Origin: Promethearchaeota archaeon
Lineage (GTDB): Archaea > Asgardarchaeota > Lokiarchaeia > Sigyniarchaeales > SOKP01
Assembly (NCBI GenBank): GCA_019058365.1
Contig: JAHPZE010000026.1
Coordinates: forward strand, 1 to 64,000
Direction of reading: 5' to 3'
DNA: 64,000 nucleotides
Shown here: positions 1 through 64,000 of the stretch, piece after piece
Layout: each line of letters opens with the position of its first letter
How positions within the stretch are numbered: position 1 is the first letter of the stretch
Program-made: the position numbers and the translations under genes
The notes under the pieces: generated by a model
Databases searched by the model: none
What the model saw: only the letters and a program-made list of their open reading frames with translations
What the model was told of the DNA's origin: nothing

Positions 1-91
1 ATAAAAATTAAAGGTGAATAAAGATTTAGTGTATGAAGGGAAATTAAAAATTATCCTTTTTTTATATAAAGGTGAAAAAATAAAACTAAGA

Positions 92-664
92 TTAAGAGAA
101 ACTTGAGATCTTAGCTATTGTATATAATTTTTTGACAAGTACTTTAAAAGCATCAGTTACCCCTTGTCCTGTCAACGCACTCGTTTTATAATATCCAATA
201 AATCTATAATTTTTCGCTAATTGTTCCACATTTATATCAGAAGTTGGTAAACCCGGATTTGAGCTTAAAGTTGCCTCATCAGCTAAATCTACTTTATTTC
301 CAAATAACACTATTGGTATATTTTCACAATGTTTTTTTAGATCTTCAAACCATCGAGGAACATGGTCATAACTTTGAATTTGTTCTGGAGCGTGAGAAAA
401 GACAATTATAGCCCCGGAACTTCCTGTATAGAATCTTTGACGTAATGCTTGGAATTGATCTTGACCAGCAATGTCCCAAAGATACAATCTAACTTTCTCT
501 CCATCAATAGATTCCTCATATTTAGAAAATTGTGTTCCTAAAGTTGCTATATACTCCTTTTGAAAAGATCCTTGAGTATATTTTTTAATTAATGAGGTCT
601 TACCAACTGTTCCATCCCCAATTATGACAACTTTGAACCCATACCCTTTTTCATCATCACTCAT
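92..664 (-). CDS. Rab/Ras-like small GTPase
   Basis: G1 GDGTVGKT, G2 YIATLG, G3 WDIAGQ, G4 NKVD, G5 TSA; no C-terminal CAAX. Confidence 0.95.
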   Translation of the reverse strand: MSDDEKGYGFKVVIIGDGTVGKTSLIKKYTQGSFQKEYIATLGTQFSKYEESIDGEKVRLYLWDIAGQDQFQALRQRFYTGSSGAIIVFSHAPEQIQSYDHVPRWFEDLKKHCENIPIVLFGNKVDLADEATLSSNPGLPTSDINVEQLAKNYRFIGYYKTSALTGQGVTDAFKVLVKKLYTIAKISSFS

Positions 665-898
665 TCTATTTGTCCATCTTTATAAGTGTAATTTCCCTTT
701 TTTATATAGTAAAAGCCAGATATTTTAAATTTTTACAATATAACAAATGCAATCTAAAAGAAGGGTATTATTCATCTTAAATTAAACCTTATACAATATC
801 ACTATATATAAAATCAATAATTAATAAGATACCTTTTCAAGATTGTTTTAGTCCTTAATTTTAAGACAGTTTTTCAATTCTTCAGCTAAGTTTCTCAT

Positions 899-1609
899 TC
901 AGAGGTTGAAAAGCTTTATTAATTGTTCAGTATTGTCTACTAAGATATCGGGATTATGCTTATTTAAAGTTTCTTTTTGAGCAAGCCCACTTGCGACACA
1001 AATCATTGTAACCTTTGCTGTCTTGCCTGCTTCGATATCAGTTGTCATATCTCCAATAAAAATCGCCTCGTTAGGTTTTAGTTTCCATTTATCGAGTATT
1101 TTAAGAATGCCTTCAGGATTAGGCTTGACTTCTGAAACATCGTTAAAACCAACTATTGTACTAAAATAATTAGAAAGATTGAATTTCTCTAGAATTTCTT
1201 CGGCATATTGACTTTTATTATTTGTTAATATAGCTAATTTCTTATGTTTCGATAATTTTGAGATTAATTTATCTATCCCTTCGTAAATGGAGGATTCAGC
1301 ATCTTTATACTTATTAAACTGGTTAAACATAAAAATAGCAATTCGTAATTTCTTGAAAAAGCTTATTCCTTCTAAGAATTTTACTTTTAATAAATCATAG
1401 GAATTAAGAAGTATTTTTGGTACAGGATAATTTTGAATTTCCTCAATTAGATGTGCAATCTCTTCCATTGCTTCATCTGGATTGACATTCACTTGATATT
1501 TATCTACTGAATCATCAACGGCTTTCTTTATTGCTTCAGAGATATTAAAAATTACACCATCCATATCGAAGATGATTCCTTTATAATTATCTAAGTTAAT
1601 TTTTTCCAT
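899..1609 (-). CDS. HAD-superfamily hydrolase (phosphoglycolate phosphatase-like)
   Basis: Motif I FDMDGV, LTNN, KPNPEG, IGDMTTDIEAG. Confidence 0.9.
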   Translation of the reverse strand: MEKINLDNYKGIIFDMDGVIFNISEAIKKAVDDSVDKYQVNVNPDEAMEEIAHLIEEIQNYPVPKILLNSYDLLKVKFLEGISFFKKLRIAIFMFNQFNKYKDAESSIYEGIDKLISKLSKHKKLAILTNNKSQYAEEILEKFNLSNYFSTIVGFNDVSEVKPNPEGILKILDKWKLKPNEAIFIGDMTTDIEAGKTAKVTMICVASGLAQKETLNKHNPDILVDNTEQLIKLFNL

Positions 1610-1712
1610 ACTAAAGTCTATTAATATTTAGAACAATTTTAATTATACGAATATCAATAATTTAATTATATAACTATTAAAAATTTTAATTATGATCTCT
1701 TTTTAGTTAAAA

Positions 1713-2603
1713 ATGAGCAAAGATCAAGAAGAAGAAAGCGAAGAATTAGGTATGGATGAAAAGGAGGTAGAAGATAATGATTTGGAAACATATCTTAGAG
1801 ATATAAAAGCACTTGAAACTGACTTTTCAGATATAGAAGATTTAGATATGGAAGAGCTTCAAGAAATCCAAGATGCAATTACGAAAGTTAAGGAAGGTGA
1901 AGAATTTCCTGAAGATGAATCAATTGGTGTAAAAAAAGCTGAAGAAGTAGAAATAATTGATGAAGTTAAAGAAGAAGAAGAAGCCAAAGAAGCTATGATT
2001 ACAGATTTTTCTGATTTGGATGAAATTGATTTTGATGAATTAAAGGAGATGCAAGAAGCTATTGAAACAGTTCAACAGGAGCAATTTGATGATTTACTTG
2101 ATCAAGGAGGTGAAGTTCAATCCACTCAAGAAGTATCTAAAGAATTGGAGGATAGAATTAAACAAGAACTATTAAAAAGAAAAGAATTAGAAGTAGAGGA
2201 AGTTATTACTCCTGAAAAGTTTTTAGATTATATTAAGGATAAACGTGAAAAAATTTGGTATCACGCTCTTTATTATTTAGTATTCAATATTGAGGACCAT
2301 ATTGCTTCCAAAGTATTACTGTATGACGTTTTAAAAGAAGTGACAAGTAAATCTGCTATTGATCCGATTCCAGAGCATCAATTTTATTTTGGATTAGGTT
2401 ATATCTTAAGATTAAATTTAAATACTAAGCAGGTTGTACGGTTTTTAAGAGATGGAACGTTTAAAATTAATGTTAATGTTGAAAATTTAAAGGAGATTCT
2501 TGAAGCGGCTGGCGAACCAATAAGTACAAAACCTATAATTGAAGAAGAAGAAAAAAAGAGAATGTTCAAGGATTTCCTTGATGAAGATTTTATGGATATC
2601 TGA
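1713..2603 (+). CDS. Hypothetical protein: very acidic N-terminal region with internal repeat, folded C-terminal domain (possibly winged helix)
   Basis: 296-aa ORF; D/E-rich with two TDFSD..D..EL.E.Q.AI copies. Confidence 0.75.
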   Translation: MSKDQEEESEELGMDEKEVEDNDLETYLRDIKALETDFSDIEDLDMEELQEIQDAITKVKEGEEFPEDESIGVKKAEEVEIIDEVKEEEEAKEAMITDFSDLDEIDFDELKEMQEAIETVQQEQFDDLLDQGGEVQSTQEVSKELEDRIKQELLKRKELEVEEVITPEKFLDYIKDKREKIWYHALYYLVFNIEDHIASKVLLYDVLKEVTSKSAIDPIPEHQFYFGLGYILRLNLNTKQVVRFLRDGTFKINVNVENLKEILEAAGEPISTKPIIEEEEKKRMFKDFLDEDFMDI

Positions 2604-2630
2604 AAATTACATAATAATTTCACTTAAAAC

Positions 2631-3278
2631 TTGTTTAATAAAATGAAGGAAAAACCCTCCTTATTAATAATTGGAAATTCAAATGTTGGAAAGACTTCTA
2701 TAACCAGATTATTAATGGCAAATCCTCGTAAATTTAAAGGTAAATCAGGGAAAAAACCGGGGAGTACTTTGTTAATAAAGCCTATTTCACAATCGAGCAT
2801 GCTTTATCAAATTATTGATTTGCCTGGTTTTGGTTATATGAAGCATCCAAGTCATCGAAGACAAGAACACATAAAGAAGCAAATAGTACTTCATATTGAA
2901 AAGCACCATAAAGATTATTTTTTTGGTTTAGTTGTAATTAACATTTTAAGGATTGAAGATGAACTGCAAAAATATTTCATTCAGAATAAGAAAACAATTC
3001 CTTTAAGTTTTGAATTAATTAACTTTCTTAAAGAGTTCAAAATTCCACTCCTAATAGTAATAAATAAAATTGATAAAGTTTCAAATATAGATAAAGACAG
3101 AATTATCTCTCTTTTTCTCAATTCGGCTGAAAAATTCGGTTTAAATATTGTTAGAATTGAAAAAAATAATCCAGAAAAGTTGAATGATATTCCATTAGTA
3201 GAATTTTCAGCATTAAAAAAGATGAATCTTGGTAAATTAAAAGAGACAATATCAAAATTTCTTAAAAATAAAAACTAG
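2631..3278 (+). CDS. engB: EngB/YihA-family GTP-binding protein (start may be ATG 2643)
   Basis: GNSNVGKT, KPGST, DLPGFG, NKID, FSA motifs. Confidence 0.85.
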   Translation: MFNKMKEKPSLLIIGNSNVGKTSITRLLMANPRKFKGKSGKKPGSTLLIKPISQSSMLYQIIDLPGFGYMKHPSHRRQEHIKKQIVLHIEKHHKDYFFGLVVINILRIEDELQKYFIQNKKTIPLSFELINFLKEFKIPLLIVINKIDKVSNIDKDRIISLFLNSAEKFGLNIVRIEKNNPEKLNDIPLVEFSALKKMNLGKLKETISKFLKNKN

Positions 3279-3321
3279 TTAAACCATACTCCTGATCCTG
3301 ATTTTTTCTTCCATTCAATAA

Positions 3322-4614
3322 TTACGGTTTAGTTATCTTTGGATCCTTTTCCTTATCCCAATTGACTGCAAATAAAAAATCTCTACTAGGTTCATTTTTA
3401 TAGATCAATGGAAATCCACTCACTTTTTCAAATTTAAGAGCTATCTTTTCTAAATAATCATACTCTGGAAAATAATCCTTCCCTTGCTTATCACTTTTTA
3501 ATCTTTCTTTTATTAATAAAGCTTTTGCTTGTAACGTAAATCCTTTTATTTCAAAAAAGTTTGGACTAACATTCTCTATAATTTTGGCATATTCATTAAT
3601 CAGTTTATCATTCAAATTAAGATCTTTAATTGCAGTTAGCCTTACAACCGATCTACAAGATAATGAATTTATTAAATCTAAACTATGCAATATATTATTC
3701 CAACCATTTCTAATCATAGGACGACAGACTTTCTTATAAATCTGGTCATTTGGAGCAGGTAATGTGATATATAACTGTGTAGGTAGGTGTTCTAACTTTT
3801 CAATCTTTTCTGGTAGTGTTCCATTAGTGACTATAAACGTAGTTATATTACGATTTTTAAATTCTTGCACAAATTCAGAAATTCTTGGATATAAAAGAGG
3901 TTCTCCATCAAGAGAAATAGCTGCATGATTGGGTATCATTGCTTCACTATGAGCTTGCATAATTTCATTAGGTGAAGTTAATTCTCTATTAATTAATACT
4001 TCTAACTCATCTCGAGAGCCAATGCAATAATTAATATCATCATCTAATCTAAAATTATTAGATGGGTCATTAGTTGATTTAATAAATTTTTGATTCTTTA
4101 GAAGTGTGAGGGCTCGTTCAATTTTATTCTTTGAAACATGAATATTATTACTAAGAGAATGTATATCATGGATTTGATGACTATTTAAAAGCATATAATA
4201 GAGGATGTCAATCATGATTTCATAATTGTCAAGGTATCGTCTCAATGGTAAATGATTAGTAATGATATCCTTATGATGTCGTAACATATCATCAATAAGT
4301 AATTTAGGGTTATCAGGTTCAACAACAAATTCACTCCCTAGTGACCCAGACTCTATATCCCTCCAACAAAAAACACATTGGTGATTACAAAATGGTAGAG
4401 AAGGGGTATTTTGCATACATCTATGGCTTTGTATTCCAAATACACCCTTATAGCAATTACGATTATTTCTTCCCGTTTCAAGTCTTTGTTCAAGCCAATG
4501 ACAAGGTTTAACAGAAGAATGTTTATTTTCTCCAACAATTCTATATGTTGTTTTTGTGTAAGCCTCAACAAACTCATTTGTGATTTTGTTATCAATGATA
4601 TATCTATCTTTCAT
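3322..4614 (-). CDS. taw1: 4-demethylwyosine synthase Taw1/TYW1 (radical SAM) with internal insertion
   Basis: HSSVKPCHW, CYKGVFGIQSHRCMQNTP, CNHQCVFCWR, AISLDGEPLLYP, VTNGT. Confidence 0.93.
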   Translation of the reverse strand: MKDRYIIDNKITNEFVEAYTKTTYRIVGENKHSSVKPCHWLEQRLETGRNNRNCYKGVFGIQSHRCMQNTPSLPFCNHQCVFCWRDIESGSLGSEFVVEPDNPKLLIDDMLRHHKDIITNHLPLRRYLDNYEIMIDILYYMLLNSHQIHDIHSLSNNIHVSKNKIERALTLLKNQKFIKSTNDPSNNFRLDDDINYCIGSRDELEVLINRELTSPNEIMQAHSEAMIPNHAAISLDGEPLLYPRISEFVQEFKNRNITTFIVTNGTLPEKIEKLEHLPTQLYITLPAPNDQIYKKVCRPMIRNGWNNILHSLDLINSLSCRSVVRLTAIKDLNLNDKLINEYAKIIENVSPNFFEIKGFTLQAKALLIKERLKSDKQGKDYFPEYDYLEKIALKFEKVSGFPLIYKNEPSRDFLFAVNWDKEKDPKITKP

Positions 4615-4791
4615 TAAAGAACCACTATGAACTCGAAATTCTCACTAGTTTATATAAATAATTGTATTTTATTAAGATATTAAATTATATTCTTTAAAAT
4701 TATAAGTACATAAATAATTAGTACGGTACTTTTAGAATATAATTAAAAATATGGTTTTAGTTTATTAGGATAAATAAAAAAACGGTTCAAA

Positions 4792-5667
4792 ATGTTAAAT
4801 AGAATGAAAAATGAGTTGTTAAATTTAGGATTAAAATTTATCAGTGTAAATGAGAAAATTGTGAGAATGCTACTAGAAACTAGCCCTTCAAATGTAAATG
4901 AAATTGTAATCCTTCCAGCTGTTAAAATTGTAATGAAAAAATTATTGAACAAACTGCAAAATAAAAGAATTTATGGAAGAATATATAACGGGGAGCTAAA
5001 TGATGTCAAAGTTAGCATTGTTCGTTCTTTGGTTGGAGCACCTAACTGCGCAATGACTGTAGAAGCATTAAGAAGGTGTAAAACCAAAATCATTATTAGA
5101 ATTGATGTATGTGGAGGAATAGAAAATGAAAATATTCCAATTAGCATCGGAGATATTATAATCCCAAAATTAGCTTTTTGTGATGAGGGGACCACGCCCC
5201 AATATATTAGAGAACATCCTTCTTTAGTTAATGAATTGGAGTCTATTTCTAATCCAATGGGAAAATTTCAAAACTTACTCACAGGGAATCAAACTATTTT
5301 TATATCTAAACCTAATGAGAAACTAAAAGAATTGTTTTTAAGCAATTGTACCGCACTTTTTCCAAATAAATTCAAGGAAACTAATTTATGGACAACTGAT
5401 GCTCTTTTTTGCGAAAGTCTAGAGTTTATAAGAGCTCTGAGCTCGATAAATATACATACTATTGATATGGAATCCTCTATATTATTTTTACTAGGAAAAA
5501 TTTACAATTTAAAAACAGTATCTCTTCTCTCTGTTTCGGATTTACCAGGGCATCCAAAGTATGATTTACTTACTTCAAATGAGATTCATCCAGATATGGA
5601 AAATGGAATTGATAATGCGATTAAATTATTAATCCAAATCCTACCTAATGTTAAGAGAGAAATTTAA
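4792..5667 (+). CDS. Nucleoside phosphorylase (PNP/UDP family)
   Basis: VGAP, RIDVCGG, DEGTT, WTTDALF, DMESS, SVSD motifs. Confidence 0.85.
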   Translation: MLNRMKNELLNLGLKFISVNEKIVRMLLETSPSNVNEIVILPAVKIVMKKLLNKLQNKRIYGRIYNGELNDVKVSIVRSLVGAPNCAMTVEALRRCKTKIIIRIDVCGGIENENIPISIGDIIIPKLAFCDEGTTPQYIREHPSLVNELESISNPMGKFQNLLTGNQTIFISKPNEKLKELFLSNCTALFPNKFKETNLWTTDALFCESLEFIRALSSINIHTIDMESSILFLLGKIYNLKTVSLLSVSDLPGHPKYDLLTSNEIHPDMENGIDNAIKLLIQILPNVKREI

Positions 5668-5693
5668 TACTATTAAAGGATACTTGAATTTAC

Positions 5694-6578
5694 TTAAAGC
5701 CCTTTTAGGAGTGATTTAAAATCAGGTTCATCAAAAAATTCATTATATAATTTAAGGAGTTCAATATTAACTAAATGAATTTTCTTATCTGACTGATTTT
5801 TAGTGGATTTTACAAGATTTAGTTTTTTTAATTTTTTTATGTGATATAAAATTGTTCCTGAATACATATCAAGAACTTCAGCTATTTTTGAGACTGTTAC
5901 TGATTCATCCTTAAATATCTGTTCTAATAACTTAGGAATCAACGGATTTAAAAAAATAATTTTGTATTTATCATAATCTTCTGGCACATCATTAAGAAAA
6001 TAGTGAAGAGATTTTCCAATTTTTTTGGATCTTATTAGTTTAAATCGCTCAAGAGTCATTACATGTTTTAAAAATGGCGTTCTGGTGATATCTAATTCCT
6101 TCTCGATCTTTTCATCTCTCGCATGAATACCTGGATTTTCTTTTATGAAATCAAGTATTTTTAACAATTTTTCATTAGTAAGAATCTCTAATTTGGTACG
6201 TCTTTCATTGGTTACAATCCAATTTTTCTCTTCTAAACTTCGAATAGCAATAAAAATTTCCTCCTTACTGTATCCTTTTCTGTATGAGAGTTTAGCGATG
6301 CATTTAGCATATAATTTTTCTATTATTGGATACTTTTGGATTTGACTTTCTGATTCAATTTCAAATTCAGTTTCGTATCGTTTTAATTTTAATATCTCCG
6401 AAGCAATATCCAATACATCTTTTTCTATTTCGTTCAGTTCATCAACAATTTCTTCTTGTTGCTCTTCTTTTATCTCTACTTCTTGTAACGGCCTAAAATC
6501 AAGACGCCTAAATGAACTATCCTGTAGATTTTCTTCTTCCTTGCTACGTTTGGGTTCTCTTCTTCTTTCAAGCGACAT
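5694..6578 (-). CDS. Tandem winged-helix transcriptional regulator (COG3398-like)
   Basis: ILDFIKENPGIH...HVMTLERFKLI...YF and VSKIAEVLDMYSGTILYHIKKLKKLNLV. Confidence 0.8.
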   Translation of the reverse strand: MSLERRREPKRSKEEENLQDSSFRRLDFRPLQEVEIKEEQQEEIVDELNEIEKDVLDIASEILKLKRYETEFEIESESQIQKYPIIEKLYAKCIAKLSYRKGYSKEEIFIAIRSLEEKNWIVTNERRTKLEILTNEKLLKILDFIKENPGIHARDEKIEKELDITRTPFLKHVMTLERFKLIRSKKIGKSLHYFLNDVPEDYDKYKIIFLNPLIPKLLEQIFKDESVTVSKIAEVLDMYSGTILYHIKKLKKLNLVKSTKNQSDKKIHLVNIELLKLYNEFFDEPDFKSLLKGL

Positions 6579-6580
6579 AA

Positions 6581-8182
6581 TTAGGCGTTTTCCTCTAAAA
6601 ATTGAACAAATTTTATTTGTTCTTCAACATCCATATATTTTAATTGTTCTACAATCTTATCATAGTGTTTAGGTTTAACATTTGGAAGTTTTCGAATTCT
6701 ATTGATTAATTTTTTGGGTATTTCTCTATAAAGGCTTACAATTGCATCAATATATTTAACCTGTTCCTCTTTTGTTAGGAAAGCAAGTTCTTCTAACAAC
6801 TCCCTCTTTTCTTTTTTCGAGACTTTTAAATCTATTATCTGTTTTCTTAAATCTTTGGATAAAAGAGCAAAGATTTTAGAGAAATATTCTTTTACCAACT
6901 TTTTATCGTTTTCATCTTTTACCGGTAAAAGAGATTCGTGCAATTTTAATTTATATTCCTCTTCTCTTTTTTCTCTTTCCTCTTTATCTAATTTTAATGG
7001 GATCTCCTCAAGTTCCTCCACCGTAATGTCTTCTACTTTTTTTGGTTTAATTTCAACTTTTTCTTCTTCAGGAATTATTGGTACTTGAGTTTTAATCGGT
7101 TTTTCTACAGGTTTTATTTCAATTTCTTTCTCTTCAGGGGTTACCATCTCTGGAGGTTCTATTTTCCTTAATATAGGCGTTGGAGGAGTCGGAGGACTTG
7201 GAATGTAATATGCTGGTCTTGTAACTGTTGATACTTCTTGGGTTTTTTCTTTTGGTTTTCCAAGAAATAAGAAAAATATCAAAACACCTTTTAGTAAGAT
7301 AAAGATCCCTGCGGCATAAAATATTATTCCAAAAATTCCTAGAAAGAAAAATTTTACCGAATCCTTAAATTCAAATTGTTGTTTTTCTTTGATTTCATTT
7401 TTTTTTTTACTATCAATAAGTAGAACTGATAAAGCAATTAATAGAAAACCGAAATAAAGTAATAGTATTGACGGAATTTCAATATTAAACGGTAAATATA
7501 ATCTCGCATTACCTATCCTGGGGATATAAATTCCATCTGAATATATTCTAAATATTCCAAATATAATTATTAAAAAACCCGCTTTTGCAGAAAAATAATT
7601 CAAAGAATTTTTTGCAAGTAAACCTAGTTCATATTTTTTAAGATCCTTATTTTTTGAATCTGTAATGACGTAGATTATAATAAAGATACCTTTAATAAGG
7701 ATTATAACTCCAAGCCCATATAAAATGCAACCTAATATGCCCCAACCAAATGAGTCAAGAAAAATCTCGTTATATTTTTTCTCCTTTATTTTATGAGAAA
7801 TATATACTCTATCGTATAGTAAGAGAAATAAACCCATCAAACCTTGTGAAATTCGTTCAAATAAAAGTCCAGTATCCCAAAAAACAGCAATTTCCGCAAT
7901 TAATCCAAAAGAAACAAAAGTAAAAATAAATAGTGGAATAAAAGATATTTTATTTAAAAAAAGTATAAGATTCTCTAAACTGGATGATTTTTTTTCTGGT
8001 AATAAGTGATATGGTTTTTTCTTCCTCATATATGGAGTTGGAGCTGGTTTGAATACGACCCCTTCCAAAATAAAGGGAGATCCACATCTTTCGCAATAAA
8101 CTTGAAGATTGCTTTCAATTAAGTGAGAAAGTTCATCAGGAAATGCATACCCACATTCCCTACAAACATAAACCTTTGACAT
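6581..8182 (-). CDS. Multi-pass membrane protein with N-terminal Zn ribbon, Pro-rich linker and C-terminal helical repeat
   Basis: CRECG...CERCG; several hydrophobic segments; PSPPTPPTP; stop 2 bp before the start of the next gene. Confidence 0.8.
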   Translation of the reverse strand: MSKVYVCRECGYAFPDELSHLIESNLQVYCERCGSPFILEGVVFKPAPTPYMRKKKPYHLLPEKKSSSLENLILFLNKISFIPLFIFTFVSFGLIAEIAVFWDTGLLFERISQGLMGLFLLLYDRVYISHKIKEKKYNEIFLDSFGWGILGCILYGLGVIILIKGIFIIIYVITDSKNKDLKKYELGLLAKNSLNYFSAKAGFLIIIFGIFRIYSDGIYIPRIGNARLYLPFNIEIPSILLLYFGFLLIALSVLLIDSKKKNEIKEKQQFEFKDSVKFFFLGIFGIIFYAAGIFILLKGVLIFFLFLGKPKEKTQEVSTVTRPAYYIPSPPTPPTPILRKIEPPEMVTPEEKEIEIKPVEKPIKTQVPIIPEEEKVEIKPKKVEDITVEELEEIPLKLDKEEREKREEEYKLKLHESLLPVKDENDKKLVKEYFSKIFALLSKDLRKQIIDLKVSKKEKRELLEELAFLTKEEQVKYIDAIVSLYREIPKKLINRIRKLPNVKPKHYDKIVEQLKYMDVEEQIKFVQFLEENA

Positions 8183-8261
8183 ATACTTTTACGACACCTT
8201 TATAATTATATTCTTGATTGTTTACTTTAATTTTTTTTGTTTAAAATAATATTGAAACTAT

Positions 8262-8746
8262 TTAATGAGAGACAGTTAGAGTCCTAAGGGCGTTATTTAG
8301 AGTAAGAAGTTCCCCACAATTCTCACAAAAAGTCATTCCATTCTTTTCAAAATGTATTTTCATTTTTTCAGAGATCTTTCTCCCACATTCACTACAATAT
8401 TCTAAAATGTAAATATTACTGTTAATCATATTATTCTGAATATTTAGATTTTTAACTTTTAGTTTGGAGGATTTTCGCTTACCCGAAACCAGGAAATAGA
8501 ACCCTTCAAATAATTTATAAAACCCATAACCGATATATTTAAGAAGATAGTATATTCCCTTAAAAATATAATACACTAAATATGCTATTCCTTTAATGGT
8601 ATAATATACAAGAGTTATAGCTAATATAAAAAGTGTAATTAATCCAATTAAAGTCAATACTTGTCCATATATAGGTTGTTCAACGAACCAATCAACAAAT
8701 ACATTATACCAGAAACCAATAGTATCAAAAAAAGTCTCCCAATCCA
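8262..8746 (-). CDS. Membrane protein with C-terminal Zn ribbon (start placed at TTG 8746)
   Basis: GGTGA SD 7 nt upstream of TTG-GAT-TGG; TM helix; CSECG...CENCG. Confidence 0.7.
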
Positions 8747-8851
8747 ATTTTAATTCACCAATTTTATTTATTTTTTTTCTATTAAAGAGAAGGTTAAAAT
8801 TGATTTTAAAAAAAATGGAGTCCAATTTTTAAAATAGTGGAAAATGAAATA

Positions 8852-9352
8852 TTAAAAAACAATTTTTTTCCAATCTAAAGCTTGAACTGTTTTTTTAAGG
8901 GAGTGATTATCATCTACTATATTATATACTAGATTTCTGAATATTTTTTCAGCGAGAACTCTAGATAGTTTAAATGAGACAATTGTATCTTGATTACCAT
9001 GGAAAACTATAACTGGGATATCTATAGGAGAATACTTTTTAGGATTTAGTTCCTGGGTTGACAAATAAGGTGCGAGTAGAATCAATTTAGATACTTTAGA
9101 AGGATTTTCGAGAGAAAAAATACTCGCAATCAAAGCTCCGAAACTAGAACCAATAATGATCCAATGTGCTTTATCCTTCACAATTGGAATTAATTGTTCC
9201 ATGCGTGCTTTTAATAAACTTCTAATTGAATATTTTGCAGAAAATGGTGTAAAACTCGGAGTTAAACAACCGGGTAATGTTTTCCTTAATAATTGCCCTT
9301 TAAATCCATCACCAGAGCTTTCAAGTCCATGAATAAAAATTATATTTGGCAT
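8852..9352 (-). CDS. Alpha/beta hydrolase (YqiA-like esterase); start ATG 9352
   Basis: FIHGLESS, GSSFG nucleophile elbow, HGNQDTIV, DNH. Confidence 0.88.
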   Translation of the reverse strand: MPNIIFIHGLESSGDGFKGQLLRKTLPGCLTPSFTPFSAKYSIRSLLKARMEQLIPIVKDKAHWIIIGSSFGALIASIFSLENPSKVSKLILLAPYLSTQELNPKKYSPIDIPVIVFHGNQDTIVSFKLSRVLAEKIFRNLVYNIVDDNHSLKKTVQALDWKKIVF

Positions 9353-9377
9353 GTTTTTGTAATTCTTTTCTATTGTT

Positions 9378-10427
9378 CTACTTTTGGAGGAATTTCTTAT
9401 TCTCCTCTTTCCATAATCTCGTTTCCTTCTTGTGTCCAAGAAATACAAGAAGAAAAAAAATTGAAAAATAAATTGTTAAAATCAATAACGTAAAGAAATA
9501 GTATTTATATGTAAAACTCATAAAATGTAAAGCCAACCCTATTATAAAACCAGTGAATAACCTCGATCCTGTAGTACTTTTTCTTAATAAAAGCCTTTGG
9601 GTTCCCCAATCTATAAGACCTGGTATTGGTAGGATTATACACATAAGTAATGCAATTTCTGCACTAAATTCCACTTGGAAGATTTTAGCAGTTAAATAAG
9701 TTGTGAACATTGCGGATAAGCCACCAAGTATTACACCCGAACATCTTGTGCAAAAATAAATTTTAGTTCTACCAAATTGGAGATAAAAAGTATGATCTCT
9801 CGTTGAAAGAGGATGATGAGTTAAGATCATATAATATAAATCTTTTTCCTCTTTAGCAAGAATTCTATCATAGATGAGGAGAAATACTGGTATTATAAAA
9901 ATAACTGAGATAAGTGCTTGGAGTAAGAATTTAAAACCATAATTTATCACGATAACTTCAATTGTATTTTGATTAGGATAAATAAAAAATTGAAAAACAA
10001 TAATGAGACCAAAGACTATAAAGGATGCAATGATAAGAGCGATAAACGTATAATATACTTTAACCCCATCATGATATTTTAAAGGGTGATATTTATAGAT
10101 TCCATATAAAAACCCTAATGCGCCTGTAATAAAACACCATTCAAGATAAAAAGAACCATAAAATGCTAATTGATACAACAATTCTCCTAAAAACCCTGAG
10201 ATTAATCCTTGAATTGGCCCTGCTAATATTGAAAAAAATGTAAAAATCATAAGAGTTATACCAAATTGTATTGAAAATTCTTGGTCCATTATATAAATAG
10301 TTGAAATTGAGCCAAAAGGTTCAGAAATATACACATAAGAAATTGTAATAAAAGCTATAATTAAAAGATTTAAAAAAATAACCCGTAAAATATTGTTTTG
10401 CTCCTTTTTCTGAGCAGGTTCAGTCAA
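9378..10427 (-). CDS. ECF S-component-like domain fused to DUF2085-like membrane domain
   Basis: AGPIQGLISGFLGELL (S-component pattern); HH...H...FCTRCSG, LIDWGTQ, SRLFTG. Confidence 0.7.
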   Translation of the reverse strand: MTEPAQKKEQNNILRVIFLNLLIIAFITISYVYISEPFGSISTIYIMDQEFSIQFGITLMIFTFFSILAGPIQGLISGFLGELLYQLAFYGSFYLEWCFITGALGFLYGIYKYHPLKYHDGVKVYYTFIALIIASFIVFGLIIVFQFFIYPNQNTIEVIVINYGFKFLLQALISVIFIIPVFLLIYDRILAKEEKDLYYMILTHHPLSTRDHTFYLQFGRTKIYFCTRCSGVILGGLSAMFTTYLTAKIFQVEFSAEIALLMCIILPIPGLIDWGTQRLLLRKSTTGSRLFTGFIIGLALHFMSFTYKYYFFTLLILTIYFSIFFLLVFLGHKKETRLWKEENKKFLQK

Positions 10428-10482
10428 GATAAACCCATACTTTTTATTTATATCAATTTTGAATATTTAATGCTAAGAGATA

Positions 10483-11142
10483 TTAATTAAAAATATCGTC
10501 AAGGTCTTCGATTAATTTCTTCTTTGTCATTTCAAAACCCAATCGTAATACTTTTAGAATAATATTTTTTCCAAGAGGAACTTTGAGAATAGTGTCATCC
10601 TTCTCAACAATTGCTATTCCTTCTTCATTATAATCGAGCTGGCGTTTTAAAGCTTCATATGCTTTTTCTTTTGTTTTAAATGTTGCTTTAGATAACTCAT
10701 TATATCCTTGAACATCATCTTTTACATTTAGAAAAAGGATACTTTCTTCTATTTGCGTTATAAAACATTTCTTAGTTACTTCCTTTAATTTTCTATAGTT
10801 TTGGTGTGTGTTTTTGCACTGGCGGTCCGTTTGATCATTCTCTAAGTAAATAGGAAAATTTTTATTGACGATCCTTTCAAATTTTTCTTTTGATATCTCT
10901 CCATTTTGAACTAATTGTTTCGCGGAATCAAGTGTAACTCGAATCTGCTCTAGTGTACCAACTGTTGCTTCTTTGTCACTCCAGTATTTATAAAATGCTT
11001 TAATTATTGGTTTAACTACAAAATTTAAAGTGCCAGCATCTAATTCAGTATCAATAAGATTTTTTCCATAATTAAGACTTGTTTCCATTTGCTCAATCAT
11101 CCTTTTCTCTAAGATCTTATAGTTTCTCTCTATGTAATCCAT
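10483..11142 (-). CDS. Hypothetical protein, paralog of 11253..11915
   Basis: Shares MDYIERNY, DTELD.G.LNF, DQT.RQC, LK.P.G...I.K.LR.GFE with neighbour; start set at ATG 11142. Confidence 0.8.
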   Translation of the reverse strand: MDYIERNYKILEKRMIEQMETSLNYGKNLIDTELDAGTLNFVVKPIIKAFYKYWSDKEATVGTLEQIRVTLDSAKQLVQNGEISKEKFERIVNKNFPIYLENDQTDRQCKNTHQNYRKLKEVTKKCFITQIEESILFLNVKDDVQGYNELSKATFKTKEKAYEALKRQLDYNEEGIAIVEKDDTILKVPLGKNIILKVLRLGFEMTKKKLIEDLDDIFN

Positions 11143-11252
11143 TATTAAGCTCAAATCTCATTAATACTATAATAATTTAAAATTTCTAAAATTTAATTAA
11201 AAACAACTTACAAACTTTATTTGTAAAATCTATCATTAAATTAATATTTTAA

Positions 11253-11915
11253 TTATTTATTGTTATATGTTTCATTGAGTGCTTTAATAAACTCTTCTTT
11301 TGTCTGTTCAAAACCTTTCCTTAATGCTTTTATAATTATCTTTCTCCCAACGGGGAGTTTAAGAATGGTAGGATCGTTTTCAACTATTTTTATACTTTGA
11401 TCTGTAAAATCTAATTGTTTCATTAAATTTTGTGTAGCTACTTCTTTTGAAGGAAAAGCTAATCGACATAAGTCTCCATAATTATCTACTTCATCCATTA
11501 TCCCTAATAGTTTTACTACTTCTTTTAAATAATTTATAAATGTTTCTTTACTAGCATGCTTTAATTTTTCATAATTTTTATGTTGTCGTGAGCATTGGCG
11601 TGTTGTTTGATCTGCTTCTATGTATTTGGGAAACGATTCATTAAGAATCTCAATGAAAACATCATTAGAATTACCATTTAATAATAATTTCTTACCTGCT
11701 TCTAATGTAAGGTTAATCTGTTTTAAAGTACCCTCTCTAGCATCATTTTTAGCCCAATAATCGTAGAAGGATTTTACGATTGGCTTGATAATGAAGTTTA
11801 AAAGACCTGTATCTAATTCTGTTTCTACGAGATTTTTTCCTATAACAATGGAATTTTCCATTTGTTCAATCATTCGTTGTTTTATAAGTTGATAATTCCT
11901 TTCAATGTAATCCAA
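11253..11915 (-). CDS. Hypothetical protein, paralog of 10483..11142
   Basis: TTG start after GGAGA; collinear similarity over the full length to neighbour. Confidence 0.8.
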   Translation of the reverse strand: MDYIERNYQLIKQRMIEQMENSIVIGKNLVETELDTGLLNFIIKPIVKSFYDYWAKNDAREGTLKQINLTLEAGKKLLLNGNSNDVFIEILNESFPKYIEADQTTRQCSRQHKNYEKLKHASKETFINYLKEVVKLLGIMDEVDNYGDLCRLAFPSKEVATQNLMKQLDFTDQSIKIVENDPTILKLPVGRKIIIKALRKGFEQTKEEFIKALNETYNNK

Positions 11916-12119
11916 TGTTTATTCTCCGTTTATATCTGAAAAAAAATTTATATTAGCAAACTCAATTAATTATAATTAAAAGAGTTTTTTTCTTTTAAAA
12001 CAATTTCATAAGTTTCATAATTTTATGTGTTTAGAATTAATCTATTTAGGTAAAACATTAAAACCTATTATAAAAAGGAAAAAAATAATAAACAATTAAA
12101 AATCATAAAAATTAGTTAA

Positions 12120-15100
12120 ATGACTACATACTATTTTAAGATTTTAATTCTTGGGGACCCTGACACTATTCATTTTTATGCTTCACGAGCTTTTGGTGAG
12201 CCAGGGGAAGATCAAGAAACACATTTTAAATGGTATAAAGAAACTAAAGTTTTTGATGATATTTGTGATTTAGAAATTGATGCAATTACAAGTATCTCTG
12301 CAGATTTGGATGAAATAATTCCCATGGTAGACGGGATCATATATTTTTTGAATCCTGTAAATGAAGAAGAATCTGAGCTCTTTGAAATGATACTCCCTGA
12401 TATATTTTCAGTAAAACGTGATATCCCTACAATTGTTATGTTTTATGATCAGAATGGAATCTTACCCATTTCCGTTAATGATTTATTACAACATATATGG
12501 GTTAACTTTCCAAGTCTAGAGGCATTCGTGAATCTCCCCCCTAATAATTTTCATCAAGCACTTCAATCTATATGTTTAGCAATGATTAATGGCGATACTC
12601 CATTAAACATTGAAAATGCATGGATGAGATTTCCAATATTTATACAAATGGCAAATATCTATTTTAATAATCAAAATTATTATTATGCGGCACAAGCTAT
12701 TAGAAAAGCTGCTCTAATAGCAGATATATACAATAAAGAAGAATTTTTCATAATCAGTGAACAAGCTGCATATCTTTACTCCAAAATGAATCTATATTTA
12801 GAAGCTAGCAAGATTTTAGAAAAAGTAGATAAAAGAAAATCATTAAATTTTAAAAAACTCTATGCTGATGCTATAATAAGAGAGGGTAATCTTTTCTTCA
12901 ATAGAAATGAGTTTGAACAAGCTGCTACAAATTATGAAAGAGCAGCTCAATGGTCAAGCATAGAATTACTAGACAAGGCCTTTATTTATGAAGCGTTTAA
13001 ACTAGCAATAAGTTCTTGGATTTCAGCTTGCAGAGTTGAGGATGCTTTAAGGATCTTAGATAGTTTACCTCATCAAGATGTCATAATCTTATTAAAAGAA
13101 TTATCAGATAAAATTTGTGCTGGAGCGGATTATTTAGTCAGTATAAATAATTTTGAAGCCGCTAAAGAACAACTATACATAGCAATCAATAAATACCAAC
13201 GTGAAGCCCTTTCTGATGAATTAAAAACTTTAACTAATAAGTTGACTGAAGTCCTTATAAAGCTTTTTATACAACAAGTAAATAACCAAAAAAAGCATGC
13301 TGCTAAAAATACCTATGATGAACTTGAAAATATGTGGAACTCTTATAAAGTAGAAAAAGTAAATTTAGATTCGCCTTTAGAAGAACTAATTAATCTATTT
13401 TTCGTAACTAATAATTTTGGAACTGCAACCATTTTAATAGATAAGCTAAATTCAAGAAAATTAAAACAAAGCTTAGCCAAAATTAGAGATGAATTTGAAG
13501 ATAAGTATGAAGCGTTAAAAAAGAAAGAAGTAGAAGATTATATTAACAGGGGCGAGGAAATAATACGAAATTTTGGTGAAGCGGAAATAGATATCATAGC
13601 AGAAATGAATAAGCAAAAAATAATAGAAGCAAATGAATTTGTTCAGAATAACAATTATTTAAAGGCAGCAAACCTCTTAAAAAACCAGGCAGTATATCTT
13701 AAAAATATTGGCAAAGAAGATATAAAGGATATGGTCCTCACAAAGGCTTTAGATGTATTATTAGAAGGTTTGGAATTTGAAGATTTTTTCACTTTTTTTA
13801 ACGAAATCTCAGTTGATATGAAAAAAAAATATTTAACAAGAATATTTCCAAAATATTTTCAGAAATTACAAGAACTTCGAAAAGTAGAAGATTTTACAGG
13901 AAATGAAAAGATTTTTGAAAATTCAATTAGAATTTATCGGAATCAAATGCTTTATGATCAATCTAAGGAAATTAGTTTAATTTTTATTAAAGTAATTAAA
14001 AGTGAAGCTTTAAGAATTTTAGAACACGAAGGAGATCTTTCAGCAATTAATAAAGCAGAAATGTCTGTAAAAAAAGTTTTAAATATAGCATCAGCATATT
14101 TAGAAAAAGAAGAAAACGTAAATATCACATTTAATAAGATCTACAAGAAAGTTTCTGAAATTTATATTGAATTGAATGACTTACATTTAGCTCAAGTTTA
14201 TAATGATAAAATTGAAAATAAAGAATATAAAACTGAAATACACAAGAAAATTGAAAAGCTAGAAGCTGAGCAAAGTGCTGTTAGATCTAAAAAAGCTATC
14301 GAGACACGTAAAGGTGAAGTATTAAGAGAAAAAGGTTCTATTATTGAAAAAAGAGCACAAGAAGCGAAGTTAGATAAAGATAATCAAATGAGGGAGAGGA
14401 GGGGATTAAAAAGAGCTTATTTTAATGATGGTCTGACTCATTTGAAAAATCAACATTATAATAAAGCTTTTGAAGTGTATAAGAGTACAATCAATCGATT
14501 AAGTTTAATAAAAAAATACAATCTAGCAGGAGTATCATTAGTCGTAGCAATTCTAATACTTATGAAACAGAATAAATTTGAAGATATCAATGAGTTACTG
14601 AATGAGACAAAAACAAAATTATCGGGCTTAGGAAAATCTTTTTCTGAGACATTTCCAGTAACTCTCATAGAATATATAATTGATTTAAAAAATCTTCAAG
14701 AAGAGCAAAAATTCAAAGAATCCTTAAAGTTCTTAGAACGTATTCCATTATTTGAAGAGGAGTTGGTGTTATTAGAAGAATATTTAGGTGTAGATTATCA
14801 GAAAGAAGAAAAAGTAGAAAAGTTAAAAGATAAAGACATTTCAAAGGAACCAGTAAAAGAAATATTATCACGAGCAGAAGTTGGGGAATTATCTAAAAAA
14901 CAAATGGAAATGGATCAGAGGTTTGGAAAAATCCAATCTAAAAAAGGAGATGCTAAAAAAGATAAAGAAAGGATATTTAAGAAAAGAAAACCAATGAGAA
15001 AAAGATACTATGCACCTATATTAGACTTGCTAGAATCACAAAATTATGAAAAAGCAGCAATTAAATACTTAGAATTAGCAAATACACTTTCAAAAAGAAA

Positions 15101-15380
15101 AGATCTTGAAGCTAGTTCTTTAATGGTGAATTTATATGGTTTAGCTCTTTTAAAGGTAGGAGAATCAATAAATGTAATTAAGAATAACATTAATGATTAT
15201 TTAAATAGCTTAGGAGTTAACAAAAAATTAGTTAAAGAGACATTTTATGTAATGCTAATCTCGTTTCTAATTGACAGTAAACTATATAATTTTGAGAAAT
15301 ATTTTCCCAAAATTAAAGAAATGTTGGAAATCCTTCCGTTATTTGAAGAAGAGAATCTTTTGATAGTTATTGAAGAATAA
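12120..15380 (+). CDS. Large protein: degenerate small-GTPase-like N-domain plus TPR/SNAP-like alpha-solenoid
   Basis: FKILILGD, VDGIIYFLN, DIPTIVM strands; repeated Y/F..AA...KA helices; duplicated C-terminal module ending PLFEEE. Confidence 0.75.
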   Translation: MTTYYFKILILGDPDTIHFYASRAFGEPGEDQETHFKWYKETKVFDDICDLEIDAITSISADLDEIIPMVDGIIYFLNPVNEEESELFEMILPDIFSVKRDIPTIVMFYDQNGILPISVNDLLQHIWVNFPSLEAFVNLPPNNFHQALQSICLAMINGDTPLNIENAWMRFPIFIQMANIYFNNQNYYYAAQAIRKAALIADIYNKEEFFIISEQAAYLYSKMNLYLEASKILEKVDKRKSLNFKKLYADAIIREGNLFFNRNEFEQAATNYERAAQWSSIELLDKAFIYEAFKLAISSWISACRVEDALRILDSLPHQDVIILLKELSDKICAGADYLVSINNFEAAKEQLYIAINKYQREALSDELKTLTNKLTEVLIKLFIQQVNNQKKHAAKNTYDELENMWNSYKVEKVNLDSPLEELINLFFVTNNFGTATILIDKLNSRKLKQSLAKIRDEFEDKYEALKKKEVEDYINRGEEIIRNFGEAEIDIIAEMNKQKIIEANEFVQNNNYLKAANLLKNQAVYLKNIGKEDIKDMVLTKALDVLLEGLEFEDFFTFFNEISVDMKKKYLTRIFPKYFQKLQELRKVEDFTGNEKIFENSIRIYRNQMLYDQSKEISLIFIKVIKSEALRILEHEGDLSAINKAEMSVKKVLNIASAYLEKEENVNITFNKIYKKVSEIYIELNDLHLAQVYNDKIENKEYKTEIHKKIEKLEAEQSAVRSKKAIETRKGEVLREKGSIIEKRAQEAKLDKDNQMRERRGLKRAYFNDGLTHLKNQHYNKAFEVYKSTINRLSLIKKYNLAGVSLVVAILILMKQNKFEDINELLNETKTKLSGLGKSFSETFPVTLIEYIIDLKNLQEEQKFKESLKFLERIPLFEEELVLLEEYLGVDYQKEEKVEKLKDKDISKEPVKEILSRAEVGELSKKQMEMDQRFGKIQSKKGDAKKDKERIFKKRKPMRKRYYAPILDLLESQNYEKAAIKYLELANTLSKRKDLEASSLMVNLYGLALLKVGESINVIKNNINDYLNSLGVNKKLVKETFYVMLISFLIDSKLYNFEKYFPKIKEMLEILPLFEEENLLIVIEE

Positions 15381-15458
15381 ATTAATATTTGCTTAAAATT
15401 TATATTTAAAGAAATTTTGGGAATTGTTTTGAATTCTAAATTAAATTAACAAATCTTT

Positions 15459-16382
15459 TTATTCAACCATATTTGCATACTTTTGCAAATCCTTTACCCG
15501 CATACGAAGTGTGACTTCTGTAACTCGAGCAAGCTTAGAAATTTCTTTCTGAGTTCTGTTTTCATTACAAATTTTTGAACCGATATAAATAGCGGCTGCG
15601 GCAATTCCCTTAGGATCCTTTCCAGCAGAATTAAATCCACTTTCTTTTGCTTTTTCGATTATTTTGACAGCAATATTCCGACATTTCATAGAAAGTTTTA
15701 ACTCTTCATTAAATTTATCTACATAGCGATCTGCTGAGAAATGCTGAACCTTAAGGTTTAATTTAGGCAAGATTTCCATTAAAATTAGTCTGTAACTTTT
15801 TATGACTTTCTTTTTAGGTATTTGGGCAACTTTAGTAATCTCTTCGGCAGTTCTAGGTATTCCATGAACTCTTAAAGCCGCAAAAATCGAAGCGGATAAT
15901 AGTGTATCAATGCTACGACCCATAGTTAGCTTTTTCTTTACTGTTTGAGTATAAATTCGTAAAGCATCCTCCGCAACCGCATCAGGAATTCCTAACCTTT
16001 TTTGTAAACGTTGTAAATTTGGTAAAGCAATCCATAAATTTCTTTCATAGCTGGTAGTTAGTGATCTATGAATTTTCGCTAGTCTATTGAATTTTGATTT
16101 ATACTTTGGGCTTAATAACGTGCCTCTGGCATCTCTAGATCCTCTAATAATGGTTCTAGGACCAATAGGGCTATATACTCTTTCGTTACTTTTTCTTTTT
16201 TGTATTTCTTCTTGAGTAAAGGCTCTACGCGGGCTATCATCAAGAATCCGTGAATATACGAATCCACAATTTAAGCATACATAGAATCCATCCTCCTCAC
16301 TAATTTTAGGACTGTCGCAACAAGAGGGACCCTCCTCTGTACTATCCTTAAAAAAATCATCGTCTTCAAAATGAGCTGGCAT
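15459..16382 (-). CDS. tfb: Transcription initiation factor IIB (TFB)
   Basis: Zn ribbon CC...CLNCG, ERNL..AL..L.R, GRS, GKDPKGIAAAAIYI, RTQKEIS...VTEVTLR. Confidence 0.95.
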   Translation of the reverse strand: MPAHFEDDDFFKDSTEEGPSCCDSPKISEEDGFYVCLNCGFVYSRILDDSPRRAFTQEEIQKRKSNERVYSPIGPRTIIRGSRDARGTLLSPKYKSKFNRLAKIHRSLTTSYERNLWIALPNLQRLQKRLGIPDAVAEDALRIYTQTVKKKLTMGRSIDTLLSASIFAALRVHGIPRTAEEITKVAQIPKKKVIKSYRLILMEILPKLNLKVQHFSADRYVDKFNEELKLSMKCRNIAVKIIEKAKESGFNSAGKDPKGIAAAAIYIGSKICNENRTQKEISKLARVTEVTLRMRVKDLQKYANMVE

Positions 16383-16571
16383 TATTAAAAAAAGTAAAAG
16401 GATGGTAATTGAATTTTAATATTTTTCCTTAGAATTAGATAACTTATTAAATATATAAGTTTGATCTATTTTAAAGATAGACTTGTGAAAATTTAAATCT
16501 TAATCTTTTAAATAGTATCTTAAAAGTTTAATAAATAAGAATAAAAATTAAATCAACCTATTAATAATAGT

Positions 16572-17813
16572 ATGTCTTCAGAAGCTTCTAAAGATTTTAT
16601 AAAAGTCTTTTCGAAATTCTTGGATTCAGAATCCGTGAAAATAAGTAAATTACACGATATTGATGATGTTATAAAATTACCAATTCTATCATACAAATTC
16701 ATAGATAAAGAAGAATCGACAATAATGAAGCAGTTACTAGAAATTTCTACAATCGGAGATGCTTCTAAGTTAAATAAGGATAATCCATTTGATTCCTTAA
16801 CTGAAATTGAAGAGACGGATGAGTCAATTGAATTAGCAGTAAGTCTACAAAAAAAACTTGAAGAATTAAAGGTCAAATACCCCACCCTTGAAGAAAAATT
16901 AAAGAAAGTAATAACCATCAGCTCACTTATTGTGAGTGTTAAAGAAGAAAAAGAGGTAATTGACGAAATAGGACAAAAAGTACTTGTTGCGGGACTAGAT
17001 AATGCAGGAAAAACAGCAACGCTATCGAAATTTGGTGGACGTTTAGGAATAAGTGATATGATCTCAACACGTCCAACGAAGGGAGTTGTTCGAATGAAAT
17101 TTGGAAGCAGTCATTTAAACTTGTATATCTGGGATTTAGGTGGACAAGAAGAATATAGGGAGAGGTATTTAAATAATCCAGAGCAATACTTTCTACAGCT
17201 TGATTTGTTAATTTATATAATAGATGTACAAGATCCAGATAGATTTGATGATGCTCTTGAATATTTTGAGAAAATCATAGACTCATTAATTATCTTGGAA
17301 GAAAATCCGTATATATTGATTTTTATTAATAAATATGACCCAGATTTAAAAAATAACCCTAAAATTCTCTTAAACATAGAACTTTTAAAGGATAATATCA
17401 ATGAACTATTTAAAACCAAGGGTTATGATCTTCATTTGGAGATTTATTTAACATCAATATACTCATTAATCTCACGCGAACCACAATTCGCAAAATATAT
17501 TAAAAATCTTATGAGTGCTAGTTATTCTCTTAGTGATCCAACAGTTAGGAAAGTTGAAGGTCTTGGAAAAACATTAGAAGAAACTTTAAATGCAGTTATT
17601 AGACTATCAGAAAGTTTATCTACTCAGCTTAACGATCTTGATAACCGTCTCAGAGCTATAGAATCAGGAGCATTTCAAGTTGCTCAAAGTGGAATTCCTA
17701 TTGAAATTGCTAATCCAAATCAGCCTTCAGCAAGGCCTCAGGAAAGTGCTAGATTACAAGTATTAAATGAATTAAAGGATTTGTTTGGTAAGAGACGTAG
17801 ATTGGATCTCTAA
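16572..17813 (+). CDS. Arf/Arl-like GTPase with N-terminal extension and C-terminal coiled coil
   Basis: GLDNAGKT, PTKG, WDLGGQ, NKYD, TSI. Confidence 0.9.
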   Translation: MSSEASKDFIKVFSKFLDSESVKISKLHDIDDVIKLPILSYKFIDKEESTIMKQLLEISTIGDASKLNKDNPFDSLTEIEETDESIELAVSLQKKLEELKVKYPTLEEKLKKVITISSLIVSVKEEKEVIDEIGQKVLVAGLDNAGKTATLSKFGGRLGISDMISTRPTKGVVRMKFGSSHLNLYIWDLGGQEEYRERYLNNPEQYFLQLDLLIYIIDVQDPDRFDDALEYFEKIIDSLIILEENPYILIFINKYDPDLKNNPKILLNIELLKDNINELFKTKGYDLHLEIYLTSIYSLISREPQFAKYIKNLMSASYSLSDPTVRKVEGLGKTLEETLNAVIRLSESLSTQLNDLDNRLRAIESGAFQVAQSGIPIEIANPNQPSARPQESARLQVLNELKDLFGKRRRLDL

Positions 17814-18541
17814 ACTTTTACTTTATTCTTTTTTAATAAAGCTTGAATAGTTTTATTAATTGCCAGTAAAAATATAATGAGAAATATAGAAAAAGAAAGC
17901 AAAAAATAACCAATATTATTCAATAACATTGGATTGATTTGGTGATATTGTTTTTCATTTACAACAAACTTCTCTAAATATGTCACTATTTTAAATATTA
18001 GTGGACCAGTTAAATAAAGAGCTATTAGAAATCCTATAATTCCAAAAATGGATCCAAATATAACATCTGAAGGGTAATGTACACCAAGCTGAATCCTAGA
18101 AAAAGAGACTATGACAGCAACTAATAATATTAAAATTGTTATCCAAGGTGATCTTAAAAAAACCAATCCAATCAACAATCCTTGGGACACAATATTATAT
18201 GAATGCCATGACGGAAAACTTCTTGAAGTCGGCTTTCGCTCAAGAACATTTATTTCACCTTCTTCAAATTTTTCATATGGTCTTTTTCTTTTTATTGTTT
18301 GTTTTATCGCTAATACTAGAATGAATCCGGTAAGAAATGTAGCAGAGATATAAGATAATGAAAAGGGATCATACCAAACAAATAAATAAAAAGTTATTAA
18401 AAAAAGCCATAAAGTTTCCCTACCAAAAAAAGAAAAAAACTTTAAGATGATTGTTAGTGGTCTCCCACCAAAACCATTATATTTTATAATTATTCTTTGA
18501 TCCCATTTATCAATTTTATTTGAAAAATCTTTAAATTCCAT
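17810..18541 (-). CDS. PAP2-family membrane phosphatase
   Basis: KxxxKRKRP, SFPSWH, SRIQLGVHYPSD. Confidence 0.92.
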   Translation of the reverse strand: MEFKDFSNKIDKWDQRIIIKYNGFGGRPLTIILKFFSFFGRETLWLFLITFYLFVWYDPFSLSYISATFLTGFILVLAIKQTIKRKRPYEKFEEGEINVLERKPTSRSFPSWHSYNIVSQGLLIGLVFLRSPWITILILLVAVIVSFSRIQLGVHYPSDVIFGSIFGIIGFLIALYLTGPLIFKIVTYLEKFVVNEKQYHQINPMLLNNIGYFLLSFSIFLIIFLLAINKTIQALLKKNKVKV

Positions 18542-18563
18542 AATAATATGAATAACGTATCTT

Positions 18564-19364
18564 TTAAATTGGGTTTAACAAATTATATGATTCTATCACT
18601 TTTGGGATTTTTTCTTTAAAATAGTCTAAAGAATGTGAATCAGAACCAATAAAAAATTCTACTCCTTCTTTCTTTAACTGTTTCATTACATTCATTGATG
18701 GAAATGTTCTATTTATTGGAAATCTCAATCCAGATAAATTCAATTCTACTTTCATTTTATTTTTTATACATAAACGACCTAAATCTATTACTCGATCATC
18801 AGATATATCACAATCATTTGTAGGTATGAATTCATTATTATTAATATAGCGAAAGATAGTATCAATATGACATACATTTTTGAAAATTTGTGAATTAATC
18901 ATTTTTTTACTCAACTCAAAATAATAATCTATAATCCTTTTCATTGGAATTTTTTCTAAAAGTTTAGTTAATCCATCTTTAGTTGTAATAGGATAACCAA
19001 TTATCCACTCATGAATTGATCCTCCAATAAAGTCTAATTCCTTCCCATAATCATCCATAAATTCCATTAGTTTAATTTCTTTATCCTCATAATATTCAAC
19101 TTCTAATCCACTTAAGATGAAATCATAAGTTTCTTTCCATATATCTATCTCCTCAAGATAATCATCTATTCTACCATTATAAAATGGATTAGTCTTATCA
19201 TTTTCCACATAATAGAGTTCAAAATGATCAAGAAAACAGACATTGATTTGTTGTTCTTCAGCAATTTTTATGTAATCTTCAAAAGTGGGACCATCTTCTG
19301 CTACATCTACACTCCAAGGTGTAGTATGAACATGAAAATCTGTAAATTTAAATCGCATAAACAA
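18564..19364 (-). CDS. PHP-family phosphatase (histidinol-phosphatase HisJ-like)
   Basis: DFHVHT, LDH, GLEVEY, GSIH, HID, GSDSH. Confidence 0.85.
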   Translation of the reverse strand: MFMRFKFTDFHVHTTPWSVDVAEDGPTFEDYIKIAEEQQINVCFLDHFELYYVENDKTNPFYNGRIDDYLEEIDIWKETYDFILSGLEVEYYEDKEIKLMEFMDDYGKELDFIGGSIHEWIIGYPITTKDGLTKLLEKIPMKRIIDYYFELSKKMINSQIFKNVCHIDTIFRYINNNEFIPTNDCDISDDRVIDLGRLCIKNKMKVELNLSGLRFPINRTFPSMNVMKQLKKEGVEFFIGSDSHSLDYFKEKIPKVIESYNLLNPI

Positions 19365-19407
19365 ACAAAATAATTAATTAAGGAAGAAAAATAAAAATTT
19401 TGGATAT

Positions 19408-21300
19408 TTATTCCATAGAATCTTCTTTATCAAAAAAGACTTCATAAAATAATTCTTTTTCTTCAGGTGATGAAGGAGGAGTTATTTTAGTATATCCCCC
19501 AGTTTGAATAATACGAACAGCACTTTTATTTTGAATATGAATATTTCCATACAGCCCTTTCAAACCTCTCTCTTTTGCAATGATAATTATATGTTGATAT
19601 AGAAAAGCTCCAATTCCTTTCCCTCTATAATCTTCTCTCACAATGAAGCTATACTCTCCCATATTTAATTTAGAGTTTAAATAATAGGTTGCATTTCCAA
19701 TCATTTTTTGATGTCCAATTTCCCCAATAAAAGCACCAATCGAAAAAATGTTGTTATAATCAATATTTACCTCAAATTGAGTTTTCGAGTGAGTGAACTC
19801 TTTTTTTAATTCAAAGAATCTTAAATATCTGTCTCTATCACTTAATGAATAATATAAATCTTTTAATAATGGCTCATCGGTTGTTTTCACAGGACGGATT
19901 CTTATTTTTTCCTTGCCTAATGTAGTATAAAAAGTCTCATATTCAGAAGGATAAATACAAATACGACCTTTCTCATCACAAGGTAATAATTGATCAGAAT
20001 AAATATATTTCAAATGTTTGGCAGCATCTAATAGTGATTGCCTAAATTTCGGATGAGCTATACAAATTAGTTCGATTACTCTTTCACGAATACTTTTTCC
20101 ATGCAAATAAGCAACACCCCATTCGGTCACTACATAATGTACATCTCCGCGTGGAAACATTATCCCTGCTCCTTCATCTAAATGAGGCACAATTCGTGAT
20201 TTTTTCCCATCTCGTGAAGTAGATGGGATGATTATGATTGGTTTACCTCCCTTAGAAAAGGCAGCTCCTCTCATAAAATCAATAGTTTCACCAAGTCCTG
20301 AATAGAAACGATAACCCTCTGTTGCAGCATTTACTTGTCCTGTTAAATCAATCTGCCGAGCAGAATTTATAGAAACCATATTGTTATTCATTCCAATATT
20401 TCGAGGGTTGCATACATAATCGGATGGATGAAACTCAATGAAAGGATTGTTATCTACAAATCTATATAATTTTCTTGTACCCAAAGCAAAACTAGTAATA
20501 ATTTTTTCAATATGGAAATTCTTTTTTCGACAGGTTAAAACACCTTCTTCTATAAGTGGTATTATATTATCTGTGATATAGTGAGAATGCATTCCTAAAT
20601 GTTTTTTATCTCCTAAAAACTTTAATGCAGCATTTGGTAGATCTCCAAACCCTACATGAATAGTAGATTTATTTTCTATTAGATTTGCTAAATTTTTACC
20701 TATTCTATCAGCGATTTCATCTGGTTCATCAAAGTGAAACTCTAACAATGGCGTATCATTATATACAAAATAATCTATTTCTTTCATGTGAATAAAACTA
20801 TTTCCTAAAGTACGAGGCATTTGGGGATTAATTTCAGCAATAGTCATATAAGATGATTGTGCTATTGGTTTAGCAATGTCTACATTAATTCCTAAAGAGC
20901 AAAAACCGTACGGATCAGGAGGAGAAACTTGAATCAAAGCAACATCAATATGCTTCCGACCAGTTAAAAATAATGAAGGAATTTCACTAGCATATATCGG
21001 CGTATAATCTGCCTGTCCCTTGTTAATTTCTTCACGAAGTGTCTTCCCTATAAAAAATGCATTATGTCTAAAAAGATCCTCTGCTTTATCTTTAAAATAT
21101 TTTTCAGGACCTATTGTTAAAAAATGGAGAATTTCAGTATCTATTAACTTTTCTGAATTTTTTATTAATTCCGAGGTTAAAAGCTGAGGCTCAGAGCATC
21201 CTGAGTCTATAAAAACTCTATTCCCTGAGATAATTTTTCCTATTGCTTGTTGGGCTGTAATTTCCTTATTCTTCCACTTTTCTTTCCAATTAAAATCCAT
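19408..21300 (-). CDS. Acetyl-CoA hydrolase/CoA-transferase-like domain fused to C-terminal GNAT acetyltransferase
   Basis: DVALIQVSPPD..GFCSLG, IDLTGQV, VVTEWGVAYLHGKS..ER...LI.IAHP.FR; GNAT IRPV...DE, RYLRFF, YRGKGIG. Confidence 0.9.
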   Translation of the reverse strand: MDFNWKEKWKNKEITAQQAIGKIISGNRVFIDSGCSEPQLLTSELIKNSEKLIDTEILHFLTIGPEKYFKDKAEDLFRHNAFFIGKTLREEINKGQADYTPIYASEIPSLFLTGRKHIDVALIQVSPPDPYGFCSLGINVDIAKPIAQSSYMTIAEINPQMPRTLGNSFIHMKEIDYFVYNDTPLLEFHFDEPDEIADRIGKNLANLIENKSTIHVGFGDLPNAALKFLGDKKHLGMHSHYITDNIIPLIEEGVLTCRKKNFHIEKIITSFALGTRKLYRFVDNNPFIEFHPSDYVCNPRNIGMNNNMVSINSARQIDLTGQVNAATEGYRFYSGLGETIDFMRGAAFSKGGKPIIIIPSTSRDGKKSRIVPHLDEGAGIMFPRGDVHYVVTEWGVAYLHGKSIRERVIELICIAHPKFRQSLLDAAKHLKYIYSDQLLPCDEKGRICIYPSEYETFYTTLGKEKIRIRPVKTTDEPLLKDLYYSLSDRDRYLRFFELKKEFTHSKTQFEVNIDYNNIFSIGAFIGEIGHQKMIGNATYYLNSKLNMGEYSFIVREDYRGKGIGAFLYQHIIIIAKERGLKGLYGNIHIQNKSAVRIIQTGGYTKITPPSSPEEKELFYEVFFDKEDSME

Positions 21301-21566
21301 TGCATTTATTCACTCCATTGAGAATGTTCACACTCAACTATAAATTTATTATTCATTAGTATTATATCTAATTAAACTAATATTTCTATTTTCATTCATT
21401 TAAAATTTTTGAAATTATAAATAAAATGTTTAAATTTCATTCATCTCTTTTTTGATTTAGAACATTTCATTTAAAAATTATATATTTTAAATGTTATGAT
21501 TAAATAAAAATTAAAAGTATACTACATGAACTTCAAATTTATTATAATTCAAAAATGTGAAAAAAA

Positions 21567-23546
21567 ATGTCAAAAGAAGAAAGAATGGAAAGTATTCTGA
21601 CAGAAAATCGAATTTTTAATCCCATTGATCTAAATTCTGAATTTGCAAAAACTGGAATATCAGTGGATGAATATAAAAAACTTTACAAACAATCCATAGA
21701 AGATATGGAAGGTTTCTGGGATGAACAAGCAAAATCTTTAGATTGGTTCAAACCATATGATAAAGTTTGGGAAAAAACTGATTTATTTCCTGGTAAATGG
21801 TTTGTTGGTGGAAAACTTAATGTAAGCTATAATGCATTAGATAGACATGTTAAAGCTGGAAAAGGAGATAAAATTGCTCTAATTTGGGAAGCAGATGAGC
21901 CCGGAAATGTAAGAAAGTTTACTTATAATGAACTTTTGAAAGAAGTCAGTAAAGTTTCTAATAGAATGAAAAAGCTAGGATTGAAAAAAGGAGATCGAGT
22001 AACAATATGGTTACCTATGATTCCTGAACTTGCGATCATTATGTTAGCTTGTGCTCGAATAGGTGTGATACATTCGATTGTATTTGGTGGATTTTCAAAA
22101 GAAGCTGTTAAAGATAGAATTGAAGATTCTAATTCTCGACTTCTATTCACAAGTGATGAAACCTTAAGAGCCGGGAAATTTTACCCAAAAATGGAAGATG
22201 TTGTTCAAATTATTAATGATGTTCCCACTATAGAACATGTTGTTGTTGTACAGCGTTCTGGCAGAGACATACCACATACTAACAAGGATATCTGGTATCA
22301 TGACTTTATTGAAGGTATGAGCGAGGAATGTGAACCAGAAATTATGGATTCTGAAGATACATTGTTCATTTTATATACAAGCGGAACGACTGGAAAACCC
22401 AAAGGAGTAAATCATACTACTGCGGGATATATCCTTTATACTTCATTTACTCATAAAATTGTTTTTAATTATCATGAAAGAGATATCTGGTATTGTACGG
22501 CTGATATTGGATGGATAACGGGACATTCTTATATAGTTTATGGTCCATTAGTAAATGGTGCTACATCCCTAATGTTCGAAGGAGTTCCAACATATCCAGA
22601 TGTTGATCGATTTTGGGATATTGTTGAACGTCATAAAGTAACTCATTTTTATACGGCACCTACTGCAATACGTGCTTTAATGAGATATGGTGATGAACCA
22701 GTAAAAAAACATAACTTAAGTTCATTAAAAGTGCTTGGAACTGTTGGTGAACCAATAAATCCAGAAGCTTGGACCTGGTATCATCGTGTAATAGGTAAAG
22801 AACGCTGTCCTATTGTTGACACCTACTGGCAGACAGAAACTGGTGGATTTATTATAACACCAATAGCTACAGCAACTCCAACAAAACCAGGTTCTTGCTG
22901 TGTGCCATTCTTGGGGATTAAACCAGTCATTTTTGATTTAGAGGGTGAAGTAATTACAGAACCAAACGAAGGAGGATACTTAGCAATTGCTCAAAGTTGG
23001 CCGGGTATGTTACGCGACGTTTGGGGTGATACTGAGAGATTTAAATCAACTTATCTCGAAAAATATCCTGGGCATTATTACACGGGTGATGGAGCTCGAC
23101 GAGATGAAGATGGATATTATTGGATTTTAGGTAGACTTGATGATGTTATTAAAGTGTCTGGACATAGAATAGGCACTATGGAAGTCGAGTCTGCTTTAGT
23201 TAGTCACCCTAGTGTTGCTGAAGCTGCTGTTGCTCCTTTTCCTCATAAAATCAAGGGTCAAGCAATTTGGGCATTCGTGACTTTAATTCAAGGAGTTCAA
23301 AAATCAGCTAAATTAGCCAATGAGATCAGGATGCATGTAAGAACAGAAATAGGACCTGTTTTCCAACCAGATGTAATTCAATTTGCTGATGACTTACCAA
23401 AAACTCGAAGTGGCAAGATAATGAGGCGAATTTTGAAAGCAATTGCCACAGGTACTGATATTGGAAATGTTACAACATTAGCTGATCCCTCTGTAGTTGA
23501 TGACCTATTAGAAGAACGAAAGAAATTGGATGTAGAAGTAGGTTAA
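21567..23546 (+). CDS. acs: Acetate--CoA ligase (AMP-forming acetyl-CoA synthetase)
   Basis: YTSGTTGKPKG, ADIGWITGHSY, VGEPINPEAW, DTYWQTETGG, PKTRSGKIMRR. Confidence 0.97.
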   Translation: MSKEERMESILTENRIFNPIDLNSEFAKTGISVDEYKKLYKQSIEDMEGFWDEQAKSLDWFKPYDKVWEKTDLFPGKWFVGGKLNVSYNALDRHVKAGKGDKIALIWEADEPGNVRKFTYNELLKEVSKVSNRMKKLGLKKGDRVTIWLPMIPELAIIMLACARIGVIHSIVFGGFSKEAVKDRIEDSNSRLLFTSDETLRAGKFYPKMEDVVQIINDVPTIEHVVVVQRSGRDIPHTNKDIWYHDFIEGMSEECEPEIMDSEDTLFILYTSGTTGKPKGVNHTTAGYILYTSFTHKIVFNYHERDIWYCTADIGWITGHSYIVYGPLVNGATSLMFEGVPTYPDVDRFWDIVERHKVTHFYTAPTAIRALMRYGDEPVKKHNLSSLKVLGTVGEPINPEAWTWYHRVIGKERCPIVDTYWQTETGGFIITPIATATPTKPGSCCVPFLGIKPVIFDLEGEVITEPNEGGYLAIAQSWPGMLRDVWGDTERFKSTYLEKYPGHYYTGDGARRDEDGYYWILGRLDDVIKVSGHRIGTMEVESALVSHPSVAEAAVAPFPHKIKGQAIWAFVTLIQGVQKSAKLANEIRMHVRTEIGPVFQPDVIQFADDLPKTRSGKIMRRILKAIATGTDIGNVTTLADPSVVDDLLEERKKLDVEVG

Positions 23547-23575
23547 ATTTCTAATTTTTTACATTTTTTTTATTT
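23547..23575 (+). terminator. T-rich archaeal terminator-like tract after acs
   Basis: Runs of T immediately downstream of the stop codon. Confidence 0.4.
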
Positions 23576-23794
23576 AAATTTCTATTTAGTCTTAGATTTC
23601 ATAACTATAATCATAAATATGAACATAATAATTGAATTAGAAATAGATTTAAATAAAAAAAAAGAATAAAAACGTTTTGAAAAATCTTTAAGAATCAGTT
23701 TATAAATTATAAAGTAAATTCTATTTCTTTATTATAACCTATGAGATAACATAATATTTTTAAATTAAAGGATTGAACTAATATTATATTAATT

Positions 23795-24430
23795 ATGAAA
23801 GAAGAAGAATCGTTAGAAAAATTAAAAAGCGCAATTTTAAAAGGAGATCCACATGAAGCAGTTGATTTGGTTAATAGATCCATTAAAATGGGAGTAGAAG
23901 TCAAAGAGATTTTGAATAGAGCAATTCTTAAAAGCGCTGAAGATGCTGGGAATTTATATGAAGAGGGCGAATATTTTCTTCCTGATTTGCTAATGACAGG
24001 TGATGCCATTAATGCCGCTACTGAAATATTAAAGAATTCATTAAAAGAAAAATCTGAAATAGAATCTAAAGGTACTATATTAATTGGAACAGTAGAAGGT
24101 GATATCCATGATATAGGCAAAAGTTTGGTAGTCTCACTATTAAAAGGGCAAGGCTTTGATGTTGTTGATTTAGGATCTGATGTTCCACCAGAAGAGTTTC
24201 TTCGAAAAGCAAAAGAAATAAATCCCAATCTGATAGGATTGAGTGGATTAATGACAATGAGCATCTCTAAAATGATAGAAACAGTTAATTTGCTTAAGAA
24301 TGAAAATATACAGTCTAAAATAATCATTGGTGGCGGAATATTGTCAAAAGAATCGTGTGAAATGATAGGCGCAGATGACTTTGCCAAAGATGGCTGGGAA
24401 GGAGTTAAAAAAATAAATAATTTAATTTAA
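23795..24430 (+). CDS. Corrinoid (cobalamin-binding) methyltransferase protein, MtaC/MtbC-like
   Basis: YFLPDLL cap, GTVEGDIHDIGK (DxHxxG), DLGSDVP, GLSGLMT, IIGGG. Confidence 0.93.
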   Translation: MKEEESLEKLKSAILKGDPHEAVDLVNRSIKMGVEVKEILNRAILKSAEDAGNLYEEGEYFLPDLLMTGDAINAATEILKNSLKEKSEIESKGTILIGTVEGDIHDIGKSLVVSLLKGQGFDVVDLGSDVPPEEFLRKAKEINPNLIGLSGLMTMSISKMIETVNLLKNENIQSKIIIGGGILSKESCEMIGADDFAKDGWEGVKKINNLI

Positions 24431-24452
24431 ATCTAAGAGGTATAAGAATAAA

Positions 24453-25532
24453 ATGGCTAAAGATTGGGTCGCTTCTGTAAATAGAATATTTAGGACAATA
24501 TCAGGATCAAAAAGAGTTGATAAAGTTCCGTTTCTGGCATTCGCCGGGGAACAAATGATTTGCCGAGTAACCGGAAAAACTGTGAAAGAATTATATAGTT
24601 CCCCAAAAGTCTATGCTAATGCTATTATAACCACTTTTGAGTTTTTGAATACCGATTCTATAAATGTTCCAAGTGCCTATGCAGGACCAAGTGAAGGTTT
24701 GGCATTTGCGGAAGCGAACAATAAATTAGATGCAATTAAATGGTTTGATTATCAACCTCCAATGTGTAAACAAGGAGTCATTTGTAAATCTGAAGAAGAT
24801 ATTGAAAAGCTGGAAATTCCAGATCATAGTAAGAATAATCTATGGAAAACTTCCTTACTAGCTGCAAAAATGATTAATGAAAAAATTAAATTTCCCCAGG
24901 TAATCAGTTTAAGTATTTGGTCTGTTGTTCAGGAGTTACGTGGCATAGAAGCCTATAAGGATATGCGCCGAAATCCGGATTTGTTATTAAAACTGTGCGA
25001 AAAAATTTTTGAATCTCAAATGGATATTTATGAGAATTGGCTTGAAATTGTAGGTATGCCTCCTAATGTTTTTATTGCAGGATACGCATTTAACCGTCAT
25101 ATGATGAGTTTTCAAGATTCTATGCGCTATGAAGGCCAGTTTATTAAGAGGATGATGAATAAAATAAAAGTTCCTTTTATGCTACATAATTGTGGAACTT
25201 CACCCTATTTTACAGAAGTCGTTAATGAAATTAATTTTATTGCCGTTAATGGTAGTCATCCGTTAGATATTGAATATTGGATTGATTTTAAAAAGAAACA
25301 TCCAAAAATTGTAATAATAGGTGCTAATATTGACGTAAGTCGAGAAATGCTAACAGGAACTCCTTCTGATGTTGAAAAAAAGGTAAAAGAAAACATTTTA
25401 AACCTAGCTCCTGGGGGTAGGTATATTTGTTGCCCCGTTTGTAGCTTACCATGGGGAGTACCCATTCCAAATATCTTAGCGATTCCAAAAGCAATTGAGA
25501 AATATGGACATTATCCACTAAAAGTAAATTAA
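24453..25532 (+). CDS. UroD/MtaA-CmuA family methyltransferase (MT2-like)
   Basis: HNCG and C-terminal CPVCSLP (H-x-C...C Zn-ligand pattern), GTPSDV; adjacent to corrinoid protein; AGAGG SD. Confidence 0.8.
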   Translation: MAKDWVASVNRIFRTISGSKRVDKVPFLAFAGEQMICRVTGKTVKELYSSPKVYANAIITTFEFLNTDSINVPSAYAGPSEGLAFAEANNKLDAIKWFDYQPPMCKQGVICKSEEDIEKLEIPDHSKNNLWKTSLLAAKMINEKIKFPQVISLSIWSVVQELRGIEAYKDMRRNPDLLLKLCEKIFESQMDIYENWLEIVGMPPNVFIAGYAFNRHMMSFQDSMRYEGQFIKRMMNKIKVPFMLHNCGTSPYFTEVVNEINFIAVNGSHPLDIEYWIDFKKKHPKIVIIGANIDVSREMLTGTPSDVEKKVKENILNLAPGGRYICCPVCSLPWGVPIPNILAIPKAIEKYGHYPLKVN

Positions 25533-25586
25533 AATTTAAAATTCATCTAAAAATATTACTCTTCCATTATTTTTTTTTCTTAGTTC

Positions 25587-25727
25587 CGATATGGGAAAAT
25601 AATGCTAAAAATATTAAAAGCTATTACCGCTGGCAATGATATTGGAAATGTAACCACATTAGCAGATCCCTCTGTTGTAGATGATTTATAAGTAGAACGG
25701 AAGAAAATGGATGTTGACATAGGTTAA
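25587..25727 (+). pseudogene. Degenerate duplicate of the acs 3' end (141 bp)
   Basis: Translates RYGKIMLKILKAITAGNDIGNVTTLADPSVVDDL*VERKKMDVDIG*; acs 23406-23546 reads RSGKIMRRILKAIATGTDIGNVTTLADPSVVDDLLEERKKLDVEVG*. Confidence 0.92.
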
Positions 25728-25937
25728 ATATATTTTTCATTTTTTTTATAATTTTAATTGAACTAGGCAAGTGTCAACCAATTAATAAGCATATTTACTA
25801 ATATTTCTCATTTTAACTTTTATGATATAATCATCCATCATATTTTCTATATTTAGCTATAATACACTTGATTTATAGTGTTTTAAAATTTCTTAGATTT
25901 TAATTTGAGCTTTACCTACAAAATAATCGCTTTTACT

Positions 25938-26780
25938 TCAACCTTTTGCAAAAGTGCCAATTGTGTATAGTAAATCTAATTTGATTTTAATTTCTTTTCC
26001 TAATAACATCTTTATACAGGCTCTATTTTCTAGTTCAGTTAAGTTAAATAATTCAAAAATTCTTTTTGGGAAGTATTGATGTTTAGCAATAATCAAATGA
26101 TCAGTTCCTAATACAATACTCCTATTAATTATCTGTGATGCTGCCTCTAAATTTGTGGCAATCAATGGTCCTAACCGCTTGTTTGCTAATAATCCATATC
26201 CTTCATTTTCAATGATTAAAATCTTAGCGCCCAATTTAATTCTCATGTTTAAATAATTAGTTCTATCAAATCCCATTGCTTTTTTATCTAGATTTAACAC
26301 CCAATCTGGAATTGTATTTAAAATGTTAACTTCTTTATAAGCAATTCTTAATTGTTGAGGTTGTATTGGCAACTGATACATCTTACCATAAAATCTTTTT
26401 TTAAAGCCAAACTTTTTATAAATGGGCTCTCCTAACTTGGAAGCATAAAGAATCTTGGTGTCACAATTCATTTTATTTGCAATTTCTAACAAATTCCTAA
26501 AAATTTCGGTTCCTATTCTCATTCCTCTGTATTCCTGCAATACAGCCATGTATCCAAAAGTACTAACTTTTTCAAATAAAAAAACACCCCCTATACCGAT
26601 AATCTCTCCTTTCTCTTCAGCAATAAGAAATTTTCCAATTTCACTTTCTATTAAAGCTTTCCATATTTTTTCTTCTCCTTTAACGTCTACTGGAGGTTTC
26701 CTATCAAAAGCAGAGTACAAAATGTTTATACATTTGGAAATCTCCTTATCAGTAGGTTCTCTAATATTATATTTTGTCAT
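25938..26780 (-). CDS. GNAT N-acetyltransferase (YitH-like, two-domain)
   Basis: MAVLQEYRGMRIG, YAS..G..IYKKFGF, LD..A.GFDR, LGPLIA; start ATG 26780 (ORF track gives GTG 26789). Confidence 0.85.
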   Translation of the reverse strand: MTKYNIREPTDKEISKCINILYSAFDRKPPVDVKGEEKIWKALIESEIGKFLIAEEKGEIIGIGGVFLFEKVSTFGYMAVLQEYRGMRIGTEIFRNLLEIANKMNCDTKILYASKLGEPIYKKFGFKKRFYGKMYQLPIQPQQLRIAYKEVNILNTIPDWVLNLDKKAMGFDRTNYLNMRIKLGAKILIIENEGYGLLANKRLGPLIATNLEAASQIINRSIVLGTDHLIIAKHQYFPKRIFELFNLTELENRACIKMLLGKEIKIKLDLLYTIGTFAKG

Positions 26781-26948
26781 AACAATCACTACTAATCATA
26801 CTTCTTAAAAGAATAAAAATAAATAAATCAATTTTTTATTAATATTTCAAAGATTTTTTTGTTTTCTTTACTTTACATTAAATTCTAAGATTTTAAGGTT
26901 TTAAAACTGAGTTTTGACAGTAACCTGATATTAGATAAGATAAAAACA

Positions 26949-28577
26949 ATGGAAGAAAAGGAAGCGGTTGAAATGCTTCTTTCAATTTTATCTACATCTA
27001 AAAATGTGGAAAATAAATCGAAAGCAGTTGATCTTCTGATCTCTTATAACGATATTGGAAAAAGTCGTTTTCAAGATGTAAAACGCGTTTTTATAAATGA
27101 TCAGCATCCCCGATTAAGAATAAAATTAATCGATTTATTAACAAATTGCTATAAAATAGATGGAATTAACTTCTTAAAAGAACAATATAAAAATTGTAAA
27201 GATGGTTCAGTAAGGAAGAAACTTCTTGAAAAGGTTGGAGAAGGAGATTTAATTGATTCAATACCCATATTCATTGATGCATTAAATGATCCAGATATTG
27301 AAGTCAAAAATGAAGCGATAACGCTATTAAGAAAAACGGATGTGAGTGATGTAATATCACCGTTAATGGATGTACTTCATTTTAGAAATATAGAGATTTA
27401 TAATTCTTTAATAGATGCTATTGTAAAAATTGGTAAAAAAGGAAATCTACAAATTATCAATAATTATGTAAATACTGAAGATTTTTATATCAAAAGAGAA
27501 ATTCCAATAATCCTAGGAAAAATTAAAAATAAAGAGAGTGAAGATGTTTTAATTAACTTTCTAAAAGATGAAAATTCGATAATAAGGAAGAATTCAGTAA
27601 AGGCATTAGATGGAATAATTGAATTAAGGAATGTAAAGCATATTATAGAACTTTTAAAAGATCAAGATATTAATGTAAGGAAAGAAGTTATTCGAGTATT
27701 AGGTAATATTGGAAGTAAGAGATCGATCAAGCCACTAATAGAATTATTAAAGGAAAATGATGTAAAAATAAGAAATCTTGCTAAAAATGCTCTTCATAAA
27801 ATTCTTGATAAAAATGAATTATACGAACCTCTTTATGAGGTTTTAAAAGGAAGAAATAATAATGCAAGAAGAGAAGCAATTAAATTATTAGGGATGCTAA
27901 AAGATGTCAATGCTATTGATTTATTGATAACCATTTTGAACAGTAAAGTACCAAGTTTACGAGGCTCTGCTTATCGATCTCTCTTAAGGATTTTAGATAA
28001 AAAAATTGATATTAAGATTATCAATTCACTGTCTGATAAATCTTGGCAGATTAGAATGTTTTGTATAAAAATCGTAGGTGAAATTGCTGATCCGAAAACC
28101 ATTAATCATGTGTTTAATTTAATTGAAGATGAAAATGGAAGTGTGAGGAGGGTAGCTGTGGAAGCATTAATTAAATATGAGAATAAAAAAGTTATAGAAT
28201 TTGCAATTGAATCATTGAAGAGTGAAAATTGGAGGACTCGGAGAGCAGCAGTTAAAATATTGTTAAGAAAAGGTAGTAAAGAATCATTAAATTCTCTTAT
28301 TTCTTGTTTAAATGATGAAGATGTATATATAAAAAGTTGGGCAGCTATGGCATTAGGAAAACTTAAAGATGTAGACTCAATTGATCCATTCATTCAATTG
28401 TTAAAAGAAGATGATGATAAAATCCGAATATCTGCAGTTAAAGCTTTAGGTGAAATTGGAAATAAAGATGCGATTAAACCTCTAATTGAAGCATTAGGAG
28501 AGGATAATTGGGATATAAGAAAAGAAATCGAAAATGCTTTAAATCGTCTTGATCGAGATTGGATAAACTATTTATAA
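26949..28577 (+). CDS. HEAT/PBS-lyase repeat protein
   Basis: Many L.D.D..VR..A...LG.IG repeats. Confidence 0.92.
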   Translation: MEEKEAVEMLLSILSTSKNVENKSKAVDLLISYNDIGKSRFQDVKRVFINDQHPRLRIKLIDLLTNCYKIDGINFLKEQYKNCKDGSVRKKLLEKVGEGDLIDSIPIFIDALNDPDIEVKNEAITLLRKTDVSDVISPLMDVLHFRNIEIYNSLIDAIVKIGKKGNLQIINNYVNTEDFYIKREIPIILGKIKNKESEDVLINFLKDENSIIRKNSVKALDGIIELRNVKHIIELLKDQDINVRKEVIRVLGNIGSKRSIKPLIELLKENDVKIRNLAKNALHKILDKNELYEPLYEVLKGRNNNARREAIKLLGMLKDVNAIDLLITILNSKVPSLRGSAYRSLLRILDKKIDIKIINSLSDKSWQIRMFCIKIVGEIADPKTINHVFNLIEDENGSVRRVAVEALIKYENKKVIEFAIESLKSENWRTRRAAVKILLRKGSKESLNSLISCLNDEDVYIKSWAAMALGKLKDVDSIDPFIQLLKEDDDKIRISAVKALGEIGNKDAIKPLIEALGEDNWDIRKEIENALNRLDRDWINYL

Positions 28578-28628
28578 AAATTGAATCTTATAACTAAATT
28601 GATTCTTTAAATATAAATAAGTTAAAAT

Positions 28629-29012
28629 TTACATTTTATTAACTTTTTGGATTATTTCCTCTAATTTACTTATAATAAACGAGATATTAGAGTCTCGATT
28701 TAAAATCAATATTAAAAAAGTTGAAATATCACATTCAAAAATTAGTATTGTTTTTTCTTCTAATTCAGCGATAACTTTTTTGAATTTTTGATTACCTAGT
28801 GTTTCTCCAATACCAACTGCGCTTTCTAAAACAGTGGCACACATAGAGGCAAACTTTTTTCTATCGAACTCAGTTTCTATATTTTCACTTATGAGTTCAC
28901 CATCTCTGTAGGCAAAAATTATCTCGTCTAGATTTCCCTTATTCTTAATTTCAGTAAGCAATGGAAACAATTCGTTAAAATTATTCGATTTAGAATGGTT
29001 CATATAGGTCAT
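28629..29012 (-). CDS. Roadblock/LC7 domain protein
   Basis: FAYRDGELISEN, FASMCATVLESA..IG..L pattern. Confidence 0.8.
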   Translation of the reverse strand: MTYMNHSKSNNFNELFPLLTEIKNKGNLDEIIFAYRDGELISENIETEFDRKKFASMCATVLESAVGIGETLGNQKFKKVIAELEEKTILIFECDISTFLILILNRDSNISFIISKLEEIIQKVNKM

Positions 29013-29078
29013 TATATTATTATTTCAGTTTCTATAAATATGGAAATTAAATAACACTATTTAATTATTATAATATAT

Positions 29079-30524
29079 ATGGAAAAAGCGAATTCTGAAA
29101 TAAAATTAGTTGATTTTATAAAAAAATCGAATGTGGAATTTATTGAAAATGAATTACGTACTTTTTTAAAAATTCCAAGTAATACACTTAATCGTGCAGG
29201 GATTATAAGAGCAAAAAATTATCTACTTTCTTATATCTCTGACATTTCTGAAGAAATAAATGAATATAAAGGTAAAATGAATCCTCTTATAATTGCTAAA
29301 GTACAAGGTAAACTTAAGGAATCTCTACTAATTTATATGATGTATGATACTCAACCTATTAATAAAGAAAATGAATGGATTAGCAATCCATTTGATGCAG
29401 AAATAAAAACACTTCCCCCTCCACTCGACAAGTTAGGTAATTGTATTATAGCAAGGGGAGCTTATAATTCGAAAACACCATTATTATGTTTTTTGAATAT
29501 TGTGAAAATTTTAAAAAGAGAAAAAAAACTTCCAATCTCCTTAATCCTTTTATTTGATGGTGATGAGGAAAAAGGTTCACCTTCGCTATTAACATTCCTT
29601 GAAGAGAAGCATAATAAAGAAATATTTAATAATTGTCTTGATGCTTATTACCCCGCAACTAAACAAGATCTTAGTAAAAAATCCATTTTAAAATTAGGTT
29701 ATAAAGGGATTTTATCAATAACAATTAAAATTTCATCCAGAAATACAGAACCACATTCTGCTTTTAGTGGAATGATCCCGAATCCCGCTTTGGATTTAGT
29801 TTCTTTGCTTAATACTATATATGCAAATAATAGATTTCAGATTAATAGTCTAAAAAGTCCATATAAAATTACACCTGACGAGGAATATATCATTGGAATT
29901 CTTATGAAAGAACTTGATATTGAAAAAATAAAGAAAAAGGCAGGTATTGAACAACCAATTGAAAAAAGTCCTGAAAAAGCATTTATTAACTACTTATATA
30001 CGCCTACCTTTAATATTTCTACTTTAAAGTCAGGTTTTATGGAAGAAGGAATAAAAAATTATGTTCCTAATCAAGCTATTTGCAATTTAGATATTAGATT
30101 CGCTCATGACGCTACACATGAAGAAATATTTAAAGAAATTAAAGAAAAAGTCGAAAAATTTTCCGAAAGGACTACATCTCAAATTGAAATAATTAAAAAT
30201 ATAGGTTATGAGAGTTCTCGAGTACGAAAAGATTCAGTTCTTGTTAAAAGCCTTATAGAAAGTGCTAATAAGTTAAAAGTTTCGACTGAACTGTGGCCAT
30301 TAAGCGCTGCAGCAGCCCCCTTAAGTAAAATTCAAAGAGTTTTAGGATTGAATTTTATGACTGGAGGTTTAGGTATTGGTGGATTTGCCCATTCTGCAAA
30401 TGAGTTTATACAGTTAGACTCAATAATTAATACAAGATTATCATATTATTACTTTCTACGAGAATATTCTAAGTTGCAATTAGAAAAATTAAGATTTAAT
30501 CAAATAAACCAGCAAAACCCCTAG
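29079..30524 (+). CDS. M20/M25/M40 metallopeptidase family protein
   Basis: MYDTQP, ARGAYNSK, DEEKGSP, LGYKG, HSANE. Confidence 0.85.
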   Translation: MEKANSEIKLVDFIKKSNVEFIENELRTFLKIPSNTLNRAGIIRAKNYLLSYISDISEEINEYKGKMNPLIIAKVQGKLKESLLIYMMYDTQPINKENEWISNPFDAEIKTLPPPLDKLGNCIIARGAYNSKTPLLCFLNIVKILKREKKLPISLILLFDGDEEKGSPSLLTFLEEKHNKEIFNNCLDAYYPATKQDLSKKSILKLGYKGILSITIKISSRNTEPHSAFSGMIPNPALDLVSLLNTIYANNRFQINSLKSPYKITPDEEYIIGILMKELDIEKIKKKAGIEQPIEKSPEKAFINYLYTPTFNISTLKSGFMEEGIKNYVPNQAICNLDIRFAHDATHEEIFKEIKEKVEKFSERTTSQIEIIKNIGYESSRVRKDSVLVKSLIESANKLKVSTELWPLSAAAAPLSKIQRVLGLNFMTGGLGIGGFAHSANEFIQLDSIINTRLSYYYFLREYSKLQLEKLRFNQINQQNP

Positions 30525-31650
30525 TTCTTGGTTTAATAGCACTTTCTGGACATAACTCTGCACAACAGAAACATGAAATGCATTTCTTTCTTAGAAATAC
30601 TGGAAAACTATTTTCTTCAAATTCTATTGCCTCTGAAGCGCAATTTTGAGCACATTGGCCACATTGTACACACCTCGATTTAATTAATCCAGGAATCTTT
30701 TTGATTATTTTATATCCTATATGCCCTGACATATAAGCGATAAAACTTGAAAAAGTATTTCCTGGTACATTAAATTTAGGAGTTTGTTTTTTAGCCTTCT
30801 CAAGAGACATTCCTACAATATCAATATTTTCTAAATTTCCAATGCCAAGGTTACGCTCTATTGCATTTCTAACATGAGGAACGTTTTTAACTTTTAATTT
30901 CCCAATTTCTAGTGCTATTAAATCTAGCGCTACTTCATCTGTTCCTGCTAGAATTAAATCCCATTTTTTCATTGTTCCTCCACCTGGTCCCATCCTACCT
31001 TCCATAATTTCTTGTAGATCGTACACTATTAATCTATTTGGTTTATTCTTTACTATCCATGAAAAATTATCTGCAAGAACTTTCCCAAATTGGTCAGCTG
31101 TTTTTCCAAATAGATGATAATGAGCTTTTAAACCTCCAGGGATAATTCCCCAATAATTTTTAATTGCTCCTGTCATTGTTGCTTCTAAATGAGATTTTAA
31201 CCGTGGAAGGTTGATCAATACATCACAGTCTTTAACCGCTTTGGCAACATGAATTTCTTTTAGTCTTAGAGCATCATCAATCTCTTCAATTAAAGGGGTA
31301 CTACTTTCAAAATCTATAAAATTTATGCCATGTGTTTCACAAATTTCATAAATTCCAATTTCTTTAGCAACATCAGAACCTAATTTTTGGGATTGACCAG
31401 GGGAATCTCCTAAGTAAACATTATTCATTGACACTCCTTTGTCTTTTAGATAAGAAATAACACCTTCAACAAAACCTGATTGAGTACATGCTTCTTTCTT
31501 TGTTGTAAGTAAATTCGGTTTTAAAAGAATGTTTTTAGCACTTGAAAAATCAAATTGTAAATTATCTTCAATTAATTTAATAGCTCCAACTACAGCTTTA
31601 GGTATAGATTCATAATCATTTACATTTACAATACTAACTTTAGTAGACAT
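30496..31650 (-). CDS. DUF362 protein with C-terminal 2x[4Fe-4S] ferredoxin domain
   Basis: LLKPNL, GDSPG, INLPRLKSH, GAIKNYWG; CVQCGQCAQNC and CISCFCCAELCP. Confidence 0.9.
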   Translation of the reverse strand: MSTKVSIVNVNDYESIPKAVVGAIKLIEDNLQFDFSSAKNILLKPNLLTTKKEACTQSGFVEGVISYLKDKGVSMNNVYLGDSPGQSQKLGSDVAKEIGIYEICETHGINFIDFESSTPLIEEIDDALRLKEIHVAKAVKDCDVLINLPRLKSHLEATMTGAIKNYWGIIPGGLKAHYHLFGKTADQFGKVLADNFSWIVKNKPNRLIVYDLQEIMEGRMGPGGGTMKKWDLILAGTDEVALDLIALEIGKLKVKNVPHVRNAIERNLGIGNLENIDIVGMSLEKAKKQTPKFNVPGNTFSSFIAYMSGHIGYKIIKKIPGLIKSRCVQCGQCAQNCASEAIEFEENSFPVFLRKKCISCFCCAELCPESAIKPRTRGFAGLFD

Positions 31651-31895
31651 AATAAAAATTGATAAAATTTTTTTTTAATTGAAATATTTCTTCTTATAAA
31701 TCGTGAAAAATATTTTAATTTTGAGTTTATTAGGTATCTAAAATAAATATTTTTAAGAATCTAATTTATTATAATTATTAAAAACAATATATAGATCAAT
31801 TTTTTTCAAATAAAAAAAATTCTAGTGTTTGAATATATTTTTTACTTTTATTGTAAAATTCATAATCAAACAGATAAAAATAGTGGCTGGAGAAA

Positions 31896-32429
31896 ATGGC
31901 TGACGCAATGTTTAAAATCGTATTTTTTGGAGATGGTGGCGTTGGGAAAACCACATTAATAAACCGATATCTGACTGGTGTCTTTAAGAGCGATTCAGTA
32001 ATAACAATTGGTGTTGACTTTCATGTAAAAAAGGTTGAAATTGCGGATAAGCGAGTCAGTTTACAAATTTGGGATTTTGCAGGGGAGGATAGATTTAGAT
32101 TTCTTATGCCTAGTTATGTTGTTGGCGCTTCTGGAGGAATCTTTATGTTTGATATAACAAGATATACTAGCCTTAGAAATTTTAATGATTGGATTGAAAT
32201 TTTTAAAAAAGGCTATAGAGGGGATAGCGACCAAATGCCTGTCTTGATGGTAGGAAGTAAATTAGATCTTGAATATAAAAGGGCTGTTTCCAGAGAGGAC
32301 GCATTTGAACTGGCTAAAGAGCACAATCTCATTGGTTATCTCGAATGTTCTGCAAAAGATGGCCAAAATGTAGGAGAGATCTTTCAAGAAATTAGCCGTC
32401 TGATGATGATCAGGGCAGGATTATTTTAA
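31896..32429 (+). CDS. Rab-like small GTPase
   Basis: GDGGVGKT, TIGVDF, WDFAGEDRF, SKLD, CSAK; GGAG SD. Confidence 0.95.
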   Translation: MADAMFKIVFFGDGGVGKTTLINRYLTGVFKSDSVITIGVDFHVKKVEIADKRVSLQIWDFAGEDRFRFLMPSYVVGASGGIFMFDITRYTSLRNFNDWIEIFKKGYRGDSDQMPVLMVGSKLDLEYKRAVSREDAFELAKEHNLIGYLECSAKDGQNVGEIFQEISRLMMIRAGLF

Positions 32430-32448
32430 AAAACTTATAAGTGAGATT

Positions 32449-33315
32449 CTATTTTTTTTTAAAAACGTCATCTAATTTGTTTATTACAATATTAGGGAGT
32501 AAATTTCTATCAGACAAATTTGAATTTTTAAAATCATTCTTTAACTCCTCAATCATTTCCATACTTGTAACTCCTGTTAAAACCATTATAGTTTTAATAC
32601 CGGCTCGATTGCCCGCTAAAATATCAGTATTCAATCGATCTCCAAAAATACATGTACCCTCGGCGGATATTTGAGTATCACTTAATATCATATTAATACC
32701 ACACTCTTCAGGTTTACCAAATATTTTGATTGGTTCTTTACCTGTACAAGTCATCAAAGCGTTCACCATTACACCAGCTCCTGGTTTTAATCCTCGAGCA
32801 ACAGGTAACGTAGGATCTGCATTTGTTGCATAAAATTTAGCACCACCTTCCAGAATGCATTTTTGAGCAATTGCTAAATTACTATATTTAAAATCTCTAT
32901 CAAGCCCCACAATTACAAAATCTATATCTTTATAGTCATTTGGCCTAGTTACAATTGTATGACCTAAAGATTGCAGTTCCGTTCTTAATCCTTTTTCTCC
33001 AATCACAAAAATTTTAGCATTTTTCTTTATTTTTGTAATTTCAACCGAAGTGATTGAAGCACTAGTATAAAAATCAGAGATTTCACTTTTTATATTAAAA
33101 TTTCTCAATTTCTCAACATAAGTTTGTCTTGTTGCAGTTGAATTATTAGAATTATATACTACTTTAATAGAATGGTCCTTAAACTCTTTTATAATATTAT
33201 CGGCATTAGGGATTAATGTATCTCCCAGATAAATTACTCCATCTAGATCAAATATCGCTAATTCAATATCTTTTAAATCATCGATTAACTCATGCATAGT
33301 AGTATTACCAACCAA
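32449..33315 (-). CDS. HAD-IIA hydrolase (NagD-like)
   Basis: FDLDGV, SNNS, ATNAD, GKP, GDRLNTDI, VLTGVT. Confidence 0.92.
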   Translation of the reverse strand: MVGNTTMHELIDDLKDIELAIFDLDGVIYLGDTLIPNADNIIKEFKDHSIKVVYNSNNSTATRQTYVEKLRNFNIKSEISDFYTSASITSVEITKIKKNAKIFVIGEKGLRTELQSLGHTIVTRPNDYKDIDFVIVGLDRDFKYSNLAIAQKCILEGGAKFYATNADPTLPVARGLKPGAGVMVNALMTCTGKEPIKIFGKPEECGINMILSDTQISAEGTCIFGDRLNTDILAGNRAGIKTIMVLTGVTSMEMIEELKNDFKNSNLSDRNLLPNIVINKLDDVFKKK

Positions 33316-34447
33316 CTGGTAATTTTAATAGAAGGATAAATATTTGAATTCCAATAGGAATAAAGATTGGATTCAAAATATTATCAGCTGTGTATACTGG
33401 AAAATAATCAGTTAGAAAGAAAATTACCGCTCCAATTATCGCATATATTGGTCCTACAAGTATCAATCCAATTATGTATGCGAGAATCGTTCCCGCAAGA
33501 AAACCTTCTACTGATTTGGTGTCTCTACTTCTTACTTTAACCTTATGTTTTCCATATCTTCTACCGATTAATGCTGCTGCAGCATCTGAAAGACATGCAA
33601 TAAGGACTCCTGCAAAAAAAGCTCTATGATTGAGAAATCCTACCATATAAAGCATATATGAAAAGATAAATCCTGTAATAATATAAATTTGTGGACCTGT
33701 AGCATTTATCTCTTTATTTCTTAACATCGATTTTGTCAAAAAATTAAAAATTGAGTATTCTGGGCTCCATATTATCCTAATTATATCAGAAATTATAGCA
33801 AACATTAACGCTCCAATCAAAGCCATCATTGTAAGATCAATTACCGCTTGAAATTGTCCATGAGTATATGGAAACAAAGAAATTGGACCCCAAATTAATT
33901 CATACGCGGGTTGAATATCGTTGATTAACACAATTACACTATCACTTATTATACGAGTAACTGGGTAGAGTGTTAAAAACCCAAAATATGCTATAACAAG
34001 TAAAAATCCCGTCAAATGAAAACTTTTTCTAACTAACTCCATTTTAAACGTGATGTCCGTCTGGTAAGGATTTTCTTTTGTCATTCTCTCAATATATCTT
34101 CTTAAAACTGGTTTTTTTCCACTCTTTAAGACTCTTTCTTCAATTTCTGATTCAATTCTGCTTACTTCTCTTTTTACCAATGCGAAAAACGTAAAACTGA
34201 CTACTAACATTATCCCTATCCACCATACCATAAATCCATTATATGGATAAGGGAAAAATCTCATAATAGAATTATAATATCCAAAAATTAAGAAACAAAA
34301 ACCACATACTATGGTTGTAGTTCCACCATACTTGTTATTTGCTTTAATTCCCTTTCGACCAATATAAAACATTAAAAGGGTAAGAGTAAAAAAGGAAAGG
34401 GACAACGTTACATTATAAACATTATCAACAACTGTCCAATAGTCCAT
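33305..34447 (-). CDS. Dolichol/phytol kinase-like (CTP-dependent) membrane protein
   Basis: ELVRKSFH, LRNKE, SDAAAALIGRRYG, KSVEG, DNILNP. Confidence 0.85.
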   Translation of the reverse strand: MDYWTVVDNVYNVTLSLSFFTLTLLMFYIGRKGIKANNKYGGTTTIVCGFCFLIFGYYNSIMRFFPYPYNGFMVWWIGIMLVVSFTFFALVKREVSRIESEIEERVLKSGKKPVLRRYIERMTKENPYQTDITFKMELVRKSFHLTGFLLVIAYFGFLTLYPVTRIISDSVIVLINDIQPAYELIWGPISLFPYTHGQFQAVIDLTMMALIGALMFAIISDIIRIIWSPEYSIFNFLTKSMLRNKEINATGPQIYIITGFIFSYMLYMVGFLNHRAFFAGVLIACLSDAAAALIGRRYGKHKVKVRSRDTKSVEGFLAGTILAYIIGLILVGPIYAIIGAVIFFLTDYFPVYTADNILNPIFIPIGIQIFILLLKLPVGW

Positions 34448-34518
34448 AGTCCATCGCGTAAAGAATTGTATTAATTATTGAAATAATTTATAATCTAATA
34501 ATTAGTCTAGCTTTAATA

Positions 34519-35568
34519 ATGTATACACATAAAAGTGATTTTTTTAAAGCATTATCAAAAGAGCCAACAACCCATGTTCCACTATATTGTACTGGATATC
34601 CTGAATTAGAGTTTATAGATAATTATGTCAATAAATACAGATTAAATATTAACAGAAACGATAAAGGATTAAATCAAAAAAATTATCATATTATAGAACA
34701 GATGGGATTTGATAGTATATCATTATGGGATTTTCGCCGAGGTGAAGGAGGTTATACTCTGGATGATCAAAGAAGGGTAGATGGATGGGGACGAATCTAT
34801 AGAGGAGAATGGTATTTATGGGATGGTGTTTTTAGGAATGAAAAAATACTACATGAATGGGAACATTTAACACTTCCCTCTAAAAAAAAAATAATGATTT
34901 TAAAAGATTTCTTAAGGAGGGCAAGCAAAGATTTGGATTATGTAATCTCTTTACCTGGTTTATTTGAAAAGACTTGGCAATCTATGGGTTTTTATTATTT
35001 TGCTAAATGCTTAAGAAAGAATATTGAATTTGTGAAAACTGTAATCTCATATTTCTCAAACTATATTATGAAATTAATTAATATTCTTCAAAACGCTGGA
35101 ACTCAATTATTTCTTGTGGCAGATGACTATGGATACAGAAATAGAACATTTATTCCTAAAAATATATGGAAGGAATTATTCTTTAAAGAATATAGAGAGA
35201 TTATAAATCTAATCCATAATAAAAATCACAAAATAATTATTCATTCTGATGGATATATCTCAGATATGATTGAAAATTTCATTGATTTAGGATTTGATGG
35301 TGTTCAAAGTTTAGAGCCTAATGCGAGAGTCGATATATTTTCCCTCTTTGAAAAATTCAAAAATAAAATCTGTTTTATAGGTAATTTAGATATGTCTCTG
35401 CTAGCATTTGGTACACCAGAACAAGTAAAAGGTTATGTTATTAAACTAATTAAAAATGCAAAAAAAAACAATTGCTCATTAGTAGTATCACCTTCACATC
35501 AAATTACTTCAAAATGTAAGGTAGAAAATATTAATACAATGATAAAAACGGCTAAAATATTTAAATAA
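34519..35568 (+). CDS. Uroporphyrinogen decarboxylase-superfamily protein
   Basis: VDGWG, ADDYG, HSDG, SLEP, GNLD, GTPEQV, SHQI. Confidence 0.85.
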   Translation: MYTHKSDFFKALSKEPTTHVPLYCTGYPELEFIDNYVNKYRLNINRNDKGLNQKNYHIIEQMGFDSISLWDFRRGEGGYTLDDQRRVDGWGRIYRGEWYLWDGVFRNEKILHEWEHLTLPSKKKIMILKDFLRRASKDLDYVISLPGLFEKTWQSMGFYYFAKCLRKNIEFVKTVISYFSNYIMKLINILQNAGTQLFLVADDYGYRNRTFIPKNIWKELFFKEYREIINLIHNKNHKIIIHSDGYISDMIENFIDLGFDGVQSLEPNARVDIFSLFEKFKNKICFIGNLDMSLLAFGTPEQVKGYVIKLIKNAKKNNCSLVVSPSHQITSKCKVENINTMIKTAKIFK

Positions 35569-35801
35569 TAATTTTGATAATTACTACAAGTACATAGTTT
35601 TTAAAAATAATAACAGTGCTTAAGAGTACATTACAAAAATTTAGACAGTTAATTAATAAAGAAGTAATAATATAATTTATTAGAAAGTTCGAAATAAAAA
35701 AAAATAAATAAAATAAAAATAAGTTAATTATATCTATTATAGTAAGATTATATAACAAATCTTATTCGCAAAAAATATCTTATATCTAAATTACCAAAAA
35801 A

Positions 35802-36179
35802 ATGACTTCTATGGAATCCACTACTGAAAATCTTGACGATATATTGAAAAAACTCCTTGCAGCTATCCCAGAGGTAAAATCTGCTGCTATTGTTTCCGCT
35901 GAAGGTCTACCAATTGCTTCCGCACTTCCCCAAGGTGTCGATGAGACAAGAATTGCTGCTATGACTGCTGCGCTTCTCTCACTTGCCGAAAGGGCGGTTA
36001 TCGAGATGGAGAAAGGTGAGTTTGACCAGTTATATATAAAAGGGAATGATGGGTATCTATTAGTTATGCAAGCGGGTCCTAATGCTGTACTAACTGTGTC
36101 TACTACTAAGGATGTAAGGTTGGGCTTAATATTTTTAGATTGTAAGCGAACTTGTGAAAAAATCGCGAAATTAATCTAA
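35802..36179 (+). CDS. Roadblock/LC7 (MglB-like) protein
   Basis: AAIVSAEGLPIASALP, RIAAMTAALLSLAER, LGLIFLD. Confidence 0.93.
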   Translation: MTSMESTTENLDDILKKLLAAIPEVKSAAIVSAEGLPIASALPQGVDETRIAAMTAALLSLAERAVIEMEKGEFDQLYIKGNDGYLLVMQAGPNAVLTVSTTKDVRLGLIFLDCKRTCEKIAKLI

Positions 36180-36345
36180 TTTTGTTATAACTTCTTCATA
36201 TTATTCAAGATTTTTTATAAATATTGATTAGTATTTGCCAATTCCCTTTTTGAATTAAACCTTTATAAGAACAATTAACTAAATTTATAATTGTAATTTC
36301 TTTCTAAGAATTAAAAACTATAAAGAAAAAACTTACTTGATTTAA

Positions 36346-36567
36346 ATGTCTAATGTTAACTTAAATAACCATATGTTAGTTACTGATGGAGCAGCATTTA
36401 ATAAAAAAGGGATATCTGCAACATCGATGAGTGGTCTTAATCTAAAAGATGAGCTTCCTCCCTATTATCATACAAGACGAGACTCTCCTGAAAATGTTGA
36501 AAAAGGAGCATTAGGTCAATTCGTTGAGTTTTGTTTGGAATATCTAAAATTCGTAGATTCGCAATAA
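36346..36567 (+). pseudogene. C-terminal remnant of an M28-family peptidase
   Basis: TDGAAF...G...YYHT..D..ENV matches the M28 C-terminus; only 73 aa, N-terminal catalytic part absent. Confidence 0.65.
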
Positions 36568-36599
36568 TTTAAAAAATAGTATTCAATTAGGAGGAGATT

Positions 36600-36974
36600 A
36601 TAATTCAAGATAAAAAAAGTTCATATTTTATTGACATTGAAGATGCTCCCAAATTTATGCAGATGAAAGGATTAGAAACAACAATTCTTACAGGTTTACA
36701 CGGTGAGAAAATGACAATGGCGCTCAATGCCACATTACCAGGTCACACTGTTCCTATGCATTCTCATAAGCATGAGCAAATAGGGATGGTTTATAGTGGA
36801 GAAGCAAAGCTTCGAATTGGAGATGAGGAGCGGATTATGAAAAAAGGAGATTTTTATTGTATTCCATCAGGTACGCATCATGGAGATACTTGTATAGGTA
36901 ATGAACCGTTTATTATGCTTGATATTTTTTTTCCTACAAGAAAGGATTTTATAAGAAAGCTAACGAATAAATGA
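36600..36974 (+). CDS. Cupin domain protein (probable ATA/ATT start at 36600/36603; first ATG 36657)
   Basis: PMHSHKHEQ, IPSGTHHG, LDIF.P.R.DF; frame open upstream to TAG 36588; AGGAGG SD. Confidence 0.85.
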   Translation: MIQDKKSSYFIDIEDAPKFMQMKGLETTILTGLHGEKMTMALNATLPGHTVPMHSHKHEQIGMVYSGEAKLRIGDEERIMKKGDFYCIPSGTHHGDTCIGNEPFIMLDIFFPTRKDFIRKLTNK

Positions 36975-36999
36975 TAGATTCACCAAATCAATAAGAGAA

Positions 37000-37785
37000 T
37001 TAATTCTCATTAATTTTAGCCTTTTTAATTGCGTCTCTAAGTTTACTTTTTTCAATTTCTGGGCCTACCTCTATCATTTCACCATTAACATAGATTCTTC
37101 GCTCAATACCATATTGCTGTAAGATTTTTTGATCAACTGCTGAAAATTCGTTAAGAATAACATCATTTCCGTATTCTGAGACGACTTCTCGCACTCTTTG
37201 TGCTTCAACATCACTAGTTAAACAAAATCTATTCCAAAACAAATCAATGACAATTTTTCCCTTAATAGGTTTAAAGTTATAATTTTCTTCTCGGAATTTA
37301 GGAGGTTCAGCATTTAGATCAAATTGTTTCCAAAGAATTGCTTCTTCACCATGTTTTTCAGCAACTTTAAATCCAATATTTAAAAAATAGTCTGCTGGCA
37401 TAAACCAGAAATCCCAAAAATATCCAATAGTCGCAATTCCATTTCGATTTTGGCATTTAGCTTCTTCTTCAGCAGCTTTTACTAATTTTCTCCCTACTCC
37501 TTTTTTCGAAAATTTAGATTGTGAAACTAAACAAGGGAATACCATCAAATCTCTACCTTGAATATTCCAAGGATTTATTTCAATTGGTATAATATATAGA
37601 AATCCTGCATGAACACCATCTAAAAGAGCAACTTTAACTCTCAAACCATTTTTTTCCATACTCCTAAGCCAAGATATGCGGCGTGGACAAGACATTTCAT
37701 ATTCATTGTTATTTTCATTTACATGAGTACATGTACCAACATAATATTCATCATCTTTGGTCATATCTCGTATGATAATTGACAT
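37000..37785 (-). CDS. GNAT acetyltransferase (YoaP-like) with C-terminal thioredoxin-like domain
   Basis: GFLYIIP, CLVS, KKGVGRKL; GAGGTG SD. Confidence 0.75.
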   Translation of the reverse strand: MSIIIRDMTKDDEYYVGTCTHVNENNNEYEMSCPRRISWLRSMEKNGLRVKVALLDGVHAGFLYIIPIEINPWNIQGRDLMVFPCLVSQSKFSKKGVGRKLVKAAEEEAKCQNRNGIATIGYFWDFWFMPADYFLNIGFKVAEKHGEEAILWKQFDLNAEPPKFREENYNFKPIKGKIVIDLFWNRFCLTSDVEAQRVREVVSEYGNDVILNEFSAVDQKILQQYGIERRIYVNGEMIEVGPEIEKSKLRDAIKKAKINEN

Positions 37786-37956
37786 TTTTACACCTCTAAA
37801 TTAATTCTCAATCATTTATGTTTATTCAATAATAATTTTGTTTGAAAAATTGAAATTCAGAATAAAATGTGTTTTATTTCAATTAAACTATATAACAACA
37901 TATAATTTAAATAAGGTTAATCTAAAATTTATAAGAAATTAAAATTTCAAATAATT

Positions 37957-38262
37957 ATGACAGAAGAACAGTATTTTTATGTCGTAATAAAGCCATATCG
38001 TCAGGATTTCATTATAAATCCAAAAGAAGAAGAAGAACAAATCATGTCTGATCATTTTCTTTACCTAAAATCGCTATTAGAACAGCAAAAATTATATCTT
38101 GCTGGTCCAACGTTGATTCCTGAAGATCCATTTGGGCTTATAATTCTTGAGGCAGAAACAGAGGAAGATGCAAGAAATTTACTTGAAAATGATCCTTCAG
38201 TTAAAGCTGGCATCCAACAAATAGCAGATTTTAGACCTATTCGACTCTCTTTAACAAGATAA
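37957..38262 (+). CDS. YciI-family protein
   Basis: H..YL..L, LAGP, GLIILEA, DP.V.AG. Confidence 0.85.
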   Translation: MTEEQYFYVVIKPYRQDFIINPKEEEEQIMSDHFLYLKSLLEQQKLYLAGPTLIPEDPFGLIILEAETEEDARNLLENDPSVKAGIQQIADFRPIRLSLTR

Positions 38263-38401
38263 TGGAAAGTTTAAGACTAAATAAGAGAAATCTTATTCTC
38301 ATTAGTTTTATGTTTATAAAATCACAAACTATTAATTTTTTAGTTCATAATATCAATTACTTAACTTCGTTAAATTTCATTATTTTTATGGGTATGTTCA
38401 G

Positions 38402-39001
38402 ATGTTTAAGCTTTACACAATTGAAGGAAAGATAGAGATACCTCCATTTCTGTTTGGTCAAAAAAAAGAAGTCAGTGCAAGAATCATCCTTTCAGAGGAT
38501 TATGAAGGTATTATCACACGAGACTATGGATTTGTTATAGCAGTTGTAGATGTCCTTAATGTAGGAATGGGGATAATTATACCTGGTAATGCAAATACCT
38601 TCCATGAAGTAGAATTCACAATACTTTCATTCAAACCAACAGTTTCAGAAGTCGTAGAAGGTACAGTAGTTGAGATTGTTGATTTCGGTTCATTTGTCCG
38701 TCTAGGTCCACTGGATGGTTTAGTCCATGTGTCTCAGATCTGCGATGATTATATCTCTTACGAACAAGTTGGAAATCGATTTATTGGCAAAGAAACCGGA
38801 AAAATCCTTGAAGTTAATGATCAAGTAAGAGCAAAGATAATTGCGGTTTCTTTAGGCACGGGAAGGAGTGGGAAACTTGGACTAACAATGAGACAAAAAT
38901 TTCTGGGAAAAGATGAGTGGATTAAAGCTGATATTGAAGAAGTTTATGCTGAAAAGGAAACAAAACAAAAAGAACCAAATGATAAAGAAGATCATACTTA
39001 A
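38402..39001 (+). CDS. rpoE1: RNA polymerase subunit E' (Rpo7)
   Basis: IPP, VVEGTVVEIVDFGSFVRLGPLDGLVHVSQI, LTMRQ..LGK.EWI. Confidence 0.96.
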   Translation: MFKLYTIEGKIEIPPFLFGQKKEVSARIILSEDYEGIITRDYGFVIAVVDVLNVGMGIIIPGNANTFHEVEFTILSFKPTVSEVVEGTVVEIVDFGSFVRLGPLDGLVHVSQICDDYISYEQVGNRFIGKETGKILEVNDQVRAKIIAVSLGTGRSGKLGLTMRQKFLGKDEWIKADIEEVYAEKETKQKEPNDKEDHT

Positions 39002-39030
39002 TAATAATTTGAAAAGGAGATTGAGTCATT

Positions 39031-39219
39031 ATGAAAGAGAAAGCCTGTAAAAATTGTCATTTGATAACTAAAAATGAGACAATCTGTCCTAAATGTAAGA
39101 CACATACTCTAAGCGAAGATTTTACTGGAGAGGTTGTTATTATTAATCCTAAAGAGTCTAAGTTTGCAGAATATTTAAAAATCCATTTTCCGGGAAAATA
39201 TGCATTGCGAGTAAGATAA
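39031..39219 (+). CDS. spt4: Transcription elongation factor Spt4 (RpoE2)
   Basis: KACKNC..CPKC, PGKYALRVR; follows rpoE1; GGAG SD. Confidence 0.95.
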   Translation: MKEKACKNCHLITKNETICPKCKTHTLSEDFTGEVVIINPKESKFAEYLKIHFPGKYALRVR

Positions 39220-39284
39220 TTAATTTTTTTCAGAGTTTTCACCTATTTTTATAACATTTTTTAAATGTAACATTCTTAAATATC

Positions 39285-47551: not shown

Positions 47552-48896
47552 TCCAAGAACTTCTAAACCTTCTGAGTTTAGGACACAATATTTTAGAGAA
47601 CCGAATTTAGGATTATTATATTTAGCAGCAATCTTAGAATTACACGATATTCCCGTAGATATCTTAGATCTTGAACAATTTATAGATTTAAACGAATCTG
47701 AGTTAGAAAACCTAATTAAAGAAAGAATTATTGGATATAGAATTTTTGGAATTACGGCCCTTACCAATACTTTCCACCTTGCTCTTAACATTGCAAGAAT
47801 AATAAAAAACTATAAAGAGAATTTTGTTATATTAGGTGGTCCCCATGTCTCCTTTATGTATAAAGATATCCTGGAGCATGACAAGAAAACAGAAAATTTA
47901 ATCGATTTTATTTGTATAGGAGAAGCGGAGATTTCTTTTCTGGAATTGGTTAAAATACTAACAGCTCAGATTTCAGATAATAAACACTTAAGCAACTTTG
48001 AAACTCAATTACGCTCAGTTAAAGGGCTTGCTTTTATTAATTCAAAAGAAAAACTTATTGTTACTCAATCAGTTACAACACTAGATTTGAACAAATTACC
48101 TCTACCAGCTCGCTACAAATTATCTCAGGAAAATTATTACTACTCTGTAGCAAATGTAATTGTTAATAGAGGTTGTCCAAATCAATGTTCATTTTGCTCG
48201 AGACAAAATTTATTTAAAAAGACTCGAATCAGAAGTATTGAATCCATCTTAAGAGAAATTAGAGATATCCAATCCTTCCAAACTTATAATCAAATCAATT
48301 TTTATGATAATATCAATATTAATCGTAATTTTTTCAAAGATTTTTGTAGAATGTTCATTAAAAATAAGATTACAATCCCTTGGGGATGTGAACTCCGCGT
48401 AGATACAATAAGTTCTGAAGAAGCAGATTTGTTAAAAAAAGCAGGATGTCAATTAGTGGCAACTGGTATTGAATCTGCGAATAAAACCGTTCTTAAAAGA
48501 AATTTCAAATTTCAAGATCCCGAGCGAGTGAGAACTGGAATTACAAATCTAAAGAAATATGGGATTGCTATTCAAGCATATTTTGTGTTAGGCTTACCGA
48601 GTGAAACAGAACAAAGCTTTTATCAAACTGTTGAATACATAAAATCTTTACCATTAGATAAGAACGATGAATTGAACTACTTTATAGCAACTCCTTATCC
48701 CGGCTCTCGCTTATGGGATGAAAAAGAACGATTTGAAATTAAAATATTCGAGAACAACTTTATCAAATATGATTGTGAACACCTTATTTTCGAAACAAAA
48801 GAGTTAAAGAAAGATAAATTAGAAAAATTATATATTTCCGCAAAACAAATTGAAAAAAAAGAAGATAACTTAATAAATAATACTTTAAAATGGTGA
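47535..48896 (+). CDS. B12-binding radical SAM protein
   Basis: LLINP, NLGLLYLAA, LGGPH, GEAE, RGCPNQCSFC, GIES, GLPSET, PYPGS; start ATG 47535 or TTG 47508. Confidence 0.9.
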   Translation: MILLINPRTSKPSEFRTQYFREPNLGLLYLAAILELHDIPVDILDLEQFIDLNESELENLIKERIIGYRIFGITALTNTFHLALNIARIIKNYKENFVILGGPHVSFMYKDILEHDKKTENLIDFICIGEAEISFLELVKILTAQISDNKHLSNFETQLRSVKGLAFINSKEKLIVTQSVTTLDLNKLPLPARYKLSQENYYYSVANVIVNRGCPNQCSFCSRQNLFKKTRIRSIESILREIRDIQSFQTYNQINFYDNININRNFFKDFCRMFIKNKITIPWGCELRVDTISSEEADLLKKAGCQLVATGIESANKTVLKRNFKFQDPERVRTGITNLKKYGIAIQAYFVLGLPSETEQSFYQTVEYIKSLPLDKNDELNYFIATPYPGSRLWDEKERFEIKIFENNFIKYDCEHLIFETKELKKDKLEKLYISAKQIEKKEDNLINNTLKW

Positions 48897-48902
48897 ATTT
48901 AA

Positions 48903-49229
48903 ATTCCTAGTGATTTTACGCAAAAAATTATTAATTTAATTAAAAAAATTCCAGAGGGTAAAGTTCTCACTTATGGATTTATTGCTAAACTAGCAGGAAA
49001 TCCAAGAGCTGCCAGACAAGTGTCATGGATTTTACATTCATCTTCAAAAAAATATAATCTTCCTTGGCATCGAGTTATCAGTTCAAAAGGAAAAATAACG
49101 TTAAACACGGTTAAGGATTGTGAATATCAAAAAAAACTATTAGAACTAGAAGGAATTAAATTTTCAGATGGATTTAATGTAGATCTCAAGGAATATTTAT
49201 GGAAAATTAACTCTATTGAAGAAATCTAG
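48903..49229 (+). CDS. Alkyltransferase-like protein (ATL, MGMT family); probable ATT start
   Basis: Upstream frame IPSDFTQKIINLIKKIPEGKVLTYGFIAKLAGNPRAARQV, then LPWHRV (Trp replacing the catalytic Cys); GGTGA SD. Confidence 0.9.
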   Translation: MPSDFTQKIINLIKKIPEGKVLTYGFIAKLAGNPRAARQVSWILHSSSKKYNLPWHRVISSKGKITLNTVKDCEYQKKLLELEGIKFSDGFNVDLKEYLWKINSIEEI

Positions 49230-49243
49230 AATCAGTTTTTAAA

Positions 49244-49546
49244 TCAAAGATTTCTAGTTCTGTGTGGCAAACAGCTCGGAAATGTTCGAAAAAATATTGA
49301 AAATGCTACATCTTCTCTGCCTTCATGAATTAAATTTCTAACTCTTTTTAAATTCTCATTCTGTTCAACTAAAACTCTATTAGGAGAGCCCAATTGAGCA
49401 AAATCCATAATCTGTAATTGAAGATATTCGAATGCTCGCTTTTCATTATACTTTTTAAAGTTTTTAAAATCCTTTCTACAAACCTCTAAAATATTACCAT
49501 CAAGGGGCTTCTTAGGAAACTTTTCCTTTGCAATCGTATATGTCAT
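49244..49546 (-). CDS. Hypothetical protein
   Basis: 100-aa ORF with GTGTGA SD-like motif upstream of ATG; no recognised motif. Confidence 0.6.
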   Translation of the reverse strand: MTYTIAKEKFPKKPLDGNILEVCRKDFKNFKKYNEKRAFEYLQLQIMDFAQLGSPNRVLVEQNENLKRVRNLIHEGREDVAFSIFFRTFPSCLPHRTRNL

Positions 49547-49854
49547 TTATCTATCACACTTTAATGCTAAAGATCCAATTTATTTATTTTGATATAAATG
49601 TCAATTTTGATATAAAAAAGTTGTGACTTCCTAAAAAGACACACAATTAGATGATGATTATCGATGTTCCTCAAATATAATATTTCTTTCTATTTTACAT
49701 ATCAAGCAAGGATAATTTTATTAATAGAGTATTAACTCTAGAATAATGTAGATGCGCAATTTTTTTATGTTATCTATAAAACACACTATTATAAATAAAA
49801 AAACTCTACAAGATTATAAAAAGAACAATTATATAATTAAAAAAGGAAAAGCGA

Positions 49855-51138
49855 ATGGCTAAAAATGAATACTTTATTGGAGAGGCCTTAATCGGTGAAG
49901 CGCCTAATTTAGCTCACGTCGATCTGATAGTGGGTTCAAAAGATGGACCTGTAGGAATTTCTTTCGCAAATGCCTTAAGTACCCCCTCAAAGGGTCATGG
50001 TGGGTTGCTCGCTGCTATAAGGCCTAACCTCTTATCCAAACCAGTCTCATTAATCGTTCCTAAGGTTACTATAGCAGATATGGAAGATGCTAACAAAATA
50101 TTTGGTCCCGCTCAGGCAGCAGTAGCTAAAGGTATTGCTGATGCCGTAGAAGAAGGGTTAATCCCTATGAATAAATTGGATGAGTGGGTAATAATTGTGA
50201 GTGTATTTATTCATCCTGACGCTACAGATTACCGAAAGATCTATCAATTTAATTATGGTGCTACAAAACTGGCAATTCAGAGAGCTCTTAAGAATTATCC
50301 TCCAATAGAAAAGATATTTTATGATAAAGACCGTGCTAAACACCCAGTTGCGGGAATTCGGGTTCCTAGACTCTGGCGTCCACCATATATACAAGTAGCA
50401 TTAGATCATCCCGCCTTGGAAAAGCAAATTAAAGTTGTTAAGGATTTACCAAAGAGTGATCGTATCATACTGGAAGTTGGAACGCCATTTCTCAAGAAAT
50501 ATGGTGTTGAGTCAATTAAGCAAATTCGTGAAGTTGCAAGAGAAAAATTTATTGTTGCTGATTTAAAGACTTTGGATGTTGGAAAATTAGAAGTGGATTT
50601 TGCATTTGACGCAACAGCCGATGGAGTTGTAGCAAGTGGTTTAGCTGCTACGGCCTCACTTGATAAATTTATTATGGAAGCACAAAGACTCGGAATTCAT
50701 GCATTTGTTGATACAATGGAAGTTCAAAATCCAATTGAAAAGTTAAGTTCCTTAAAACAAATACCAGATGTCGTCATAATTCATAGGGGTATCGATGTCG
50801 AGCAATCTGCAGGAGATAAATCCCCTGATGCTCAACAACGACAGAGATGGTCATTAGTTCCGAAAATTAAAGAATTGTACGCAAGTAAGAAAAAAACTTC
50901 GGGAAAGGACAGGGTTTTAGTTGCAGTAGCAGGAGGTATTGAACCAAATACTGCCACATATGCGATAGAACAAGGAGCAGATATTTTAATAGTTGGAAGA
51001 TTTATCGCATCTGCCAAAGATGTTAAGTTTGCAATGAGAAGGATGCTTAGTGTTCTCCCAGGCTATCAAGACATAGATCTAAAACGAATTCATACAGAAG
51101 ACGATGATAATGAAGTAAAGAAGGCTACTTGGGATTGA
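49855..51138 (+). CDS. fae-hps: Bifunctional formaldehyde-activating enzyme / 3-hexulose-6-phosphate synthase
   Basis: GEALIG...AHVDL, FGPAQAAVAK..ADAVEEG, NYGATKLAI.RA; QVALD, EVGTP, ADLKTLDVG, HRGIDVE, VAGGI. Confidence 0.94.
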   Translation: MAKNEYFIGEALIGEAPNLAHVDLIVGSKDGPVGISFANALSTPSKGHGGLLAAIRPNLLSKPVSLIVPKVTIADMEDANKIFGPAQAAVAKGIADAVEEGLIPMNKLDEWVIIVSVFIHPDATDYRKIYQFNYGATKLAIQRALKNYPPIEKIFYDKDRAKHPVAGIRVPRLWRPPYIQVALDHPALEKQIKVVKDLPKSDRIILEVGTPFLKKYGVESIKQIREVAREKFIVADLKTLDVGKLEVDFAFDATADGVVASGLAATASLDKFIMEAQRLGIHAFVDTMEVQNPIEKLSSLKQIPDVVIIHRGIDVEQSAGDKSPDAQQRQRWSLVPKIKELYASKKKTSGKDRVLVAVAGGIEPNTATYAIEQGADILIVGRFIASAKDVKFAMRRMLSVLPGYQDIDLKRIHTEDDDNEVKKATWD

Positions 51139-51191
51139 AATTTCCTTATTTAGAAAATCTACTTAATTTTTTTTAACTTCTTCTTAAATTT

Positions 51192-52445
51192 CTAATTCTC
51201 TAGAGATTCTAATTTGAAAATTTTATCATTTTTTTTAACTGGTTTATCAACAATGATTCCAATGGCTATTCTATCTTTTTTAGATGAAATAAATGGGGTT
51301 TCAGTTAAATTTTTCTTTTGTTTGATTTGAATTGAATTTACTTGTTGCTTTAAATATGTGTCTGTATGAGTACCAATAATATAAATTTCGTCTTTTAACT
51401 TTATTTGACCCGAAGTTAAAAGTATTTTGGCTGCCATTTTTTCTGAAAAGTAATTTAGGACTTTTCCAATCTCAATTTTTTTATAATTAGAGATATTCCC
51501 ATCAAATTCTCTTTGAATTTCACTCCCTTTTGGCAATCCAAAATAAAAACCCGTTGAGAAACCTCGATTATATACTTTATTTAAGCGTTTTAACCAATCT
51601 TTAATTTTATCTTGAGTAAAAGTATTTTCATAATACGCATCAATAGCTTCTCTATAACATGAAGTTGTCTCTTCAATATAGATTGGATCTCTCATTCGAC
51701 CTTCTATTTTAAAAGCGTCTATTTTAGCTTCGATTAATTTTGGAATATGTTCAATCATACAGAGATCTTTCGAGTTAATAAAGAAAACGCCATCATATAA
51801 TAATTCATTATTTTGGTCATCATACACCCGCCATTTTCTTCTACATGGTTGAATGCATTTCCCTCTATTTGCTGAATAATCTTGGGATTGACAAATTTCC
51901 GCAGAGAAATAACATCGACCTGAAATCGAAGTACACTGAGCACCGTGAACAAAGGTTTCAATTTCAGTTTTACTAAGTTCCTTTTTAATATCTTCAATTT
52001 GGTGGAGTGATAATTCTCTTGCAAGAATTAATCTTTTTGCTCCTAAGGATTCATAGAATATTGCAGTTCGAGAATTAGAAATATTCGCTTGAGTAGATAT
52101 GTGAAAATTTAAACCCTTTTCTTTTACTAATTGAATAGCACCAATATCATGGATTATTACAGCATCAATTTCTGCCTCTACAGCTTTATCCAATACTTTG
52201 TCTAAAAAAGGGAATTCATTTTCATAAATAATTATATTTGTTGTGAGATAAGCGTGTGTATTATTATCATGGCAAGTTCTAACAATACTTTTCAACTCTC
52301 CAAGTTTAAAATTATCGCTATACATTCTCATATTAAGTGACTCAACACCGAAATACACTGCATCAGTTTTACCTAACACAGCATTCAAAGATTTATAATT
52401 TTTTAACGGAGCCATTAATTCAACTTTTCTAGAGTCATCTTTCAT
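51192..52445 (-). CDS. U32 peptidase-family protein (TrhP/RlhA-like Fe-S hydroxylase)
   Basis: ELMAP, HISTQAN, LARELS, HGAQCTSISGRC, NRGKCIQPCR, KIEGR. Confidence 0.92.
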   Translation of the reverse strand: MKDDSRKVELMAPLKNYKSLNAVLGKTDAVYFGVESLNMRMYSDNFKLGELKSIVRTCHDNNTHAYLTTNIIIYENEFPFLDKVLDKAVEAEIDAVIIHDIGAIQLVKEKGLNFHISTQANISNSRTAIFYESLGAKRLILARELSLHQIEDIKKELSKTEIETFVHGAQCTSISGRCYFSAEICQSQDYSANRGKCIQPCRRKWRVYDDQNNELLYDGVFFINSKDLCMIEHIPKLIEAKIDAFKIEGRMRDPIYIEETTSCYREAIDAYYENTFTQDKIKDWLKRLNKVYNRGFSTGFYFGLPKGSEIQREFDGNISNYKKIEIGKVLNYFSEKMAAKILLTSGQIKLKDEIYIIGTHTDTYLKQQVNSIQIKQKKNLTETPFISSKKDRIAIGIIVDKPVKKNDKIFKLESLEN

Positions 52446-52602
52446 TGTTTTTATACCAATAATAATTTAATTCCAGCTTGACTATTTGTAAATAGTATCA
52501 CATAAGCTAAATATTTAGTACTAACTTATTAATGAGGAAAAATTAAAGCCTGAAGTATTTAAAAAGAGAGAAATAAAATAATTTAAAGACTATATTAATG
52601 CT

Positions 52603-54858
52603 TTATTTTATCGGGCGACTATTAGCTTGAAATATCGGTCCGATAAACTGGGAATACAAACGACTATAACCTTCTTGATTGGAAACAACTGTTATCATGT
52701 CAGCTTCGTTTTCAGTGGCTGGAGCAAGAATTACCTCCTCTGCATCTCGAGTAACTGCGAAAAATTCTCCTGCAGTTTGTAATTGTCTGAATTGTATGTT
52801 CCCAAGTTGCTTCATCTTCCCTATAATTCCGCTATACTGCTGTAGATCCCAGTGACTGGTCAGCATGAAGCGAGCCGCCTTTTTCTGAAAAGCATATTCA
52901 GAGACAACTTGTAATATATCAGGGACGACGTATGGAGTAACAATGATGATCGAAGATTTTACGCGATAAACTGCATCTTTTATAGCAGCAACCATAGCAT
53001 CTTTTCCCACTACTGGCCAAGTTGTAACCTTAGCTATTTCAGGAATTGAACTTGAGGCATTATAAATATCATTTAACTTTCCTTCGTTATTTTCTGCTGA
53101 TTCAGTGGAATCATCAATAGAATTCATGAACTGTAATGTGAAGTCTGCGATTGCATCTTTTATATTTTGAATAGTATCTTTTGTCGTATTTGATAAGCTA
53201 TTTTGGAGGGTCTTTGCATTTTGTTCATATTTAGATTTATGATCTGCGAGCATATCAGTTAAGTTTGTATTCATATCTTTTGCTTCAGCATCCCATAATC
53301 TAATTTCACTATTTATTTTATCTGAAGAATCTCTTTTGCCACTATCGAAATTCATATCGACATCTCTAGTCCAATCTGCGCTTATCTTTTTAAATTCAAC
53401 ATCAAAGTCAGTATAATTTTTTAGAGAATTGTCTTTATGATTATTTATTGCATCATCATATTGTCTATGATGTTGTTTGAGTGAACTTTCTAGAGAATCC
53501 TTTAACTTTATTCTTGTATCGGAACAGTCTTTTACACCACTTTGAAGGGTATCATCAACTTCACCAGCTAGATCGGTTGCTAAGTTTTCTAATTGAGCAT
53601 TTATGGTTTCCTGAGTCCTATAATCAAGATCATTAGTTTCTAAAGTCAATCCATCATTTTCTTTTATCATAATATCTGTTACATCAGATTTTATCTGTTC
53701 TGTGGTTATGCGTGTATTTGAGATGTAATCTTCACTTGTTTTAATAAAATCTGGTTTCATAGGTTCTGTATATTTTAAAATATTCTCAATAGTTGTCTTA
53801 TGTCGAGCTTTATATTTTTTCTTCTTTCCCAGCCATAAAAATCCTTTTTTTGCCATATCTTCAGAAAAGTCAGTAAACCTATTTGCATGTTCAAGTAAAT
53901 TATCAATTAAGGTTAAAGTCATACTTTTAAAATCATTTGTTTGGTCGGTTAAGGTTCTATGCCTATCATCTATTGTAGCTTTTAAACTTGTTTGGAGAGT
54001 GTCTGTAGTGTTCTTTACATGATTTGTGTGCTCTTTTAACAAATTCGAAATTTTAGCTTTTAAATCAGTGATTACTTTATCCATACGTTCTAAATATTTC
54101 TCAAGAATTTGTTCCATTTTCGGTTTAAGTTGGTTTGCGATATTTTTATGTCTTTCAACATGTTCATCCAACTCCATCTTCAATTGTTTTTCTAAATTTT
54201 CAACTCTACTTGAAAAATCAAGTAATAATTTCGAAATCAATGATGTTAGATCGTCTCTTGTCTTGGTAATTTCAGTTTCATTTTTATTAACAATTGTCTC
54301 TGAGATATTTTTTAAATTTGAATTTAAAGTATCCATTATAGTATGAATATTACTTTCTAATGCCTTGTTAGTCTCAGTAAAACGCGTAGTGGCACCATCT
54401 ATTCGACTCTTTTTAGCATTATTCTTAGAATCAGAATCTTCAAAAAAGGTTTTAATTTGAGTATTAACGGCATGTTCTACCTCTCCAATACTTTTATTTT
54501 GAATCGCTTCAAGTTTCTCAAACCGATCAGACTGATCAGCTAGTATAGTATCTTTAATTCTAGCAATTTCACTTCTAAAATTCTCTGATTCATTTGTAAA
54601 TAATTCGAAATATGGTTCAAGTGGAATATATCTATCAATAATTCCTTCAACTCGTTTGAGGAACCCTTTCTCAACTAACCAATTGGTGATTTCTAATACA
54701 GTTTCATATTGTAACCCGTCATGTTCATCCACTAAAGTCATGTAGACTTCAGAAGGAGTTGCACGAGGTACTCGCAAATAGACTAAATAAATATTAATAT
54801 GGTCTTCGGCAAATCCGTATCGTGTGAATACCTCTTTAGTGAAATCTTTTAACGACAT
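52603..54858 (-). CDS. TrmB-like winged helix, long helical/coiled-coil insert and C-terminal TrmB/PLD-like domain
   Basis: N-term YG......IYL..L....T.SEV...L...LVEKGFL...YIPLEP; C-term VVG......I......KSSIIIVTP...RDAEEVILAP; GGAG SD. Confidence 0.75.
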   Translation of the reverse strand: MSLKDFTKEVFTRYGFAEDHINIYLVYLRVPRATPSEVYMTLVDEHDGLQYETVLEITNWLVEKGFLKRVEGIIDRYIPLEPYFELFTNESENFRSEIARIKDTILADQSDRFEKLEAIQNKSIGEVEHAVNTQIKTFFEDSDSKNNAKKSRIDGATTRFTETNKALESNIHTIMDTLNSNLKNISETIVNKNETEITKTRDDLTSLISKLLLDFSSRVENLEKQLKMELDEHVERHKNIANQLKPKMEQILEKYLERMDKVITDLKAKISNLLKEHTNHVKNTTDTLQTSLKATIDDRHRTLTDQTNDFKSMTLTLIDNLLEHANRFTDFSEDMAKKGFLWLGKKKKYKARHKTTIENILKYTEPMKPDFIKTSEDYISNTRITTEQIKSDVTDIMIKENDGLTLETNDLDYRTQETINAQLENLATDLAGEVDDTLQSGVKDCSDTRIKLKDSLESSLKQHHRQYDDAINNHKDNSLKNYTDFDVEFKKISADWTRDVDMNFDSGKRDSSDKINSEIRLWDAEAKDMNTNLTDMLADHKSKYEQNAKTLQNSLSNTTKDTIQNIKDAIADFTLQFMNSIDDSTESAENNEGKLNDIYNASSSIPEIAKVTTWPVVGKDAMVAAIKDAVYRVKSSIIIVTPYVVPDILQVVSEYAFQKKAARFMLTSHWDLQQYSGIIGKMKQLGNIQFRQLQTAGEFFAVTRDAEEVILAPATENEADMITVVSNQEGYSRLYSQFIGPIFQANSRPIK

Positions 54859-54879
54859 ATCTTTTTCTCCATTAAATTG

Positions 54880-54895
54880 AATTTGAATTCAAATT
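54880..54895. promoter_or_regulatory. Perfect 16-bp palindrome AATTTGAATTCAAATT, candidate operator
   Basis: Self-complementary; 22 bp upstream of the start of 52603..54858. Confidence 0.4.
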
Positions 54896-55172
54896 AAACT
54901 AGATTTAAGATGAATTCCTTATTATTATTTTAATCTGAAAATGTTTAATAATATTTTCAAAATTTCAGAATTTAAATTTAAGGTTTAAGGGATTTTTTTC
55001 TATTAAGGATAATCGAATTCTAGTGTAAGAATAGCTTTATAGTACATAAGTGTCTATATATCGAATGATAATTCAGTAAATCAAATTAATTTTATGGGGT
55101 ACAATTATTCCTCAATCTTTTTTATATGATACCTGTTAATTTACTTAAACCAATTTAGGTGTTCAAAATAAA

Positions 55173-55877
55173 ATGAAAAAGTTAAATAAAATATTTATCG
55201 GAATTTTTACTTTCGCAATTTTCTTATCATTATTCAACGTTAGTACTGTATTAGCTACTCCAGATACTCAAATTCCCGTCAGCAATCCCGGTTTATATCA
55301 ATATCAGGTGCAGGCAAATCATAGTTTAACATGGCAATTTCAATTGCAAACGAGACTGACAGTTCAAGCAAATATATCAGTTCAAGGATATATCAATTGT
55401 AGTGAAGCTCCGAAAATCGGAGATAAACATTTTGAAATTGAACTTGAAGCAGAGAATGACCTTGAAATGAATATGACATGTACAGAAGAACAGAAAGAAT
55501 TAGGATTATTACTAGGAAACAGATATCAAGTAAGAAATCAAAATCGTAACTTATTATATCAAGAAGGGTTTTGCATAAGGATTCAGACAAATAAATCAGG
55601 AGCAGAACAAATTAAGGCACAACTTAAAATTCAAGCAAATAATAGAAATCATGAGGGAACATGGGCTTACTATGATGAAACCGAAGAAGAATGGGTAGCT
55701 GTTCCAACAACAGAACAAGGAGGATATTTAGTTGCCGAAACTAACCACTTTTCTACCTGGACGATTCTTTTACCTGAAACTGATGATGCAATTTGGGGTT
55801 TTGTAGGTATTGAAGTTGTTTTTATAGGAGTAGTAGTCTTAGCTGTTGTTTTAGTGGTATATCGGAAAAGAAAGTAA
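55173..55877 (+). CDS. Secreted, C-terminally membrane-anchored protein
   Basis: Signal peptide MKKLNK-hydrophobic-VLA; beta-rich ectodomain; TNHFSTW; TM helix followed by YRKRK. Confidence 0.85.
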   Translation: MKKLNKIFIGIFTFAIFLSLFNVSTVLATPDTQIPVSNPGLYQYQVQANHSLTWQFQLQTRLTVQANISVQGYINCSEAPKIGDKHFEIELEAENDLEMNMTCTEEQKELGLLLGNRYQVRNQNRNLLYQEGFCIRIQTNKSGAEQIKAQLKIQANNRNHEGTWAYYDETEEEWVAVPTTEQGGYLVAETNHFSTWTILLPETDDAIWGFVGIEVVFIGVVVLAVVLVVYRKRK

Positions 55878-55933
55878 AAATAATCATAAAATTTTTTTTT
55901 TAAAATTTTTATATAATACCAAAAATAAATTGA

Positions 55934-57196
55934 ATGAATTTGTCGGATATTATTAGATTAGGAAAAAAAAATAGGCATTTTTATGTCGTTATTCTACTTC
56001 TTTTAATATTTTTCATTGAATCTAGTTTATCACTCTCTAATGTAAATGCACGAAAAGAAAAAGTTAATGGTTTTTCAACTCTAGATTCTATTAAACCAAA
56101 AGAAAGAGTACTTTATGAGTTTATGAATAATAATACATTCGAAATTTCAACAGATACATATATTGATCTTTATATTGAGTATGAAAACAGTATTAGCTAC
56201 CGTCAAACCTATTTTATAATAAATAATAGTCTACCAGTTTCATTAAACATATCGACAAAGTCAAATTTACAGAATTTTGGAGTAATTCAATCTCCACAAA
56301 AGCCCCAAAGAGCCAATTATCAATTTCAATTTGGTTATAATTGTATTTTTAGGATAAGAATGAATACATCACTTTCTAACTTAACCATTAGATACAAAAA
56401 AAATCAACTTTATAATATAAATCCGGGGACAACATATTCATTAGCTATATTCGAATCTAATCAAGACTCGTGGAAACTAATTAACACTATTGAGAGAACC
56501 AATGTCACTACCTCTGAAAAAACCTTAGAAAGTTCTCTTTCAAACCTTCAGCAGGATACTGATTACTTTATCACACTTTTAGAAGTTGGGATTATTCAGA
56601 CTGATTGGACTTGGTTAGTAATCACAATTGTAATAATTGCTGTTGGAATTGCATCTTTAGTAGTTTTAATTTCAAAAAAGGATTATTTCCAGTATCTAAG
56701 AACAAGGACAGTTCCAATTGAGAAGGGCGCACATCGATTATCATTAGATGATGTTTTAGAAAATGAAAATCGAAATAAAATAATTGAATTAATTCTAACT
56801 GAACCTGGGATACATTTCAATGAATTATTACGTAGAACGGGGTTAGCTGCAGGAAATTTAGTCTGGCATCTTGATATTCTTCAAACATATAAAATTATTG
56901 GAAAAAAAAGAATAGGTAATTTTATCGCCTATTTTCCATATTATCAAAAAAATCCAATTTCAAATGTAAATTTAAAGTTACAAAAGAGTAAATTAACTCT
57001 AGAGATTTTGGAAATGATTGAAAAAAGACCTGGAATATGGAATAACTTAATTACTAAAAAATTTAAAGTAGATCATAAGACTATTCAATACCATTTAAAC
57101 AAACTAATTGATCTCGGTCTGATTAAACTAGAAAAGGAAGGTAGGAAAAAGAAAATATATCCCAATTTCGAATCTGATTATTTTAATCAGGAATAA
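55934..57196 (+). CDS. Membrane-spanning transcriptional regulator: ectodomain, TM and tandem winged helix (COG3398-like)
   Basis: N-terminal hydrophobic helix; TM WTWLVITIVIIAVGIASLVVLI; VLENENRNKIIELILTEPGIHFNELLR..GNLVWHL; second HTH TIQYHLNKLIDLGLI. Confidence 0.85.
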   Translation: MNLSDIIRLGKKNRHFYVVILLLLIFFIESSLSLSNVNARKEKVNGFSTLDSIKPKERVLYEFMNNNTFEISTDTYIDLYIEYENSISYRQTYFIINNSLPVSLNISTKSNLQNFGVIQSPQKPQRANYQFQFGYNCIFRIRMNTSLSNLTIRYKKNQLYNINPGTTYSLAIFESNQDSWKLINTIERTNVTTSEKTLESSLSNLQQDTDYFITLLEVGIIQTDWTWLVITIVIIAVGIASLVVLISKKDYFQYLRTRTVPIEKGAHRLSLDDVLENENRNKIIELILTEPGIHFNELLRRTGLAAGNLVWHLDILQTYKIIGKKRIGNFIAYFPYYQKNPISNVNLKLQKSKLTLEILEMIEKRPGIWNNLITKKFKVDHKTIQYHLNKLIDLGLIKLEKEGRKKKIYPNFESDYFNQE

Positions 57197-57205
57197 TGAT
57201 AATGC

Positions 57206-58630
57206 TTAAAGACTAGCAAACCATGAGTTAATTTGGGGGGCAAATATACACACTAATATAAACAACACTATGAATAAAATACATAATAAATTATGCCATT
57301 TAAAGTGGCCTCCAACATTTATTTTATATGCTCGGTCCCTAAACTCCCTAACTTTCGCCTTATAGAAAGTTTTTAAGCCTTTAGAAGTTAGCACTAATCT
57401 TCCATCTAGGTTTTCTATTAATCTCCCCTCTAATAGTTTATTCAAATGTTTTTCAGCAATCGCTGGTCCTAATTCATTATAAAAGAAGTCAGCAAATCCT
57501 TCATAATATTGTCGTCCGAGAGTTAGGCCTTCATTAAAATTGTTTATGAGTTCTGAACGAGTTAGACTTTCTCGTCTAATGCTTCCTAACAGATAACCCG
57601 TTAAGCGATTATCATAGACATTATCTGCTATTACTTTTATTGCGGTAATGTCAAAATCCTCTTCTTTTTTTGTTAATTCGTATAATATTTCAAATCCCTC
57701 TTTGAAGACTAAGATAGATATAATAATTCCTACAATAGAATCAACAAATGAATAATTAAATATAGCAAAAGTTAAACCAATTAATACTCCTGCAGATAGT
57801 TTTACATTTAATTCTGAATCCTTAGAATCACTTAAAAGAGATAAATTTCCAGATGTTCTTCCTACCATCCCTTTCAAAAACATTAATCCAGTATTTCCTA
57901 ATATTGATGCAATTCCTATAATGTAAGCTTGAATAGTTGGTGTAATATTAATGGGATTCAATAAAGCTTCAATATTAGACCAAATTAAGGTACCCCCAGT
58001 GAATAGCATTAATAAAATAATTATTACACTTGCAATTTTGTCTTTTTTAAACTTTAGTCCTAAAATAACAATAATTCCAATTTTGCCTAAATCTGTTAGA
58101 TTTTCAAATCCGTCTGCAACCATTCCTTGGGATCCTAAATTCAAACCCGTTAAAATTTTTAATAAAGAAATAACGATTAAAAAAACTGCTGTGGAAAGCA
58201 TCACCATAGTCTTAGAGAAAAATATCCTCATCCAATAAGAAGTGTGTAAGTTCCAAAAGTAGCTAAATTCAACAAGATTTATTCCCTCATCAGTAAGCGT
58301 TATAATATTATCTTGATTAATGTGAATCAATTTTTTTCGTTTTGCGTTCTGCAAAAATTCCTCCACATCCTCGTCTCCTATAACAACATTTCGTGTAGAG
58401 GAAATAAAAAAAAGACGCATCTTGGACTTTAAATCATCAATTATATTAACTCCATCATATATCAAACATAAAAAACCATATAAAAAAGTATGGTGAGGGT
58501 CATGGTTATGAGATTCATAATATTTTATCATTAAGTAATATCCTTTACTTGTTGGACCATACTTTAGCTCTTTTTTTGAATATTGAGCTTTTAAATCTGT
58601 TAAAGGCATTAAATTATGATATTTTCCCAA
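57206..58630 (-). CDS. Cation diffusion facilitator (CDF) TM domain flanked by winged-helix-like domains
   Basis: LKILTG...SQGMVADG.ENLTD, SLLSDS.D, DSIVGIIISILVFKEG; flanks L...KLI......TLTDEG and HLNKL....LI......LTSKG. Confidence 0.75.
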   Translation of the reverse strand: MGKYHNLMPLTDLKAQYSKKELKYGPTSKGYYLMIKYYESHNHDPHHTFLYGFLCLIYDGVNIIDDLKSKMRLFFISSTRNVVIGDEDVEEFLQNAKRKKLIHINQDNIITLTDEGINLVEFSYFWNLHTSYWMRIFFSKTMVMLSTAVFLIVISLLKILTGLNLGSQGMVADGFENLTDLGKIGIIVILGLKFKKDKIASVIIILLMLFTGGTLIWSNIEALLNPINITPTIQAYIIGIASILGNTGLMFLKGMVGRTSGNLSLLSDSKDSELNVKLSAGVLIGLTFAIFNYSFVDSIVGIIISILVFKEGFEILYELTKKEEDFDITAIKVIADNVYDNRLTGYLLGSIRRESLTRSELINNFNEGLTLGRQYYEGFADFFYNELGPAIAEKHLNKLLEGRLIENLDGRLVLTSKGLKTFYKAKVREFRDRAYKINVGGHFKWHNLLCILFIVLFILVCIFAPQINSWFASL

Positions 58631-58762
58631 TAAAATGCTTAAATAAATTTATATTAAAATTAATTTTGGAAGTAAATAAAATATAACTATAAATTTTTTA
58701 ATCTATGATTTCATTGATAATTAATTAAATAGTGTTTACAAAATAACTTATATAATATAAAA

Positions 58763-59266
58763 ATGATAGAATCAGAAGCTTTACTAAAATTTCTTAAAGA
58801 TAGAAGAAGTATAAGATCATTTCAAGATAAGGTTATATCAGAAAAAGAAATTGAAATGATTTTAGAAGCTGGAAGATGGACTCCAAGTGCCTCAAATCGT
58901 CAACCGTGGGAGTTTATCGTCATACAAAATAAGGAAATTCTGGAAAAAATCTCAAAAACGGCATTTTATGGCAAATTTATGAAAGGAATTCCAATAGCAA
59001 TAGCAATTGTAGCTAAAATTAAAACAAGTCCTAAATGGTATTTGATTGATACATCATTAGTTTCAATGAATATGATACTAATGGCTTGGTCTTTAGGGAT
59101 TGGCACATGTTGGATAGGAGCTATGAATAGAGAAAAAGCAAAAGAAATACTGGGTCTAGGAGATAAGGACCATCTTTTAACTGTATTACCTTTTGGATAT
59201 ATTAAAGGAGAGATTCCTGAACCTACTTCTAGGAAACCGTTAAATAAAATAGTAAAATATGTATAG
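58763..59266 (+). CDS. Nitroreductase family protein
   Basis: RRSIRSF, PSASNRQPWEF, LGIGTCWIG, FGY. Confidence 0.93.
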   Translation: MIESEALLKFLKDRRSIRSFQDKVISEKEIEMILEAGRWTPSASNRQPWEFIVIQNKEILEKISKTAFYGKFMKGIPIAIAIVAKIKTSPKWYLIDTSLVSMNMILMAWSLGIGTCWIGAMNREKAKEILGLGDKDHLLTVLPFGYIKGEIPEPTSRKPLNKIVKYV

Positions 59267-59281
59267 GTCGATAAAGATGTA

Positions 59282-60448
59282 TCAAACTGGAATTGTAAGA
59301 TCTTCAAGAGCTTCTGGAGCTTTAGTAAATTTTTGATATCCAGTTTCAGTAATCAAGACAGTATCAGAATGACGAAACCCTCCTAATCCTGGTATATAGA
59401 CACCAGGTTCAACACTAATTACCATATTTTTTTCTAATATTCTATCATATCCTTCTGCTAAGAAAGGAGCTTCATGTCCAGTAATTCCAAGACCATGTCC
59501 AGTACGGTGGATTATATAATCACCATATCCCTTTTCTGTTATAAAATTCCTAACTGCTTTATCTACATTACTCATGATTATTCCTGGTTTTAGCATACTA
59601 TATGCTAGAGCTCTTGCTTCAAACATTACTTCAAAGGGTCTTACAGTCTTCTCAGGCACGTGTCCTAAAAAGAAAGACCGTTCAATCTCAACTCCATATC
59701 CATCTACGCGAGCAGAGACTATTGAAACATGCGGCCCACCCTCTTCCATAGGGGCAAATATATGAGGTATTAGATGAGGATCATGAGAAATTGATGGAGG
59801 CCAAACAGCTCCTGTGGTCTCTGTGGCTCTAAAGTTAGCATTAGGTATATCTTGGACTATTTTAGACGTCATAGCATCAGTAACCTCTTTATATAAAGCA
59901 AATTCAAGGACTTTCGGACGACACCTTTTTAATAATACTTTATGCCCTTTATTTACTACTCGACACGCATGATAAATCCGTCCTATTTCATAATCAGTCT
60001 TAATAATACGAGCTTCATCAATTATATCTGAAACAATTATTTCTCCGGGAGTTTTATTGACAATTCCTATAGGTAATTCAGATTCAATGCCTACTTTACC
60101 ATTTGATCTAATTTGCTTTTGATAATAATCATACCAGTTATCGCCGGGTCGAGCAGGAAATTCATAGTAAACAACAAAATCGAGTTCGCATCGCGCTCTA
60201 GATTCAAAATGCCCTTTCTCTAGTCGTGGAATTAACATTTTTGGTAATTGATCTTTTTCTATTATAAGTATAAATGGGCGTTCATGGACATAAAATGCAA
60301 AATTGGTTAAATAATAGATATTTACTGGATTAAATGAAATATAATAATCCAACTCCTGTTGCTTCATTAATTTTCTAACTTTCTCCAAACGATTCGACAA
60401 TTCTTCTGGACTTGGAGGACCAGTAATGGATTTTATTTTGATACTCAT
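59282..60448 (-). CDS. Xaa-Pro peptidase (M24B) family
   Basis: Creatinase N-domain, HRTGHGLG..GHEAP, SVEPGVY, GFRHSDTV. Confidence 0.9.
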   Translation of the reverse strand: MSIKIKSITGPPSPEELSNRLEKVRKLMKQQELDYYISFNPVNIYYLTNFAFYVHERPFILIIEKDQLPKMLIPRLEKGHFESRARCELDFVVYYEFPARPGDNWYDYYQKQIRSNGKVGIESELPIGIVNKTPGEIIVSDIIDEARIIKTDYEIGRIYHACRVVNKGHKVLLKRCRPKVLEFALYKEVTDAMTSKIVQDIPNANFRATETTGAVWPPSISHDPHLIPHIFAPMEEGGPHVSIVSARVDGYGVEIERSFFLGHVPEKTVRPFEVMFEARALAYSMLKPGIIMSNVDKAVRNFITEKGYGDYIIHRTGHGLGITGHEAPFLAEGYDRILEKNMVISVEPGVYIPGLGGFRHSDTVLITETGYQKFTKAPEALEDLTIPV

Positions 60449-60514
60449 AATTCATGTCAATAATTTATGATAATAATATTATAAGATTAAATTAGAAATA
60501 AAACATTCTTCTTC

Positions 60515-62116
60515 TTGAAAATGACATTTGGATATTTTGGTTTAGTTTTACATGGACATATTCCATGGTGTAAAAAGTCTGGTACATGGCCTGCAGGAGA
60601 GGAATGGCTCATGGAAGCTATGAATGAGACATATATACCTATGTTAAATATTTTAAGGGAATTAAAAGAGAATGGAATAAAGACAGCTATTACAATTAAT
60701 ATTACACCAATATTGGCTGAACAATTAGCAGATGAATATATGAAACAACGATTTACAGAATATATGGAGAATTTAATATCAAGAGCTAAAAATGATATTA
60801 AACGATTTAAAAATCACCAAGAAAGAAAGCTTATTGCTGAATACAATTTAAGGAACTTCGAGAAAGTATTAGACACATTTTATCATAATTATTATAGAAA
60901 TCTATTAGGTTCATTTAAATGGCTTCAAGAGGAAGGAATGATTGAATTGATAACATCTGGAGTAACACATGGATTTTTGCCACTTTTTGAGAGTGATTCA
61001 GGAATTTTTTCTCAAATTCAGTTAGCTATTGATAATTATAAGAAGTATTTTAATAAGGAACCTAAAGGTATCTGGCTTCCCGAATGTGCTTATCGACCAA
61101 AAGATTATCAAAAGGGAAAAGTTAGGGAGAGTATTGACTATTGGCTAAACAATTCTGGGATAGAATATTTTTTTGTAGACTCTCATGGAATTTTAAATGC
61201 TGAAATTTTAGAGCATAAAAATGAAATTGGATTAAATACAAATTTTGGTTATGCTTTAAGATCAGGACTTTCAGTATTTGGCAGAAATAGAAGAACTAGT
61301 AGACAGGTATGGGACGCAGAAATAGGATATCCTGGAAATGAATATTATAGGGAATTTCATAAAAAAGATAATGAATCAGGTTTACATTATTGGAGAATTA
61401 CTAGCAAAGAATTAGGAAAAGCGGAAAAACAACTTTATAATATTGAAAAGGCAGAGGAAATAGTCAAATCCCATGCTAATCATTTTGTCTCATTAGTCTC
61501 TGAGGAACTAAAGCAATTTTCAGATAAATTTAACCAACGAGGAATTATTATTTCTCCATATGATTTTGAGCTCTATGGCCATTGGTGGATGGAAGGTATA
61601 TCTTGGCTAAAAAAAATATTTGGATTGATTTATAACCATGAAGAATTAGAAATGATCACTATTAGTGATTATTTATCTAAATTTAAAGAAAATTTTTCGA
61701 TAATTAAAATGGAGGAGAGCAGTTGGGGAGAAGGGGGTCACTTTCAAGTCTGGAAGAATCCGGAACATAGTTGGATTTGGCCATATATCAATGGCTCAAT
61801 CAAAGAGTTTGAAAATGTTCTGGAAGATAATTTGAATCCCAATGAATGGGGGAAAAGAATCTTACAACAAGCAGCAAGAGAACTTTTATTAATGGAAGGG
61901 AGTGATTGGCCCTTTCTTCTTTACACTAAACAAGCAAAAGAATATGCCAATCAAAGGTTTCACCATCATCACCAGCGATTTAATAAATTAATATGGGCTG
62001 GAAAGGATTCACATGATAAAAATCGTATTTCTTTAAGAGAATTAGAAGAAATTGAATCAATAGATTCTTGTTTTAAAGAGATAAATATAAATTATTTTAG
62101 AAAAATTAAAGGATAA
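60515..62116 (+). CDS. GH57 glycoside hydrolase, 1,4-alpha-glucan branching enzyme (DUF1957)
   Basis: LHGHIP, THGFLP, WLPECAY, YDFELYGHWW.EG, SSWG, SDWPF. Confidence 0.93.
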   Translation: MKMTFGYFGLVLHGHIPWCKKSGTWPAGEEWLMEAMNETYIPMLNILRELKENGIKTAITINITPILAEQLADEYMKQRFTEYMENLISRAKNDIKRFKNHQERKLIAEYNLRNFEKVLDTFYHNYYRNLLGSFKWLQEEGMIELITSGVTHGFLPLFESDSGIFSQIQLAIDNYKKYFNKEPKGIWLPECAYRPKDYQKGKVRESIDYWLNNSGIEYFFVDSHGILNAEILEHKNEIGLNTNFGYALRSGLSVFGRNRRTSRQVWDAEIGYPGNEYYREFHKKDNESGLHYWRITSKELGKAEKQLYNIEKAEEIVKSHANHFVSLVSEELKQFSDKFNQRGIIISPYDFELYGHWWMEGISWLKKIFGLIYNHEELEMITISDYLSKFKENFSIIKMEESSWGEGGHFQVWKNPEHSWIWPYINGSIKEFENVLEDNLNPNEWGKRILQQAARELLLMEGSDWPFLLYTKQAKEYANQRFHHHHQRFNKLIWAGKDSHDKNRISLRELEEIESIDSCFKEININYFRKIKG

Positions 62117-62654
62117 AGATTGCGGCAGCAATAACAGCTGCCCATTCGTTTTCTTCTTTTACTGTTGCACTTGCTGTGATATTTTTGGTTTCTACAATTT
62201 TTCCTCCCATTTTAAATATGTCTTTTTTTTCATCATAATTTAAATTGGGATCAAAAGGAATTCCTAGAGTTGATGCTAGCATTTCAGCAGCTAGATCTTC
62301 TGCTATATCTCCTACATTCTCTGGCTTTATTCCGAAAGAATGATGTTCGCTTAAATACCCATAAAAGCCCTTATCAGCGGGTTTAGCGACCCCTATTGAA
62401 GCACAAATTAGCCGATTATACTCATTAGATTCAATCCTTGCTATAACAGCAAAAACAACTTGACCCGGACGGAGTTGTTTTAAACCATCTTCGGTACTGA
62501 CTTCAATACAATACGGAGGTAAAATGGAAGAAACATTCACTATATTATACTTTTCAATTCCAGCATCTCTTAGGGCTTCTTCGAAAGCAGCTAGCTTAGA
62601 TCTATGAAAACCCTTACCATTAACAAAGAAAACCTTTTTTGGGACTAATGACAT
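62106..62654 (-). CDS. pdaD: Pyruvoyl-dependent arginine decarboxylase
   Basis: FE.ALRDAGI..YN.V.VSSILPP (SS cleavage site), YGYLSEHH. Confidence 0.93.
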   Translation of the reverse strand: MSLVPKKVFFVNGKGFHRSKLAAFEEALRDAGIEKYNIVNVSSILPPYCIEVSTEDGLKQLRPGQVVFAVIARIESNEYNRLICASIGVAKPADKGFYGYLSEHHSFGIKPENVGDIAEDLAAEMLASTLGIPFDPNLNYDEKKDIFKMGGKIVETKNITASATVKEENEWAAVIAAAIFIL

Positions 62655-62988
62655 TACTTAATCGTTATTTGTTTATGTTATATAATTAAGAATTTAATAT
62701 TAACGCTTTTATTTAAATTTATTCGAAATGTTAATAATATAATAATAAATTTGATGACTAAGTCGTTATAATTCTGCTTGATCCATCAAAAAGTTATTTA
62801 TCTCTTTTTAATTATTAAAAAATAATATCTTTTGGAATTAAATTAATGATCTAAAGGAAAGTTTGAAGATATATTAAAAAATATATTCTATTTAAAACAA
62901 TTATTTCAATTGAATACAAGATTTTCAAGATTCTTTAAAAAAACTGAAAAGAATTAATTTAAAATACTTAAAGCATTTAATTTTATTT

Positions 62989-63978
62989 ATGAATTCTCAT
63001 CAAAAAGAAGATTATTTAATAAAAAAAGTCCAACCTTTTAATGTCAAACAAGTAAAAAATATTAATGACATTTTAATCTCTCTTAAGGATTGCGGCTTTC
63101 AAGGAAGAAATTTAGGTTTGGCACTTGATATTTTAGAAAAAATGGTTACTAAAGAAAAATGTTTAACGGTATTAACATTAAGCGGTGCAATGGTTCCTGC
63201 AGGTATGGGTGATTTAGTTTCAATATTGATGGAATATAAATTTATTGATGTTTTAATCAGTACTGGAGCAAATATTACACATGATTTAGTAGATGCAGCT
63301 AGTGATATTGGACATTACTTAGGAAGCCCTAATGTAGATGACGATGATTTATTTAAACATAGGATAAATAGAATTTATGATATTTTTCTACCCGAGGATA
63401 ATTATGAAAAAGCTGATCAAGAATTATTAAGAATTATTCAGTCTTTATTTGACCAGAAAAAAATACATATCACACCTTCAGAATTACTACAGAAAATAGG
63501 GAGTAAAATTTCATCAAAATGTATTCTTTCAACAGCCGCAAAAAATAACATCCCCATATTCATTCCAGCCTTTTCAGATTCAGAGTTGGCTTTAAAACTC
63601 ATAAAATATGAGATCTATGAAAATTATGACTTCCAATTTGATATTTTAGCAGATATAAGAAAATTTGGAAATATTGTAAAAAGTTTTAAAGAATATGGAA
63701 CCATCATCGTAGGTGGTGGCGTTCCACGTAATTGGGCTCAACAAATCTTCCCTATGTTAGATCAATTTGATAGGATAGTGAATATGGGTTACAATTATTC
63801 AGTTCGAATTCATACTGCTATGGAATATGATGGAGGTTTGTCGGGTAGTACATTCTCAGAGGCAAAATCTTGGGGTAAATATTCTTTAGATTCAAAACAC
63901 GTTAGTGTATGGTGTGATGCTACAATTGCTTTACCAATTTTAATTACAGGGTTATTTCAACGGTTGAAAATTATTTAA
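62989..63978 (+). CDS. dys: Deoxyhypusine synthase
   Basis: GFQGRNLG, SGAM, STGAN, GGGVPRN, DGGLSGST..EAKSWGK, DATIALP. Confidence 0.92.
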   Translation: MNSHQKEDYLIKKVQPFNVKQVKNINDILISLKDCGFQGRNLGLALDILEKMVTKEKCLTVLTLSGAMVPAGMGDLVSILMEYKFIDVLISTGANITHDLVDAASDIGHYLGSPNVDDDDLFKHRINRIYDIFLPEDNYEKADQELLRIIQSLFDQKKIHITPSELLQKIGSKISSKCILSTAAKNNIPIFIPAFSDSELALKLIKYEIYENYDFQFDILADIRKFGNIVKSFKEYGTIIVGGGVPRNWAQQIFPMLDQFDRIVNMGYNYSVRIHTAMEYDGGLSGSTFSEAKSWGKYSLDSKHVSVWCDATIALPILITGLFQRLKII

Positions 63979-64000
63979 TTTATCTTAAATATCTTCTAAT

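What the first reader, a model, noticed from the sequence alone, without database searches (positions are those of the whole stretch)
19408..23546. Apparently inactive CoA-transferase fused to a Pat-type GNAT, divergent from acs: a candidate acyl-CoA-sensing Acs acetylation switch
Known: family I acetyl-CoA hydrolases/4-hydroxybutyrate CoA-transferases use a catalytic Glu in LG(I/V)H(S/T)E, and Acs is inactivated by Pat-type GNAT acetylation of the Lys in PKTRSGK. Seen: here the motif is LGMHSHY, with Glu replaced by His (codon 20581-20583). The usual GxGG loop reads GLGE and QxGIG reads HVGFG. The C-terminal GNAT has the Pat-like IRP...DE...RYLRFF signature. acs shares the promoter region and keeps the target Lys (23415-23417). 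Inference: a pseudo-enzyme acts as an allosteric acyl-CoA/acetate sensor controlling Acs acetylation, using a different sensor domain from the NDP-forming-ligase domain of bacterial Pat.
Basis: partly seen in the sequence, partly recalled or inferred. Interest (0 to 1): 0.72.

Follow-up and report, generated by a model that had tools for sequence, protein, structure and literature searches.

The report
Pat-type acetyltransferase with rebuilt CoA-transferase domain
Next to the only acetyl-CoA synthetase gene of this Loki-type Asgard archaeon lies a gene joining a Pat-type protein acetyltransferase to a CoA-transferase-like domain that has lost all three catalytic elements yet is strongly conserved; it most likely switches the synthetase off by acetylation, with a kind of regulatory domain not listed in published classifications.

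Summary
ORF 19408-21300(-) is a 630-aa fusion of a 4-hydroxybutyrate-CoA-transferase-like domain and a Pat-type GNAT. It lies 266 bp from, and divergent to, the genome's only true acs, which keeps Lys617.

His240 aligns with the catalytic Glu of every solved homologue. New here: mapping onto AarC shows that all pocket elements changed together. Gln267/Glu294/Asn347/Gly388 correspond to His215/His240/Cys297/Glu338.

The domain is not decaying. It is as conserved as the GNAT (80.4 vs 79.5 % mean identity), with dN/dS 0.05-0.07.

The fusion architecture itself is widespread in bacteria and archaea, and many members keep the catalytic set. The His type was found only in the window's own GTDB family (31 of 41 sampled genomes). 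It is nested among Glu-keeping forms, and an intact paralogue sits elsewhere in this genome.

acs is divergent and within 2.5 kb in 20 of 21 informative genomes.

The most likely reading is a Pat-like Acs acetylation switch whose regulatory domain derives from a class I CoA-transferase. Ligand sensing is inferred only by analogy with PatZ. The rebuilt His/His/Cys/acid pocket leaves open a metal site or a new catalytic site.

The scan has found this system before on other genomes. I found no paper describing it.

The parts
19408..21300 (-). Fusion gene, 630 aa: CoA-transferase-like domain plus Pat-type GNAT
   Evidence: AF2 model pLDDT 91.5, pTM 0.88
20011..21300 (-). N-terminal domain (res 1-430) with the 4-hydroxybutyrate CoA-transferase fold and no catalytic set
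   Evidence: PDB phmmer 4e-117 to 9vag; Foldseek TM 0.93-0.95 to 3gk7 and 2oas; as conserved as the GNAT; dN/dS 0.05-0.07
20581..20583 (-). His240 codon (CAC), in place of the nucleophile Glu (AbfT 238, AarC Glu294)
20656..20658 (-). His215 codon, in place of the pocket Gln (AarC Gln267)
20410..20412 (-). Cys297 codon, in place of the internal oxyanion-hole Asn (AarC Asn347)
20287..20289 (-). Glu338 codon, in place of the external oxyanion-hole Gly (AarC Gly388, second G of GxGG)
19483..19911 (-). Pat-type GNAT domain (res 464-606), with E549 (codon 19654-19656) and the R559-x-x-G562-x-G564 acetyl-CoA loop
   Evidence: alignments to SlPatA 4nxy, PatZ 9isq and SsPat 3f8k; PatZ E809 described as a potential catalytic site in PMC12184503
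21301..21566 (.). 266-bp divergent intergenic region shared by the fusion gene and acs
21406..21455 (.). 50-bp block nearly invariant among five related loci while its flanks diverge; holds TATA-like A/T runs; candidate shared promoter or operator
   Evidence: function inferred
21567..23546 (+). acs, AMP-forming acetyl-CoA synthetase, 659 aa; the only true Acs in the genome
23415..23417 (+). Codon of Lys617 in PKTRSGK, the conserved acetylation-target lysine of Acs

Best explanation
The gene encodes a Pat-like protein lysine acetyltransferase. Its C-terminal GNAT domain acetylates Lys617 of the neighbouring Acs and so inactivates it. One of the genome's sirtuins or HDAC-type deacetylases reverses this. 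The N-terminal 430 residues derive from a class I (4-hydroxybutyrate-type) CoA-transferase that no longer transfers CoA. [quoted passage not shown] Shown: domain architecture, loss of all three catalytic elements, purifying selection, Pat-type GNAT motifs, and conserved acs pairing. Inferred: Acs as the substrate, ligand binding, and allostery.
For: Architecture and fold. Catalytic set: His240, Cys297 and Glu338 stand where AarC has Glu294 (nucleophile), Asn347 (internal oxyanion hole) and Gly388 (external oxyanion hole). The mapping goes through E. coli ScpC, and the residue roles come from PMC4876117. The pattern H-H-C-G[E/D] is fixed in the clade, against Q-E-N-GG in the canonical fused and stand-alone forms. 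The domain is kept by selection: N-domain 80.4 % vs GNAT 79.5 % mean pairwise identity over 7260 pairs; dN/dS 0.071 and 0.048 for unsaturated pairs. The GNAT aligns with SlPatA, PatZ and SsPat, including E549 under PatZ E809 and the P-loop. These two fusions are the only Pat-type GNATs in the genome. acs is the only true Acs. It is divergent and adjacent in 9 of 9 informative related loci, and within 2.5 kb in 20 of 21 genomes of the family where both genes lie on one contig. Among Glu-keeping bacterial relatives, 13 of 70 loci also have an Acs within 6 kb. Four SIR2 and four HDAC-type genes are present. Precedent: the PatZ regulatory domain is an enzyme relic (catalytic His replaced by Leu) that binds acetyl-CoA and activates the GNAT.
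Against: No experiment exists on any member. I found no paper on the fusion. CoA-binding residues could not be checked, because model coordinates are not returned. The pocket residues that changed are exactly those next to the CoA sulfur. In AarC the sulfur lies 2.9 A from Glu294, so ligand specificity may have changed altogether. Genus g3 of the same family has acs but only the Glu-type fusion, so the His type is not required wherever acs exists. Gene neighbourhood is only circumstantial evidence for the substrate.
Confidence: 0.6

Rival explanations
1. The old active site has been turned into a new functional centre: a His/His/Cys/carboxylate metal site or a Cys-His-acid triad. It either catalyses something, such as acyl-CoA hydrolysis or self-acylation on Cys297, or senses metal, redox state or free CoA thiol rather than acyl-CoA.
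For: Four contacting pocket positions changed together to typical metal-ligand or nucleophile residues. They are fixed: His215 121/121, His240 116/121 and acid at 338 121/121; Cys297 100 % in the 71-sequence clade sample. His238 is invariant. In AarC the equivalent atoms lie within about 3-4 A of one another and of the CoA sulfur. Simple loss of function would not predict such uniform replacements.
Against: No coordinates, so the geometry is untested. Position 240 is Tyr in 4 members and Leu in 1 of the 121. Glu and Asp alternate freely at 338. No known family with this arrangement was matched.
Confidence: 0.2
2. The N-domain is only a structural scaffold for oligomerisation and/or docking of Acs. 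It binds no small-molecule ligand.
For: 4-hydroxybutyrate CoA-transferase homologues are oligomeric (own knowledge). The PatZ regulatory domain also shapes the Acs binding pocket and drives tetramer formation. Across the fused family, many lineages have differently degenerate active sites, so catalysis is dispensable there.
Against: A pure scaffold would not need strict conservation of the rebuilt pocket residues. 60 positions shared with active enzymes, including cleft loops, remain conserved.
Confidence: 0.12
3. The N-domain still transfers or hydrolyses CoA esters using another carboxylate, for instance Glu/Asp338 on the neighbouring loop.
For: An acidic residue has appeared next to the old nucleophile position and is invariant as Glu or Asp.
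Against: Both oxyanion-hole elements are also gone. The external one is described as strictly conserved in the whole superfamily. Free Glu/Asp interchange is unlike a glutamyl-CoA thioester nucleophile, which is always Glu in the enzymes aligned.
Confidence: 0.05

Closest known systems
Type I Pat / PatZ (YfiQ) of Salmonella enterica and E. coli, with the CobB sirtuin
   Same: C-terminal Pat-type GNAT with the same catalytic Glu and P-loop. A large N-terminal domain descended from an acyl-CoA-handling enzyme that lost its catalytic residue. Acs is the substrate, at the conserved Lys of PKTRSGK. In PatZ the relic domain binds acetyl-CoA and activates the GNAT.
   Different: [quoted passage not shown] The host is archaeal. 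The gene lies beside acs. The pocket was rebuilt rather than simply inactivated.
Type III GNAT acetyltransferases (MtPat/MsPat with cAMP, actinobacterial ACT-GNAT, MxKat with NADP+)
   Same: A ligand-binding N-terminal domain of about 300-400 aa in front of a Pat-type GNAT, and Acs as substrate. MtPat's GNAT is a sequence hit (4orf; NF058543).
   Different: Those regulatory domains are dedicated small-molecule binders unrelated to CoA-transferases.
[quoted passage not shown]
   Same: Same fold (TM 0.93 to 3gk7) and 37-41 % identity to the 4-hydroxybutyrate enzymes. 60 positions are conserved in common.
   Different: Nucleophile Glu, internal oxyanion Asn, external oxyanion Gly and pocket Gln are replaced by His, Cys, Glu/Asp and His. 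A GNAT domain is fused.
Glu-keeping CoA-transferase-GNAT fusions (uncharacterised; own-genome paralogue C34:265883-267787, many bacterial phyla)
   Same: Same two-domain architecture and about 45-53 % identity. Sometimes near acs (13 of 70 loci).
   Different: They keep Q-E-N-GG, so the transferase half may be active. The own-genome copy has no acyl-CoA ligase neighbour.
Bacillus subtilis acsA-acuABC (AcuA GNAT / AcuC deacetylase)
   Same: An acetyltransferase gene placed divergently from the acs gene it controls (gene order from own knowledge; AcuA/AcuC roles).
   Different: AcuA is a stand-alone GNAT with no fused regulatory domain. Its deacetylase is in the same operon.
Sulfolobus Pat (3f8k)
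   Same: Archaeal Pat-type GNAT sharing the LYLRFF and GE..hhV motifs.
   Different: 160 aa, GNAT only. Its known substrate is the chromatin protein Alba (own knowledge).

Membership tests
Pat-type GNAT protein lysine acetyltransferases | GNAT fold with the acetyl-CoA P-loop R/Q-x-x-G-x-G/A | tested here: met
   R559-G-K-G562-I-G564; Pfam PF00583; aligned with the P-loops of SlPatA, PatZ and SsPat; motif definition in PMC8556138
Pat-type GNAT protein lysine acetyltransferases | Glu equivalent to PatZ E809 (described as a potential catalytic site), in the A/G-E-x-x-h-h-V strand | tested here: met
   E549 (GEYSFIV) lies under AEFAVLV of PatZ and AEVAFLV of SlPatA; at least 90 % conserved in alignment A2
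Pat-type GNAT protein lysine acetyltransferases | N-terminal GNAT signature hRP...D...Y.RFF shared by Pat enzymes | tested here: met
   IRP 468-470 and RYLRFF 491-496; R469, R494 and Y492 invariant in 121 homologues
Pat-type GNAT protein lysine acetyltransferases | Acetylates the conserved Lys of AMP-forming acyl-CoA synthetases | not testable with these tools
   Only gene neighbourhood and the presence of Lys617
Type I/II Pat (PatZ, SlPatA) | Regulatory domain homologous to NDP-forming acyl-CoA synthetase | tested here: not met
   The N-domain is PF02550+PF13336. PDB hits to Pat/PatZ cover only the GNAT.
Class I CoA-transferase, acetyl-CoA hydrolase/4-hydroxybutyrate CoA-transferase family | Two-domain CoA-transferase fold | tested here: met
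   Pfam 204 and 100 bits; Foldseek TM 0.93-0.95 to 3gk7 and 2oas
Class I CoA-transferase, acetyl-CoA hydrolase/4-hydroxybutyrate CoA-transferase family | Nucleophile Glu (AarC Glu294, AbfT position 238) | tested here: not met
   His240; never Glu in 121 homologues
Class I CoA-transferase, acetyl-CoA hydrolase/4-hydroxybutyrate CoA-transferase family | External oxyanion hole Gly of GxGG (AarC Gly388), described as strictly conserved in the superfamily | tested here: not met
   Glu338; always Glu or Asp in the clade; role from PMC4876117
Class I CoA-transferase, acetyl-CoA hydrolase/4-hydroxybutyrate CoA-transferase family | Internal oxyanion-hole carboxamide (AarC Asn347) | tested here: not met
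   Cys297, 100 % in the clade, against Asn in 89-95 % of Glu-keeping forms
AMP-forming acetyl-CoA synthetase (neighbour gene) | Scores above the curated cut-off of the Acs equivalog and keeps the A10 lysine | tested here: met
   TIGR02188 956 bits vs 725; NF001208 990 bits vs 657; Lys617 in PKTRSGK

The most novel reading that the evidence does not exclude
The former CoA-transferase active site has been converted into a new His215/His238/His240/Cys297/Glu-or-Asp338 centre, either a metal site or a Cys-His-acid triad. It sits exactly where the CoA sulfur or thioester binds. The domain would then read the free-CoA to acyl-CoA ratio (thiolate ligation or self-acylation of Cys297), or redox or metal state, and pass this to the GNAT. 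This would be a sensing mechanism not described for any protein acetyltransferase.
Probability: 0.2. Interest if true: 0.8.

Novelty: new variant of a known kind. Interest (0 to 1): 0.6.

Why it matters
Control of Acs by lysine acetylation is the textbook case of metabolic regulation by protein acetylation in bacteria. The published classifications of GNAT acetyltransferases that I read (2021 review, 2025 PatZ structure paper) list five types, and none has a CoA-transferase-derived regulatory domain.

This fusion family occurs in hundreds of bacterial and archaeal species. It would therefore be a sizeable unrecognised class.

The Asgard His-type subfamily gives a natural experiment, because a live-looking and a rebuilt copy sit side by side in one genome. 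That allows a direct test of how an enzyme domain is recruited as a regulator.

It also gives a concrete handle on acetate and acetyl-CoA control in Asgard archaea, whose metabolism is central to models of eukaryote origins.

Tried and rejected
(1) Chance or sequencing error at the Glu codon: rejected, because the change is fixed across 121 homologues and 31 genomes.

(2) A decaying pseudogene domain: rejected, given dN/dS 0.05-0.07 and conservation equal to the GNAT.

(3) The fusion as an Asgard or single-locus novelty: rejected. At least 596 stretches in genome contigs, from many phyla, encode relatives.

(4) All fusions being pseudo-enzymes: rejected. The canonical Q-E-N-GG set is kept in 61+18 fused sequences of my sample, and 31 of 68 fused 50 %-cluster representatives keep Glu plus GG.

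(5) Informative neighbours for the Glu-type paralogue: none found. They are a radical SAM enzyme, a DNA glycosylase, TatD and UxuA.

(6) The second GNAT at 25938-26789 as a conserved third partner: no match in the 80 related loci.

(7) Literature searches for the fusion found nothing relevant. Searches for AbfT Glu238 and RipA E249 also found nothing, so the AbfT residue number rests on my own knowledge plus the alignment offset.

(8) Measuring distances between the new pocket residues: not possible, because model coordinates are not returned.

(9) The in-frame TAA reported inside the G138 fusion match is just the natural stop.
Full report
**What is there.** The window is from an Asgard (Loki-type) archaeon. 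GC content is about 29 %. TFIIB and Arf/Rag-like GTPase genes lie nearby, and the closest homologues are named Promethearchaeota, Lokiarchaeota, Hodarchaeota and similar.

ORF 19408-21300(-) gives a 630-aa protein. It has Pfam AcetylCoA_hydro (res 8-182), AcetylCoA_hyd_C (274-427) and a GNAT domain (504-597). Across a 266-bp gap lies the divergent acs gene, 21567-23546(+). Acs scores far above the curated Acs cut-offs.

**The N-domain has the fold but not the chemistry.**
- The best solved relatives are 4-hydroxybutyrate CoA-transferases (9vag 4e-117; 3eh7, 2oas, 3gk7). In all four printed alignments His240 lies under the Glu of LG[IV]H[ST]E, HVGFG under QxGIG and GLGE under GxGG.
- An AlphaFold model built on 123 sequences is confident (pLDDT 91.5, pTM 0.88). 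It superposes on AbfT and the Shewanella enzyme with TM 0.93-0.95.
- To go beyond motif-spotting I mapped the site onto AarC, the best-studied member of the superfamily. Its paper (PMC4876117) defines four elements:
  - Glu294 is the nucleophile.
  - Asn347 is the internal oxyanion hole and the buttress of Glu294.
  - Gln267, Glu294, Gly388 and Phe392 line one small pocket about 4 A from the end of the CoA analogue, with the CoA sulfur 2.9 A from Glu294.
- E. coli ScpC aligned to AarC fixes the numbering. ScpC aligned to the family profile (hhalign probability 99.8 %) gives: AarC Gln267/Val270/Glu294/Asn347/Gly388/Phe392 = His215/Phe218/His240/Cys297/Glu338/Phe342.
- So the nucleophile and both oxyanion holes are gone, not the Glu alone.

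**The domain is rebuilt, not decayed.**
- Across 291 aligned relatives the canonical set is Q-E-N-GG(Q), in stand-alone and in fused proteins alike. The window's clade has H-H-C-G(E/D)T almost without exception.
- Among 121 close homologues, position 240 is His 116, Tyr 4, Leu 1. Position 338 is Glu 64, Asp 57. His215 and His238 are invariant. Cys297 is 100 % in the 71-sequence clade sample.
- The N-domain is as conserved as the catalytic GNAT: mean pairwise identity 80.4 % vs 79.5 %, and about half of the columns at least 95 % conserved in each.
- dN/dS is 0.071 (window vs L001, dS 0.46) and 0.048 (L002 vs L005, dS 0.63).
- Sixty positions remain shared with active enzymes.
- Four mutually contacting pocket positions have therefore become His, His, Cys and a carboxylate, under strong selection. 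This is why I keep a metal site or Cys-His-acid centre as a live alternative to a passive ligand pocket. I could not test the geometry, because model coordinates are not returned.

**The GNAT half is Pat-type.** Its best solved relatives are the GNAT domains of Streptomyces PatA (4nxy), PatZ (9isq/9it0), Sulfolobus Pat (3f8k) and mycobacterial Pat (4orf). E549 lies under the Glu of the AE-A--V strand, which is PatZ E809. The R559-x-x-G-x-G564 loop, IRP and RYLRFF are all aligned (PatZ roles). In the whole 4.74-Mb genome only this protein and its paralogue carry such a GNAT.

**Family context changes the picture.**
- The architecture is not rare. A scan of one genome per species found at least 596 stretches encoding relatives. 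They come from Planctomycetota, Chloroflexota, Thermodesulfobacteriota, Myxococcota, Acidobacteriota and others, and from Asgard, Thermoplasmatota and Thermoproteota archaea.
- Of the 80 loci kept, the 10 closest (69-95 % identity, all archaeal) have the His pattern. Nearly all the other 70 keep LG[IV]HTE and GxGGQ.
- Among 50 %-identity cluster representatives, 31 fused proteins keep Glu plus GG, 10 keep Glu only and 27 have lost it in various ways. That sample is ranked by similarity to a degenerate query, so these proportions are rough.
- A tree of the N-domain (quick search, LG+G4) places the His clade (SH-aLRT 99) inside a group whose deeper branches keep Glu. Those branches include an Asgard paralogue clade.
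- The window's own genome holds that paralogue (C34:265883-267787, 53 % identity) with LGVHSE and GIGGQVDF intact. Its neighbours are uninformative.
- In a sample of 201 genomes of the phylum, 92 have a fusion. Matches of at least 69 % identity occur only in the window's own GTDB family, in 31 of 41 genomes, and most of these also carry the Glu-type copy.
- The His type is thus a family-level innovation. It most simply arose by duplication of a Glu-keeping fusion.

**Link to acs.**
- acs is the only true Acs in the genome. The next best AMP-forming ligases are 30 % identical or less.
- In the related loci, acs is divergent and adjacent in 9 of 9 cases where the contig allows it.
- Combining the two genome searches, 14 genomes have the pair about 200-310 bp apart. 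Six more have them divergent with a 1.5-2.5 kb gap. One has an acs fragment 13 kb away.
- Genus g2 has neither gene in 4 of 4 genomes. Genus g3 has acs with only the Glu-type fusion. The His type is therefore common with acs but not obligatory.
- Thirteen of the 70 Glu-keeping loci also have an Acs within 6 kb. My rough estimate of the chance expectation for a 12-kb flank in a genome of a few Mb is about half a per cent.
- A 50-bp block of the intergenic region (21406-21455) is nearly invariant among five loci while its flanks diverge. It contains TATA-like runs and may be the shared promoter or operator; this is inference.
- Four SIR2 and four HDAC-type genes could supply the reverse reaction.

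**Mechanism.** The best-supported reading (confidence 0.6) is a Pat-like switch. The GNAT acetylates Acs Lys617. The CoA-transferase-derived domain regulates or assists it, as the inactive ACD-like domain does in PatZ. There, loss of a catalytic His left an acetyl-CoA-binding regulatory domain that opens the GNAT and helps form the Acs pocket. Ligand binding and allostery are inferred by this analogy only.

Rivals are a neo-functional metal or triad centre (0.2), a pure scaffold (0.12), and residual CoA chemistry through Glu/Asp338 (0.05). The last is disfavoured by the loss of both oxyanion holes and by free Glu/Asp interchange.

**Novelty.** The 2021 review and the 2025 PatZ structure paper both list five GNAT acetyltransferase types. 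Their regulatory domains are NDP-forming-ACS-like, cAMP-binding, ACT or NADP-binding, or absent. No CoA-transferase type appears, and my text searches found no paper on the fusion. I therefore rate it a new variant of a known kind.

This scan has already flagged the same system on other genomes. One follow-up reached the same main verdict (e1-3085810).

Noticed in passing
window 25584-25724 (+), with 23795-25532: A decayed copy of the last 47 codons of acs (74 % identical, one internal stop) lies downstream of a corrinoid-protein gene (23795-24430) and a URO-D/MtaA-like methyltransferase gene (24453-25532). The two-gene cassette seems to have inserted at the acs 3' end and duplicated it.
   Followed up: partly
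L095:3906-3935 and 3801-3830; L096:1236-1265; L097:1226-1255 (acs of three related genomes, genus g6): The acs orthologues carry exact 30-nt inserts with an in-frame TAG inside the conserved YWQ|TETGG motif. One genome has a second insert in GEPI|NPEAW. In the YWQ|TETGG inserts, the hairpin is kept by different sequences in the three genomes. In L095 that insert fits a 4-bp helix flanked by two 3-nt bulges, and its removal restores the motif, so these look like tRNA-type (BHB) mini-introns. The GEPI|NPEAW insert could not be fitted cleanly to a BHB. The scan has reported such introns in other Asgard genes.
   Followed up: partly
G000:C34:265883-267787 (-) = L094:7884-9788: A second CoA-transferase-GNAT fusion in the same genome (634 aa, 53 % identity) has the catalytic Glu and GxGG intact. 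It has no acyl-CoA ligase neighbour.
   Followed up: partly
G000:C18:16398-21789: A sirtuin gene (C18:21256-21789, -) sits directly beside two AMP-forming acyl-CoA ligase genes (16398-17951 and 19499-21046). This is another hint that acyl-CoA ligases are under reversible acylation control here.
   Followed up: no
window 25938-26789 (-): A 283-aa protein with GNAT (Acetyltransf_9/_7/_1) and Acetyltransf_18 domains, Eis-like (my reading of the domain pair), lies near acs. No counterpart was found in the 80 related loci.
   Followed up: partly
proteins P0126, P0129 (about 960 aa); P0156, P0174, P0203 (955-1013 aa): Some distant members of the fusion family carry an extra domain of about 330 aa, in front (P0126, P0129) or behind (P0156, P0174, P0203). 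Several of them have degenerate catalytic sites.
   Followed up: no
proteins P0227, P0238, P0244, P0253, P0254, P0256 and similar stand-alone forms: A subgroup of stand-alone 4-hydroxybutyrate-CoA-transferase-like proteins has Gly at the nucleophile position and His at the Asn position (Q-G-H-GGQ). This may be a different active-site arrangement.
   Followed up: no
window 12120-15380 (+) and 16572-17813 (+): A 1086-aa ORF has no Pfam match. A 413-aa protein has an Arf/Gtr1-RagA-type small GTPase domain. Both are typical Asgard eukaryote-like genes.
   Followed up: no

Follow-up and report, generated by a model that had tools for sequence, protein, structure and literature searches.

A TrmB-headed helical hairpin from Asgard archaea that looks like an undescribed structural spacer

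Introduction

The closest solved relative of the protein described here is the chromatin protein TrmBL2 (PDB 5bpd, 5box, 5bpi, 5bqt), which consists of a winged helix, a helix and a PLD-fold C-terminal domain, without a sugar-binding subdomain or an HKD motif; the linker between its two domains is about 25 residues long. TrmB itself (PDB 3qph, 2f5t; PF01978, PF11495) has a single short dimerization helix and a second subdomain, with sugar contacts at residues 305–326 (PMC4158304). DNA recognition in TrmB, TrmBL1, and TrmBL2 is a function of Tyr50 in the recognition helix (PMC4158304).

Several other systems have features in common with this protein. Chemoreceptors (MCPs) contain a long heptad-based helical hairpin that has a functional tip and comes in length classes related by symmetric indels (PMC5907407). 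In SMC and Rad50, the N- and C-terminal halves of the head are reunited by an intramolecular antiparallel coil of 40–60 nm. The membrane-targeting motifs of MinD and MinE are short and aromatic-basic, and they bind membranes weakly and need valency (PMC6803595).

Here we analyze a 751-residue protein encoded in a 64,000-nucleotide stretch of DNA from a Promethearchaeota archaeon (the window). It has the same domains as TrmBL2, but its linker is a 520-residue hairpin, it is without the DNA-contacting Arg and Tyr, and the motif at its tip has no counterpart in TrmBL2. For its C-terminal domain the best structural match is TrmB, from which it differs in ending where the second TrmB subdomain starts, in lacking the sugar contacts and Tyr50, and in having a 521-residue hairpin in place of the single short helix. 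The protein descends from the TrmB superfamily but is without three of its defining features. Members of its family are annotated as "hypothetical" or as "TrmB regulator," and literature searches, accession searches included, found no paper describing a family of TrmB-headed rods. The family looks like an undescribed structural spacer.

Results

Gene and genomic context

The gene occupies positions 52603–54858 on the minus strand, in an ORF read from 54858 to 52603, and encodes a TrmB-headed hairpin rod belonging to clade A (see below). An earlier note on this DNA had located the ORF correctly, together with a central motif, KKGFLWLGKKKKYK, at residues 337–350 (nt 53850–53809). Direct reading of the sequence shows a ribosome-binding-site-like GGAG at 54867–54870 on the minus strand, 8 nt 5′ of the ATG. 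The gene is apparently monocistronic, with a divergent gene 314 nt upstream and a U32 peptidase-family gene 157 nt downstream; the neighborhood with the latter is not kept across relatives. Comparison of the family loci found no conserved operon for the clade A rod gene, and no conserved target or regulated neighbors. In Lokiarchaeia the clade A gene lies near the S6e/IF2/L7Ae cluster, a position that fits the expectation for an old, vertically inherited gene. A scan for sigma-70 promoters gave chance-level results, the sigma-70 model being ill-suited to archaea.

Some of the neighboring genes merit description in their own right. The divergent genes upstream form a pair: 55173–55877 (plus strand) encodes a secreted protein of 234 residues, anchored C-terminally, and its partner at 55934–57196 (plus strand) encodes a 420-residue protein with a single transmembrane helix, a part outside the cell and two winged helices (HVO_0163-like, E 5e-17). 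This 420-residue protein is a candidate one-component membrane sensor. The pair is kept in about 22–24 loci of the rod family. At 57206–58630 (minus strand) there is a cation-efflux family transporter between winged-helix-like segments (Cation_efflux E 3e-14, HTH_45 E 7e-4). A Pfam-negative ORF of 272 residues at 46733–47551 (plus strand) is kept beside S6e and fae-hps in Lokiarchaeia, and by eye its N-terminal part looks similar to the gelsolin-like proteins of Asgard archaea. Finally, in two further loci (L163:4232-4786 and L168:4063-4626) a gene for a Rab-like small GTPase immediately precedes a clade A rod on the same strand. This adjacency involves two different Heimdall-group families and is possibly due to chance, as such GTPases make up 43 of the approximately 4160 ORFs in this genome.

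Family and distribution

The rod protein has matches in 216 of 301 Asgard genomes. A profile of the C-terminal domain matches 200 of 201 genomes, a count that includes paralogs and short TrmBs. All the named rod homologs returned are from Asgard archaea, which is no proof that the family is restricted to them. In most genomes there are 2–5 paralogs with the same head. Short TrmBs have 34–46 residues between the two domains, compared with the 521-residue hairpin here.

A tree of the two head domains gave four groups with long inserts, clades A–D, the deep branches being weakly supported; both trees in this work are quick trees, with support by SH-aLRT only. Clade A (SH-aLRT 95) contains the 751-residue protein, and its members include sequences named at source as Jordarchaeales, Heimdallarchaeota, and Borrarchaeum. 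Clade B rods are 750–1800 residues long. Clade C proteins have inserts of 120–305 residues followed by a Pro-rich linker and a helical tail, and three of them occur in this genome. Clade D rods are mostly 1440–1540 residues long, and in four lineages a STAND-like ATPase and a second rod are encoded ahead of them.

We note several observations on these relatives. The three clade C paralogs (C21:75279-77486, C36:100505-102451, C7:131311-133335) share a TrmB head, a helical insert of 260–305 residues, the Pro-rich linker, and a common C-terminal helical domain. Two of the three directly follow co-oriented ORFs that appear longin/uDENN-like by eye; the MK-D1 counterpart of this ORF has no Pfam match. 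Elsewhere, a longin/uDENN-like segment is fused to a TrmB head (L183:7024-8409). The three-gene operon of clade D (L144, L178, L179, L181) encodes the STAND-like ATPase with a TPR-like tail (555–585 residues), a headless helical rod, and a TrmB-headed rod; a phmmer search of this genome (E 0.01) found neither the ATPase nor the second rod. Family members of 1794 and 1913 residues (L142, L143, L145) would form rods of about 115–125 nm if they fold back in the same way.

The head domains

The N-terminal TrmB-type winged helix (residues 1–82, pI 4.9; 54613–54858, minus strand) was identified from the AlphaFold model, fold matching and profile comparison. In the 751-residue protein alone it gives a weak Pfam TrmB match (E 0.067), below the cut-off of PF01978, which is passed by the orthologs in MK-D1, B35, and H. 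repetitus. A family profile of the domain has TrmB (3qph, E 1.5e-9) and TrmBL2 (E 3.8e-9) as its best matches, which bears out the TrmB winged helix recognized in the earlier note. The wing and the helix-1/2 core are kept, with G15, T34, L61, F66, G72, R76, P79, and P82 conserved at 95% or above; the motif that closes the domain is at residues 77–82.

The C-terminal domain (residues 612–751; 52606–53025, minus strand) is a PLD-fold domain of the TrmB/TrmBL2 type by fold match and alignment, and is the most conserved part of the protein. It superposes on the TrmB effector subdomain (2f5t, TrmB residues 110–242) with Z 18.4 and an rmsd of 1.8 Å over 131 residues, and on TrmBL2 with Z 15.5; both rank above Nuc and other PLD folds, and 15 of 34 C-terminal domains match PF11495. 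The HKD catalytic motif (HxKxxxxD) is absent from all 34 aligned domains, in which only the Asp of the motif (D705) is kept and its His and Lys are missing. The PLD assignment made earlier, which specified that the motif was missing, is therefore correct, and the domain is predicted to be catalytically dead. The protein stops at the position of TrmB residue 242, and so does not have the sugar-binding β-barrel subdomain (Gly320, Glu326). The domain has conserved basic residues and a pI of 7.9.

Dead PLD-fold domains of this type are also found alone (150–210 residues), after a plain coiled coil (266–443 residues), or after TPR repeats (G000 C7:96996-97796; L130, L134, L135, L137, L141; P0240), which suggests that the domain is a reusable docking module in Asgard archaea.

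The recognition helix (residues 51–63; 54670–54708, minus strand) is degenerate in the alignment with TrmB. TrmB Arg48 and Tyr50 correspond to Thr53 and Leu55 in this protein. All nine short Asgard TrmBs, of which this genome supplies six, have Tyr at TrmB position 50, compared with 0/87 rods (0/29 from clade A and 0/58 others). The helix has a net charge of −1.4 in clade A and of +0.6 in the short TrmB controls. Its surface positions are mostly acidic and are only 21–56% kept among close orthologs, in which conservation is highest in the wing, in the C-terminal domain and where the arm begins. MreA, a TrmB without the Tyr, still works (PMC4158304), and therefore loss of the Tyr is no proof that DNA binding has been lost. 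Nevertheless, the loss of Tyr50, the acidic and variable recognition helix, and the absence of the sugar-binding subdomain together imply, as far as the sequences indicate, that the rod heads are unlikely to regulate DNA in a sequence-specific manner. The basic residues of the wing are kept (K68 in 75%, R76 in 100%); non-specific DNA binding by the head through the wing is conceivable, although we consider it rather doubtful. The description of the heads as DNA-binding, which the earlier note had proposed, is thus not supported.

The arms and the fold-back

The two arms are each 253 residues long. The outgoing arm (residues 83–335; 53854–54612, minus strand) is a single continuous hendecad helix of about 37 nm, and the returning arm (residues 351–603; 53050–53808, minus strand) is a hendecad helix with a kink at P366/P369, as judged in both cases from the model and the periodicity. 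The hydrophobic period of each is 3.67 (11/3, a hendecad and not a heptad), a signal exceeded in 0 of 2000 shuffles. Residues 83–603 contain only three Pro (246, 366, 369) and nine Gly, in agreement with the description of this region as almost free of both. It had also been described as having a single conspicuous break at its center, and this break is confirmed, as a loop at residues 336–342 between equal arms; P366/P369 add a second, small kink on which the earlier note is silent. What that note states about the sequence is borne out throughout. Invariant residues are spread all along the rod. The whole protein has one Cys, and no ATPase motif or transmembrane segment was found within its 751 residues.

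AlphaFold2, using an alignment of 103 rows, gave a model with a mean pLDDT of 80.7 and a pTM of 0.31. The model consists of a winged helix (8–79), a helix (83–335), a loop (336–342), a second helix (343–603) with a kink at 365–366, and an α/β domain (613–749). The two long helices separated by one break are the fold-back that such a model had been expected to show. The model of the MK-D1 ortholog breaks at the equivalent place, and its low-confidence stretches are two mirror insertions, whose poor modeling probably results from a shallow alignment. Superposition of the model of the 751-residue protein on solved hairpins is centered near residue 341 (2ch7 over residues 180–501, 5izs over 300–384). 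Some of the winged-helix structure matches extend to residues 599–611, which places the two ends of the protein together.

Indels were compared in 232 non-identical homologs from the Lokiarchaeia clade, with lengths from 751 to 1052 residues. In all 232, the region 116–237 and its mirror region 452–538 are lengthened equally, with no unbalanced cases. There are 12 classes of arm insertion (0, 11, 40, 44, 51, 62, 73, 84, 95, 106, 128, and 150 residues), all of which are 11n or 11n+7 and therefore keep the phase of the coiled coil. In one homolog, 11 residues are missing on either side of the tip (−11/−11); outside the balanced indels only the tip loop varies, by 0–4 residues. About 16 separate indel events were counted by eye on a quick tree, and the same classes recur on separate branches, so that they do not represent one inherited change. 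Covariation analysis placed 10 of the 12 best anti-diagonals at i+j 675–689, each of them weak (z 1.8–2.8), and the parallel diagonals were scattered.

The balanced indels, covariation and AlphaFold thus agree on a fold-back. That the arms pair in an antiparallel manner is close to certain, and that they do so within one chain is highly probable. The same evidence upholds the earlier proposal of an antiparallel fold-back that brings both TrmB-type domains to one end of a rod tens of nm in length; the proposed exposed, basic-aromatic tip is supported as well (see below). Taking 0.148 nm per residue, the length comes to 37 nm for this protein, 53 nm for the MK-D1 ortholog, and 60 nm for that of L. 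ossiferum B35. This 1.6-fold spread within one class argues against a fixed ruler. A complex prediction using two copies of residues 175–510 scored 0.37, compared with a mark of 0.42, and speaks neither for nor against a four-helix dimer.

The rod resembles SMC and Rad50 in the way in which its head halves are reunited, but it lacks Walker motifs, a hinge domain, and a Zn hook, and the structure matches have an rmsd above 19 Å. No P-loop family match was found that would indicate a split ABC ATPase head, and TrmB folds explain both end domains completely. Among viral folds, the only matches were PLD folds and SMC-like rods, the latter with a very high rmsd. In Pfam and NCBIfam there are matches to apolipoprotein, ZorA, SpiroCoCo, exonuclease VII, and tape-measure proteins, but these fall short of the cut-off and reflect composition, and homology was rejected.

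The tip

The model and alignment identify the tip of the hairpin (residues 336–350; 53809–53853, minus strand) as a Gly-aromatic-polyLys loop. Its net charge is +7 per 15 residues; the remainder of the rod has a mean of −0.8 (sd 1.6) and a maximum of +4. Among the 232 homologs, G339 is kept in 96% and G344 in 90%, and position 342 is always W or F. There are 90 distinct tip variants, all of which are net positive (median +5) and contain at least two aromatics. The length and order of the residues vary while the composition is kept, which is better suited to a lipid surface than to a protein pocket.

The segment richest in basic, aromatic and Gly/Pro residues lies no more than 20 residues from the middle of the rod in 15/20 rods of clade A (1.9 expected) and 4/5 of clade D (0.2 expected). 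In clade B the corresponding count is only 9/40 (4.5 expected), and the segment is mostly a Pro-rich loop. Related proteins in these counts are not independent of one another, and knowledge of the motif guided the choice of score. A clear tip is missing in most rods of the widespread clade B and in five members of clade A. The tip conservation that had been looked for across Asgard orthologs therefore holds for the Lokiarchaeia clade, and for most of clades A and D, but not for clade B.

In the models of both this protein and the MK-D1 ortholog, the tip has a pLDDT of about 50. Its composition fits a membrane-targeting motif of the MinD type. The hydrophobic moment is 0.40 for this tip and 0.07–0.17 for the longer variants (the tip being modeled as a low-confidence loop); given the low values of the longer variants, an amphipathic helix of the MinD type is no more than a candidate. 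The tip resembles the MinD and MinE motifs in being a short combination of aromatic/aliphatic residues and lysine, a resemblance that extends over 14 residues, and differs from them in being internal, at the turn of a hairpin. An atlas search with the tip region gave no usable match. Exposed Trp or Phe beside poly-Lys is a typical bilayer-interface motif, and the composition of the tip suggests that it may bind lipid.

The MK-D1 ortholog and its expression

The ortholog in P. syntrophicum MK-D1 is QEE17539.1 (963 residues; 3.186–3.189 Mb of CP042905.2), named "TrmB family transcriptional regulator," and that in B35 is NEF87_001274. In the published MK-D1 proteome, a protein with the same name, DSAG12_03376, is 10th by Byonic score, with an NSAF of 0.15, which is approximately 60% of the value of 0.24 for pyruvate-phosphate dikinase (PMC11284389); the Byonic score favors long proteins, and DSAG12_03376 is not among the top proteins by NSAF. 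Position anchors provided by aconitase (02468, 2.111 Mb), a likely SBP (03090, 2.844 Mb), and the dikinase (03802, 3.566 Mb) place tag 03376 at 3.13–3.18 Mb, and QEE17539.1 is the sole TrmB match over cut-off in that region. On this positional mapping of the locus tag, QEE17539.1 is likely to be DSAG12_03376. If so, its level is high for a gene-specific regulator. An RNA run over the MK-D1 locus gave one flat contig across 18 kb and is uninformative on expression.

Discussion

The protein has the two TrmB-type domains and folds back on itself, its tip is conserved, and it has lost the DNA-reading Tyr together with the catalytic and sugar-binding parts. We tentatively favor, at somewhat less than even confidence, the explanation that it is a structural spacer whose tip anchors it, probably to the membrane, and whose head is a module for assembly. 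A TrmBL2-like ancestor would have expanded its short dimerization helix into a long antiparallel hendecad hairpin, giving a stiff rod in which the winged helix and the dead PLD-fold domain are reunited as a head, with the basic-aromatic loop at the far end. The protein would then have a passive role, as a structural spacer or scaffold. Its tip would dock on an anionic surface, for which the cytoplasmic face of the membrane is the likeliest candidate, inserting its aromatics and placing its lysines on the headgroups; by analogy with the helix of MinD, several tips would probably be needed for avidity. The head would assemble with itself, with paralogs or with other proteins, and would not read DNA sequence. 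The anatomy comes from comparison and modeling, and from it we infer each of these binding steps, the head partners, the stiffness and the oligomer state. The level of the MK-D1 protein (if the mapping is right), the lack of a target operon, the loss of Tyr50, and the absence of an ATPase motif or transmembrane segment are all counted in favor of a spacer. Against it are to be weighed the low model confidence at the tip, the low hydrophobic moment of the longer tip variants, the rods of clades A and B that have no clear tip, the spread in rod length, the poor modeling of the insertions in the MK-D1 protein, and the positional basis of the proteomic mapping. In addition, a basic-aromatic loop could equally bind nucleic acid or an acidic protein; the tips of chemoreceptors bind CheA and CheW.

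Such binding is the basis of an alternative in which the rods self-assemble into a filament or lattice, as a cytoskeletal or chromatin scaffold. The tip would bind protein or nucleic acid, for example the acidic head of the next rod, to which its basic charge is complementary, and the paralogs would co-assemble. The presence of several same-headed paralogs in most genomes and the clade D operon, with its ATPase and second rod, are consistent with this, as are the invariant residues along the whole rod, which go beyond the needs of a mere spacer. We consider it unlikely, in that exposed Trp/Phe with poly-Lys is typical of a bilayer interface, and the many tip variants of constant composition are better fitted to a lipid surface than to a protein pocket.

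A chromosome–membrane tether, as envisaged in the earlier note, would have heads that grip DNA non-specifically in the manner of TrmBL2 and tips in the membrane, holding the nucleoid 40–60 nm off. The geometry fits, the closest solved relative is a chromatin protein, and basic residues are kept in both the wing and the C-terminal domain. However, the tether depends on two separate candidate binding activities, both of which must hold, and the winged helix is acidic, with a negatively charged recognition helix and no Tyr50 in any rod. A tether is therefore possible but is not the likeliest explanation, since the head is without the usual DNA-reading residue, and we regard it as improbable.

The symmetric arm indels are a hallmark of chemoreceptor hairpins (PMC5907407), and the best match to the whole hairpin is a chemoreceptor (2ch7, Z 11.2, rmsd 12.9 Å), although unrelated helical bundles also reach Z-scores of this size. 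Together with the retention of both TrmB domains, this raises the idea of a one-component sensor-regulator, in which the hairpin, like that of a chemoreceptor, would carry a signal from its tip to a TrmB head controlling transcription. The rod differs from chemoreceptors in its steps of 11 residues, in having no Pfam MCPsignal match, HAMP, or membrane segment, and in its variable and basic tip, where chemoreceptors have a conserved CheA/CheW site. The recognition helix is unconserved even among close orthologs, the sugar-binding subdomain is absent, there are no conserved regulated neighbors, and (if the locus mapping is right) the abundance is near that of metabolic enzymes. A sensor-regulator thus seems quite improbable.

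Least probable of all are an interchain antiparallel dimer, forming a 75-nm rod with heads at both ends, and an apolipoprotein-like coating of lipid by 11/22-residue amphipathic helices: the balanced indels demand antiparallel pairing but are silent on whether it is within or between chains, and there are apolipoprotein matches (E 1.4e-9, 38 bits against a cut-off of 90), but the conserved Gly-flanked break lies at the point of symmetry and both models turn there, the apolipoprotein matches come together with tape-measure and ZorA matches and reflect the 11/3 period, and the Pro-punctuated 22-mers of apolipoproteins are missing (3 Pro in 521 residues).

What can be said of the family is that it is near-universal, vertically inherited, and apparently well expressed, with rods of 20–120 nm, and that its presence in both cultured Lokiarchaeia (MK-D1 and B35) makes it open to direct experimental test. 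On a more speculative view, which we regard as improbable, the four paralogous TrmB-headed rods would be an ancient, Asgard-wide structural system that predates the split of the Asgard classes and links chromosome or cytoskeleton to membrane at a set distance of about 20–120 nm, with clade A anchored in the membrane; in function, it would be a prokaryotic forerunner of tethers of the lamina or golgin type. If the rod does tether DNA to membrane, it would bear on the separation of DNA and ribosomes in Asgard cells (PMC8776820). Even without a tether, the protein is a clear example of how the fold of a regulator became a structural rod.
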